Positions 1 to 64,000 of a stretch of 64,000 nt of DNA are shown one piece after another. Below the pieces are notes generated by a model. The model made no database searches. It saw only the letters and a program-made list of their open reading frames with translations, and had not been told where the DNA came from. Source of the stretch: Escherichia coli (GTDB taxonomy: Bacteria > Pseudomonadota > Gammaproteobacteria > Enterobacterales > Enterobacteriaceae). The stretch lies in NCBI RefSeq assembly GCF_003018255.1, contig NZ_CP027440.1, one strand, 5' to 3'. Both the position numbers and the translations under genes were made by a program. The number at the start of each line of letters is the position of its first letter. Within the stretch, counting starts at the first letter, position 1.

Positions 1-910
1 CGTCTCGCTCTATAGTGCCCCAAAACCTGGTGATATGGCTTTTATACGCGTGGCATCTTATTACCCCGTTACGATGTTCAGCCAGGTACGCACCCTCCCC
101 CGTGGTTCTGCCGAAGCGCAATACTGCGAGCTGGATGTGGTGCCAGGCGACCTGAACCGCTTTACGCTGACCGGATGCCTGCCACAACGTTCTGAGCCGC
201 TCCCGTTGGCTTTTGCCGTGCAGGATGGTGCCAGCTATGCTGGAGCAATTCTGAAAGATGAGTTAAAACAGGCAGGTATCACCTGGAGCGGAACACTGCT
301 GCGTCAGACGCAGGTTAACGAACCCGGAACGGTAGTTGCCAGTAAACAGTCGGCCCCGTTGCACGATCTGCTTAAGATTATGCTGAAAAAGTCGGACAAC
401 ATGATTGCCGATACGGTTTTCCGCATGATCGGCCATGCGCGCTTCAATGTGCCTGGAACATGGCGGGCCGGGTCGGACGCCGTGCGTCAGATCCTGCGCC
501 AGCAAGCCGGTGTCGATATTGGAAATACCATTATTGCCGATGGTTCAGGGCTTTCGCGGCATAACCTGATTGCTCCCGCCACCATGATGCAGGTGCTGCA
601 ATACATTGCCCAACACGACAATGAACTTAACTTTATCTCTATGCTGCCGCTGGCGGGCTATGACGGCTCTTTGCAGTACCGTGCAGGTCTGCATCAGGCG
701 GGCGTGGATGGAAAAGTCTCAGCGAAAACCGGTTCGTTGCAGGGGGTATATAACCTGGCGGGATTCATTACCACAGCGAGCGGGCAACGAATGGCGTTTG
801 TGCAATATCTTTCTGGCTATGCAGTAGAACCGGCGGATCAGCGTAATCGCCGTATTCCGTTGGTACGTTTTGAAAGCCGTTTGTATAAGGATATTTACCA
901 GAACAATTAG
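1..910 (+). CDS. dacB: D-alanyl-D-alanine carboxypeptidase/endopeptidase PBP4, C-terminal part (5' end lies outside the window)
   Basis: The frame is open from base 2. The translation (..SDNMIADTVFRMIGH..KTGSLQGVYNLAGFITTASGQRMAFVQYLSGY..IYQNN*) is recognisable as the E. coli PBP4 C-terminus, including the KTG motif. The stop is at 908-910. Confidence 0.96.
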   Translation, partial: VSLYSAPKPGDMAFIRVASYYPVTMFSQVRTLPRGSAEAQYCELDVVPGDLNRFTLTGCLPQRSEPLPLAFAVQDGASYAGAILKDELKQAGITWSGTLLRQTQVNEPGTVVASKQSAPLHDLLKIMLKKSDNMIADTVFRMIGHARFNVPGTWRAGSDAVRQILRQQAGVDIGNTIIADGSGLSRHNLIAPATMMQVLQYIAQHDNELNFISMLPLAGYDGSLQYRAGLHQAGVDGKVSAKTGSLQGVYNLAGFITTASGQRMAFVQYLSGYAVEPADQRNRRIPLVRFESRLYKDIYQNN

Positions 911-920
911 TCTAAAGAGA

Positions 921-946
921 AACCCCGGCACATGGCCGGGGTTTTG
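921..946. terminator. Bidirectional stem-loop terminator between convergent dacB and obgE
   Basis: The sequence aaCCCCGGCacatgGCCGGGGtttt forms a GC stem flanked by an A-run and a T-run, between two convergent stop codons. Confidence 0.75.
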
Positions 947-950
947 CTGA

Positions 951-2138
<1,188 letters not shown>

Positions 2139-3104
2139 TCATTCGCCTGCGCGGGGTTGCGATACCACCGTTGTATGCTTACGTAATCCGCCCCAAATAC
2201 GATGACCAATGGCGGAATACATCGCGCCCGCAACCACGACAAACGCACCGAGATAACCTAAAAGGTTTAACATCGGTCTGGCGAAGAAATCGGGCCAGGC
2301 CAGTGATAAAAGATCTGAAAAAAACAGCGTAAACAGTGGGGTGAGCGTAATGATCGCGCTCACCTGCGCTGCCTGCCAGCGAGCCATCGCTTCCGCCAGG
2401 GCGCCATATCCTACCAATGTATTCAGTCCGCAAAAAATTAAACATGCGAGCTGCCAGTGGCTAAGCTGCGCTATCACTCCAGGCTTTGCCAGAGGGAAGA
2501 GCGCAATTGTACATAAAGTGTACAGCAAAAACAGGATCTGCGGTGAGGCCAGTCGACGCAATAAAACCTTTTGCGCCACGCCATAACTCACCCACACCGT
2601 CGCCGCACCGACCCCAAAGATTACTCCCCAGGTGTAATCGGTGAGCTTTGTAAATATCTCGACCAGACTGGTGTTAAAAAACATCACCAGGCCGCTCAGG
2701 AGCATCAATGCCCCTACAACCTGAGTGCTGCGCATTTTCTCTTTCAGGATAAATACGCTGGCAACCATCATGCCAACTGGCGAGAGTTGCCCAATCACCT
2801 GCGAAGCGGTCGGACTCAGGTATTGCAAGGATGAGCTGAACAGGATGAAGTTCCCAAACAGCCCGGCGGTCGCCACTGCCAACAAAATCAACCAGCGTGG
2901 CTTACGAAACACGCGTAATGGCGGCAACCGCTTCTTCACCGCAAGAATGGCACCCAGGCCAATACTCGCCATCAAGAAACGGTAAAACACGATTGTCGGA
3001 GGTTCCATCACCTCCAGCACCTGCTTCATTGCGATTGGCAACGCCCCCCAGCAAATTGCTGTGGTGAGCGCCAAAAGAATGCCAATGCCTGCCTGCTGCT
3101 TCAT
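2139..3104 (-). CDS. yhbE: EamA/DMT-family inner membrane transporter YhbE
   Basis: The 321 aa polytopic hydrophobic ORF lies in the conserved rplU-rpmA-yhbE-obgE operon position, and the sequence is recognised as YhbE. Confidence 0.9.
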   Translation of the reverse strand: MKQQAGIGILLALTTAICWGALPIAMKQVLEVMEPPTIVFYRFLMASIGLGAILAVKKRLPPLRVFRKPRWLILLAVATAGLFGNFILFSSSLQYLSPTASQVIGQLSPVGMMVASVFILKEKMRSTQVVGALMLLSGLVMFFNTSLVEIFTKLTDYTWGVIFGVGAATVWVSYGVAQKVLLRRLASPQILFLLYTLCTIALFPLAKPGVIAQLSHWQLACLIFCGLNTLVGYGALAEAMARWQAAQVSAIITLTPLFTLFFSDLLSLAWPDFFARPMLNLLGYLGAFVVVAGAMYSAIGHRIWGGLRKHTTVVSQPRAGE

Positions 3105-3174
3105 ACCGTATTCCCTGCAAAGCGCATTTGCGGATTAACGTCGCACCATGCGCATTTTTACCGGTTATCGAATG

Positions 3175-3203
3175 TAAAAAGCCCCGCAACGTGTTGCGGG
3201 GCT
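3175..3203 (-). terminator. Rho-independent terminator/attenuator after rpmA
   Basis: On the minus strand, AGCCCCGCAACacGTTGCGGGGCT (perfect 11-bp stem) is followed by TTTTT. It lies 28 nt downstream of the rpmA stop. Confidence 0.8.
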
Positions 3204-3230
3204 TTCATCCGTTACCGGGACGCGAAAAAC

Positions 3231-3856
<626 letters not shown>

Positions 3857-3892
3857 TCAGAGTGCGCTATAAATATTCACAATAGGGCGCGA

Positions 3893-3921
3893 ATATTACG
3901 CAAAACGCACGCCTTTGACAA
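3893..3921 (-). promoter_or_regulatory. Probable sigma70 promoter of rplU-rpmA
   Basis: The minus strand reads TTGTCA, a 17-nt spacer, TAATAT, then a GC-rich discriminator (tcgcgccc) typical of stringently controlled ribosomal-protein promoters. This is a pattern match only. Confidence 0.5.
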
Positions 3922-4078
3922 GTGCTACAGTCAATACACGAAGAAAAAAAACACAACTTGTACGGTAACGTTTATCTGTGCCATTTTTTCAGTACAATCA
4001 CCCTATATTCCTAACCATAAACCCTAAGTTGCCTTTGTTCACAGTAAGGTAATCGGGGCGAAAAGCCCGGCTTTTGCG

Positions 4079-5050
4079 ATGAATTTAGAAAAAATCAATG
4101 AGTTAACCGCGCAAGATATGGCGGGTGTTAATGCGGCAATCCTTGAGCAGCTTAATTCCGACGTCCAACTGATCAATCAGTTAGGCTATTACATCGTCAG
4201 CGGCGGCGGTAAACGTATTCGTCCGATGATTGCTGTACTGGCTGCACGAGCTGTTGGCTATGAGGGAAATGCGCATGTCACCATTGCTGCCCTGATCGAG
4301 TTTATCCACACGGCGACTCTGCTGCACGACGACGTTGTGGATGAATCAGATATGCGCAGGGGTAAAGCTACCGCCAACGCTGCATTTGGCAATGCCGCCA
4401 GCGTGCTGGTAGGCGATTTTATTTATACCCGCGCGTTCCAGATGATGACCAGCCTCGGCTCGCTCAAAGTGCTGGAAGTCATGTCAGAAGCCGTAAACGT
4501 CATCGCAGAAGGTGAAGTTCTGCAACTGATGAACGTTAACGATCCGGACATCACTGAAGAAAACTACATGCGCGTTATCTATAGCAAAACCGCGCGTCTG
4601 TTTGAGGCTGCCGCGCAGTGTTCCGGGATTCTGGCTGGCTGTACGCCGGAGGAGGAGAAAGGCCTGCAGGATTATGGGCGCTATCTCGGCACTGCTTTCC
4701 AGTTGATCGACGATTTACTCGATTACAATGCCGATGGCGAACAGTTAGGTAAAAACGTCGGCGACGATCTGAACGAAGGTAAACCGACGCTGCCGCTGCT
4801 GCATGCAATGCATCATGGCACACCAGAACAGGCACAGATGATTCGTACCGCCATCGAACAGGGTAACGGTCGCCATCTTCTGGAACCGGTTCTGGAAGCA
4901 ATGAACGCTTGTGGATCTCTTGAATGGACGCGTCAGCGTGCCGAGGAAGAAGCAGACAAAGCCATCGCAGCGTTACAGGTGCTCCCGGACACCCCGTGGC
5001 GAGAAGCACTCATCGGCCTCGCGCACATCGCTGTTCAACGCGATCGTTAA
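4079..5050 (+). CDS. ispB: Octaprenyl diphosphate synthase
   Basis: The 323 aa ORF carries the trans-prenyltransferase motifs DDVVDESDMRRG and FQLIDDLLD, and the sequence is recognised as IspB. Confidence 0.98.
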   Translation: MNLEKINELTAQDMAGVNAAILEQLNSDVQLINQLGYYIVSGGGKRIRPMIAVLAARAVGYEGNAHVTIAALIEFIHTATLLHDDVVDESDMRRGKATANAAFGNAASVLVGDFIYTRAFQMMTSLGSLKVLEVMSEAVNVIAEGEVLQLMNVNDPDITEENYMRVIYSKTARLFEAAAQCSGILAGCTPEEEKGLQDYGRYLGTAFQLIDDLLDYNADGEQLGKNVGDDLNEGKPTLPLLHAMHHGTPEQAQMIRTAIEQGNGRHLLEPVLEAMNACGSLEWTRQRAEEEADKAIAALQVLPDTPWREALIGLAHIAVQRDR

Positions 5051-5061
5051 TCCCCTCCCCT

Positions 5062-5084
5062 CATCCCGCGCAGCGCGCGGGATG
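5062..5084 (+). terminator. Stem-loop downstream of ispB (possible terminator)
   Basis: CATCCCGCGcagcgCGCGGGATG forms a perfect 9-bp stem 12 nt after the ispB stop. There is no strong T-run, so confidence is moderate. Confidence 0.4.
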
Positions 5085-5277
5085 ATTCCAGTAAATTCCA
5101 TAAAAACACTTATTCAGCTCTATAACACCTGAAAAATAGGGACGTACATCTTTATATATTCTGAATATTCACACTCTTTACAGGAACTTTTTAGAGCAAT
5201 AGGCCATCAGGAGTATAGTGATGCTCGACAGAAGAAGTGTTCTGAATGAAAGCGACTAACTTAAGGAGTGAGGAAAG

Positions 5278-5556
5278 ATGGAAAGTAATTTCATTGACTG
5301 GCATCCCGCTGACATCATTGCGGGTTTGCGCAAGAAGGGAACGTCAATGGCGGCGGAATCTCGCAGAAATGGTTTGAGTTCCTCAACGCTGGCGAACGCA
5401 TTATCGCGCCCCTGGCCGAAAGGAGAGATGATTATTGCGAAAGCCCTGGGAACTGACCCCTGGATTATCTGGCCATCTCGCTACCATGATCCGCAGACCC
5501 ATGAGTTTATCGACAGAACGCAGTTGATGCGTAGCTACACTAAACCGAAAAAATGA
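5278..5556 (+). CDS. sfsB: Ner-like HTH regulator SfsB (Nlp)
   Basis: The 92 aa ORF begins MESNFIDWHPADIIAGLRKKGTSMAAESRRNGLSSSTLANAL.. and is recognised as SfsB. A strong SD (AAGGAG) lies upstream. Confidence 0.95.
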   Translation: MESNFIDWHPADIIAGLRKKGTSMAAESRRNGLSSSTLANALSRPWPKGEMIIAKALGTDPWIIWPSRYHDPQTHEFIDRTQLMRSYTKPKK

Positions 5557-5561
5557 GTGGT

Positions 5562-5592
5562 CTGGCGGTAGCCCCGCGAACGGGGCTGCCAG
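5562..5592. terminator. Stem-loop between convergent sfsB and murA
   Basis: CTGGC(ggt)AGCCCCGcgaaCGGGGCTGCCAG forms a bulged GC-rich hairpin between two convergent stops. Confidence 0.45.
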
Positions 5593-5603
5593 CTCTCAGA
5601 CAA

Positions 5604-6863
<1,260 letters not shown>

Positions 6864-6917
6864 TTAGTTTGTTCTCAGTTAACAATTCATATCCGCTACC
6901 GGCGAATCGCCCATAGC

Positions 6918-7172
6918 TCAAAAGCCGTTCAGTTTGCGATCGCGCGCCCACTCCGCAGGGGTATACGCTTTGATCGACACAGCATGAATGCGGTTATCCG
7001 CAATATATTCCATCAGCGGGCCATAGACCGTCTGCTGTTTTTTAACCCGACTCATGCCGTCAAACAACTCACCCACGGCAATAACCTGAAAGTGGCTGCC
7101 ATCGCCGGAAACGTGGACTTCCTGGAGGGAGAGAGCGTTCATCAACACGCTCTGAATTTCATTATTTTCCAT
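6918..7172 (-). CDS. ibaG: BolA-family acid-stress protein IbaG (YrbA)
   Basis: The canonical 84 aa form starts at [12 protein letters not shown]... The ORF track offers an in-frame Met 5 codons upstream (7187). Confidence 0.9.
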
Positions 7173-7291
7173 GGGATCTTCAATCATCAGTTAATAAACC
7201 AGCGAAACATCTTAGAGCAAAGTTGCGCTGGCATAAATAAGCAAAAAGCCTCGCTGATAAATCAGACAAGGCTCGACTTGCAGGCAGGTTT

Positions 7292-7321
7292 GCCGGACAG
7301 GCGGTTAACGCCATATCCGGC
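7292..7321. repeat. REP (repetitive extragenic palindrome) element
   Basis: GCCGGAcaGGCGgttaaCGCCatatCCGGC fits the REP consensus architecture (GCCGGA..CGCC..TCCGGC). It is intergenic between ibaG and mlaB. Confidence 0.7.
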
Positions 7322-7331
7322 CTGAAAAAAT

Positions 7332-7624
7332 TTAACGAGGCAGAACATCAGCAGGCAAATTATACAATTTCGCCAGGGTATACACTTTGTCGTTTACCCC
7401 CTGAAGCGTCACATTGTTGCCCTGCTTTTTCGCCAGATCGATAAGATGGAGCAGCAGCGCCAGTCCACCTGTATCAACGCGGGATACACGGCTAAGATCG
7501 ATACAGGTAATCCCCTTCACCGCTTCCTCACGCATTTCCCAAAGCGGTAGCAGAACGTCCTGATCCAGCTCTCCGGATAACGCCAGCGTGTCACCCGTCT
7601 GCATCCAGCTCAGTGACTCGCTCA

Positions 7625-7625
<1 letters not shown>
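7332..7625 (-). CDS. mlaB: STAS-domain phospholipid-transport accessory protein MlaB
   Basis: The 97 aa ORF is recognised as MlaB. Its ATG overlaps the mlaC TAA (TAATG). Confidence 0.96.
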
Positions 7626-10435
<2,810 letters not shown>

Positions 10436-10644
10436 AATTCACCCTTCGTCTTGCGTTGATTTTCTAAGCATGGCGCTCAATTTAACCTTGACCCCAACAT
10501 ATTTACAGAATATTACCCGCCGTGGTTAGCGAAAGCTGGCATTTGTTTTACTTTTTAGCCGCATAAAGTCAAAATTAAGAATCCGTTACGGCTTTCTGAA
10601 AATCTTCAGCGGACCGGCGAGTATACCTGAAGAAAGGACGTTAG

Positions 10645-11622
10645 ATGCTTTTAGCTACGGCACTGTTAATTGTTGGTTTACTTTTGGTCGTTTACAGTGC
10701 CGACCGCCTGGTTTTTGCCGCGTCTATTCTTTGCCGAACCTTTGGCATCCCGCCGCTAATCATCGGCATGACGGTGGTCAGTATTGGTACATCGTTACCA
10801 GAAATCATCGTCTCGCTTGCCGCGTCTCTGCACGAACAACGCGATTTAGCCGTTGGTACAGCCCTCGGCTCAAACATTATCAATATATTGCTGATCCTCG
10901 GTCTGGCTGCGCTGGTTCGTCCTTTTACCGTCCATTCTGATGTTCTACGCCGTGAATTACCCTTAATGTTGTTGGTCAGCGTGGTGGCCGGTTCCGTACT
11001 CTATGACGGACAACTTAGTCGAAGCGATGGTATCTTTCTCCTCTTTCTGGCTGTGCTATGGCTGCTGTTCATTGTTAAACTTGCACGTCAGGCTGAACGT
11101 CAGGGGACTGACAGCCTGACCAGAGAGCAGCTTGCAGAGCTGCCTCGTGACGGCGGATTGCCCGTCGCGTTTTTATGGCTCGGCATTGCGCTTATCATCA
11201 TGCCAGTGGCCACGCGGATGGTGGTTGATAACGCCACGGTGCTGGCGAATTACTTTGCCATCAGCGAGTTGACGATGGGTCTGACGGCAATTGCTATCGG
11301 AACCAGCCTGCCGGAACTGGCAACCGCAATAGCGGGGGTTCGCAAAGGTGAAAACGACATTGCTGTCGGAAATATCATTGGCGCAAACATTTTTAATATT
11401 GTCATCGTATTGGGTTTACCCGCGCTGATAACGCCAGGAGAGATTGATCCACTGGCGTACAGTCGTGACTACAGCGTGATGTTGCTGGTGAGCATTATTT
11501 TTGCGTTGCTGTGCTGGCGGCGCTCCCCGCAACCGGGCCGTGGTGTAGGGGTATTATTAACTGGCGGATTTATCGTATGGCTGGCGATGTTGTACTGGTT
11601 ATCGCCAATACTCGTTGAATAA
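10645..11622 (+). CDS. yrbG: Na+/Ca2+ exchanger-family inner membrane protein YrbG
   Basis: The 325 aa ORF has two internal alpha-repeat motifs (GTSLPEIIVS and GTSLPELATA) typical of the CaCA family, and is recognised as YrbG. Confidence 0.95.
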   Translation: MLLATALLIVGLLLVVYSADRLVFAASILCRTFGIPPLIIGMTVVSIGTSLPEIIVSLAASLHEQRDLAVGTALGSNIINILLILGLAALVRPFTVHSDVLRRELPLMLLVSVVAGSVLYDGQLSRSDGIFLLFLAVLWLLFIVKLARQAERQGTDSLTREQLAELPRDGGLPVAFLWLGIALIIMPVATRMVVDNATVLANYFAISELTMGLTAIAIGTSLPELATAIAGVRKGENDIAVGNIIGANIFNIVIVLGLPALITPGEIDPLAYSRDYSVMLLVSIIFALLCWRRSPQPGRGVGVLLTGGFIVWLAMLYWLSPILVE

Positions 11623-11635
11623 CTGGAAACGCATT

Positions 11636-12622
11636 ATGTCGCACGTAGAGTTACAACCGGGTTTTGACTTTCAGCAAGCAGGTAAAGAAGTCCTGGCGAT
11701 TGAACGTGAATGCCTGGCGGAGCTTGATCAATACATCAATCAGAATTTCACGCTTGCCTGTGAAAAGATGTTCTGGTGTAAAGGGAAAGTTGTCGTCATG
11801 GGGATGGGGAAATCGGGGCACATCGGGCGCAAAATGGCCGCAACGTTTGCCAGCACCGGTACACCTTCATTTTTCGTCCATCCTGGTGAAGCCGCGCATG
11901 GTGATTTAGGCATGGTCACCCCACAGGATGTGGTGATTGCTATCTCTAACTCAGGTGAATCCAGCGAAATCACGGCCTTAATTCCAGTGCTTAAGCGTCT
12001 TCACGTACCGTTAATCTGCATCACCGGTCGCCCGGAGAGCAGCATGGCGCGCGCCGCAGATGTGCATCTGTGTGTTAAAGTAGCGAAAGAAGCCTGTCCG
12101 TTAGGGCTGGCACCGACCAGCAGCACCACCGCCACGCTGGTTATGGGCGATGCCCTCGCTGTCGCGCTGTTAAAAGCACGCGGCTTTACTGCTGAAGATT
12201 TTGCGCTCTCACACCCAGGCGGCGCACTGGGTCGTAAACTTCTGCTGCGCGTAAACGATATTATGCATACGGGCGATGAGATCCCGCATGTTAAGAAAAC
12301 GGCCAGTCTGCGTGACGCATTGCTGGAAGTTACCCGCAAAAATCTTGGTGTGACTGTCATTTGCGATGACAATATGATGATTGAAGGCATCTTTACCGAC
12401 GGTGATTTACGCCGTGTCTTCGATATGGGCGTGGATGTTCGTCAGTTAAGTATTGCCGATGTGATGACGCCGGGGGGAATACGTGTGCGCCCTGGCATTC
12501 TGGCCGTTGAGGCACTGAACTTAATGCAGTCCCGCCATATCACCTCCGTGATGGTTGCCGATGGCGACCATTTACTCGGTGTGTTACATATGCATGATTT
12601 ACTGCGTGCAGGCGTAGTGTAA
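11636..12622 (+). CDS. kdsD: D-arabinose 5-phosphate isomerase
   Basis: The canonical 328 aa form starts at MSHVELQPGFDFQQAGKEV... It has a SIS domain (GMGKSGHIG) plus tandem CBS domains. The ORF-track start at 11615 overlaps yrbG and was rejected. Confidence 0.96.
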   Translation: MSHVELQPGFDFQQAGKEVLAIERECLAELDQYINQNFTLACEKMFWCKGKVVVMGMGKSGHIGRKMAATFASTGTPSFFVHPGEAAHGDLGMVTPQDVVIAISNSGESSEITALIPVLKRLHVPLICITGRPESSMARAADVHLCVKVAKEACPLGLAPTSSTTATLVMGDALAVALLKARGFTAEDFALSHPGGALGRKLLLRVNDIMHTGDEIPHVKKTASLRDALLEVTRKNLGVTVICDDNMMIEGIFTDGDLRRVFDMGVDVRQLSIADVMTPGGIRVRPGILAVEALNLMQSRHITSVMVADGDHLLGVLHMHDLLRAGVV

Positions 12623-12642
12623 AGATTCAAGGATAAACAACA

Positions 12643-13209
12643 ATGAGCAAAGCAGGTGCGTCGCTTGCGACCTGTTACGGCCCTGTCAGCGCCGACGTTA
12701 TAGCAAAAGCAGAGAACATTCGTCTGCTGATCCTCGATGTCGATGGCGTACTGTCAGATGGCCTGATTTATATGGGCAATAATGGCGAAGAGCTGAAAGC
12801 GTTCAATGTTCGTGACGGTTATGGCATTCGTTGTGCGCTCACCTCTGATATTGAAGTCGCTATCATTACCGGGCGAAAGGCTAAACTGGTAGAAGATCGT
12901 TGTGCCACATTGGGGATCACTCACTTGTATCAGGGGCAGTCAAACAAACTGATCGCCTTTAGCGATTTGCTGGAAAAACTGGCGATTGCCCCGGAAAATG
13001 TGGCTTATGTCGGCGATGATCTCATCGACTGGCCGGTAATGGAAAAAGTGGGTTTAAGCATCGCCGTGGCCGATGCGCATCCACTGTTAATCCCGCGCGC
13101 CGATTACGTGACGCGCATTGCTGGCGGTCGTGGTGCAGTGCGTGAAGTTTGCGACTTATTACTCCTGGCGCAGGGCAAACTGGATGAAGCCAAAGGGCAA
13201 TCGATATGA
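12643..13209 (+). CDS. kdsC: KDO 8-phosphate phosphatase
   Basis: The 188 aa ORF has the HAD motif LLILDVDGVLSDG and is recognised as KdsC. Confidence 0.97.
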   Translation: MSKAGASLATCYGPVSADVIAKAENIRLLILDVDGVLSDGLIYMGNNGEELKAFNVRDGYGIRCALTSDIEVAIITGRKAKLVEDRCATLGITHLYQGQSNKLIAFSDLLEKLAIAPENVAYVGDDLIDWPVMEKVGLSIAVADAHPLLIPRADYVTRIAGGRGAVREVCDLLLLAQGKLDEAKGQSI

Positions 13210-13781
13210 GTAAAGCCAGACGTTGGGTTATCATTGTGCTGTCACTGGCGGTTCTGGTGATGATCGGCATTAATATGGCCGAAAAAGACGATACCGCCCA
13301 GGTGGTCGTCAACAACAATGATCCCACCTATAAAAGCGAGCATACGGACACGCTCGTCTATAACCCAGAAGGGGCACTAAGCTATCGATTGATTGCTCAA
13401 CACGTTGAATATTATTCCGATCAGGCCGTTTCGTGGTTTACGCAGCCGGTACTTACCACGTTTGATAAGGATAAAATCCCGACATGGTCCGTAAAAGCAG
13501 ATAAAGCCAAGCTGACCAATGACCGGATGCTCTATTTATATGGACACGTTGAAGTCAACGCACTCGTGCCGGACTCTCAACTTCGCAGAATCACGACGGA
13601 TAACGCGCAGATCAATCTGGTGACGCAGGATGTTACCTCTGAAGACCTCGTCACGTTATACGGAACAACATTTAACTCCAGCGGTCTGAAAATGCGCGGC
13701 AACTTACGCAGCAAGAACGCCGAGCTGATTGAAAAGGTTAGAACATCCTATGAAATTCAAAACAAACAAACTCAGCCTTAA
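13206..13781 (+). CDS. lptC: LPS export protein LptC
   Basis: The 191 aa ORF has an N-terminal TM anchor. ATGA overlaps the kdsC stop. It is recognised as LptC. Confidence 0.96.
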   Translation: MSKARRWVIIVLSLAVLVMIGINMAEKDDTAQVVVNNNDPTYKSEHTDTLVYNPEGALSYRLIAQHVEYYSDQAVSWFTQPVLTTFDKDKIPTWSVKADKAKLTNDRMLYLYGHVEVNALVPDSQLRRITTDNAQINLVTQDVTSEDLVTLYGTTFNSSGLKMRGNLRSKNAELIEKVRTSYEIQNKQTQP

Positions 13782-14307
13782 TCTTGTGCTTGCCAGCTCA
13801 CTTCTGGCCGCCAGCATTCCGGCATTTGCCGTAACCGGAGACACTGATCAGCCGATCCACATTGAATCGGACCAGCAATCTCTTGATATGCAAGGCAACG
13901 TGGTTACCTTTACCGGCAATGTCATCGTCACCCAGGGCACCATCAAAATTAATGCCGACAAAGTGGTCGTTACCCGTCCGGGCGGCGAACAAGGTAAAGA
14001 AGTGATTGACGGCTACGGTAAACCGGCAACGTTCTACCAGATGCAGGACAACGGTAAACCCGTTGAAGGTCACGCTTCACAGATGCACTACGAACTGGCA
14101 AAAGATTTTGTCGTTCTGACGGGTAATGCTTATCTGCAGCAGGTCGATAGCAACATTAAGGGCGATAAGATCACTTACCTGGTGAAAGAGCAGAAAATGC
14201 AGGCTTTCAGCGACAAAGGCAAGCGCGTAACCACCGTTCTGGTGCCGTCGCAGCTGCAGGACAAAAACAATAAAGGCCAGACCCCGGCACAGAAGAAGGG
14301 TAATTAA
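13750..14307 (+). CDS. lptA: Periplasmic LPS transport protein LptA
   Basis: The canonical 185 aa form starts at MKFKTNKLSLNLVLASSLLAASIPAFA (signal peptide). The start lies inside the 3' end of lptC (32-nt overlap). Confidence 0.95.
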   Translation: MKFKTNKLSLNLVLASSLLAASIPAFAVTGDTDQPIHIESDQQSLDMQGNVVTFTGNVIVTQGTIKINADKVVVTRPGGEQGKEVIDGYGKPATFYQMQDNGKPVEGHASQMHYELAKDFVVLTGNAYLQQVDSNIKGDKITYLVKEQKMQAFSDKGKRVTTVLVPSQLQDKNNKGQTPAQKKGN

Positions 14308-14313
14308 TTCGTT

Positions 14314-15039
14314 ATGGCAACATTAACTGCAAAGAACCTTGCAAAAGCCTATAAAGGCCGTCGCGTGGTAGAAGACGTCAGCCTGACCGTCAACTCCGGG
14401 GAAATTGTCGGTCTGCTGGGGCCAAACGGTGCCGGTAAGACCACCACTTTCTACATGGTTGTTGGCATTGTGCCGCGCGATGCGGGCAACATCATTATTG
14501 ATGATGACGATATCAGTCTGCTGCCTCTGCATGCACGCGCGCGCCGCGGTATCGGCTATCTGCCGCAGGAAGCCTCCATTTTCCGTCGCCTCAGCGTTTA
14601 CGATAACCTGATGGCGGTACTGCAAATTCGTGACGACTTGTCTGCTGAACAACGTGAAGACCGCGCGAACGAGCTGATGGAAGAGTTTCACATTGAGCAC
14701 CTGCGTGACAGCATGGGGCAGTCACTCTCCGGGGGTGAACGTCGCCGTGTAGAAATTGCCCGTGCACTGGCTGCGAATCCGAAATTTATTCTGCTCGACG
14801 AACCGTTTGCCGGGGTTGACCCGATCTCGGTTATCGACATTAAACGCATCATTGAGCACCTGCGCGACAGCGGCCTGGGCGTACTGATCACTGACCACAA
14901 CGTGCGTGAAACACTGGCGGTTTGTGAACGCGCTTATATCGTCAGTCAGGGGCATTTGATCGCCCACGGCACGCCTACAGAAATCTTACAAGACGAACAC
15001 GTTAAGCGTGTATACCTTGGGGAAGACTTCAGACTCTGA
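14314..15039 (+). CDS. lptB: LPS export ABC ATPase LptB
   Basis: The 241 aa ORF has Walker [10 protein letters not shown], signature LSGGERRR and Walker B ILLDEP. Confidence 0.98.
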
Positions 15040-15086
15040 TAGGGTAGAAGTTTGCGATGTTTTAGCAGGAGAGTACGATTCTGAAC

Positions 15087-16520
15087 ATGAAGCAAGGTTT
15101 GCAACTCAGGCTTAGCCAACAACTGGCGATGACGCCACAGCTCCAACAGGCAATTCGTCTGTTGCAGTTGTCGACGCTGGAACTTCAGCAGGAGCTACAG
15201 CAGGCGCTGGAGAGTAATCCGCTGCTTGAGCAAATCGACACTCATGAAGAAATCGACACCCGCGAAACGCAAGACAGTGAAACACTGGACACCGCCGACG
15301 CGCTCGAACAAAAAGAGATGCCGGAAGAGCTGCCGCTCGATGCCAGTTGGGACACCATTTACACCGCTGGTACACCATCCGGCACCAGCGGTGACTACAT
15401 TGACGACGAGCTGCCGGTCTATCAGGGCGAAACGACGCAGACCTTGCAGGATTACCTGATGTGGCAGGTCGAGCTGACACCGTTTTCCGACACTGACCGC
15501 GCTATTGCTACCTCTATCGTCGATGCCGTTGATGACACCGGTTATCTGACTGTCCCGCTGGAAGATATTCTCGAAAGTATGGGCGATGAAGAGATTGACA
15601 TCGACGAAGTTGAAGCCGTCCTTAAGCGGATCCAACGGTTTGATCCGGTCGGTGTGGCGGCAAAAGATCTGCGTGACTGTCTGCTGATCCAACTCTCCCA
15701 ATTCGATAAAACCACGCCATGGCTGGAAGAGGCCAGACTGATCATTAGCGATCATCTCGATCTGTTAGCCAATCACGACTTCCGCACTTTAATGCGCGTC
15801 ACGCGGCTGAAAGAAGATGTGCTGAAAGAAGCCGTCAATCTGATCCAGTCGCTCGATCCGCGCCCCGGGCAGTCGATCCAGACGGGCGAACCTGAGTATG
15901 TCATTCCAGATGTGCTGGTGCGTAAGCATAACGGTCACTGGACGGTAGAACTCAACAGTGACAGCATTCCGCGTCTGCAAATCAACCAGCACTACGCCTC
16001 GATGTGCAATAACGCGCGCAACGATGGTGACAGCCAGTTTATCCGCAGCAATCTGCAGGATGCCAAATGGTTGATCAAGAGCCTGGAAAGCCGTAACGAT
16101 ACGCTACTGCGCGTGAGTCGCTGTATCGTTGAACAGCAGCAAGCCTTCTTTGAGCAAGGCGAAGAATATATGAAACCGATGGTACTGGCCGATATCGCCC
16201 AGGCTGTCGAAATGCATGAATCGACGATATCTCGCGTGACCACGCAAAAATACCTGCATAGTCCACGAGGCATTTTTGAACTGAAGTATTTCTTTTCCAG
16301 TCACGTCAATACCGAGGGCGGCGGCGAAGCTTCCTCCACGGCGATTCGTGCGCTGGTGAAGAAATTAATCGCGGCGGAAAACCCAGCGAAACCGTTGAGC
16401 GACAGCAAGTTAACCTCTTTGCTGTCGGAACAAGGTATCATGGTGGCACGCCGCACTGTTGCGAAGTACCGAGAGTCTTTATCCATTCCGCCGTCAAACC
16501 AGCGTAAACAGCTCGTTTGA
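15087..16520 (+). CDS. rpoN: RNA polymerase sigma-54 factor
   Basis: The 477 aa ORF has a Gln/Leu-rich region I ([33 protein letters not shown]), an acidic region II, and the RpoN box ARRTVAKYR. Confidence 0.99.
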
Positions 16521-16542
16521 CCCAACCGATAAGGAAGACACT

Positions 16543-16830
16543 ATGCAGCTCAACATTACCGGAAATAACGTCGAGATCACCGAGGCACTGCGCGAATTTG
16601 TTACAGCCAAATTTGCCAAACTTGAGCAATATTTTGACCGAATCAACCAGGTCTATGTTGTTCTGAAAGTGGAGAAAGTCACCCACACCTCAGATGCAAC
16701 ACTGCATGTAAACGGTGGTGAAATTCATGCCAGCGCGGAAGGTCAGGACATGTACGCTGCCATTGATGGCTTAATTGATAAGCTGGCACGCCAGTTGACC
16801 AAACATAAAGATAAACTGAAACAACACTAA
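16543..16830 (+). CDS. hpf: Ribosome hibernation promoting factor
   Basis: The canonical 95 aa form is MQLNITGNNVEITEALREFV..KLKQH. The ORF-track start (16459) lies inside rpoN and was rejected. Confidence 0.96.
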   Translation: MQLNITGNNVEITEALREFVTAKFAKLEQYFDRINQVYVVLKVEKVTHTSDATLHVNGGEIHASAEGQDMYAAIDGLIDKLARQLTKHKDKLKQH

Positions 16831-16947
16831 TTGTCCGGGCAATTAGCATGTGCATGGCGGCCTGTTGTGCGGCACAACGGGCCATTTGTACGGTTAATGC
16901 TCCGAGCCTGTTCCACTGTTTGAGTGGGCAGGTTCTTAGGTGAAATT

Positions 16948-17439
16948 ATGACAAATAATGATACAACTCTACAGCTTAGCAGTGTTCTTAACAGGGAATG
17001 TACGCGAAGCCGCGTCCACTGTCAGAGCAAAAAACGCGCCCTGGAAATCATCAGCGAGCTGGCGGCGAAACAACTTAGTCTGCCGCCTCAGGTGGTTTTT
17101 GAAGCTATCCTGACGCGGGAAAAAATGGGCAGTACCGGTATCGGCAATGGTATTGCCATTCCGCATGGCAAACTGGAAGAAGATACTCTGCGCGCCGTTG
17201 GCGTTTTCGTTCAGCTCGAAACGCCTATAGCTTTCGATGCCATTGACAACCAACCGGTAGATTTACTATTTGCCCTGCTGGTGCCGGCAGACCAAACTAA
17301 AACGCACCTGCATACTCTGTCACTGGTGGCGAAACGTCTGGCGGACAAAACCATCTGCCGCCGTTTACGCGCAGCCCAGAGCGATGAAGAGCTGTATCAA
17401 ATCATTACGGATACCGAAGGTACTCCGGATGAAGCGTAG
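16948..17439 (+). CDS. ptsN: Nitrogen-PTS enzyme IIA-Ntr
   Basis: The canonical 163 aa form starts at MTNNDTTLQLSSVL. The phosphorylatable His lies in the context GIGNGIAIPHGK. Confidence 0.96.
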   Translation: MTNNDTTLQLSSVLNRECTRSRVHCQSKKRALEIISELAAKQLSLPPQVVFEAILTREKMGSTGIGNGIAIPHGKLEEDTLRAVGVFVQLETPIAFDAIDNQPVDLLFALLVPADQTKTHLHTLSLVAKRLADKTICRRLRAAQSDEELYQIITDTEGTPDEA

Positions 17440-17484
17440 TTATTCGGTAATGTCTCTTTTAGACGTTGTGAGGAGAAACAGTAC

Positions 17485-18339
17485 ATGGTACTGATGATCG
17501 TCAGCGGACGTTCAGGTTCAGGTAAATCTGTCGCCCTGCGTGCGCTGGAAGATATGGGTTTTTACTGCGTGGATAACCTTCCCGTAGTGTTGTTACCCGA
17601 TCTGGCTCGAACCCTGGCCGATCGCGAGATTTCTGCCGCCGTCAGCATTGATGTTCGTAATATGCCGGAGTCACCAGAAATATTCGAACAGGCGATGAGT
17701 AACCTGCCTGACGCTTTCTCACCGCAACTACTGTTCCTGGATGCCGACCGTAATACCTTAATTCGTCGTTACAGTGACACGCGCCGACTGCATCCGCTTT
17801 CCAGCAAAAACCTGTCGCTGGAAAGTGCTATCGACAAAGAAAGCGATTTGCTGGAGCCTCTGCGTTCGCGAGCGGATCTGATTGTCGACACCTCAGAAAT
17901 GTCCGTTCACGAGCTGGCTGAAATGCTGCGTACCCGTCTGCTGGGTAAACGTGAACGCGAACTGACCATGGTCTTTGAGTCTTTCGGCTTCAAACACGGT
18001 ATCCCTATCGATGCAGATTACGTCTTTGACGTGCGCTTCTTGCCGAACCCGCACTGGGATCCGAAACTGCGTCCAATGACAGGTCTTGATAAACCTGTCG
18101 CCGCGTTCCTCGACCGCCACACAGAAGTACACAATTTTATCTACCAGACGCGAAGCTATCTTGAGCTATGGTTACCTATGCTGGAAACCAACAACCGTAG
18201 CTACCTGACGGTCGCCATTGGTTGTACCGGCGGGAAGCACCGTTCGGTGTATATTGCAGAGCAACTGGCAGACTACTTCCGCTCGCGCGGTAAAAACGTC
18301 CAGTCACGCCATCGTACGCTGGAAAAACGTAAACCATGA
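17485..18339 (+). CDS. rapZ: RNase adapter protein RapZ (YhbJ)
   Basis: The 284 aa ORF has the P-loop GRSGSGKS and is recognised as RapZ. Confidence 0.97.
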
Positions 18340-18608
18340 CCGTCAAGCAAACTGTTGAAATCACAAACAAGCTGGGCATGCATGCCCGGCCTGCAATGAA
18401 GCTGTTTGAATTAATGCAAGGTTTTGACGCAGAAGTGCTGTTACGTAATGACGAAGGTACCGAGGCCGAAGCCAACAGCGTTATTGCACTGCTGATGCTG
18501 GATTCTGCCAAAGGACGGCAGATTGAAGTTGAAGCGACCGGTCCACAGGAAGAGGAAGCACTGGCCGCCGTTATCGCCCTCTTTAATTCTGGTTTTGATG
18601 AAGATTAA
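18336..18608 (+). CDS. npr: Nitrogen-PTS phosphocarrier protein NPr
   Basis: The 90 aa HPr-like ORF contains [14 protein letters not shown] overlaps the rapZ stop. Confidence 0.96.
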
Positions 18609-18754
18609 TCTTCATCACTTTGACATTCAAATCCCTTCAAGCTCCCCCCGACAATAAGAAAATCACGTACTGAAATCGTTCTCAATCAACGTCATTTGTA
18701 CATTTTGTGCGCTTTTCACTTTCAGAAGAACCTTAAGAAAACCTTAAGAAGCAT

Positions 18755-18771
18755 TGTTTAGGTTTCGTTTA
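18755..18771 (+). promoter_or_regulatory. PhoP box upstream of yrbL
   Basis: TGTTTA-ggttt-CGTTTA is a direct hexamer repeat with a 5-nt spacer (consensus (T/G)GTTTA-N5-(T/G)GTTTA). It ends 11 nt upstream of a CATACT -10-like hexamer (18783-18788). yrbL is a known PhoP-activated gene. Confidence 0.7.
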
Positions 18772-18821
18772 AGTTAATCGACCATACTGGAGATCGTCAG
18801 AAAATATTTCCAGGAGATGGC

Positions 18822-19454
18822 ATGATTCGCTTATCTGAACAAAGTCCCCTGGGCACCGGAAGACATCGGAAATGTTATGCGCATCCGGAAGATGCCCAAC
18901 GCTGTATCAAGATTGTCTACCATCGTGGCGATGGTGGCGATAAAGAGATCCGCCGTGAGTTAAAGTACTACGCGCATCTTGGTCGCCGGTTAAAAGACTG
19001 GAGTGGAATACCGCGCTATCACGGTACCGTTGAGACGGATTGCGGAACCGGTTATGTCTACGATGTGATTGCAGATTTTGACGGCAAACCCTCCATTACG
19101 CTGACCGAATTTGCTGAACAATGCCGTTACGAAGAAGACATTGCACAACTGCGCCAGCTACTGAAACAGCTGAAGCGTTATTTGCAGGATAACCGTATCG
19201 TGACGATGTCGCTGAAGCCGCAGAATATCCTCTGTCACCGCATCAGTGAGTCAGAGGTTATCCCCGTCGTCTGCGACAACATTGGTGAAAGCACATTGAT
19301 TCCACTGGCGACCTGGTCGAAGTGGTGTTGTCTGCGTAAGCAAGAGCGGTTATGGAAACGATTTATCGCCCAACCGGCGCTGGCTATTGCCCTGCAGAAA
19401 GATCTGCAACCTCGTGAGAGCAAAACGCTGGCCCTCACTTCGCGCGAAGCTTAA
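18822..19454 (+). CDS. yrbL: PhoP-regulated protein YrbL (protein-kinase-like fold family)
   Basis: The 210 aa ORF is recognised as YrbL. GGAG lies 7 nt upstream of the ATG. Confidence 0.93.
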
Positions 19455-20179
19455 TCCAGCTGGTGCTGTTGCATAAACGACTCACCGCCTAACTGATACA
19501 TCTGCCGTAAAATCCACGCCTGACGGCTACGCACGTAGCCCGATGGCGCGGAGACTTTGAAACGAAGTGGATTAGGTAATACAGCAGCCAGTAATGCAGC
19601 TTCCGAGCGGGTAAGTTTGCTCGCGGGTTTGTGGAAATAACGTTGTGCCGCAGCTTCGACGCCAAACACACCGTCGCCAAATTCGGCGATATTCAGGTAA
19701 ACCGTCAGGATACGCTTTTTGCTCCAGACAGTTTCTATCCCCAGCGTTAATCCAGCTTCCAGCCCTTTTCGAACCCAGCTACGCCCATCCCATAAAAAGA
19801 GATTTTTGGCTGTCTGCTGAGAAATCGTTGACGCACCGCGAATACGGTTTTCATTGCGCTCGTTGTGGGCCAGGGCTTGCTCAATGGAGGCGACATCAAA
19901 GCCCCAGTGCTCAGGAAACTTCTGATCTTCTGCGGCAATCACCGCCAGTCCCATCCACGGCGAAATTTGATCCATACTGACCCAGTCAGAATGTGCCACG
20001 TAACGAAAATTGCCATGCAGCCAGGCGCTGACTTGTCGCTCGGCCATTACCGCTGAGAAAGGAACAGGCGCAACGCTAAACAACGCGATGCCCCCGCCCC
20101 AGAAAACGGCGAGGACAACCATTAACCGCAGAAGAAAACGGCGAACGAAACTAAACACCGTTAAGCGGCTTTTACTCAT
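19451..20179 (-). CDS. mtgA: Monofunctional peptidoglycan glycosyltransferase
   Basis: The 242 aa ORF has GT51 motifs ([23 protein letters not shown]) and is recognised as MtgA. Confidence 0.97.
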
Positions 20180-20829
20180 TCAGCCAGAACCAGCACGCGG
20201 GAAACCAGCTTATCAATGCCGCTCGCCGCTTCTGCAATGTTCTGCGCCAGCATATATGCCGGGGTGGTGACAATCTTATTGTCTTCATCAACCACGATAT
20301 CATCGACAGGACATGGCACATGCTCCGCGCCCATCTCTTCCAGCACTTCTGCGGTATCGATATCAGTACCGATGGTCAAACGCAGCGGGAAATCGAAAAT
20401 TTTCGGCAGCATCGCCGGGGCAATACACATAAAACCAAGCGGTTTTCCGGCCTGATGCATCGCTTGTGCCAGCGCCTTTAATTCACGGTCAACGGTGCAT
20501 TCGCTACCAAGACTGGCAAAATTGCTTAAATTCTTCGCCGCGCCAAAACCCCCCGGCACAATCAACGCATCCAGTTCAGCGGCATCGGCCTGGGCCAGAG
20601 GACGGATTTCACCGCGCGTTATTCGTGCCGCTTCAATCAGCACATTGCGCGTTTCCGTCATCGCTTCGCCCGTTAAATGGTTGATAACATCAACCTGCTG
20701 CTTATCCGGTGCAAAGCAGACCGCCTGCGCACCGCTGCGTGAAATAGCTAACAACGTCAACACCGCTTCATGAATTTCAGAACCGTCATAGACGCCGCAT
20801 CCGCTCAGAATTACGCCAATTTTCTTCAT
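20176..20829 (-). CDS. elbB: DJ-1/PfpI-family glyoxalase ElbB
   Basis: The canonical 217 aa form starts at [21 protein letters not shown]. The ORF track offers a start 3 codons upstream. Confidence 0.94.
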
Positions 20830-20946
20830 TGTGATCATCCTTTCGCAATTGACTGAAACACATTAATTTTTTTAATAAAAATGCTACGCATCACACATTT
20901 AACTGATTCATGTAACAAATCATTTAAGTTTTGCTATCTTAACTGC

Positions 20947-21067
20947 GTGCGGCCTGAAAAACAGTGCTGTGCCCTTGTAACTCATCATAATAATTTACGG
21001 CGCAGCCAAGATTTCCCTGGTGTTGGCGCAGTATTCGCGCACCCCGGTCTAGCCGGGGTCATTTTTT
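20947..21067 (+). ncRNA. arcZ: Hfq-binding sRNA ArcZ (SraH/RyhA)
   Basis: The 121 nt sequence GTGCGGCCTGAAAAACAGTGCTGTGCCCTTGTAACTC...GCGCACCCCGGTCTAGCCGGGGTCATTTTTT matches the ArcZ sequence as I remember it. It ends in a terminator hairpin (CCCCGG-tcta-CCGGGG) plus T6. It lies between elbB and arcB, convergent with arcB. Confidence 0.92.
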
Positions 21068-23395
21068 AGTGGCTTTTGCCACCCACGCTTTCAGCACTTC
21101 TACGTCGTGACGCCACTCTTCTTTCATCTCTTCAATCCATTCACCGACGTTATCTTCCCAGGCAGGAAGGTCAGGAGACTGAATTTGCTGACCCAGCTGT
21201 TGCAGATGGCGTAACCCCACTGACCCCGCCGCACCTTTAATTTTATGTCCTTCCTCAACAATGCCTTTTTTATCCTGCGCCGTCAGATTCGACTCCAGCA
21301 CGCTGACATAGCCCGGCATCATCTTCTCAAACACCGCTAACCCGTCGGTGATCAGCTTCGGTCCTACAAGTGCGAGATACTGTTCCAGCATGGGAATATC
21401 GAGCAATGCTTCTGATTTACTGTTCTCTTCTGTCGTCACCGTACTCTCCTCATCATCCTGGGTATCCCAGAATTTCTTGATCATCGCGGTTAGCGCCGGA
21501 ACCGAAAGCGGCTTACTCAGCACATCATCCATTCCAGCATTGAGGTACTCTTGTTTGTCTTTCAGCACGTTAGCGGTTAAGGCCACCAGCGGCGGTAAAT
21601 CCTCGCGCGGATAACGCTTCGTCAGTTCACGAGAGATATCCAGCCCGGTCATATCTGGCAACTGAATATCCAGCAACACCAGGTCGTATTCGCCCGGTTT
21701 AAACATCTCCAGCGCCGCCTTGCCGGTCATGGCGACATCAACGCTGTTACCTAATTTTTCCAGCACAGAACGCGCAACAATCACGTTCAGTTCAATGTCT
21801 TCCACCAGCAGCACATTCAGCGCCGGTAAAGGCATATCGTCTTCATCAAACGCATCATCGACCTCTTCTGCTACCGACGGTGCGTGGATCGTCAACGTAA
21901 AGGTTGAACCTTTGCCCTGTTCGCTGGTAACCGTAATATCGCCGCCCATATTTTTCGCCAGACGACGAGAAACGGCCAGACCAATACCGGTGCCGGTGGC
22001 AGGTTTACCGCCATGACTGTCTTTCACCTGGTAATACATGGCGAAAATTTTATCCAGCTCATCCTGCGGAATGCCGATACCAGAGTCTTCCACTTCAAAA
22101 TGCAGCATATCGCCTTCATCGTAGCGCACGCGCACGGTAACCTGGCCTTGCTGGGTGAATTTGACGGCGTTACTGATGAGATTCCACAGGATCTGCCGTA
22201 AACGCGTCCCGTCGGTAATGACCTGATGCGGTAATGGCAGCGTAGGCTCCAGGTTAAAGCGCAATCCTTTTTGTTGCGCCTGCAATGCGGAAAGATTTTC
22301 CAGATCGGCAAGGAAGCTGGTGAAATCAACCGGCTGATTATCAAGCTGGACCTTACGCCGTTCCATCTTATCCATGTCGATAATATCGTTGAAGATATTC
22401 CCGAGCGTGACGGCCGAAACATGGATGGTTTTGAGATATTTTTCCTGCTCGGCGGTGAGTTCGGTATCCAGCAGAATGCGGCTCAGGCCGACGATACCAT
22501 TCAGCGGTGTACGCAATTCGTGACTGATGGTGGAGATAAACGTCGTTTTGTCGCGGCTGGCCCGTTCAAGCGCATCCTGATACCGCTTACGCTCGGTAAT
22601 GTCGCGACCAAAGCCCATCAAACCGTGACGTTTACCCACGCGGTCGTAGTACGGCACTTTACGGATTTCAAAGCAGGCTTTGCGTCCGTCGGGATAATCC
22701 AGCCACTGCTCATAGGTCAGTGACACATTATGACGGAACACTTTTTCATCGGTTTCAATGACTTTCGCAGCGGCTTCCGGTGAGTAAACATCAGCAGGTT
22801 TCAGATGAACCAGTTGTTTTTCGCTTTTTCCGGTCAGCAGCTCCATCGCGCGGTTACAGCCGGAAAACTCTTTATCTTCGTTACGATAAAAAACCAGGTC
22901 GGGTGAAGCGTCAAGGAAGGAACGTAAGAATGAGGATTGCTGCTCGAGCTGAATTTGTGTCTCTTCGCGCTCTTTGATTTCAATTTTCAGTTGGCCGAAG
23001 GTTTCCTGCAGTTCTGCTTCCGCTTTTTCACGAACGGCGATTTCCTGATTTAGCTGGGCAATATTATCTTTTAACTGAACGTTGAGGCTCAAATCGCGCT
23101 CGCGCATCTCCTCCAGTTTTTGCACCAGTCGTGACAGACGTTGTCGTGACTCCTCCAGTTGCTCGACGACCACCGATAGAAAGTAGACCGCCCACGGCGT
23201 AATCAGCAAACCAAAGAAGATAGAACGAATAACATCAATGCTTTCGACCTGACCATGCAGCACCATGGTTACCGCCATTTGTACCACAATGGCAAGAACG
23301 ACGAGGGCCAGCGCCAGTAACATTGAGAAGCGCACCAGACCTAACTTCATCATCAGGTCAACATAATACTGCGCCAGCAGACGAATTTGCTTCAT
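21059..23395 (-). CDS. arcB: Aerobic respiration control tripartite sensor kinase ArcB
   Basis: The 778 aa ORF has two TM segments, a PAS domain, the H-box STISHELRTPLNG, an HATPase domain, a receiver (LVLLDIQLPDMTG) and a C-terminal HPt (HKIKGAAGSVG). Confidence 0.99.
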   Translation of the reverse strand: MKQIRLLAQYYVDLMMKLGLVRFSMLLALALVVLAIVVQMAVTMVLHGQVESIDVIRSIFFGLLITPWAVYFLSVVVEQLEESRQRLSRLVQKLEEMRERDLSLNVQLKDNIAQLNQEIAVREKAEAELQETFGQLKIEIKEREETQIQLEQQSSFLRSFLDASPDLVFYRNEDKEFSGCNRAMELLTGKSEKQLVHLKPADVYSPEAAAKVIETDEKVFRHNVSLTYEQWLDYPDGRKACFEIRKVPYYDRVGKRHGLMGFGRDITERKRYQDALERASRDKTTFISTISHELRTPLNGIVGLSRILLDTELTAEQEKYLKTIHVSAVTLGNIFNDIIDMDKMERRKVQLDNQPVDFTSFLADLENLSALQAQQKGLRFNLEPTLPLPHQVITDGTRLRQILWNLISNAVKFTQQGQVTVRVRYDEGDMLHFEVEDSGIGIPQDELDKIFAMYYQVKDSHGGKPATGTGIGLAVSRRLAKNMGGDITVTSEQGKGSTFTLTIHAPSVAEEVDDAFDEDDMPLPALNVLLVEDIELNVIVARSVLEKLGNSVDVAMTGKAALEMFKPGEYDLVLLDIQLPDMTGLDISRELTKRYPREDLPPLVALTANVLKDKQEYLNAGMDDVLSKPLSVPALTAMIKKFWDTQDDEESTVTTEENSKSEALLDIPMLEQYLALVGPKLITDGLAVFEKMMPGYVSVLESNLTAQDKKGIVEEGHKIKGAAGSVGLRHLQQLGQQIQSPDLPAWEDNVGEWIEEMKEEWRHDVEVLKAWVAKATKK

Positions 23396-23490
23396 TAGGG
23401 AATTCCTTCACGACAACCTGCCCCAATAATACCCAATTCTGACAGTTACGTTATAAATTGTGTGAGAAATGCGGAATTCCCCTCAATGGC

Positions 23491-24420
23491 CTACGCCGTT
23501 GGAGGTAGCCACGGACGTCCCAGCGCCGATCCCTGTACGCCATGTTCATTCAGATAACGATCCAGCTCGACCATTCCCGTCCATCGATTTTCGCACCACA
23601 GCGGAGCAAGCAGCGTCGGGCGACGGGCGCTGGCGGAAATGCGGTGGTAGATCACTTCCGGTGGCGTATGGCGAATCATTTCTCCGGCAGTGAGCGTGTA
23701 ATCCTCCAGTTCAATTCCGTTCAAACGCCCCGCTTCCCAGGCTTTCGCCATAATACTGCCTTTCACAATATGCAGCGGATGCAGCTTTATGCCGTCCACG
23801 CCGGTTTCAACCACTCGCTCCAGCGTTTGCAAACATTCCGTCTGCCCTTCGCCAGGCAGGCCGACAATTAAGTGGGAACACACCTTCAGCCCGCGCTGAC
23901 GTGCCAGCTGGGTTGTACGCTGATAACAGGCAAAATCATGGCCGCGGTTGATGCGATGCAGCGTTTTGTCGTGGGCGGTTTGTAGCCCCAGCTCCAGCCA
24001 CACTTCGTAACCCTGGTCCTTATATTCGCAAAGCAGATCCAGCACCGCATCCGGCACGCAGTCCGGGCGGGTACCAACACACAAACCGACAATATTGGCC
24101 TGGCTCACCGCCTGCTGATACATAGAACGCAGCACCTGAACTTCCGCAAAGGTGCTGGTATACGCCTGAAAGTAGGCCAGATAGCGTTTAGCGCGGTTAA
24201 CTAAATTCGCCTGGTGCGCCAGTTGCTCGGCAATGGAACGATGCTGCTGCGCTTCATCGGCAAACGAGGCCACATTACAGAATGTGCAGCCACCACGCCC
24301 GATGGTACCGTCACGGTTAGGGCAGCTAAAACCGCCGTGCAGCGTCAGCTTATGCACCTTTTGCCCATAACGACGGGTGAGATCACCACCAAACATATTG
24401 ACTAATTTCTGTAACTGCAT
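23491..24420 (-). CDS. yhcC: Radical SAM protein YhcC
   Basis: The canonical 309 aa form starts at MQLQKLVNMFGG and carries a Cys cluster (GFSCPNRDGTIGRGGCTFCN). The ORF-track start 11 codons upstream was not used. Confidence 0.93.
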   Translation of the reverse strand: MQLQKLVNMFGGDLTRRYGQKVHKLTLHGGFSCPNRDGTIGRGGCTFCNVASFADEAQQHRSIAEQLAHQANLVNRAKRYLAYFQAYTSTFAEVQVLRSMYQQAVSQANIVGLCVGTRPDCVPDAVLDLLCEYKDQGYEVWLELGLQTAHDKTLHRINRGHDFACYQRTTQLARQRGLKVCSHLIVGLPGEGQTECLQTLERVVETGVDGIKLHPLHIVKGSIMAKAWEAGRLNGIELEDYTLTAGEMIRHTPPEVIYHRISASARRPTLLAPLWCENRWTGMVELDRYLNEHGVQGSALGRPWLPPTA

Positions 24421-24845
24421 AATCTGATAGACCGCGCCTTGAAAAGAGGCCAAAGCCTGCCATTTTTAGCCCAATTCGGCGATGACCTGGATCAATCGTC
24501 CCGGCCTGCTTTTATCAACTGCATAATCAATCAAAATTACCGAAATTTCATGCACAATCACATAAATCACTTTTGCTTATCTTGTGTCAGATTTTTTTAT
24601 CTCCTTATGGATTTTAGGCAAAAACAGTAGCATGAAACGTTATTACCAATTAAGGCAGTATAAAATGCTGGTTTTCTCGTCAGTTCAAGGCAGGATAAGG
24701 GTTAACACGCCTTTATGACAGTCAGGAATTGGCTGTTTCTCTAACGACGCCCCTTTTAGCCTTAAATAGAAAATCCACTTTAATTTCAGCCAATTAATAA
24801 AGAATTTTGCGCTAAAGCACATTTCTGTACCAATAAGCTTGCCAT

Positions 24846-24874
24846 TTGACCTGTATCAGCTTTCCCGATAAGTT
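24846..24874 (+). promoter_or_regulatory. Candidate sigma70 promoter of gltBD
   Basis: The site reads TTGACC, a 17-nt spacer, then TAAGTT, about 220 nt upstream of the gltB start. This is a pattern match only; the TSS was not verified. Confidence 0.35.
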
Positions 24875-25094
24875 GGAAATCCGCTGGAAGCTTTCTGGAT
24901 GAGCAGCCTGCTCATCATATTTATGCAGTAATTGAGATCCCCTCTTCACCGTATTAACCGATGCGAAAAGGACAACAAGGGGGCGAATGCGAGGCGCGCG
25001 TATGACACGCAAACCCCGTCGCCACGCTCTTTCTGTGCCCGTGCGCAGCGGTTCGGAAGTGGGGTTCCCGCAGAGCCTGGGGGAGGTTCACGAT

Positions 25095-28000
25095 ATGTTG
25101 TACGATAAATCCCTTGAGAGGGATAACTGTGGTTTCGGCCTGATCGCCCACATAGAAGGCGAACCTAGCCACAAGGTAGTGCGTACTGCAATACACGCAC
25201 TGGCCCGCATGCAGCACCGTGGCGCGATTCTCGCCGATGGTAAAACCGGTGACGGTTGCGGCTTGCTGTTACAAAAACCGGATCGCTTTTTTCGCATCGT
25301 TGCGCAGGAGCGCGGCTGGCGTTTAGCAAAAAACTACGCCGTCGGGATGCTCTTCCTGAATAAAGATCCTGAACTCGCCGCTGCCGCACGCCGCATCGTT
25401 GAAGAAGAGCTGCAACGCGAAACGTTGTCGATTGTGGGCTGGCGTGATGTCCCCACTAACGAAGGCGTGCTGGGTGAAATCGCCCTCTCCTCTCTGCCAC
25501 GCATTGAGCAAATTTTTGTGAACGCCCCGGCAGGCTGGCGTCCGCGCGATATGGAGCGCCGTCTGTTTATCGCCCGCCGCCGCATTGAAAAGCGTCTCGA
25601 AGCCGACAAAGACTTCTACGTCTGTAGCCTGTCGAATCTGGTCAATATTTATAAAGGTCTGTGTATGCCGGCGGATCTGCCGCGCTTCTACCTGGACCTC
25701 GCGGACCTGCGTCTGGAATCGGCTATCTGCCTGTTTCACCAGCGCTTTTCCACTAACACCGTACCGCGCTGGCCGCTGGCGCAGCCGTTCCGCTACCTCG
25801 CGCATAACGGTGAAATCAACACCATCACCGGTAACCGCCAATGGGCGCGTGCGCGTACCTATAAATTCCAGACGCCGCTGATCCCTGACCTGCACGACGC
25901 CGCGCCGTTCGTCAACGAAACCGGCTCTGACTCCAGTTCGATGGATAACATGCTGGAACTCCTGCTGGCAGGCGGGATGGATATCATCCGTGCCATGCGT
26001 CTGTTAGTGCCACCAGCCTGGCAGAACAACCCGGATATGGACCCGGAACTGCGTGCCTTCTTTGACTTTAACTCCATGCATATGGAGCCGTGGGATGGTC
26101 CGGCAGGGATCGTGATGTCCGATGGCCGTTTCGCCGCCTGTAACCTCGACCGTAACGGTCTGCGTCCGGCACGCTACGTCATCACCAAAGATAAACTGAT
26201 CACCTGCGCCTCTGAAGTCGGTATCTGGGATTATCAGCCTGACGAAGTGGTCGAAAAAGGCCGCGTAGGGCCAGGCGAACTGATGGTGATCGACACTCGC
26301 AGTGGGCGCATTCTACACTCGGCAGAAACCGATGATGACCTGAAAAGCCGCCATCCCTATAAAGAGTGGATGGAGAAAAACGTCCGCCGTCTGGTACCGT
26401 TTGAAGATCTGCCCGATGAAGAAGTGGGTAGCCGCGAACTGGACGACGACACGCTTGCCAGCTACCAGAAACAATTTAACTACAGCGCGGAAGAGCTGGA
26501 TTCGGTGATCCGCGTACTGGGTGAAAACGGTCAGGAAGCGGTCGGTTCGATGGGCGACGATACCCCATTCGCCGTGCTCTCCAGCCAGCCGCGCATTATT
26601 TACGACTACTTCCGCCAGCAGTTTGCTCAGGTAACCAACCCGCCAATCGACCCGCTGCGCGAAGCGCATGTTATGTCGCTCGCCACCAGTATCGGTCGTG
26701 AAATGAACGTCTTCTGTGAAGCAGAAGGCCAGGCGCACCGTTTAAGCTTTAAATCGCCGATTCTGCTCTATTCCGATTTCAAACAGCTCACGACGATGAA
26801 AGAGGATCACTACCGCGCAGATACGCTGGATATCACCTTTGACGTCACTAAAACCACGCTCGAAGCGACGGTGAAAGAGCTGTGCGACAAAGCCGAAAAA
26901 ATGGTACGTAGTGGCACCGTGCTGCTGGTGCTCTCCGACCGGAATATCGCTAAAGATCGCCTGCCGGTTCCGGCTCCGATGGCGGTTGGCGCGATCCAGA
27001 CCCGTCTTGTCGAGCAAAGCCTGCGTTGCGATGCCAACATCATCGTAGAAACCGCCAGCGCCCGTGATCCGCACCACTTCGCCGTGTTGCTGGGTTTCGG
27101 CGCGACGGCTATTTATCCATACCTTGCCTATGAAACGCTGGGCCGCCTGGTAGACACCCACGCGATTGCCAAAGATTATCGTACCGTGATGCTCAACTAT
27201 CGTAACGGCATCAACAAAGGCTTGTACAAAATCATGTCCAAAATGGGCATCTCCACCATCGCCTCTTACCGCTGCTCGAAACTGTTTGAAGCGGTCGGTC
27301 TGCACGATGATGTCGTGGGCCTGTGCTTCCAGGGGGCGGTTAGCCGCATTGGGGGGGCTAGCTTTGAAGACTTCCAGCAGGATCTGCTGAATCTGTCGAA
27401 ACGAGCCTGGCTGGCGCGTAAGCCTATCAGCCAGGGCGGCCTGCTGAAATACGTGCACGGTGGCGAATACCACGCCTACAATCCGGACGTGGTGCGCACG
27501 CTGCAACAGGCGGTACAGAGCGGCGAGTATAGCGACTATCAGGAATACGCGAAGCTGGTTAATGAGCGTCCGGCAACCACGCTACGCGATCTGCTGGCAA
27601 TTACGCCGGGTGAAAACGCGGTCAACATTGCTGATGTTGAACCGGCAAGCGAACTGTTTAAACGCTTCGATACCGCCGCGATGTCTATCGGCGCGTTAAG
27701 CCCGGAAGCCCACGAGGCGCTGGCGGAAGCGATGAACAGCATCGGCGGTAACTCAAACTCCGGCGAAGGCGGTGAAGACCCGGCGCGCTATGGCACTAAC
27801 AAAGTGTCGCGCATCAAGCAGGTGGCGTCCGGTCGCTTCGGCGTTACTCCGGCGTACCTGGTCAATGCCGACGTCATTCAGATAAAAGTCGCCCAGGGCG
27901 CGAAGCCGGGTGAAGGTGGTCAGTTACCGGGTGATAAAGTCACTCCTTACATTGCCAAACTGCGCTATTCGGTGCCGGGCGTGACGCTGATCTCCCCGCC

Positions 28001-29555
28001 GCCGCACCACGATATCTACTCTATTGAGGATTTAGCGCAGCTGATTTTCGACCTCAAGCAGGTTAACCCGAAAGCGATGATCTCCGTGAAGCTGGTTTCC
28101 GAACCGGGCGTAGGCACCATCGCGACTGGCGTGGCAAAAGCTTATGCCGATTTAATCACCATCGCAGGCTATGACGGCGGCACCGGCGCAAGTCCGCTTT
28201 CATCGGTGAAATACGCAGGCTGTCCGTGGGAGCTGGGGCTTGTTGAAACCCAACAGGCGCTGGTTGCCAACGGCTTGCGTCACAAGATCCGTTTGCAGGT
28301 CGATGGCGGCCTGAAAACGGGTGTCGATATCATCAAAGCAGCGATTCTTGGCGCGGAAAGTTTTGGCTTCGGCACTGGCCCGATGGTAGCGCTTGGCTGT
28401 AAATATCTGCGAATTTGCCACCTGAACAACTGCGCCACGGGTGTAGCAACTCAGGATGACAAACTGCGTAAGAATCACTATCACGGCCTGCCGTTCAAAG
28501 TGACTAATTACTTTGAGTTTATCGCCCGTGAAACCCGCGAGCTGATGGCACAGCTGGGGGTAACGCGTCTGGTGGATCTGATTGGTCGCACCGACCTGCT
28601 GAAAGAGCTGGACGGTTTCACCGCCAAACAGCAGAAACTGGCACTGTCGAAGCTGCTGGAGACTGCTGAGCCGCATGCTGGTAAAGCGCTCTACTGCACC
28701 GAAAACAACCCGCCGTTTGATAACGGCCTGCTGAACGCGCAGTTGCTGCAACAGGCAAAACCGTTTGTCGATGAACGCCAGAGCAAAACCTTCTGGTTCG
28801 ATATCCGCAACACCGACCGTTCTGTCGGCGCATCGCTTTCAGGCTATATCGCCCAGACGCACGGCGATCAGGGGCTGGCTGCCGATCCTATCAAAGCGTA
28901 CTTCAACGGCACCGCAGGCCAGAGCTTCGGCGTGTGGAACGCGGGCGGCGTGGAACTGTACCTGACCGGTGATGCCAACGACTATGTCGGTAAAGGCATG
29001 GCGGGCGGCTTAATCGCCATTCGTCCTCCGGTTGGCTCAGCCTTCCGCAGCCATGAAGCGAGCATTATCGGCAACACCTGCCTGTATGGCGCGACCGGTG
29101 GTCGTCTGTATGCCGCAGGCCGCGCGGGTGAACGTTTCGGCGTGCGTAACTCCGGTGCTATCACCGTGGTAGAAGGCATTGGCGACAACGGCTGTGAATA
29201 TATGACGGGTGGTATCGTCTGTATTCTGGGTAAAACCGGCGTTAACTTCGGCGCAGGCATGACTGGCGGCTTCGCTTACGTTCTCGATGAAAGCGGCGAT
29301 TTCCGCAAACGCGTTAACCCGGAACTGGTCGAGGTCTTAAGCGTTGACGATCTGGCGATCCATGAAGAGCATCTGCGCGGTCTTATCACCGAGCATGTTC
29401 AGCATACCGGTTCTCAGCGCGGTGAAGAGATTCTGGCGAACTGGTCAACCTTCGCCACTAAATTTGCGCTGGTTAAACCGAAGTCCAGTGATGTAAAAGC
29501 ACTGCTGGGTCACCGTAGTCGTAGCGCAGCAGAGTTGCGCGTGCAGGCGCAGTAA
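25095..29555 (+). CDS. gltB: Glutamate synthase (NADPH) large subunit
   Basis: The 1486 aa form starts at MLYDKSLERDN|CGFGLIAHIEG (Ntn-amidotransferase Cys after a short propeptide) and has FMN and 3Fe-4S domains. The ORF stays open upstream to in-frame ATGs at 24987 and 25002 (older, longer annotation). Confidence 0.97.
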   Translation: MLYDKSLERDNCGFGLIAHIEGEPSHKVVRTAIHALARMQHRGAILADGKTGDGCGLLLQKPDRFFRIVAQERGWRLAKNYAVGMLFLNKDPELAAAARRIVEEELQRETLSIVGWRDVPTNEGVLGEIALSSLPRIEQIFVNAPAGWRPRDMERRLFIARRRIEKRLEADKDFYVCSLSNLVNIYKGLCMPADLPRFYLDLADLRLESAICLFHQRFSTNTVPRWPLAQPFRYLAHNGEINTITGNRQWARARTYKFQTPLIPDLHDAAPFVNETGSDSSSMDNMLELLLAGGMDIIRAMRLLVPPAWQNNPDMDPELRAFFDFNSMHMEPWDGPAGIVMSDGRFAACNLDRNGLRPARYVITKDKLITCASEVGIWDYQPDEVVEKGRVGPGELMVIDTRSGRILHSAETDDDLKSRHPYKEWMEKNVRRLVPFEDLPDEEVGSRELDDDTLASYQKQFNYSAEELDSVIRVLGENGQEAVGSMGDDTPFAVLSSQPRIIYDYFRQQFAQVTNPPIDPLREAHVMSLATSIGREMNVFCEAEGQAHRLSFKSPILLYSDFKQLTTMKEDHYRADTLDITFDVTKTTLEATVKELCDKAEKMVRSGTVLLVLSDRNIAKDRLPVPAPMAVGAIQTRLVEQSLRCDANIIVETASARDPHHFAVLLGFGATAIYPYLAYETLGRLVDTHAIAKDYRTVMLNYRNGINKGLYKIMSKMGISTIASYRCSKLFEAVGLHDDVVGLCFQGAVSRIGGASFEDFQQDLLNLSKRAWLARKPISQGGLLKYVHGGEYHAYNPDVVRTLQQAVQSGEYSDYQEYAKLVNERPATTLRDLLAITPGENAVNIADVEPASELFKRFDTAAMSIGALSPEAHEALAEAMNSIGGNSNSGEGGEDPARYGTNKVSRIKQVASGRFGVTPAYLVNADVIQIKVAQGAKPGEGGQLPGDKVTPYIAKLRYSVPGVTLISPPPHHDIYSIEDLAQLIFDLKQVNPKAMISVKLVSEPGVGTIATGVAKAYADLITIAGYDGGTGASPLSSVKYAGCPWELGLVETQQALVANGLRHKIRLQVDGGLKTGVDIIKAAILGAESFGFGTGPMVALGCKYLRICHLNNCATGVATQDDKLRKNHYHGLPFKVTNYFEFIARETRELMAQLGVTRLVDLIGRTDLLKELDGFTAKQQKLALSKLLETAEPHAGKALYCTENNPPFDNGLLNAQLLQQAKPFVDERQSKTFWFDIRNTDRSVGASLSGYIAQTHGDQGLAADPIKAYFNGTAGQSFGVWNAGGVELYLTGDANDYVGKGMAGGLIAIRPPVGSAFRSHEASIIGNTCLYGATGGRLYAAGRAGERFGVRNSGAITVVEGIGDNGCEYMTGGIVCILGKTGVNFGAGMTGGFAYVLDESGDFRKRVNPELVEVLSVDDLAIHEEHLRGLITEHVQHTGSQRGEEILANWSTFATKFALVKPKSSDVKALLGHRSRSAAELRVQAQ

Positions 29556-30986
<1,431 letters not shown>

Positions 30987-31168
30987 GCCTGTCCCAGCGC
31001 CGCCTCCTCAGAAAAGAGTCGGCGCTGAAATTCTCCTTTCTTTCTGGAAAGCGCCTCGCATAATCTGAAGAAAACCAATGTAATACGCTCATCTGGATTG
31101 TTACCGGTAGATGCCCGGCGTATAGCTGATTCCATTATTCAACGCAGCGCCATATAAAGGGACAGATA

Positions 31169-32296
31169 ATGGAATCGCTCTCAGAGAGAACCTCAACAGG
31201 CTACCAGCAAATCCACGACGGTATTATTCACCTGGTCGATAGCGCCCGGACGGAAACGGTACGTAGCGTTAACGCGCTGATGACCGCGACATACTGGGAA
31301 ATTGGCCGACGAATTGTCGAATTTGAACAAGGTGGCGAGGCCAGGGCTGCGTATGGTGCGCAGCTAATCAAGCGACTATCAAAGGATTTAAGTCTAAGGT
31401 ATAAGCGTGGGTTCTCTGCAAAAAACTTACGCCAAATGAGGCTTTTTTACCTCTTTTTTCAACATGTTGAAATTCGCCAGACAGTGTCTGGCGAATTAAC
31501 ACCATTGGGAATTCCGCAGACACCATCTGCAGAATTCCCATCGGCAAAGATTTGGCAGACGCTGTCTGCCAAATCTTTCCCCCTGCCCTGGTCCACCTAC
31601 GTCCGTTTACTTTCCGTTAAAAACCCTGATGCCCGCAGCTTTTATGAAAAAGAGACGCTCCGCTGTGGTTGGTCTGTCCGCCAGCTAGAGCGGCAAATTA
31701 CGACCCAATTTTATGAGCGAACACTACTGTCACATGACAAATCAGCCATGCTGCAACAACACGCTCCTGCCGAGATGCATATTCTTCCGCAACAGGCGAT
31801 ACGCGATCCCTTTGTGCTCGAATTTCTGGAGTTGAAAGATGAATACTCAGAATCTGATTTTGAGGAGGCGCTGATCAACCACCTGATGGATTTCATGCTG
31901 GAACTTGGGGATGATTTTGCCTTTGTTGGTCGGCAGCGAAGGTTACGCATTGATGACAACTGGTTTCGGGTCGATCTGCTGTTTTTCCACCGCCGTTTAC
32001 GCTGCCTGCTAATCGTCGATCTAAAAGTGGGCAAATTCAGCTATAGCGATGCCGGACAGATGAATATGTATCTCAACTACGCCAAAGAGCACTGGACACT
32101 ACCGGATGAAAATCCGCCCATCGGTCTGGTTCTCTGTGCAGAGAAAGGAGCCGGCGAAGCGCATTATGCACTGGCTGGTTTGCCTAACACCGTTCTGGCG
32201 AGTGAATATAAGATGCAACTACCTGATGAAAAACGACTCGCGGATGAACTCGTTCGAACACAGGCGGTGTTAGAGGAAGGCTATAGACGCCGTTAA
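31169..32296 (+). CDS. yhcG: DUF1016-family PD-(D/E)xK nuclease-like protein YhcG
   Basis: The 375 aa ORF is recognised as YhcG. Its C-terminal half has a restriction-endonuclease-like core (EfleLKDE.. / FRVDLLFF / LLIVDLKVGK). Confidence 0.9.
   Translation: MESLSERTSTGYQQIHDGIIHLVDSARTETVRSVNALMTATYWEIGRRIVEFEQGGEARAAYGAQLIKRLSKDLSLRYKRGFSAKNLRQMRLFYLFFQHVEIRQTVSGELTPLGIPQTPSAEFPSAKIWQTLSAKSFPLPWSTYVRLLSVKNPDARSFYEKETLRCGWSVRQLERQITTQFYERTLLSHDKSAMLQQHAPAEMHILPQQAIRDPFVLEFLELKDEYSESDFEEALINHLMDFMLELGDDFAFVGRQRRLRIDDNWFRVDLLFFHRRLRCLLIVDLKVGKFSYSDAGQMNMYLNYAKEHWTLPDENPPIGLVLCAEKGAGEAHYALAGLPNTVLASEYKMQLPDEKRLADELVRTQAVLEEGYRRR
31471..31578. repeat. Three consecutive long palindromes inside yhcG
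   Basis: 31471-31497 is AATTCGCCAGACAgTGTCTGGCGAATT (13-bp perfect arms). 31506-31540 is TGGGAATTCcGCAGAcaccaTCTGCaGAATTCCCA (15-bp arms, 1 mismatch). 31546-31578 is AAAGATTTGGCAGACgctGTCTGCCAAATCTTT (15-bp perfect arms). All three share a GCAGAC/CCAGAC..GTCTG core. Confidence 0.9.
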
Positions 32297-32311
32297 TTTC
32301 AGCGGTTTCGA

Positions 32312-32336
32312 ATTCTCCAGACACTGTCTGGAGAAT
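32312..32336. repeat. Fourth copy of the yhcG palindrome family; also the likely terminator hairpin between convergent yhcG and nanQ
   Basis: ATTCTCCAGACAcTGTCTGGAGAAT has 12-bp perfect arms and lies 16 nt after the yhcG TAA. It is near-identical to the 31471-31497 copy. Confidence 0.85.
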
Positions 32337-32355
32337 CTTTAAAACGAACTAAGTT

Positions 32356-33688
<1,333 letters not shown>

Positions 33689-33692
<4 letters not shown>

Positions 33693-34378
33693 AGCACCGC
33701 CTTTTTCATCGCTGTGTTGTACCACTGACAAATGTGTTCAAGACGCGTAATGGCAGAACCGACCGTCACCGCCCACGCGCCGTGGCGCATCGCATCTGCC
33801 GCCTGAGCAGGCGTGTTGTAACGCCCTTCGGCAATCACCCGACATCCGGCGTCGCTCAACGTTTTCACCAGCGCCAGATCCGGCTCTTCTGGCGTTTCAG
33901 GCGTGGTATAGCCAGAAAGCGTAGTGCCAATAATTTCGGCTCCCAGCTTTTGGCATGCCAGGCCGTCTTCCGGCGTTGAGCAGTCGGTCATCGCCAGTAA
34001 ACCGTGATGGTGAATACGTGCCAGCAGCGTTTCAACAGGCACCGGACGCGGTCGGTCGGTGCCGTCAATGGCGATAATGTCCGCGCCCGCCTGCGCCAGC
34101 GCATCAACATCTTCAATATAGGCCGTGATGCGTACCGGAGAATCCTCCAGATCGCGTTTCACAATCCCGATAATTGGCACGCTCACCACCGCACGCGTGG
34201 CTTGCAGATTTGCCACACCTTCAATGCGAATGGCAACCGCGCCCGCCTGTTCTGCCGCTAATGCCATGGCGGCGACGATTTCGGGTTTATCGAGCGGGCT
34301 GTCCGGAACCGGCTGGCAGGAGACAATCAGGCCACCGTTAGCAGCGATTTTTTGATCCAGTTGTGCAAGTAACGACAT
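33689..34378 (-). CDS. nanE: N-acetylmannosamine-6-phosphate 2-epimerase
   Basis: The canonical 229 aa form starts at [23 protein letters not shown] and is preceded by AAGGGAAG. Confidence 0.96.
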
Positions 34379-34425
34379 ACATCTTCCCTTAGCGAAAGGC
34401 CCGGTACAGAGACCGGGCAACAGGA

Positions 34426-35916
34426 TTAACTTTTGGTTTTGACTAAATCGTTTTTGGCGCGGCCAAATGGCACGGCACCGCTAAATGGTTTGCCGTCGAT
34501 AGCGTCATGAGTACGCAATGCTTCCGGGCGCAGCCAACGCTGAACGCGGGAAGGCATATCCAGACCAATCAGCAGGATCACCACAAATGTCAGACTGAAC
34601 GAGAGCGATGCCAGCGCAGTACCCAGATCCAGACGTTGAGCGATCAACGCGCCGATGATTGGGGCCAGTGCACCGCCCAATGCGCCGACGTTGTAGGTAA
34701 AGCCCAGGCCCGCTGCACGCTGGTCGGTATCGAAATAACCGCCAATCAGTTTCGGTAAGATCCCGGCGATCCCTTGTCCAAGCATTTGCTGGAAGAACAG
34801 TAACAGACCGAGCACCCAGACGTTTGCGCCGCCAATCGCAAATACCGGAATAATCAGCAGCTGCGAGGCCAGCAGACTACAAACGTACGCTTTGCGGGTT
34901 CCCAGCCAGTCACCGAGGAAGCCACCGACGCAGCACCCCACCGCCGCGCCAAAGCCACTAAAGAACAGCACATTGGCGACAGTATGCGGGTCATAAGCCA
35001 GATCGGTTTTCAGATACGTTGGCAGCAGCGCCTGAATCGGCCATGAGTAGAGGAAAGCAAACAACACGACCACCATCAGCATTACGCCCGTTGGCCAGCG
35101 TTTGCCCGTACTCTGCACCATAAAGCTGATAAAGATTGCGGCGCATAACAGCCCGAGTACAGCGACGATTGCGGCATTTTGCAGGTTACCGGCGAAGCAG
35201 AACCACAGCGCAGTAGCCGCCGCCAGCGTCATTACGATATTGGCAATGCGATGTTCACCACGGTAAAGAATGTCTACCATCGTGCGTACTGGTGCTTTAC
35301 CCCCGTGTTTCTCTTTCCAGTCTTCCGCTTCCGGGATGTTTTTACGCAGCCAGAGAGCAAAGATGATTGGCAAAATGCCGATAAAGAACAGCGCTCTCCA
35401 GCCCCAGACCGGAACCACCAGACTATAGACCTGAGCGGCAACGACGGCCCCCACAGAGAAGCCTGAAATCAAAAAACCACTGGCTTTGTTACGCAGATGT
35501 TTTGGCCAGCTTTCAATGACATAGGTGGCGCTGGAACCGTATTCACCCGCCATCCCCATGCCGATGACCAGACGCGCGATAAACATGGTGATGTAGCCTG
35601 GCGCAAAGCCGCAGGCCAGCGTCCCGGCCGAGAAGAGAACGATGCTGGTGACCATTGCCAGACGACGCCCGTAGCGGTCACCCATAGCGCCGAGCATCAG
35701 GCCGCCGAACCAGCGAGAGATAAAGGCTGCGGAGATCAGACTTGCCGCCTGCACCGTCGTCAGCCCGAATTCACCCTGTACTTCGGTGAGTACCAGGGCG
35801 ATTAAAACGAAATCAAAACCGTCAAGCAGATATCCCAACCAGGCAGCGGAAAATGCGCGCCATTGTGCACGGTTGAGATGGCGATACCACGGGATATTCT
35901 GGGTTGTAGTACTCAT
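34426..35916 (-). CDS. nanT: Sialic acid:H+ symporter (MFS)
   Basis: The canonical 496 aa form starts at [19 protein letters not shown]. The MFS motif [10 protein letters not shown] is present. Confidence 0.97.
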
Positions 35917-35987
35917 TGTGAGTCTCCCGCGGTGGGCGATGCCCACACGCTTTGGTATGAAAATTGTAGGGTACAGATGCGTTTATT

Positions 35988-36020
35988 TCCCCTCACCCGG
36001 TAGGGGCGAGCGAGGGGAAA
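35988..36020. repeat. GC-rich imperfect palindrome (BoxC-like extragenic repeat)
   Basis: TTCCCCTCacccggtaggggcgagcGAGGGGAA lies between nanA and nanT. It shares the TTCCCCTCACCC...GCGAGGGGA ends with the copy at 53837-53869. Confidence 0.6.
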
Positions 36021-36025
36021 ACAAC

Positions 36026-36919
36026 TCACCCGCGCTCTTGCATCAACTGCTGGGCCAGCGCCTTCAGTTCTGGCAGATATTTTTCATCTACCGGTCCAAA
36101 CGGTTTGCGGCACAGCGGCACAGAAACGACATCCATATAATGCAGGACAGTTTTCAGGCCGCGGAATACGCCCGTTTTGATCAGTAAATCAATGACTTTG
36201 TTGCACTCAGTTTGCAGTTTCTGCGCGGTCTGGATATCGCCTTCTTTCAGCGCCTTCACGATCCCCTGATATCGCCAGCCCATGATGTTGTAAGTACTGC
36301 CGATACCACCATCAGCGCCTGCCAGCAAGCCGGAAGCGAAGATTTCGTCGTAACCGTTATAGAGCACCAGATCAGGATGTTCACGACGGATCTGTTCCAT
36401 CTGATAGAGATCGCCAGAAGTCTGTTTCAGCGCACCGACGCCAGGCAACGTAACCAGGGTGTTGATCTGATCCAGGGTCAGTTTTACCCCACTCAGGGCT
36501 GGAATGTTGTACACCACCATCGGCAAACCATCCGCCGAATCAATAATTGCCCGATAGTGATCGCAGTGTTCTTCAAAGCTGAAAGGATAGTAGAACGGCG
36601 TGACGGCGGAGACGGCATCGAAGCCATAACGTTTAGCCGATGCCGCAAGTTGTTGGCTTTCGGCGGTGCTGACGCAACCGACGTGGGCGATGAGTTTAAT
36701 CTTACCTTTCGCCTCTTCAGCGACGATTTCCAGTACCTGTTCACGCTCGGAAAGGCTTTGTACAAAGGCTTCGCCGGTAGAACCACCCACGTATAAACCG
36801 TCGATGCCCTGCTGAATATTGAACTGAACCAGGCGACGCAGACTCGCTTTATCCAGTGCTTGTTGTTGATCAAAAGGAGTCAGGAGTGCGGCCATTACGC
36901 CACGTAAATTCGTTGCCAT
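36026..36919 (-). CDS. nanA: N-acetylneuraminate lyase
   Basis: The 297 aa ORF begins [20 protein letters not shown].. and is a DHDPS-family aldolase recognised as NanA. Confidence 0.98.
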
Positions 36920-36954
36920 AAATACCTCTGAAGTGATGCTTATCTGATAAACGA

Positions 36955-36977
36955 TATACCTTTATACCTGTTATACC
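36955..36977 (-). promoter_or_regulatory. NanR operator (three GGTATA repeats) in the nanA promoter
   Basis: The minus strand reads GGTATAacaGGTATAaaGGTATA, the known NanR binding site, 36 nt upstream of the nanA ATG. Confidence 0.85.
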
Positions 36978-37040
36978 AGATCAATTAAGCAACACCCCAT
37001 ACAGAAAGCTTATAATGCGATCTGCTTCACTAAAGTGGCA

Positions 37041-37832
37041 TTATTTCTTTTTGTTGGTGGTCTGACCGAAGGCGTGCCAGGTAGCAGAGACGCTGTTGAG
37101 ATGCGATTGCAACGCACGATCGGCTTCATCGGGATCGTGGCGGCGGATCGCGTCAACGATCGCAATATGCTGTTGATAGCTAACGTTGTTATGCTCGTGC
37201 AGAGCCTGATCAGCCACGGTTGGACGTGCGGCGATCAGCCAGTCGAGCAAGGCAACGTGGATCGCCATGAAGATTGGGTTACCGGGGATCTCCGCCAGCA
37301 CGCGGTGGAAATCAACGTCTGAACGAATGAATGCCGCGTTGTTATCCAGCGACTGACTGTTGATTTCCAGTGCTTTTGCCAGCAAATCGATTTGCTCATC
37401 GGTGGCGTGTTCAGCCGCATAGCGCACCAGGCTGGATTCAAAGAACAGACGTAATTGTTCGAAATGGGCAATCCCGCCAGGATGAGAAAGGAAATCTTTC
37501 GCCATGCCGGAAAGCTCGCCGATGATGGTGTCCGCAGAAGGACGTGAGACGCGAGCGCGTTCGCCGTTGTTTATCTGCACCAGACCTTTGCGTTTTAACG
37601 CTGCCAGCGCTTCGCGCACCGAAGGACGCCCGACGTTAAAGAACGCCATCAGTTCGCGTTCAGACGGTAATTGTTCACCTTCGCCAAATTCACGACGGCG
37701 GATCATCTGTTCCAGCTCTTCTTCCACCATTTCGGAGAGTTTTTTACGCGCCAGCGGGCGGCTGCGTAAGTTGCGGCCAATTGCAGGTGAAGAATCTTCG
37801 GTTTGCGAATCAAATGCGTTCATAAGGCCCAT
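37041..37832 (-). CDS. nanR: GntR/FadR-family repressor of sialic acid catabolism
   Basis: The 263 aa ORF has the wHTH motif [22 protein letters not shown] and is recognised as NanR. Confidence 0.97.
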
Positions 37833-38211
37833 TCTGTAAGGTCAGTGTGATTAACATCATCAGTGACATCCTATCACAGGATTGAAAGTAGGGGGAAATG
37901 GCGGGGTTTTCTCTTTGTGCCTCATCATTACTATAATTAACTGAATAATTAACTATTGCGAAAAATTAATGTAACGCAGATAAAAACATCCCGATTGAAT
38001 TATTCATAAGACTATTAACAAGTATTATGAATATTATGAATGTGTTCTTACAAAATAATCATAAGCGCATATTTTTTAATGAAAAATCACCTCATCTACA
38101 ATTAAAAACACGACATCCGCACCATAAATAGCCTTGCAAAAAATATAACATCATTGTTTTCAATCTGCCGTTTATGGGATTGACCATTTTCTTTTGACAC
38201 GGAGTTCAACA

Positions 38212-39579
38212 ATGTTCGGCATAATTATATCTGTCATCGTATTAATTACGATGGGCTATTTGATCCTGAAAAACTACAAACCTCAGGTGGTGCTGGCTGC
38301 CGCAGGTATCTTCCTGATGATGTGCGGTGTCTGGTTAGGGTTCGGTGGTGTGCTCGATCCCGCCAAAAGCAGCGGCTACTTGATCGTCGATATTTATAAT
38401 GAAATCCTGCGCATGCTGTCCAACCGCATTGCTGGATTGGGGCTGTCGATTATGGCAGTGGGCGGTTATGCCCGCTATATGGAGCGCATAGGGGCAAGTC
38501 GCGCGATGGTGAGCTTGTTAAGCCGCCCGTTAAAACTCATTCGCTCGCCGTATATTATTCTGTCGGCAACTTACGTCATCGGCCAAATCATGGCGCAGTT
38601 TATTACCAGCGCCTCCGGTCTGGGTATGTTGCTGATGGTCACCTTATTTCCGACGCTGGTGAGTCTGGGAGTAAGTCGTCTCTCTGCGGTGGCGGTTATC
38701 GCAACCACCATGTCCATTGAGTGGGGGATTCTGGAAACGAACTCCATTTTTGCTGCCCAGGTCGCAGGAATGAAAATTGCCACTTACTTCTTCCACTACC
38801 AGCTTCCGGTCGCCTCTTGCATCATTATCTCGGTGGCGATCTCCCACTTTTTCGTGCAATGCGCTTTCGACAAAAAAGATAAAAATATCAATCACGAACA
38901 GGCAGAGCAAAAAGCTCTCGATAATGTCCCGCCGCTCTATTACGCCATTTTACCGGTGATGCCGTTAATCCTGATGCTCGGCTCGCTGTTCCTTGCCCAC
39001 GTCGGGCTGATGCAGTCAGAACTGCATCTGGTGGTGGTGATGTTACTGAGTTTGACGGTGACGCTGTTTGTTGAGTTCTTCCGCAAGCATAACTTGCGCG
39101 AAACAATGGACGATGTGCAGGCGTTTTTTGACGGCATGGGTACGCAGTTTGCCAACGTGGTAACGCTGGTGGTCGCGGGTGAAATATTTGCGAAAGGCTT
39201 AACGACGATTGGCACTGTCGATGCGGTTATCAGGGGGGCGGAGCATTCTGGTCTGGGCGGTATTGGCGTGATGATTATTATGGCGCTGGTCATTGCCATT
39301 GGTGCCATTGTGATGGGCTCAGGCAATGCGCCGTTTATGTCATTTGCCAGTCTTATTCCGAATATCGCAGCCGGACTACATGTACCAGCGGTTGTAATGA
39401 TTATGCCGATGCATTTTGCCACGACGCTAGCGCGCGCTGTTTCGCCGATTACTGCGGTGGTGGTCGTTACGTCAGGAATTGCAGGCGTTTCGCCTTTTGC
39501 GGTAGTGAAGCGGACAGCGATCCCCATGGCAGTCGGTTTCGTGGTGAATATGATTGCCACTATCACGCTATTTTATTAA
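38212..39579 (+). CDS. dcuD: Putative anaerobic C4-dicarboxylate transporter DcuD (DcuC family)
   Basis: The canonical 455 aa form starts at [25 protein letters not shown] and is preceded by ACGGAG. The ORF-track TTG start 6 codons upstream was not used. Confidence 0.93.
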
Positions 39580-39593
39580 GCGATTAAAAAGAC

Positions 39594-39618
39594 AAAACAG
39601 GCCGCCAGGGCCTGTTTT
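39594..39618. terminator. Bidirectional rho-independent terminator between dcuD and sspB
   Basis: AAAACAGGCCgccagGGCCTGTTTT has a stem flanked by A4 and T4, between convergent stops. Confidence 0.8.
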
Positions 39619-39622
39619 CATT

Positions 39623-40120
39623 TTACTTCACAACGCGTAATGCCGGTCGACCACCGCGTGGTGGCTGCGGAGGTTCATCGTCAGGATGAGTGTCATCATC
39701 GTGATCTGGCTTGTCGCCATCAATAACCGACATAACGGTTTCGTTGTCTGCCGATGCCTCTTCATCATTCATGATGCTGGCATCTTCATCGTAGGCAGCT
39801 TCAGGTTCAAACATCGTGCCTGCGCCATTTTCACGGGCGTAGATAGCCAGCACGGCAGCCAGCGGCACAGAAACCTGACGCGGAATGCCACCAAAGCGCG
39901 CGTTAAAGCGCACCTCATCATTCGCCAGTTCCAGATTGCCGACAGCTCGCGGCGCAATGTTGAGTACGATTTGCCCGTCACGCGCATATTCCATAGGAAC
40001 CTGCACGCCAGGGAGCGTCACATCCACCACCAGGTGCGGCGTGAGCTGGTTATCCAGCAACCACTCATAGAATGCACGCAGCAGATAGGGACGACGTGGT
40101 GTTAGCTGTGACAAATCCAT
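39623..40120 (-). CDS. sspB: ClpXP specificity-enhancing adaptor SspB
   Basis: The 165 aa ORF begins MDLSQLTPRRPYLLRAFYEWLLDN and ends in the ClpX-binding tail RGGRPALRVVK. Confidence 0.98.
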   Translation of the reverse strand: MDLSQLTPRRPYLLRAFYEWLLDNQLTPHLVVDVTLPGVQVPMEYARDGQIVLNIAPRAVGNLELANDEVRFNARFGGIPRQVSVPLAAVLAIYARENGAGTMFEPEAAYDEDASIMNDEEASADNETVMSVIDGDKPDHDDDTHPDDEPPQPPRGGRPALRVVK

Positions 40121-40125
40121 ACAGA

Positions 40126-40764
40126 TTAACTCCGGCCCAGACGCATTTCACGTTCAGCTTCAGTTAAAGAAGCAAGGAAAGAGTCACGCTCAAAGACGCG
40201 GGTCATATAGCCTTTCAGCTCTTTCGCACCCGGGCCGCTGAACTCGATGCCCAGTTGCGGCAGACGCCACAGCAGAGGAGCAAGGTAGCAATCGACCAGG
40301 CTGAACTCATCGCTCAGGAAGTACGGCTTCTGACCGAAGACCGGCGCAATCGCCAGCAGTTCTTCGCGCAGTTGCTTACGTGCGGCATCGGCTTCAGAAG
40401 CTGAACCGTTGATGATGGTGTTCATCAGCGTGTACCAGTCTTTTTCGATGCGATGCATGTACAGACGGCTTTCACCGCGAGCTACCGGGTAAACAGGCAT
40501 CAGTGGCGGATGCGGGAAACGCTCATCCAGATATTCCATAATGATGCGAGATTCCCACAGGGTCAGCTCACGATCCACCAGGGTCGGAACGCTCTGATTC
40601 GGGTTGAGGTCAATCAGATCCTGAGGCGGATTGTCCTTTTCCACGTGTTCGATCTCGAAACTTACACCTTTCTCAGCCAGCACAATGCGGACCTGATGGC
40701 TATAGATGTCAGTAGGACCGGAAAACAGCGTCATTACCGAACGTTTGTTGGCAGCGACAGCCAT
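40126..40764 (-). CDS. sspA: Stringent starvation protein A
   Basis: The 212 aa GST-like ORF begins MAVAANKRSVMTLFSG.. and is recognised as SspA. Confidence 0.98.
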   Translation of the reverse strand: MAVAANKRSVMTLFSGPTDIYSHQVRIVLAEKGVSFEIEHVEKDNPPQDLIDLNPNQSVPTLVDRELTLWESRIIMEYLDERFPHPPLMPVYPVARGESRLYMHRIEKDWYTLMNTIINGSASEADAARKQLREELLAIAPVFGQKPYFLSDEFSLVDCYLAPLLWRLPQLGIEFSGPGAKELKGYMTRVFERDSFLASLTEAEREMRLGRS

Positions 40765-41100
40765 GAAAACCTCCAGGTATAGTCAGAATTTTTACTGCTA
40801 CCAGCCACCAGGTGGCCAGTCAGAAGTTGTGTTACCCAGTAAGGAACGACTCTCTTTGTTCGAAAATCAAACAAAAAATGAGCAATACCCGACATTTGGG
40901 CAGAAAATTGGATGATAGTTTACCAGATTTTGCGACCTTTGTGGTGAGTCGATGCCGGAAATGGGGAAAAAGAGATGCGCTTTAGTCTGAAATAGTTGAC
41001 TTAGTCCCTTATTGGCGATGTGGTTTTTGTTTTACCTGTCTGTCAGGTGGCAGCAAAAAGCAACTTCCCATTTTTTACGCTGATGCAGATTTTAGCCATA

Positions 41101-41126
41101 AAAAAACCCGCCGAAGCGGGTTTTTT
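41101..41126 (-). terminator. Rho-independent terminator of rplM-rpsI
   Basis: AAAAAACCCGCcgaaGCGGGTTTTTT lies 33 nt downstream of the rpsI stop. Confidence 0.88.
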
Positions 41127-41158
41127 CGCAAATTGTTTTCTGCCGGAGCAGAAGCCAA

Positions 41159-41554
<396 letters not shown>

Positions 41555-41566
41555 CTATAATCCCGA

Positions 41567-42082
<516 letters not shown>

Positions 42083-42213
42083 CTACCCCTTCGAATAGCC
42101 TATGCCAGCACACAAAAAGTTTTGGGAAAAAAACTTTCTTGTAACGTGGGGTCGCAGGATTATAGAGAAGTCGGGGTCAAAGATCGACCCCTTTTTGTGA
42201 TTTGTGGCAGGTT

Positions 42214-43341
42214 TTAACCCGCCAAATGCTCGCGCTTCAGATACTCTTCGCTTTGCATCTCTTGCAGACGTGACAGGCAACGCTGGAACTCAAATTTCAG
42301 CCGCTCGCCCTGATAAATGTCATATAGCGGCACTTCTGCACTCACCACTAATTTGACATGGCGCTCGTAAAACTCATCCACCAGCGCAATAAAACGTCGC
42401 GCTTCGCTCTCCATCAACCGCGTCATAACTGGTACATCAAACAACATGACTGTGTGAAAGAGGCGTGAGAGCGCAATATAGTCATGCTGACTGCGGGCGT
42501 CGACGCACAGCGTAGTAAAAGAGACCGCCAGCGTCTGGTTCTCGACGCCCATTGTCGCCAGCGGCCGATGGTTGATTTCTAATGTCGGTGAATTTTCTCG
42601 TTTCGCCCCCGCCAGCGCCAACCATAGTTTATCCATTTGCGCCCGGGTTTCATCGTTGAGGGGCGAAAGCCACAGATGCGCCTGAGTGAGTGTACGCAGT
42701 CGATAATCAACACCAGCGTCCACGTTCATTACATCACAATGCTGTTTAATGGCATCGATTGCAGGCAAAAAACGCGCACGTTGTAGGCCATTTCGATAAA
42801 GTTCGTCCGGCGGAATATTTGACGTCGCTACCAGGGTAATACCGCGGGCGAACAGGGCTTTCATCAGACCGCCAAGTAGCATGGCATCGGTAATATCAGA
42901 AACAAAAAATTCGTCAAAACAGAGCACGTCAGTTTCTGCTTTAAAGCGATCGGCAATAATTTCCAGCGGATCGGTCTGCCCCTGCAAAGCAGTTAGCTCT
43001 TCATGTACCCGCAGCATAAAACGGTGAAAGTGCAGACGCTGTTTCCGCTCTCCCGGCAGGCTTTGATAGAAAAGGTCCATCAGCCAGGTTTTCCCGCGTC
43101 CTACACCGCCCCACATATATAAGCCACGCACTGGCGTATGCTTTGTGTCTTCGCGTTTACCCCACAGCTTACCGACCCGCGCCATTAGCCCACTCGTCCT
43201 GGGGGCTGGAGGCGTGCTATTGATGAGTTCCTGATAAATAATTTCCAGGCGGCTGACGGCCTCTTTTTGAACGTCGTCGGGTTGATGGCTGCCTTCATTG
43301 AGCGCCTTCAGGTATTGCGATGTTGGGGTAACGCTTTGCAT
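42214..43341 (-). CDS. zapE: Cell division ATPase ZapE (YhcM)
   Basis: The 375 aa AFG1-like ATPase has Walker A GGVGRGKT and Walker B LCFDEFFV. Confidence 0.95.
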   Translation of the reverse strand: MQSVTPTSQYLKALNEGSHQPDDVQKEAVSRLEIIYQELINSTPPAPRTSGLMARVGKLWGKREDTKHTPVRGLYMWGGVGRGKTWLMDLFYQSLPGERKQRLHFHRFMLRVHEELTALQGQTDPLEIIADRFKAETDVLCFDEFFVSDITDAMLLGGLMKALFARGITLVATSNIPPDELYRNGLQRARFLPAIDAIKQHCDVMNVDAGVDYRLRTLTQAHLWLSPLNDETRAQMDKLWLALAGAKRENSPTLEINHRPLATMGVENQTLAVSFTTLCVDARSQHDYIALSRLFHTVMLFDVPVMTRLMESEARRFIALVDEFYERHVKLVVSAEVPLYDIYQGERLKFEFQRCLSRLQEMQSEEYLKREHLAG

Positions 43342-43534
43342 GATCTTATTGTTATTCCTTGAATAATCGGTGCGCCGTTGTTCACGGTTGACGAAAAAAA
43401 GGCCGTTCTACACTACGCGATATGCAGTCGGGATTCCACTTCTGTGGAATTAACGGTTATAGTGGCATAATCAGCCGCAGGCATGGAGCCTGAAGCCAAC
43501 ACCCTACGGAAACAAAAGACAACGGGAGATGTTC

Positions 43535-43933
43535 ATGACCTGGGAATATGCGCTAATTGGGTTAGTCGTCGGCATCATTATTGGTGCTGTGGCCATGCGT
43601 TTTGGTAATCGTAAACTACGCCAGCAACAGGCGTTGCAGTACGAACTGGAAAAGAATAAAGCTGAACTGGACGAGTATCGCGAAGAGCTGGTTAGCCACT
43701 TTGCCCGCAGCGCGGAATTACTGGATACCATGGCGCACGACTATCGCCAGCTGTATCAACACATGGCGAAAAGCTCCAGCAGCCTGCTGCCGGAACTGTC
43801 TGCTGAAGCAAACCCGTTCCGTAATCGTCTGGCAGAGTCTGAAGCCAGCAACGATCAGGCACCGGTGCAAATGCCTCGCGACTATTCTGAAGGCGCATCC
43901 GGCCTACTGCGTACTGGCGCGAAGCGCGACTAA
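43535..43933 (+). CDS. zapG: Inner-membrane cell-envelope/division protein ZapG (YhcB)
   Basis: The canonical 132 aa form starts at MTWEYALIGLVVGIIIGAVAM (N-terminal TM, then coiled coil). The ORF track offers a Met 2 codons upstream. Confidence 0.93.
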   Translation: MTWEYALIGLVVGIIIGAVAMRFGNRKLRQQQALQYELEKNKAELDEYREELVSHFARSAELLDTMAHDYRQLYQHMAKSSSSLLPELSAEANPFRNRLAESEASNDQAPVQMPRDYSEGASGLLRTGAKRD

Positions 43934-43943
43934 TTTATTTTTC

Positions 43944-43962
43944 GGGCGCAGCCATTGCGCCC
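43944..43962 (+). terminator. Probable terminator hairpin after zapG
   Basis: GGGCGCAgccatTGCGCCC is followed by a T/C-rich stretch and lies 11 nt after the stop. Confidence 0.5.
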
Positions 43963-44086
43963 TCCTCTTCTCTCCCTCCCCGACTATCATTTAATCTGGT
44001 GTCTCATTGTTAGCCGTCTGAAAATTCAATAACATCAAACTGTTTTGAATCTCTTTTCTTATCATTCAGGTACGAGAGTAGGAATA

Positions 44087-45454
44087 ATGAAAAAACAAAC
44101 CCAGCTGTTGAGTGCATTAGCGTTAAGTGTCGGGTTAACTCTCTCGGCGTCATTTCAGGCCGTTGCGTCGATTCCAGGCCAGGTTGCCGATCAGGCCCCT
44201 CTCCCCAGTCTGGCCCCAATGCTGGAAAAAGTGCTTCCGGCAGTGGTGAGCGTACGGGTGGAAGGAACGGCCAGTCAGGGACAGAAAATCCCGGAAGAAT
44301 TCAAAAAGTTTTTTGGTGATGATTTACCGGATCAACCGGCACAACCCTTCGAAGGTTTAGGCTCCGGTGTCATCATCAACGCCAGTAAAGGCTATGTGCT
44401 GACTAACAACCATGTGATTAATCAGGCACAGAAAATCAGTATTCAGCTCAATGATGGGCGCGAGTTTGATGCAAAACTGATTGGTAGCGATGACCAGAGC
44501 GATATCGCCCTGTTGCAAATTCAAAACCCGAGCAAATTAACGCAAATCGCTATTGCCGACTCCGATAAATTGCGCGTCGGTGATTTTGCCGTGGCGGTCG
44601 GTAACCCATTTGGCCTTGGGCAAACCGCCACCTCTGGCATTGTTTCCGCATTAGGCCGCAGTGGGTTGAATCTTGAAGGTCTGGAAAACTTTATCCAGAC
44701 AGATGCTTCCATTAACCGCGGTAACTCCGGCGGTGCACTGTTAAATCTTAACGGTGAGTTAATTGGCATCAACACGGCAATCCTTGCGCCTGGTGGCGGG
44801 AGCGTCGGGATTGGATTTGCCATCCCCAGTAATATGGCGCGAACACTGGCGCAGCAGCTTATCGACTTTGGTGAAATCAAACGCGGTCTGTTAGGCATCA
44901 AAGGCACAGAGATGAGTGCCGATATCGCCAAAGCCTTCAACCTTGACGTGCAGCGTGGCGCGTTTGTCAGCGAAGTGTTGCCAGGTTCTGGCTCGGCAAA
45001 AGCGGGCGTCAAAGCGGGCGATATTATTACCAGCCTCAACGGCAAACCGCTGAATAGCTTTGCTGAGTTGCGCTCTCGTATCGCAACCACCGAGCCGGGC
45101 ACGAAAGTGAAGCTTGGCCTGCTGCGTAACGGCAAACCACTGGAAGTAGAAGTGACGCTCGATACCAGCACCTCTTCGTCGGCCAGCGCTGAAATGATCA
45201 CGCCAGCGCTTGAAGGTGCAACGTTGAGCGATGGTCAGCTAAAAGATGGCGGCAAAGGTATTAAGATCGATGAGGTTGTCAAAGGAAGCCCAGCTGCTCA
45301 GGCAGGCTTGCAAAAAGACGATGTGATCATTGGCGTCAACCGCGATCGGGTGAACTCGATTGCTGAAATGCGTAAAGTGCTGGCGGCAAAACCGGCCATC
45401 ATCGCCCTGCAAATTGTACGCGGCAATGAAAGCATCTATCTGCTGATGCGTTAA
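44087..45454 (+). CDS. degQ: Periplasmic serine endoprotease DegQ (HhoA)
   Basis: The canonical 455 aa form starts at MKKQTQLLSALALSVGLTLSASFQAVA (signal peptide). It has the catalytic motif GNSGGAL and two PDZ domains. Confidence 0.97.
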   Translation: MKKQTQLLSALALSVGLTLSASFQAVASIPGQVADQAPLPSLAPMLEKVLPAVVSVRVEGTASQGQKIPEEFKKFFGDDLPDQPAQPFEGLGSGVIINASKGYVLTNNHVINQAQKISIQLNDGREFDAKLIGSDDQSDIALLQIQNPSKLTQIAIADSDKLRVGDFAVAVGNPFGLGQTATSGIVSALGRSGLNLEGLENFIQTDASINRGNSGGALLNLNGELIGINTAILAPGGGSVGIGFAIPSNMARTLAQQLIDFGEIKRGLLGIKGTEMSADIAKAFNLDVQRGAFVSEVLPGSGSAKAGVKAGDIITSLNGKPLNSFAELRSRIATTEPGTKVKLGLLRNGKPLEVEVTLDTSTSSSASAEMITPALEGATLSDGQLKDGGKGIKIDEVVKGSPAAQAGLQKDDVIIGVNRDRVNSIAEMRKVLAAKPAIIALQIVRGNESIYLLMR

Positions 45455-45543
45455 TGTCGTAAACCGGGCATCAGGCTGACGTGTGATGTCCGGTTAACTC
45501 GTGGTATGCTGCTGCCGTTCCCTTTTTTAATGACGCCTCCATC

Positions 45544-46611
45544 ATGTTTGTGAAGCTCTTACGTTCCGTTGCGATTGGATTAATTGTCGGCGCTATTCTG
45601 CTGGTTGCCATGCCTTCGCTGCGCAGCCTTAACCCGCTTTCCACTCCGCAATTTGACAGTACCGATGAGACGCCTGCCAGCTATAATCTGGCGGTTCGCC
45701 GCGCCGCGCCAGCGGTGGTTAACGTTTACAACCGTGGTTTGAACACCAACTCTCACAACCAGCTTGAGATCCGCACCCTGGGATCCGGTGTAATCATGGA
45801 TCAACGCGGTTATATCATCACCAATAAACACGTCATCAACGACGCCGATCAGATCATCGTCGCCTTACAGGATGGACGTGTTTTTGAAGCGTTACTGGTT
45901 GGCTCTGACTCTCTAACCGATCTGGCGGTGCTGAAAATTAACGCCACAGGCGGTTTACCAACGATTCCGATCAATCCACGCCGCGTACCGCACATTGGCG
46001 ATGTGGTTCTGGCGATCGGTAACCCGTACAACCTCGGGCAGACCATTACCCAGGGGATTATCAGTGCCACGGGTCGAATCGGTCTGAACCCGACCGGGCG
46101 GCAAAACTTCCTGCAAACCGATGCTTCCATTAACCACGGTAACTCTGGCGGCGCGCTGGTGAACTCGCTGGGCGAACTGATGGGCATTAACACGCTGTCG
46201 TTTGATAAGAGTAACGATGGCGAAACGCCGGAAGGTATCGGCTTTGCGATTCCTTTCCAGTTAGCGACCAAAATTATGGATAAACTGATCCGTGATGGCC
46301 GTGTGATCCGTGGCTACATTGGCATTGGTGGACGTGAGATCGCCCCATTACATGCGCAGAGTGGCGGCATGGATCAACTGCAAGGGATCGTGGTTAACGA
46401 AGTGTCGCCTGATGGCCCAGCGGCAAATGCAGGCATCCAGGTCAACGATCTGATTATCTCTGTGAATAACAAACCCGCTATTTCCGCCCTGGAGACAATG
46501 GATCAGGTCGCGGAAATTCGCCCTGGTTCGGTGATCCCGGTTGTCGTGATGCGTGACGATAAACAGTTAACATTGCAGGTCACCATTCAGGAATATCCGG
46601 CGACCAACTAA
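45544..46611 (+). CDS. degS: RseA site-1 protease DegS (HhoB)
   Basis: The 355 aa ORF has an N-terminal TM anchor, the catalytic motif GNSGGAL and a single PDZ domain. Confidence 0.97.
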   Translation: MFVKLLRSVAIGLIVGAILLVAMPSLRSLNPLSTPQFDSTDETPASYNLAVRRAAPAVVNVYNRGLNTNSHNQLEIRTLGSGVIMDQRGYIITNKHVINDADQIIVALQDGRVFEALLVGSDSLTDLAVLKINATGGLPTIPINPRRVPHIGDVVLAIGNPYNLGQTITQGIISATGRIGLNPTGRQNFLQTDASINHGNSGGALVNSLGELMGINTLSFDKSNDGETPEGIGFAIPFQLATKIMDKLIRDGRVIRGYIGIGGREIAPLHAQSGGMDQLQGIVVNEVSPDGPAANAGIQVNDLIISVNNKPAISALETMDQVAEIRPGSVIPVVVMRDDKQLTLQVTIQEYPATN

Positions 46612-46629
46612 GGTCAGCGTAAAAAAACA

Positions 46630-46657
46630 AAAACCGGAGTCTGTGCTCCGGTTTTTT
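46630..46657. terminator. Bidirectional rho-independent terminator between degS and mdh
   Basis: AAAACCGGAGtctgtgCTCCGGTTTTTT has a perfect stem flanked by an A-run and a T-run. Confidence 0.88.
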
Positions 46658-46673
46658 ATTATCCGCTAATCAA

Positions 46674-47687
<1,014 letters not shown>

Positions 47688-47984
47688 TTACAATGACCAC
47701 ATCTCAAGAATGTGTAGTCACGCAAGTTTAGCGTTTATGCATTTAATTGCCGTAATCAGGAACCTAACTTACGTAATTAACAGTCGCTTATGCATTAGCG
47801 CAACATTCCAACAGGTGGTGACAATATACCCTACCGTTCAGCCAAAACAACATCAATTTGATAACAATTAATTTACTTTTAAGCAGAATTTGCATGCCGT
47901 GACGCAGGCATGTTTCTCAATAACGAAATTTGATAAAATCCCGCTCTTTCATAACATTATTTCAGCCTTCTTCAGGGCTGACTG

Positions 47985-48023
47985 TTTGCATAAAAATTCA
48001 TCTGTATGCACAATAATGTTGTA
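47985..48023 (+). promoter_or_regulatory. ARG boxes (ArgR autoregulation) in the argR promoter
   Basis: TTTGCATAAAAATTCATC is a near-match to the ARG box consensus wnTGAATwwwwATTCAnw. It is followed directly by a weaker second box (TGTATGCACAATAATGTT). argR is known to be autoregulated. Confidence 0.55.
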
Positions 48024-48043
48024 TCAACCACCATATCGGGTGA

Positions 48044-48517
<474 letters not shown>

Positions 48518-48882
48518 TCTCTGCCCCGTCGCTTCTGGCGGCGGGGAAAATGTTGCTTTTCCCTCTCACCCCCCCTGCTTTCTCCTGCGATTAATTTAAC
48601 GAATAGTGCGTTTTATCGCGACATATCATTCACATAATGAATACATGGGTTAAAAAAAGCACATTATGCAAAATTCATTATCTAATTGAAAAGAATAGAA
48701 TTAATAATAAATAATCGTGTTTTTAATTCTTTTTTGTTATTAAAACTCACATTTTTAACACTTAGTATCAACTGAAACAGTTAGCGTGGTATTAATTAGT
48801 TCAATAATTAGTGTATACTTGATTTTGTGATATGGGTCACGAAACAAAGGCCCAGCTAAAAGATTATGTCGAGGTAAAAATC

Positions 48883-49146
48883 ATGAAAATCAAAACCACT
48901 GTTACTGCATTAAGCGTACTTTCTGTTCTCTCTTTCGGTGCATTCGCTGCCGACTCCATTGATGCTGCACAAGCACAAAATCGTGAAGCAATCGGGACCG
49001 TATCCGTAAGTGGTGTGGCGTCTTCGCCAATGGATATGCGTGAAATGCTGAACAAAAAAGCGGAAGAGAAAGGCGCAACGGCCTACCAGATTACTGAAGC
49101 TCGTAGCGGTGACACCTGGCACGCTACGGCTGAACTGTACAAATAA
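48883..49146 (+). CDS. yhcN: YdgH/BhsA/McbA-family (DUF1471) periplasmic stress protein YhcN
   Basis: The canonical 87 aa form starts at MKIKTTV..SFGAFA (signal peptide) and is preceded by GAGG. The ORF-track extension was rejected. Confidence 0.92.
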   Translation: MKIKTTVTALSVLSVLSFGAFAADSIDAAQAQNREAIGTVSVSGVASSPMDMREMLNKKAEEKGATAYQITEARSGDTWHATAELYK

Positions 49147-49173
49147 ACCCTCATCGTCTTGTCCGACGATATT

Positions 49174-49197
49174 GCCCCCGGTTCGGGGGCTTTTTTT
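49174..49197 (+). terminator. Rho-independent terminator of yhcN
   Basis: GCCCCCGgttCGGGGGC is followed by TTTTTTT. Confidence 0.88.
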
Positions 49198-49200
49198 GCG

Positions 49201-49473
49201 CTAATGACGAACATTAAAACGCAAATGCCCTTCCAGCTCTTCCTCTGCCTCATCAAACAGCAATATTAACGCGCCAAAACGGCGACGCGTTTTCTCTCCC
49301 AGATGAACAAATTCAATCTCAAGTGGTAGCGGCAGGACATCGTTCATTAACACATCCCATAGTGAGTCGAGATCGCGTACCTTATCTTTCGCCAGACCAA
49401 AGGCTTGGCTGAAGTCGCGATAAAAATCCTCCTGACTCTCAATCTCATCAAAATCAAAGGTATAAATATTCAT
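49201..49473 (-). CDS. yhcO: Barstar-like (RNase inhibitor family) protein YhcO
   Basis: The 90 aa acidic ORF is recognised as YhcO (barstar family). Confidence 0.88.
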
Positions 49474-49564
49474 CTGTTGCCACCGTCACGTTTCACGGCG
49501 AGTTCTGCCGTTCATCGCTAAGTATAGCCATGAAAAAACCGACGCTTCGGGCGTCGGTTTTGAC

Positions 49565-51532
49565 TTAACTATCGGTCAACGCATGTTGATACTTATGGAG
49601 CATCCCCGCCAGCCGATGAACCGGTTCCGTCACCTGCGGTGGCGCTTGCCAGATGCGTAGCTTTTCCTGGTAGATTTCAAGTTCTTCCAGCAACTGGCCA
49701 AAGTACCGACGACGTTTATCATCGCTACGGGCAGATATCACATGGTCTGCTGTGCGGCGCATTTGTCGGTGAAACGCCGATAAATCCTCGTTAACCGGGA
49801 TCGGCGCATCACGCAGGCGCTGGTGCGCGATAATCATCGTCAGCGCCAGGCGAAATTTCGGCAAATCCCCTGGGAACTTATTCATCAGCAAAAACAGCTG
49901 CTGATAAAGTGCCGGGAGGTGATTCTCTTTACGACGTGCCACATTGGTAGTCATCGCGGAAACAGCGGCAGAAACAAACTGATTAAGCAGTACACGTCCA
50001 GTCCTGTCGCGCGATTTATCCCGCACCAGCAAAATAACGGTGAACGCGAGCACACAGCCGACGATTTGCCCTAATGCGCTGTCGAGAAACTGACTGAAAT
50101 GGAAAGTCATCGGGTTATCCAGCACGATAATATTTATGGTGCTGGCCAGCGCCCCCATCGAGCCCAGTCGCCGTTTCTGTACTTCTATACCGAGGAAAAA
50201 TCCCAGCACTGCCAGGCTAATACACAGCAATAACATGCTTTGTTGGGTATTAGGGATAATCACCAAAAAGTAGAGCAGCCCTAACGGCAGCGCCGCCAGC
50301 GTCCCATAGATAAAGTCGATCGCCACCATGCGTGGATTCGGCAAACGCATTGCCAGTGACGTCACGACCGCAATCATCACCATTGCACCACTGCCGGAAG
50401 TCCAGCCCGTCCACAGCCAGAAAAGCGTCCCCAGAATGCAGGAAAGTGTGGTTCGCCAGAAGTTAACCATCGCATGATGACGTTCGGCTGACTCTACTTT
50501 GACTTCCGGTTCGCCTTGCAGGATCTCTTCTTCAGTAGCGTTGATTTTTGTGTTACTGATAACGCCGCGCTTGAGAAGCTGATAACGCGTTGCCGCCGCG
50601 ACCCAGCTATAAATGGTGACAGGCGTTTCCCGTTCCCCGGTCCAGGCGATAACTCTCCGCAGGCGTTTGAGCTGCTTGTGGACGTCCTGCGCGGTTTCTA
50701 CCGGCGTGTCAAAAAATTCGCGGAAAGTATCAGTGATCAATTCCGGGCGCGTATTCTGAATAAGATAAGTTTCGCAGGATTGGGTAATCAGCGTCAGCGA
50801 TAGCGTATTGATCGCTTTTAAACGTCGATTGGCCCGCGCCCAGCGGGAAGATTCCATATTCAGGTTGCTGCGCATACCTTGTAACGCCGTGGTGCGTCGC
50901 ACCAGATCGCCCCAGGCTTTATCGACAACTTCACCATCGCCATGTTTGATACAGAGTTGCATTAATTGATATTGCGCGACCAGCAAACTTTCCAGCTCTC
51001 GATCCACTTCTTGTTTGATCGATCGCGGAGAAAAGAGCAAATCCGCCATAATCGCACACACAATACCGATAACGATCTCGCTACAACGTTCGACGGCAAA
51101 CTGCGGCGTAAGCAATGGTTCCGGCTGAATGGTGATCACAATGATCAGCGCGGTATAACCGGCCAGCCCCCACGCATACGAGTTTTCTATTCGTACCAGC
51201 GAGGATATCCAGGTACAAAAACCGGCCCAGATACAGCACACCAGAATCATCAATAATGGTGCGCGGATCATCGCAATGATGATTACCAGTCCAGCAATAC
51301 AGCCAATAAATGTGCCGATGATGCGCAAAAAGCCACGATAGCGAATAGCGCCAGAATACGGTTCACCTCCCGCAGCAAAGGCCGGACCGGCGGCAACAAT
51401 CGCCGCTGTCAGTACCGCCCAGCGTGGCGTTTCCAGCTGGAAGTGAAAGCCAACAAACAGCGCCAGTACAATGGCGGTCGCCAGTTTTACCGCAAAGCGA
51501 ATATGTTGATTAGCAATGGAGAAAATACCCAT
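49565..51532 (-). CDS. aaeB: p-Hydroxybenzoic acid efflux pump subunit AaeB
   Basis: The 655 aa ORF has two blocks of TM helices separated by a soluble domain and is recognised as AaeB. Confidence 0.96.
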
Positions 51533-51537
51533 CGTGA

Positions 51538-52470
51538 TTAACCAAACTCACGCAGGCGATGGGCCATTTTACGGAAGAACGAATCCTGGCTTTCGTCGCG
51601 ATCTTGTTTGCCAGTGACCACCACTGTAGCAGTGGTGCCCGCAGGCCAGATGTTCTCTTGCTGGTTGTCGAGACGAATACGTACCGGAACACGTTGCGCC
51701 AAACGTACCCATTCAAGGTTAGAGTCGATGGTCGCCATCCCTTTGTCGTCACGCGTGCTGCTGGCGTTGGTGACCCCTGCGGCAACACTATCAACAGTCC
51801 CTTTCAGCACTTTGTTACTGCCAAGCGGCGTGATCTCCGCACGATACCCAGGGCGCACCCCTTCCAGCTTAGTTTCTTCCATATAGGCCAGTACATAGAA
51901 GGAGTTCTGTTTCACCAGCGCAACCGCCGTTGATCCTCGAGTAATAAACTCACCGGTATAGACGTTGAGGTTGGTCACCCAGCCATCTGCTGGCGCGCGG
52001 ATGACTGTACGTTCAAGATCCAGTTTTGCCAGATCACGGGTCGCCTGCGCTTTCGCTAACTGATGCAGAACCGTTTGTAGTACGTTGTTGGCCTGATCGA
52101 TCTCTTCGCGAGACATCGCCTGCACACCGAGACGGTTACGACGTCCTGCCTCCTGGCGTTTCTCCTGTGCCAGTACCTGATAATAAGCAACATCGGCTTG
52201 CGCTTCCTCAAGCGCCTTTTGATAGCGCGGCTGGTCGATGGTGAACAGTACCTGTCCTTTTTTCACCAGCTGGTTATCATGAACATTCACCTGGGTAATG
52301 AGTCCAGAAACGTCCGGCGCGATCGCAACGACGTCAGCGCTAAAGCGCGCGTCACGCGTCCACGGGGATTCGGTGTAATAGACCCAGGCATTAAAAATTG
52401 CGATGAAGGCCAGAATGACTAATACGACCGTGATGGCCGTACGGGAGAATTTTCTTATTAGTGTTTTCAC
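51538..52470 (-). CDS. aaeA: Efflux pump membrane-fusion subunit AaeA
   Basis: The 310 aa HlyD-family ORF has an N-terminal anchor and is recognised as AaeA. Confidence 0.96.
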
Positions 52471-52477
52471 TTCAACC

Positions 52478-52681
52478 TCAAACGAACAGTCGCGATATCA
52501 AATAAAACAAGCAGCAATAGAGCGCGGTGTTGAACAACGCCGGATGCCAGACAAAGTCGTAGATACCTGTTGGCACAAGTACCCGGCGCACCAGCCAGAA
52601 AATCGCCAGTGATAAAAGCAATTCAAAAAATATCGGTGGGAAGGACAGCCCAAACACCACGATAACGGGAAACAGACTCAT
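52478..52681 (-). CDS. aaeX: Small membrane protein AaeX
   Basis: The canonical 67 aa form starts at [22 protein letters not shown]. The ORF-track 23-codon extension was rejected. Confidence 0.9.
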
Positions 52682-52863
52682 GTTGACCTTGGTTGTATAG
52701 AGAGAGCAGGCGTTATTATTTTCAGCATCTGTCGCCGCAGAGAAGGGCATGGAAAGCCGGGCGAGAGCAACATTGCTGTAGATTGATATTTAATATATTA
52801 GCGTAACTGTTATGCTGTTATCTATATTATGTGATCTAAATCACTTTTAAGTCAGAGTGAATA

Positions 52864-53793
52864 ATGGAACGACTAAAACGCATGTCGGTGTTTGCCAAAG
52901 TAGTTGAATTTGGCTCTTTTACCGCCGCCGCCAGACAGCTACAGATGAGCGTTTCGTCCATCAGTCAGACGGTGTCAAAACTGGAAGATGAGTTACAGGT
53001 AAAGCTGTTAAACCGTAGTACACGCAGCATTGGCCTGACTGAAGCCGGCAGAATTTACTACCAGGGCTGCCGTCGGATGCTCCATGAAGTGCAGGATGTT
53101 CATGAGCAACTGTATGCCTTCAATAACACCCCCATCGGGACGCTGCGCATTGGCTGTTCTTCAACTATGGCACAAAATGTTCTCGCCGGGCTGACAGCAA
53201 AAATGCTGAAAGAATACCCAGGTTTGAGCGTCAATCTGGTTACCGGAATTCCTGCCCCCGACCTGATTGCCGATGGTCTGGATGTGGTGATCCGCGTCGG
53301 CGCGTTGCAGGATTCCAGCCTGTTTTCCCGCCGTCTGGGCGCGATGCCGATGGTGGTGTGCGCCGCGAAAAGCTATCTCACACAATACGGCATACCGGAA
53401 AAACCCGCCGATTTGAGTAGTCATTCATGGCTTGAATACAGCGTGCGGCCCGACAATGAATTTGAACTGATCGCACCGGAAGGGATCTCGACTCGCCTGA
53501 TCCCACAAGGAAGATTTGTGACTAATGATCCGATGACGCTGGTGCGCTGGCTGACGGCGGGTGCCGGGATCGCCTACGTGCCGCTGATGTGGGTGATCAA
53601 CGAGATCAATCGTGGGGAACTGGAGATCCTGCTGCCGCGTTATCAGTCAGATCCACGCCCGGTTTATGCGTTATATACCGAAAAAGATAAGCTGCCGCTG
53701 AAGGTACAGGTCGTGATCAACTCGCTGACGGATTATTTTGTTGAGGTCGGTAAATTGTTTCAGGAGATGCACGGGCGCGGGAAAGAGAAGTAA
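52864..53793 (+). CDS. aaeR: LysR-family activator of aaeXAB
   Basis: The 309 aa ORF has an LTTR HTH (FTAAARQLQMSVSSISQTVSKLE) and is divergent from aaeX. Confidence 0.96.
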   Translation: MERLKRMSVFAKVVEFGSFTAAARQLQMSVSSISQTVSKLEDELQVKLLNRSTRSIGLTEAGRIYYQGCRRMLHEVQDVHEQLYAFNNTPIGTLRIGCSSTMAQNVLAGLTAKMLKEYPGLSVNLVTGIPAPDLIADGLDVVIRVGALQDSSLFSRRLGAMPMVVCAAKSYLTQYGIPEKPADLSSHSWLEYSVRPDNEFELIAPEGISTRLIPQGRFVTNDPMTLVRWLTAGAGIAYVPLMWVINEINRGELEILLPRYQSDPRPVYALYTEKDKLPLKVQVVINSLTDYFVEVGKLFQEMHGRGKEK

Positions 53794-53836
53794 TTCATAT
53801 TGTACTGTTACGTTGTACAAACCTGTGCCAACGGGT

Positions 53837-53869
53837 TCCCCTCACCCTAACCCCAGAGGAGCGAGGGGA
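53837..53869. repeat. GC-rich imperfect palindrome (BoxC-like extragenic repeat)
   Basis: TCCCCTCaccctaaccccagaggagcGAGGGGA lies between aaeR and tldD. It belongs to the same family as the copy at 35988-36020. Confidence 0.6.
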
Positions 53870-53920
53870 CCGTTCGTGCACGTAGAAAGATTAATTATCC
53901 TTCTGAAAATACTGAAATTA

Positions 53921-55381
<1,461 letters not shown>

Positions 55382-55413
55382 TTAGTTACTGCAGTAGAGG
55401 ATTTTTTACGGCT

Positions 55414-55447
55414 GCCGGATGCGGCGTGAACGCCCTGTCCGGCCTAC
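55414..55447. repeat. REP element
   Basis: GCCGGATGCGGCGTGAACGCCCTGTCCGGCCTAC is a close match to the REP consensus. It is intergenic between tldD and yhdP. Confidence 0.85.
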
Positions 55448-55521
55448 GGTTATGTTCTGGCTCGTTGGCCTTTGGCAACGATTATCCTATGAGATTGGGG
55501 CAATTACGCGCCCTCGTCAAA

Positions 55522-58500
55522 TCATTGCGCTTTTTCTTTACGCGGTTGTCGCAACACTTCGTTGATTTGCGGATCGTCCAGCGGACCCGAAATGTGATAG
55601 CGCAAAATGGAGACTTTGCTCCACAGCGGTCCCAGCACTTTACTGGCGGCAAACACTGCCGCGCCAACAATGGGGTTAACCGCAAAGGCCGCAGCCACAC
55701 CCACCGTCGCAGAAATCTCTGGTGCGACAACCGCTTCCATATTCAGGTCGCGACGTACCAGATTTACCGACCCTTTCATAGCGATGTCCGCTTCCAGGCC
55801 ATCCACCAGCGTGTCGTCGGTGTGCATAACGCCGTCTTTAATCCACGCGGTGCTGCGAATGGAGTCAAAATAGAACCCTTCGCCAAAAGTGTCTCTGAAA
55901 TCAAAACGCAGCTTACGCATCAGGGCATCTACGCTCAATAAGCGCAGCAATTGCCCGGCATGTCCGGTATTGATTTCGGTAATTTCGCCTTTACCCAGTT
56001 GAGTATGAATGATGCCATTCAACGTCGCCTCATCTGGTTGCCAGGGTGCTTTGCGCCAGTGTAAATCGTAATCCACATTAAATGACGACTGGCGTATGGG
56101 CGTCGTGACACCAAAAAATTCTGCGGCGGCATCAATTTTCTGCCCACGCAGTTTTCCTTTCAGCGAGGTGCGTTCATTCCCCGGATTGTTAACCCATTCA
56201 CCATCGGCAGTGAGCCGCGAAAAACCAGTATCAATCAGTCCATTAGTCAGCGTTAATGTATTGCCAGAAATGGTGATATCACTGTCAATGCGCCCGAATT
56301 TTTGCCCCCAGAACCAGCACTCTGCGCATCGTATTTGTGCGTCCGGCCAGCCACGGAAGCTAATGCGCTCCGTTGTCGGGAAAGGTGATGAATTCGTTGA
56401 GTCACCATGAGTTTTCGCCACGCTTGGGTTGTAATAAAGATATTTGATATTCGCCAGCCACGGCGCGTTATTACGCATCGCCAGCGTGGCGTTGATTTCA
56501 CGCCCTTGCGCCTCAACCAGGGTGCCATTTGCCGTCGGTTGCGAAACAATGCTCAGGTTATTCCATTGCTGATTTCCCAGCGACAACATAGGCGTACGTA
56601 ACGTTATGTGTTGTGGGAAACTCGCTGCACCACCGACACTCTCCGCAGCGCCTTTCTGGAACAGGGCCAGCCACTCGGCACCATTCATCGGCGGCATATT
56701 GAGTTCAACGCCACTTTGTTCCGGCAACGGCGGGAGCGTTTTACTGTCTGCCGCCCAAATAGCACGGTCGAGCGTCAGCTTTTGACCGAGCAACCAGCGG
56801 CTATTGAAATGGTTATCTGCACCAGCCTGTCCGGTTAACTCAAAGCTGTTGAGATTGCCATCAACCTTAACGTTTACCGGCAGTGGTTCACCCGCAGGTT
56901 TGGCTAACGGTGAAGGTAAGTGACTGCTCACATTCTTCAGGTCGCCGTTCAGCTCTACGTTATAGGTCGCGCCAGCATGATAAGGCAGATCAATGCCCAC
57001 TTTACCATCCCACGCCACGCTGCCACTTAATGCTTCGTTCACCGCTTCAGGCAGAACGCCGGTTTTCGCTGGTTGCCAGTTACCGTTGAGATTCACCGCG
57101 ACCTGGTAGGCTTTTGCCCCTTCTTTGGTGGAAAAATCCACGTTCAACGGCTGATTAAACCAGCTTGCTGTCAGTGGTTCACTTTGCAGATCGCCATTGA
57201 TAAAGCTGAATTTACCGCTCAAATTTTTCAGGGTGCTGTCGAGTGGTTTGATAAACAGACTGTTATTACGCAGCGTCACATCACCTTTCGCGGTTACCAG
57301 TTCGCCGTTCAGCGGGATATCAAGATGTAAGCGAGCATTCACATCGCCGTCGAGCTGGAGTTCTTGCAGGGTCGCACCCAGAGAATCTTTCAGCGGTGTC
57401 TCATCAAAGTAAGGGCCAACGGCTTTACCCGGACCTTTAATGTCAGCGTCAATCAGCAGTTTTTCTTTTGAGTAGTCAGGGATCACTGCGGTGAGATTAC
57501 TTGCGCGCACGCCGCCCAGATTAACGCCATCGGTTTTCATCCATAAACCGTCGTTAATAAAGTCCAGTTCAATATCAAGGTTAGTTAATGCAGGCCAGTC
57601 CGGCTGGAAGGCAAACTTCGCGTTGCGCAGCGGTACCAGCACTTCAAACTGACCTTCGTTGTGTTTATAGGGGAAGAGTTGCGGATTGCCACCATAAACC
57701 AGCGTCGCGTTATCCGCTTCACCGCCCTGAATCGCGCCACTTAAGTAATCAACCAGGTCTTTACCCATCAAGTTTTCCGGGAAATAGCGCCAGGCTTGTG
57801 AACCATCATCGGTACTGATGCCAGCCAGAATACCCAGCCAGGGTTCATCGTTAGCTGGTTGCAGGTAACGAAAACCGCCGCGCGCATGGACGGCTTTGGC
57901 TTTAACGTCAATATTACGCCCATCCAGCTGGAAACCTTTGTCATTGTTCAGCCAGCTTATCGTTGCCTGGCCGTCGGCGATTTCCAGTGGCGCACGGAAT
58001 ACCGTTTCGTAAGGCATCTTTGCCTGCTTCATCGACGCAGTAAGCAAACCATTTTCTACGCTGCCGGAAAGCGTCCCGGAGAAGTGTTCCGCACCCGGTA
58101 ATAATTTCCATTGCTTCCAGGCCAGATCGCTCCACGATGCCTGAAAACGGGTCTTGTCTGCCGCCTGAAGCGGGATATCCAGCGCCAGCGTGTTAATCTT
58201 GCCGCTCGGTTGTGTGGAGCGCCAAACATCACCCAGTGCAGGTGAAAGTTTCGCGGCCAGCGGGCGTATGCCCTCCAGGCCTGCCAGCTCCAGATTACTG
58301 GCGCGAATCCGGAGTTCGTCACTGCGTTTATTGTCTTTGCCGCCAACGTCCTGTTCCGGTATCCAGGCCAGCGTCAATGCTCCGCTCGGCCAGGGTTTGC
58401 CGTCCATCGTGATCCGTGTATCGGGAATAGAGAACTGCCAGCCTGGATTTTCACGCGTAATATGCGCGGTCAGATTATCCACCGACAGCGTATGCGTTTG

Positions 58501-59322
58501 CTTCTCGCCCAACCAGCTGGCACCGCCCTGTTTCAGCCAGACGTCACCGCCGGTTACATCGCCTTTGTCGATCGTCATCCAGCCTTCAAGGGAGAACTGT
58601 GCCGTTTCCAGCGCAATATTGTCCTGCATCCATTTACCGAGCCACGGCTTCAGGTCGATGTCATCCGCCTGGAGCCAGACGCGACCATTGCTTAACAACC
58701 CCTCATCATCGCGCAAATCCATGCGCACCTGCATCACGCCGTGCTGTCCGGTAAGGCTGGAGAGGCTTACCTGGCCTTCTGCACGGTGTCGACGTGGATC
58801 GTTCAGCCAGGTGAGCTGTGGGATCGCCAGCTCGGCGCGCTGACCGGATGGCGTCAGGAAACTGACTTCACTGTCGCGGAGATCGAAATGGTCGAACTGA
58901 CGAAGAAACAGATCGCTGATGTGACTGGCTTCCAGACTATCATTACCACCGCCGCTGGTGATAGGAGTGTTGGTGCGAAAGCGCAGCTGCCAGAAAGTGA
59001 GGTCGCGAAACTGCCAGCGCATATGTAACAGGCTCTGCCAGACATCCAGCGCCAGAGTAACGCGTTTAACCGAAAATTCGCCGCCATCTTTTAGTTCTGC
59101 ACGGATGTCGTGCGCTTCAAGCGTCGGACCAAAATTCTGCCAGCTGGCTGAGAGCTGACTGGCTTCTACCGGCATGCCAGTCGCGGATTCTATTTTGTTG
59201 AGGATTTCCGGACGCCAGGCGTCAAGATGCGGTAAAGCAATACGCAGGCCGCTAACCAGCAGGGCAGCGATCACAACGAGCGCGGCTCCAGTAAGCAGTA
59301 AAATCCCCGGCAATCGCCTCAC
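55522..59322 (-). CDS. yhdP: AsmA-like envelope phospholipid transport protein YhdP
   Basis: The 1266 aa ORF has an N-terminal TM anchor (MRRLPGILLLTGAALVVIAALLV) followed by a long beta-rich repeat region, and is recognised as YhdP. Confidence 0.96.
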   Translation of the reverse strand: MRRLPGILLLTGAALVVIAALLVSGLRIALPHLDAWRPEILNKIESATGMPVEASQLSASWQNFGPTLEAHDIRAELKDGGEFSVKRVTLALDVWQSLLHMRWQFRDLTFWQLRFRTNTPITSGGGNDSLEASHISDLFLRQFDHFDLRDSEVSFLTPSGQRAELAIPQLTWLNDPRRHRAEGQVSLSSLTGQHGVMQVRMDLRDDEGLLSNGRVWLQADDIDLKPWLGKWMQDNIALETAQFSLEGWMTIDKGDVTGGDVWLKQGGASWLGEKQTHTLSVDNLTAHITRENPGWQFSIPDTRITMDGKPWPSGALTLAWIPEQDVGGKDNKRSDELRIRASNLELAGLEGIRPLAAKLSPALGDVWRSTQPSGKINTLALDIPLQAADKTRFQASWSDLAWKQWKLLPGAEHFSGTLSGSVENGLLTASMKQAKMPYETVFRAPLEIADGQATISWLNNDKGFQLDGRNIDVKAKAVHARGGFRYLQPANDEPWLGILAGISTDDGSQAWRYFPENLMGKDLVDYLSGAIQGGEADNATLVYGGNPQLFPYKHNEGQFEVLVPLRNAKFAFQPDWPALTNLDIELDFINDGLWMKTDGVNLGGVRASNLTAVIPDYSKEKLLIDADIKGPGKAVGPYFDETPLKDSLGATLQELQLDGDVNARLHLDIPLNGELVTAKGDVTLRNNSLFIKPLDSTLKNLSGKFSFINGDLQSEPLTASWFNQPLNVDFSTKEGAKAYQVAVNLNGNWQPAKTGVLPEAVNEALSGSVAWDGKVGIDLPYHAGATYNVELNGDLKNVSSHLPSPLAKPAGEPLPVNVKVDGNLNSFELTGQAGADNHFNSRWLLGQKLTLDRAIWAADSKTLPPLPEQSGVELNMPPMNGAEWLALFQKGAAESVGGAASFPQHITLRTPMLSLGNQQWNNLSIVSQPTANGTLVEAQGREINATLAMRNNAPWLANIKYLYYNPSVAKTHGDSTNSSPFPTTERISFRGWPDAQIRCAECWFWGQKFGRIDSDITISGNTLTLTNGLIDTGFSRLTADGEWVNNPGNERTSLKGKLRGQKIDAAAEFFGVTTPIRQSSFNVDYDLHWRKAPWQPDEATLNGIIHTQLGKGEITEINTGHAGQLLRLLSVDALMRKLRFDFRDTFGEGFYFDSIRSTAWIKDGVMHTDDTLVDGLEADIAMKGSVNLVRRDLNMEAVVAPEISATVGVAAAFAVNPIVGAAVFAASKVLGPLWSKVSILRYHISGPLDDPQINEVLRQPRKEKAQ

Positions 59323-59389
59323 CCGTCACTCCTTGTCTGCTAAAAATGTGACTCAAAAACCCTTTGCCGGATGGCGGCCCAGCATCTGT

Positions 59390-60859
59390 TTACATCATTA
59401 CGACGTCAAACTGCTCCTGGTTATAGAGCGGTTCAATTTGTACTTTAACCTGTTTACCAACGAAAATTTCCACTTCCGCCAGCGAGTGTGACTCTTCGCC
59501 TTTCAAGGCTTCAGCTACTGCCGGAGAAGCATAGACCAGGAAACGGTCGGAATCATAAGCATGGTGTACACGAACAATCTCGCGCATGATTTCATAGCAT
59601 ACCGTTTCCACGGTTTTCACCGTTCCGCGACCGTGGCAGGTTGGGCATTCGTTACATAGTACGTGCTCAATGCTTTCGCGGGTGCGTTTACGCGTCATCT
59701 CCACCAGCCCCAGCGCCGAAAAACCATTAACGCTGGTTTTCACCCGGTCTTTGCTCAACGCCTGCTCCAGCGAGTGCAGCACGCGGCGGCGGTGATCTTC
59801 ATTATTCATATCGATGAAATCAATAATGATAATCCCGCCCAGATTACGCAACCGTAACTGGCGAGCGATAGCCTGCGTCGCTTCAATATTGGTATTGAAA
59901 ATGGTGTCGTCCAGATTGCGATGACCGACAAACGCCCCGGTATTGATGTCTACGGTGGTCATCGCTTCGGTCTGGTCGATAATCAGATAGCCACCGGATT
60001 TCAGTTCTACTTTGCGTTCCAGCGCTCGCTGAATTTCGTTTTCGACATCAAAGAGATCGAAAATCGGCTGGCGTCCGGTGTAATGCTCCAGCTTGCTGGT
60101 CATCTCGGGAATGTACTCCGAGGTAAACTCCAGCAATGCTTCGTAAGTCAGGCGTGAGTCAACGCGAATGCGGTCGAGTTCGGCGTCGGCGAAATCACGC
60201 AGAACACGCTGCGCCAGCGCCAGTTCGCCGTACAGCTGATAACGGGTCTGTGGGCGCTTTTTACGCTCCATAACTTTGGTCCAGACGCGTTTCAGATAAG
60301 CGGCATCGGAGGCCAGTTCAGCCTCGCCAACCCCTTCAGCTGCGGTACGGATGATAAACCCGCCCTGCTCGTCGCAATACTCTGCGACCACTTTTTTCAG
60401 GCGTTCACGTTCTGATTCGCTTTCAATTCGTTGGGAAACCCCAACGTGAGAAGCCCCTGGCATAAATACCAGATAGCGAGAAGGCAGCGTGATATCGGTG
60501 GTCAGGCGCGCACCCTTAGTGCCAAGTGGATCTTTCACCACCTGCACCATCAGATCTTGCCCCTGACGGACCAGCTCCGAGATGTCGCGCACCGTGAATT
60601 GCTTTTGTTCTTCACCCGCCACACATTCGGTGTGCGGCATGATGTCAGATGCATGAAGAAACGCGGCTTTATCCAGCCCAATATCTACAAAAGCCGCCTG
60701 CATACCCGGAAGTACACGACTTACACGACCCTTGTAGATATTGCCTACTATTCCGCGTCGCGCCTCACGTTCAATATGAATTTCCTGCAGAATACCGCCA
60801 TCAATATACGCCACTCGCGTTTCCGAAGGCGTTACGTTTACTAACAATTCAGCCGTCAT
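59390..60859 (-). CDS. rng: Ribonuclease G
   Basis: The 489 aa form starts at [18 protein letters not shown] (S1 domain plus RNase E/G catalytic core). An in-frame ATG 6 codons upstream (60877, MRKGIN) gives the reported longer isoform. Confidence 0.97.
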
Positions 60860-61442
60860 GTTTATCCCTTTTCTCACGCAGTGCGTTAAAATTACTTAAT
60901 AATTCATACGTTTCAACCAGCGGTAAGCCGACTACGGCGTGATAGCTGCCATTTATCTTCCTGACAAAACAGCCACCCAGCCCCTGAATACCGTATGCAC
61001 CTGCTTTATCTAACGGTTCACCGCTGGCGACATAGCCCGCGATGTCTTCGTCTGTTAACGTTCTGAAAGTCACATCGGTGACCACCAGGCAATCGAGAAT
61101 GTGCTGGCTGTCGGCCAACGCCACTGCCGTCATTACCTGATGGGTCTGACCCGATAATTTGCGCAACATCTGCGCCGCATGCTCTGCGTCGCGCGGTTTC
61201 TCCAGTACTTCTCCGTTCAGGATAACGATAGTATCCGCACCCAGCACCGGGAGATCCTGCGCCGTTTGCGCGACACCCGCCTGTGCTTTCTCGCGCGCCA
61301 GACGCACAACATACTGCTGCGCGCTCTCCTGCGGCTGACGCTGCTCCTCAATGCCCGTAACAATACGTTCAAAGGTTACGCCAAGTTGCGCAAGTAACTC
61401 CTGACGACGCGGAGAACCGGAAGCTAAATACAGAGAAGTCAT
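60849..61442 (-). CDS. yhdE: Maf-like dTTP/UTP pyrophosphatase YhdE
   Basis: The 197 aa ORF begins [21 protein letters not shown]. Its 3' end overlaps the rng start by 11 nt. Confidence 0.96.
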
Positions 61443-61450
61443 AGAAACCT

Positions 61451-63042
<1,592 letters not shown>

Positions 63043-63107
63043 AAGTTATGCGTATTCTCGTATCAGACCAGGCAGGGTAAACAGACACTTCCCCTGCCTG
63101 CATCCGA

Positions 63108-64000
<893 letters not shown>

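Follow-up and report, generated by a model that had tools for sequence, protein, structure and literature searches.

The yhcG gene in the 64-kb stretch of Escherichia coli DNA analysed here (the window) carries three tandem in-frame copies, 39 nt apart, of one ancient palindromic element of YhcG/DUF1016 genes. The conserved property of this element is the Watson-Crick complementarity of its two arms, which is equal on both strands, and not its sequence or the peptide that it encodes. Arm complementarity outranks the amino-acid sequence, and about nine codons take whatever residues preserve the pairing. The unit has multiplied in Escherichia, where two or three copies lie in the coding sequence and a further, non-coding one follows the stop codon. 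Our tentative reading is that the units are selected cis-acting DNA hairpins or cruciforms, possibly bound by YhcG itself. No description of a palindrome or hairpin element was found in the literature on DUF1016, yhcG, or COG4804, and this DNA stem-loop of YhcG/DUF1016 genes is apparently new to the literature.

Translation, domain matches, and PADLOC matches defined yhcG as an ORF of 375 aa (31169-32296, + strand). Its product is a member of the YhcG/DUF1016 protein family, since both domains were found: DUF1016_N at residues 19-184 (Pfam PF17761, E = 2.6e-43) and the YhcG_C PD-(D/E)xK nuclease domain at residues 208-360 (PF06250, E = 8e-57). It also matched the PADLOC candidate defence family PDC-S02 (E = 3e-136). 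A first AlphaFold model (shallow alignment, pLDDT 46) was set aside in favor of a second (pLDDT 64.8), in which the palindrome units fall in a low-confidence loop and units 1 and 2 are coil with pLDDT below 50. Fold searching with the nuclease domain gave weak results, the nearest being Cas4/MGME1/RecB-type nucleases (best E = 7e-4, TM ~0.2), and the top Foldseek PDB matches, all weak (E ≥ 7e-4), were Cas4-family, MGME1, and AdnAB nucleases and a tRNA-splicing endonuclease. The YhcG_C domain was likened to Holliday-junction resolvases by a 2005 fold-recognition study (PMC1189080); our Foldseek PDB search, made with a model of moderate quality (pLDDT 64.8), returned no specific match to these enzymes. 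A sequence search for solved-structure relatives of YhcG found none.

The three palindromes that an earlier note had reported are all present with the positions, arms, and loops given there. P1 (31471-31497) reads AATTCGCCAGACA-G-TGTCTGGCGAATT, with 13-bp perfect arms, and its center at 31484 is the first base of codon V106 within the peptide E-I-R-Q-T-V-S-G-E-L. P2 (31506-31540) reads TGGGAATTCCGCAGA-CACCA-TCTGCAGAATTCCCA; its 15-bp arms contain one C:A mismatch and enclose an effective 5-nt loop, with the register center at 31523. P3 (31546-31578) reads AAAGATTTGGCAGAC-GCT-GTCTGCCAAATCTTT, with 15-bp perfect arms around a 3-nt loop centered on 31562, and lengthens to 18-bp arms if one mismatch is allowed (31543-31581). 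The spacing of the three centers is exactly 39 nt, or 13 codons. The triplicated peptide is also as the earlier note described it (IRQTVSGEL, IPQTPSAEF, and IWQTLSAKS), while the placement of the units in a linker between the N-terminal domain and the PD-(D/E)xK core has to be revised, as Pfam puts them inside DUF1016_N. P3 occupies the position of the single ancestral unit, directly 5' of the F-P-L-P-W motif (residues 137-141; 31577-31591, + strand), a family-wide anchor directly 3' of the palindrome that reads L(S/P)W(S/G)H in other subfamilies. A fourth, non-coding copy had been overlooked: P4 (32312-32336; ATTCTCCAGACA-C-TGTCTGGAGAAT, 12-bp perfect arms) lies between yhcG and nanQ and begins 15 nt past the yhcG stop codon (32294-32296).

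The 64 kb contained four sites that combined arms of 13 bp or more, no more than one mismatch, and a loop no longer than 5 nt; three of them are P1-P3. The mean in 20 first-order Markov resamples was 0.4 per 64 kb. A chance origin of the three palindromes is excluded. Each unit, folded as single-stranded DNA of either strand, was predicted to form a 12-15-bp stem with a 3-nt loop (-10 to -18.5 kcal/mol, z -5.8 to -8.2).

Across the family, the element spans 25-29 bp as an inverted repeat whose arms measure 11-14 bp and flank a purine-(C/G)-pyrimidine (R-S-Y) triplet. It is centered on a first codon position just 5' of the conserved L(S/P)W(S/G)H motif in the N-terminal domain. All 81 YhcG-type genes compared (55-97% identity; hosts from the Proteobacteria, Acidobacteria, Cyanobacteria, Verrucomicrobia, and Planctomycetes, plus one archaeal MAG) contained a unit in frame in which nine or more of the 12 positions formed Watson-Crick pairs, and 39 of them paired at all 12. 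A control stretch of equal size in the same 81 genes gave only 5-9 pairs. Strong palindromes in these ORFs were centered on codon position 1 in 113 of 128 cases. More distant metagenomic DUF1016 genes (37-62% identity) had at least 10 of 12 pairs in 50 of 72 cases, with controls never above 8; in the other 22, about 30% of the distant homologues, the palindrome was weakened to fewer than 10 pairs. Among eight plasmid-borne homologues (30-40% identity), five had clear palindromes in the corresponding location, built on different cores, two had weaker ones (10/12 pairs), and one (L089) had none. A detection criterion that included wobble pairs was dropped because it was too permissive (2.3% background). 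Core sequences vary by subfamily, but arm complementarity persists. Arm length is uniform, non-coding copies included, and AT-rich rare codons (ATT, ACA, TCT, GGA, and GAA) are kept even in hosts of 64-68% GC.

Analysis of 109 units showed that pairing itself is constrained. Paired cells made up 90.7% of the alignment, compared with 73.2% after shuffling and 24-43% when the partner was slid by one to three columns. Double-sided changes numbered 234 against 80 ± 9 in shuffles, 11 of the 12 pairs covaried, and the covariation score was 0.454 versus 0.136. Such compensatory covariation, as expected of a conserved fold-back nucleic-acid element, points to a hairpin or cruciform. The same peptides under synonymous-codon shuffling gave 5.14 ± 0.14 of 11 pairs, against 9.9 observed. 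Residues were found to swap in linked sets, R with G-E, V with A-Q, and W with A-K, and ETVS (GAGAC/GTCTC) was exchanged for DAVR (GACGC/GCGTC); such linked swaps occur because the arms stay complementary. Peptides as different as YALRS, ETVSL, DAVRL, ATVSH, and HKLCG all kept the pairing. These results strongly support the proposal of the earlier note that the palindromes stem from selection or propagation acting on the nucleic acid and not from the peptide repeat. Homologues keep the arms complementary while the peptide changes, the opposite of a peptide retained over drifting arms, which the earlier note had named as evidence against its proposal.

The mismatches that do occur indicate which nucleic acid is constrained. 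G:T mismatches numbered 54 and A:C mismatches 69; in units picked by position alone, the counts were 15 G:T, 18 A:C, and 74 others. Synonymous sites that permitted either a Watson-Crick or a G:T-forming base carried the Watson-Crick base in 202 cases, the G:T-forming base in 13, and another in 5. Loop triplets came in reverse-complement pairs of similar frequency (ACT 30/AGT 20, GCT 10/AGC 7, and ACC 12/GGT 7). The lack of a G:T excess together with the reverse-complement loop pairs therefore indicates that it is DNA, in both strands, that is constrained, rather than a sense-RNA hairpin. At the innermost position (k=1), the bases showed no Watson-Crick correlation (Fisher p = 0.64), yet 102 of 108 units had a purine there on the 5' side and a pyrimidine on the 3' side. 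We read this base restriction, together with the uniform arm length, as signs of a folded structure.

In Escherichia, the array is a hotspot of deletions, truncations, and mosaic exchange. Alleles with a 78-nt deletion, found in O157:H7 genomes, lack P2 and P3; hybrid P1/P3 alleles are present in E. coli, one yhcG allele is truncated exactly 3' of the right arm of P3, and the K-12-type P1 has an arm mismatch (CAC opposite GCG). The extra copies and their perfection are thus dispensable, at least in the short term, because alleles without P2 and P3 or with mismatches are common. Comparison of alleles also revealed a hyperdivergent mosaic patch (31395-31575), with ~30% divergence and indels against ~98% identity in the remaining gene; on its 3' side, the patch stops where P3 ends. 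P4 has perfect arms in three alleles, with compensated forms in other E. coli strains (CTG..CAG, CGC..GCG) that show transversions on both arms within the species. Strains without yhcG retain P4 as their one unit, identical to P1, between convergent genes, and alleles with and without yhcG diverge at the left edge of P4. The 78-nt indel equals the difference between amplicons of 394 and 472 nt, which we take to be those of the original LSPA-6 assay, and the deletion is probably the O157 LSPA-6 lineage marker. LSPA-6 records length variation in a yhcG amplicon, which measures 394 nt in O157:H7 lineage I (PMC8733641). In the LSPA-6 typing papers examined, the locus is an anonymous indel, and the palindromic units and their family-wide conservation are not described.

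If the units are selected cis-acting hairpins or cruciforms, selection would preserve complementarity since the DNA must fold back on itself, as a hairpin when either strand is single-stranded or as a cruciform under negative supercoiling. The folded structure would act in cis on its carrier gene. That the hairpin is a ligand of YhcG, whether as operator, anchor, or decoy, is a speculative further step to which we give a low probability; it is suggested because the encoded nuclease is the sole partner that travels with the element through all hosts. Placement of the site inside the ORF would ensure joint transfer of site and protein, like parS inside parB. We further speculate, with much reserve, that a strand-symmetric hairpin or cruciform in the ORF of a mobile defence nuclease may be that nuclease's own ligand and a new kind of cis-element. 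It could be an autoinhibitory anchor or operator, and its folding could hinge on supercoiling or on single-stranded DNA, in which case phage attack or DNA entry might alter the structure and so release or induce the nuclease. On this view, the encoded peptide would be a passive read-out of the folded DNA. However, inverted repeats of ~27 bp extrude poorly as cruciforms. The weakened palindromes in ~30% of the distant homologues, the absence of a palindrome in L089, and the E. coli alleles with P2 and P3 missing or with mismatched arms also count against a selected structure.

The best-surviving alternative, which we consider somewhat unlikely, is that the unit is a neutral, self-perpetuating quasi-palindrome in a tolerant protein loop. 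Intra-strand template switching would recopy one arm from the other without any function, so that mutations would be reverted or 'compensated' in the absence of selection, and slipped or unequal recombination would yield tandem copies and deletions. Strict Watson-Crick symmetry is predicted equally by such function-free, arm-to-arm templated repair, and in E. coli reporters, template switching at quasi-palindromes can be more frequent than base substitution at a given site. Consistent with this alternative, pairing tolerates no wobble and the strands are symmetric, the dispensable extra units and the non-coding P4 remain perfect, P4 alleles of one species differ by transversions on both arms, units survive in decayed DUF1016 remnants, rearrangement end-points coincide with units, and units 1 and 2 lie in poorly predicted coil. 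However, a single register is retained in essentially every member of a very old and widely transferred family, whereas loss would be irreversible and should therefore be common under neutrality. Neutral recopying also fits poorly with the uniform arm length and the conserved purine-(C/G)-pyrimidine loop class, as well as with the AT-rich rare codons kept in high-GC hosts. Furthermore, the common A:C and G:T combinations at k=1 show that the loop position is not templated.

An mRNA hairpin in the yhcG transcript, which might slow ribosomes before the nuclease domain, serve as an RNase III or other processing site, or form a protein-binding operator that limits a toxic nuclease, is improbable. 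In-ORF autoregulatory hairpins are well known, RNA readily forms stems of 12-15 bp, and the folding check proposed by the earlier note came out positive: the 150-nt segment folded as RNA at -65.9 kcal/mol, compared with -31.3 ± 3.5 for shuffles (z = -9.8). The covariation nevertheless disfavors the RNA structure that the same note had listed as a candidate. The tolerance of G:U but not of A:C that marks a sense-strand RNA hairpin was not seen in the units, where two independent samples showed no excess of G:T over A:C or over other mismatches, and both loop and pairing were symmetric under reverse complementation. Moreover, a perfect non-coding copy stands between convergent genes at the yhcG empty site, and the units lack a U-tract and an Rfam match.

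The rearrangements in E. coli bear on a third alternative, equally improbable in our judgment, in which the units are crossover points, either att-like sites or hotspots of illegitimate recombination, that move yhcG or swap its parts. This could account for the wide horizontal spread of yhcG. It agrees with the presence/absence boundary at P4 and the P1-identical unit left at the empty site, with the allele truncated right after P3, the 78-nt deletions, the hybrid alleles, and the mosaic patch ending at P3, and with two findings elsewhere: an inverted DUF1016 patch fragment inside hsdS, and two ORFs flanked by direct repeats of a remnant. DUF1016 genes are also enriched beside invertible loci (PMC9881135). 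However, in 3160 gene pairs, the identity of the N-terminal half closely tracks that of the C-terminal half (r = 0.96), which argues against general module shuffling. Among the homologue loci examined, the flanking unit was found nowhere outside Escherichia, an odd-length center with variable arms fits no known core site of a tyrosine or serine recombinase, and the adjacency of yhcG to gltD, shared by several genera of enterobacteria, points toward vertical descent. The last alternative, that the DNA symmetry is a coincidental by-product of a selected I-x-Q-T-x-S repeat, draws on the recurrence of that peptide and on the L015 locus, where some units keep the peptide although pairing is weakened, but it is refuted by the codon shuffles (5.1 of 11 pairs for random synonymous codons), the covariation, the radical turnover of the peptide with pairing kept, and the existence of a non-coding copy.

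If confirmed, a selected DNA hairpin or cruciform would mean that DNA secondary structure, rather than protein or mRNA, dictates a coding segment across a very widespread gene family. It would also show that cis-acting DNA structures can hide in ORFs, whose covariation is usually put down to protein co-evolution or RNA structure, and would offer an experimental handle on YhcG/DUF1016, among the commonest uncharacterised nuclease families of defence islands and Type I restriction-modification operons. The length polymorphism of yhcG, inferred to be the one used in O157:H7 lineage typing, would gain a structural basis. Even if the neutral alternative is true, the element would be a striking case of palindrome self-maintenance by arm-to-arm templating over a very long evolution.

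Known classes of element were compared with the units. BLAST searches with the segment and with a 31-mer against 5,426 E. coli genomes hit the yhcG locus only. This single locus, together with the codon register fixed family-wide, leaves unsupported the idea of a dispersed or absorbed mobile palindromic element. An Rfam 15 search with E up to 10 gave only chance-level matches (E ≥ 0.35, scores far below gathering). A terminator scan was empty at P1-P4 and a promoter scan found nothing at the units, whose tails read AACACCA, CCCCCTG, and CTTTAAAA. In recombinase core sites, the arms bound by the recombinase are expected to be conserved and to flank a crossover region of 6-8 bp (tyrosine) or 2 bp (serine), and attC sites also have extrahelical bases; we rejected an integron attC or recombinase core site, as the units have a center of 1 or 3 nt and bulge-free perfect arms that differ between units of one gene. 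A -1 frameshift at CUUUUUU upstream of P1 was dismissed for want of a canonical in-frame heptamer and of conservation in homologues, and a restriction-like GACNNNGTC site is absent from other subfamilies. A scan of viral contigs for ATTNNNCAGACNNNGTCTGNNNAAT yielded 41 matches, with at least 2/3 unconstrained pairs complementary in 39. About 24 of the 41 were in yhcG-like genes and four in DUF1016 remnants; the others, ~11 stand-alone matches that are intergenic or in foreign genes, are beside portal, capsid, terminase, serine integrase, RhuM, and AbiEii genes, and we did not count them as mobility because ~20 matches are expected by chance (a rough figure, from about a million generic 12-bp palindromes). 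An extra DUF1016 patch fragment near family genes occurred in one case only, L015.

Like REP/BIME elements and terminators, the units are short hairpin-capable palindromes, and P4 stands between convergent genes, a typical place for such elements. However, REPs are high-copy, intergenic, and marked by a conserved 5' GTAG, and terminators have a GC-rich stem and a U-tract; the YhcG units fit neither, with one or two sites in each E. coli genome, always at yhcG, and P1-P3 coding. Quasi-palindrome template-switch hotspots, in which one arm templates exact Watson-Crick 'corrections' in the other, are known from E. coli thyA and lacZ reporters, that is, from single genes, unlike the gene-family-wide conservation of the YhcG unit. 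RPEs and other in-frame palindromic insertions demonstrate that palindromic DNA is tolerated within coding genes. However, RPEs are mobile elements of 100-150 bp in many unrelated genes, whereas the YhcG unit has a single locus in E. coli and an identical codon register in all family members, and we rejected an RPE-like origin.

PARCELs are amphipathic tandem repeats of 25 residues (75 nt) with dyad-symmetric DNA (PMC2996958). They share with the YhcG unit intragenic tandem repetition, dyad-symmetric coding DNA, variable copy number, and horizontal spread. However, PARCEL arrays occur in membrane or surface proteins of unknown function, whereas the 27-nt YhcG palindrome has a fixed site in one enzyme family, and we did not assign it to the PARCELs, as the unit spans ~9 codons with a 12-13-codon period and was ancestrally single-copy inside an enzyme domain. 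A further parallel is parS in parB/spo0J. Like the YhcG palindrome, it is a palindromic site within the coding sequence of a protein that acts on DNA, shows conservation across phyla, and is inherited together with that protein. However, the parS sequence is conserved and its binding by ParB demonstrated, whereas the YhcG unit varies in sequence and conserves complementarity alone, which implies fold-back rather than duplex recognition.

The yhcG gene of the Escherichia coli window (31169-32296, plus strand, 375 aa) lies in the gene order gltB-gltD-yhcG-nanQ(yhcH)-nanK and encodes a DUF1016_N domain (residues 19-184) followed by a YhcG_C PD-(D/E)xK nuclease domain (residues 208-360). Its product matched the PADLOC candidate defence family PDC-S02 (E = 3e-136), and NCBIfam contained no model for YhcG. 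The three palindromes that the earlier note described in this gene were confirmed with their arms: those of P1 (31471-31497) and P3 (31546-31578) are perfect over 13 and 15 bp, respectively, and the 15-bp arms of P2 (31506-31540) contain a single C:A mismatch. The three register centres (31484, 31523, and 31562) are spaced 39 nt, i.e., 13 codons, apart. The 64-kb window contains four palindromes of this quality, three of which are P1-P3, and Markov resamples gave 0.4 per 64 kb. The palindromes matched no Rfam family and were not terminator-like. A dispersed repeat family was also rejected, since the P1-P3 sequence was confined to the yhcG locus and found nowhere else in 5,426 complete E. coli genomes.

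The units had been placed in a linker between the two domains, which proved wrong: all of them lie inside DUF1016_N, in a low-confidence coil loop (residues 103-125, pLDDT < 50) of a second AlphaFold model (87 sequences, pLDDT 64.8). This model predicts a helical N-terminal domain and an alpha/beta nuclease core, with units 1-2 as coil and unit 3 as a short helix ahead of the PLPW motif. No solved relative of YhcG was found, and a Foldseek search of the PDB returned only weak matches (Cas4-family, MGME1, and AdnAB nucleases and a tRNA-splicing endonuclease), so the Holliday-junction-resolvase-like fold proposed previously (PMC1189080) could not be confirmed. The W of the PLPW motif (codon W141, 31589-31591) is replaced by R in another allele, FPLPRSTY (protein cluster P0002, 4,131 member sequences), which may be functionally impaired; this W is otherwise invariant. 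The replacement is apparently also carried by L006, a locus that we take to be K-12-like.

The element was found throughout the YhcG/DUF1016 family. We sampled 80 YhcG-type genes, 55-97% identical to the query, from one-genome-per-species contigs of Enterobacteriaceae, Betaproteobacteria, Acidobacteria, Cyanobacteria, Verrucomicrobia, Planctomycetes, and one Methanoperedenaceae metagenome-assembled genome (MAG). Together with the window gene, 81 out of 81 had an in-frame palindrome within 240 nt 5' of the PLPW motif. The best unit per gene had 12 Watson-Crick pairs of 12 in 39 genes, 11 in 24, 10 in 16, and 9 in two, and an equal-size control stretch of the same genes reached 5-9 pairs at best. 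Distant DUF1016 genes have a palindrome with a very different core at the same place, 12 nt 5' of the L in LSWSH or LPWGH. Plasmid genes with 30-40% identity contain CAATTGTCGTGAC-GCT-GTCACGACAATTG, AATTATGCCACAG-T-CTGTGGCACAATT, and AATTCGGGAGACA-G-TGTCTCTCGAATT, with weaker versions in two further genes, and those between hsdM and hsdS in Type I restriction-modification (RM) operons contain CAATTCGAGACGC-AGT-GCGTCTCGAATT. Metagenomic DUF1016 genes (37-62% identity) had at least 10 of 12 pairs in 50 of 72 cases (controls never exceeded 8), with cores including GCTACGC, GTCACGC, GGTGCGAC, GTGAGAC, CTCGACGC, and CTCCACAA. The element is ancestral to the YhcG/DUF1016 family and was amplified in Escherichia.

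YhcG-type proteins share 55-68% identity between very distant phyla, one of them being in the Methanoperedenaceae MAG, which indicates extensive horizontal transfer. All subfamily-2 genes examined (L085, L134, L135) lie between hsdM and hsdS in Type I RM operons, and one plasmid-borne copy (L088) overlaps a tyrosine recombinase gene.

The constraint acts on nucleotides rather than on the peptide. Across 109 aligned units, 90.7% of cells pair, versus 73.2% with partners shuffled and 24-43% with partners slid; double-sided changes numbered 234, versus 80 ± 9 in shuffles, and 11 of 12 pairs covary. With random synonymous codons and unchanged peptides, 5.14 ± 0.14 pairs of 11 would form versus 9.9 observed, bearing out the suggestion that the perfect arms exceed what the peptide requires. 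Strong palindromes in YhcG-type ORFs centre on the first codon position in 113 of 128 cases. Because of this centring, codon position 1 pairs with 1, 2 with 3, and 3 with 2, which couples unit residue 2 to residues 7 and 8: R occurs with G-E, V with A-Q, W with A-K, F with E-K, and P with A-E. Concerted exchange of entire residue sets, ETVS (GAGAC/GTCTC) for DAVR or DALR (GACGC/GCGTC), occurs in the RM-embedded subfamily between proteins that elsewhere exceed 70% identity. Metagenomic units encode peptides such as YALRS, HALRD, QTVSG, ETVSL, ATVSH, DALRR, and HKLCG, and their arms remain complementary. Orthologues thus show the reverse of a kept peptide with decayed arms, and a pure peptide repeat is refuted. 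The codons ATT, ACA, TCT, GGA, and GAA are still used in units of hosts with 64-68% GC. Nucleotide constraint overrides protein sequence in the units, and the data show a strand-symmetric inverted repeat of DNA that is strongly maintained at the nucleotide level.

The loop triplets have the form purine-(C/G)-pyrimidine, and reverse-complement partners are similarly frequent (ACT 30/AGT 20, GCT 10/AGC 7, ACC 12/GGT 7, GGC 6/GCC 4). In an independent set of 40 units selected purely by position, ACT and AGT occurred 18 and 14 times. The innermost position shows no Watson-Crick correlation (Fisher p = 0.64) and is almost always a purine on the 5' side and a pyrimidine on the 3' side, the Thr codon ending in A or G in 104 of 108 units. 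This pattern agrees with a genuine loop of 3 nt and a closing C:G pair, whichever strand is considered.

The unit is single-copy in most genera; in Escherichia and Pseudocitrobacter its number ranges from one to three or more, with YhcG lengths of 349, 358, 362, 370, 375, 382, and 391 aa; the window allele is the three-unit form. A second allele class of E. coli, type B, is ~98% identical to the window allele across yhcG except for a patch (31395-31575) with ~30% divergence and indels. Its P1, AATTGTGCAGACA-C-TGTCTGCACAATT, differs from the window P1 by three compensated pairs. The patch spans RGFS..NL..FY and the units up to FPLPW, and its type B version resembles Pseudocitrobacter alleles, suggesting short-patch interspecies exchange.

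Other E. coli alleles have an in-frame 78-nt deletion (31498-31575) whose extent is precisely that of P2 plus P3; P1/P3 hybrids also occur. The 78-nt indel is polymorphic among O157:H7 genomes and probably underlies the yhcG length alleles of LSPA-6 typing, in which the alternative allele is reportedly 472 nt, i.e., 78 nt different. The yhcG amplicon length is one of six LSPA-6 lineage markers and is 394 nt in lineage I (PMC8733641; PMC3514354). A further 2-bp deletion allele in the literature (392 nt) would frameshift yhcG. In a common truncated allele (strain H15, L001, 2634-3105), yhcG is cut exactly 3' of the P3 right arm (junction at window 31574/31575), and ~470 nt of unrelated DNA, with a 101-aa ORF annotated 'transposase' (WP_000639208.1) and then a hairpin, replaces the nuclease domain and P4. 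Coverage of the 170-nt query was below 80% in about a third of the matching genomes (1,355/4,053), and some yhcG alleles contain IS1 or IS3 insertions.

A fourth, non-coding unit, P4 (32312-32336; ATTCTCCAGACA-C-TGTCTGGAGAAT), starts 15 nt past the yhcG stop codon and has 12-bp perfect arms. In its place, other E. coli strains have the compensated variant ATTCTGCAGACA-G-TGTCTGCAGAAT. Translated in the frame of yhcG, P4 gives FQRFRILQTLSGESL, similar to the FQ.IEILQTLSGESL stretch of type B alleles. Genomes matching the nanQ-proximal end alone belong to the 80-90% identity band (610 genomes in all), from which the empty site was read in one fetched genome, strain AR_451 (L132). Here yhcG is missing, and gltD is followed by 13 nt, GAATTCGCCAGACAGTGTCTGGCGAATT, and nanQ; the 67-nt spacer (L132 3488-3554) corresponds to window ~30987-32350. 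Its perfect unit is P4 by position and identical to P1 by sequence, so the boundary of yhcG presence and absence is the left edge of a unit. The non-coding palindrome thus exists in E. coli as three coexisting compensated alleles. The E. coli chromosome is variable between gltD and nanQ, since yhcG directly follows gltD in the window strain (30987-31168) and is preceded by YhcE and yhcF genes in others, such as L133.

We tentatively prefer selection for a cis-acting DNA structure. The element would form a fold-back hairpin or cruciform, because the variable arm middle differs between units of one gene yet stays complementary, which dimeric-protein recognition of duplex DNA would not require. 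As single-stranded DNA, the P1-P3 segment folds well on both strands (12-15-bp stems, 3-nt loops, z -5.8 to -8.2). More speculatively, the ligand might be YhcG itself, the sole factor accompanying the element in all hosts, a proposal that we consider improbable. The main rival, a neutral, self-templating quasi-palindrome, is rather unlikely: it accounts for strictly symmetric Watson-Crick pairing, for dispensable and non-coding copies being perfect, and for instability at the locus, but fits less well with retention in nearly all members, arms of uniform length, and a loop class that is conserved yet not templated.

As RNA, the P1-P3 segment folds far more stably than shuffles (z = -9.8), in line with the mRNA structure considered in the earlier note. 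G:U pairs are tolerated in RNA stems. Among unit mismatches, G:T (54) was not commoner than A:C (69) or others (87), and the independent 40 units gave 333 Watson-Crick, 15 G:T, 18 A:C, and 74 other combinations. At synonymous third positions where both the Watson-Crick and the G:T-forming base were free, Watson-Crick was used 202 times and wobble 13 times. This lack of G:U tolerance and the reverse-complement-symmetric loops conflict with an mRNA hairpin, which is very unlikely; the substitution pattern indicates that the constraint is on DNA, not on sense RNA.

Units also occur in fragments and remnants. In a Magnetococcus MAG (L015 3055-3360), a ~200-nt fragment of a different DUF1016 gene, in inverse orientation and with two units (GFSVDNLEQMRLFY..WISGTLSRKS..EKSEAVSRIF..FPLSWSHYVHLTL), interrupts an hsdS-like gene directly downstream of an intact yhcG homologue. 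In viral contig L115, a decayed DUF1016 remnant forms direct repeats (4700-4900 and 6020-6220) at a spacing of 1,322 nt, with two small ORFs between them; the remnant retains two units, now mutually out of frame, and ..RNFYEIEAFF*, and is conserved in other viral contigs (L105, L109). In viral contig L108, a large serine recombinase gene is directly preceded by two adjacent perfect units (9938-9985), ATTCATCAGACACTGTCTGATGAAT then AATTGGGCAGACGTTGTCTGCCCAATT, and NikA/MobC mobilisation genes are close by. The locus had no detected DUF1016 gene, and the pair may represent an att region or have arisen by chance. A recombination or att-like site, consistent with the unit edge at the empty site and the inverted patch fragment inside hsdS, is very unlikely given the tight co-evolution of N- and C-terminal halves (r = 0.96) and the lack of a flanking unit outside Escherichia.

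Full-text searches found no description of the element in the literature on yhcG, DUF1016, COG4804, or intragenic palindromes generally. The nearest described systems are parS inside parB, PARCELs, Rickettsia palindromic elements, and quasi-palindrome template-switch hotspots, each of which differs from the YhcG unit in a defining respect.
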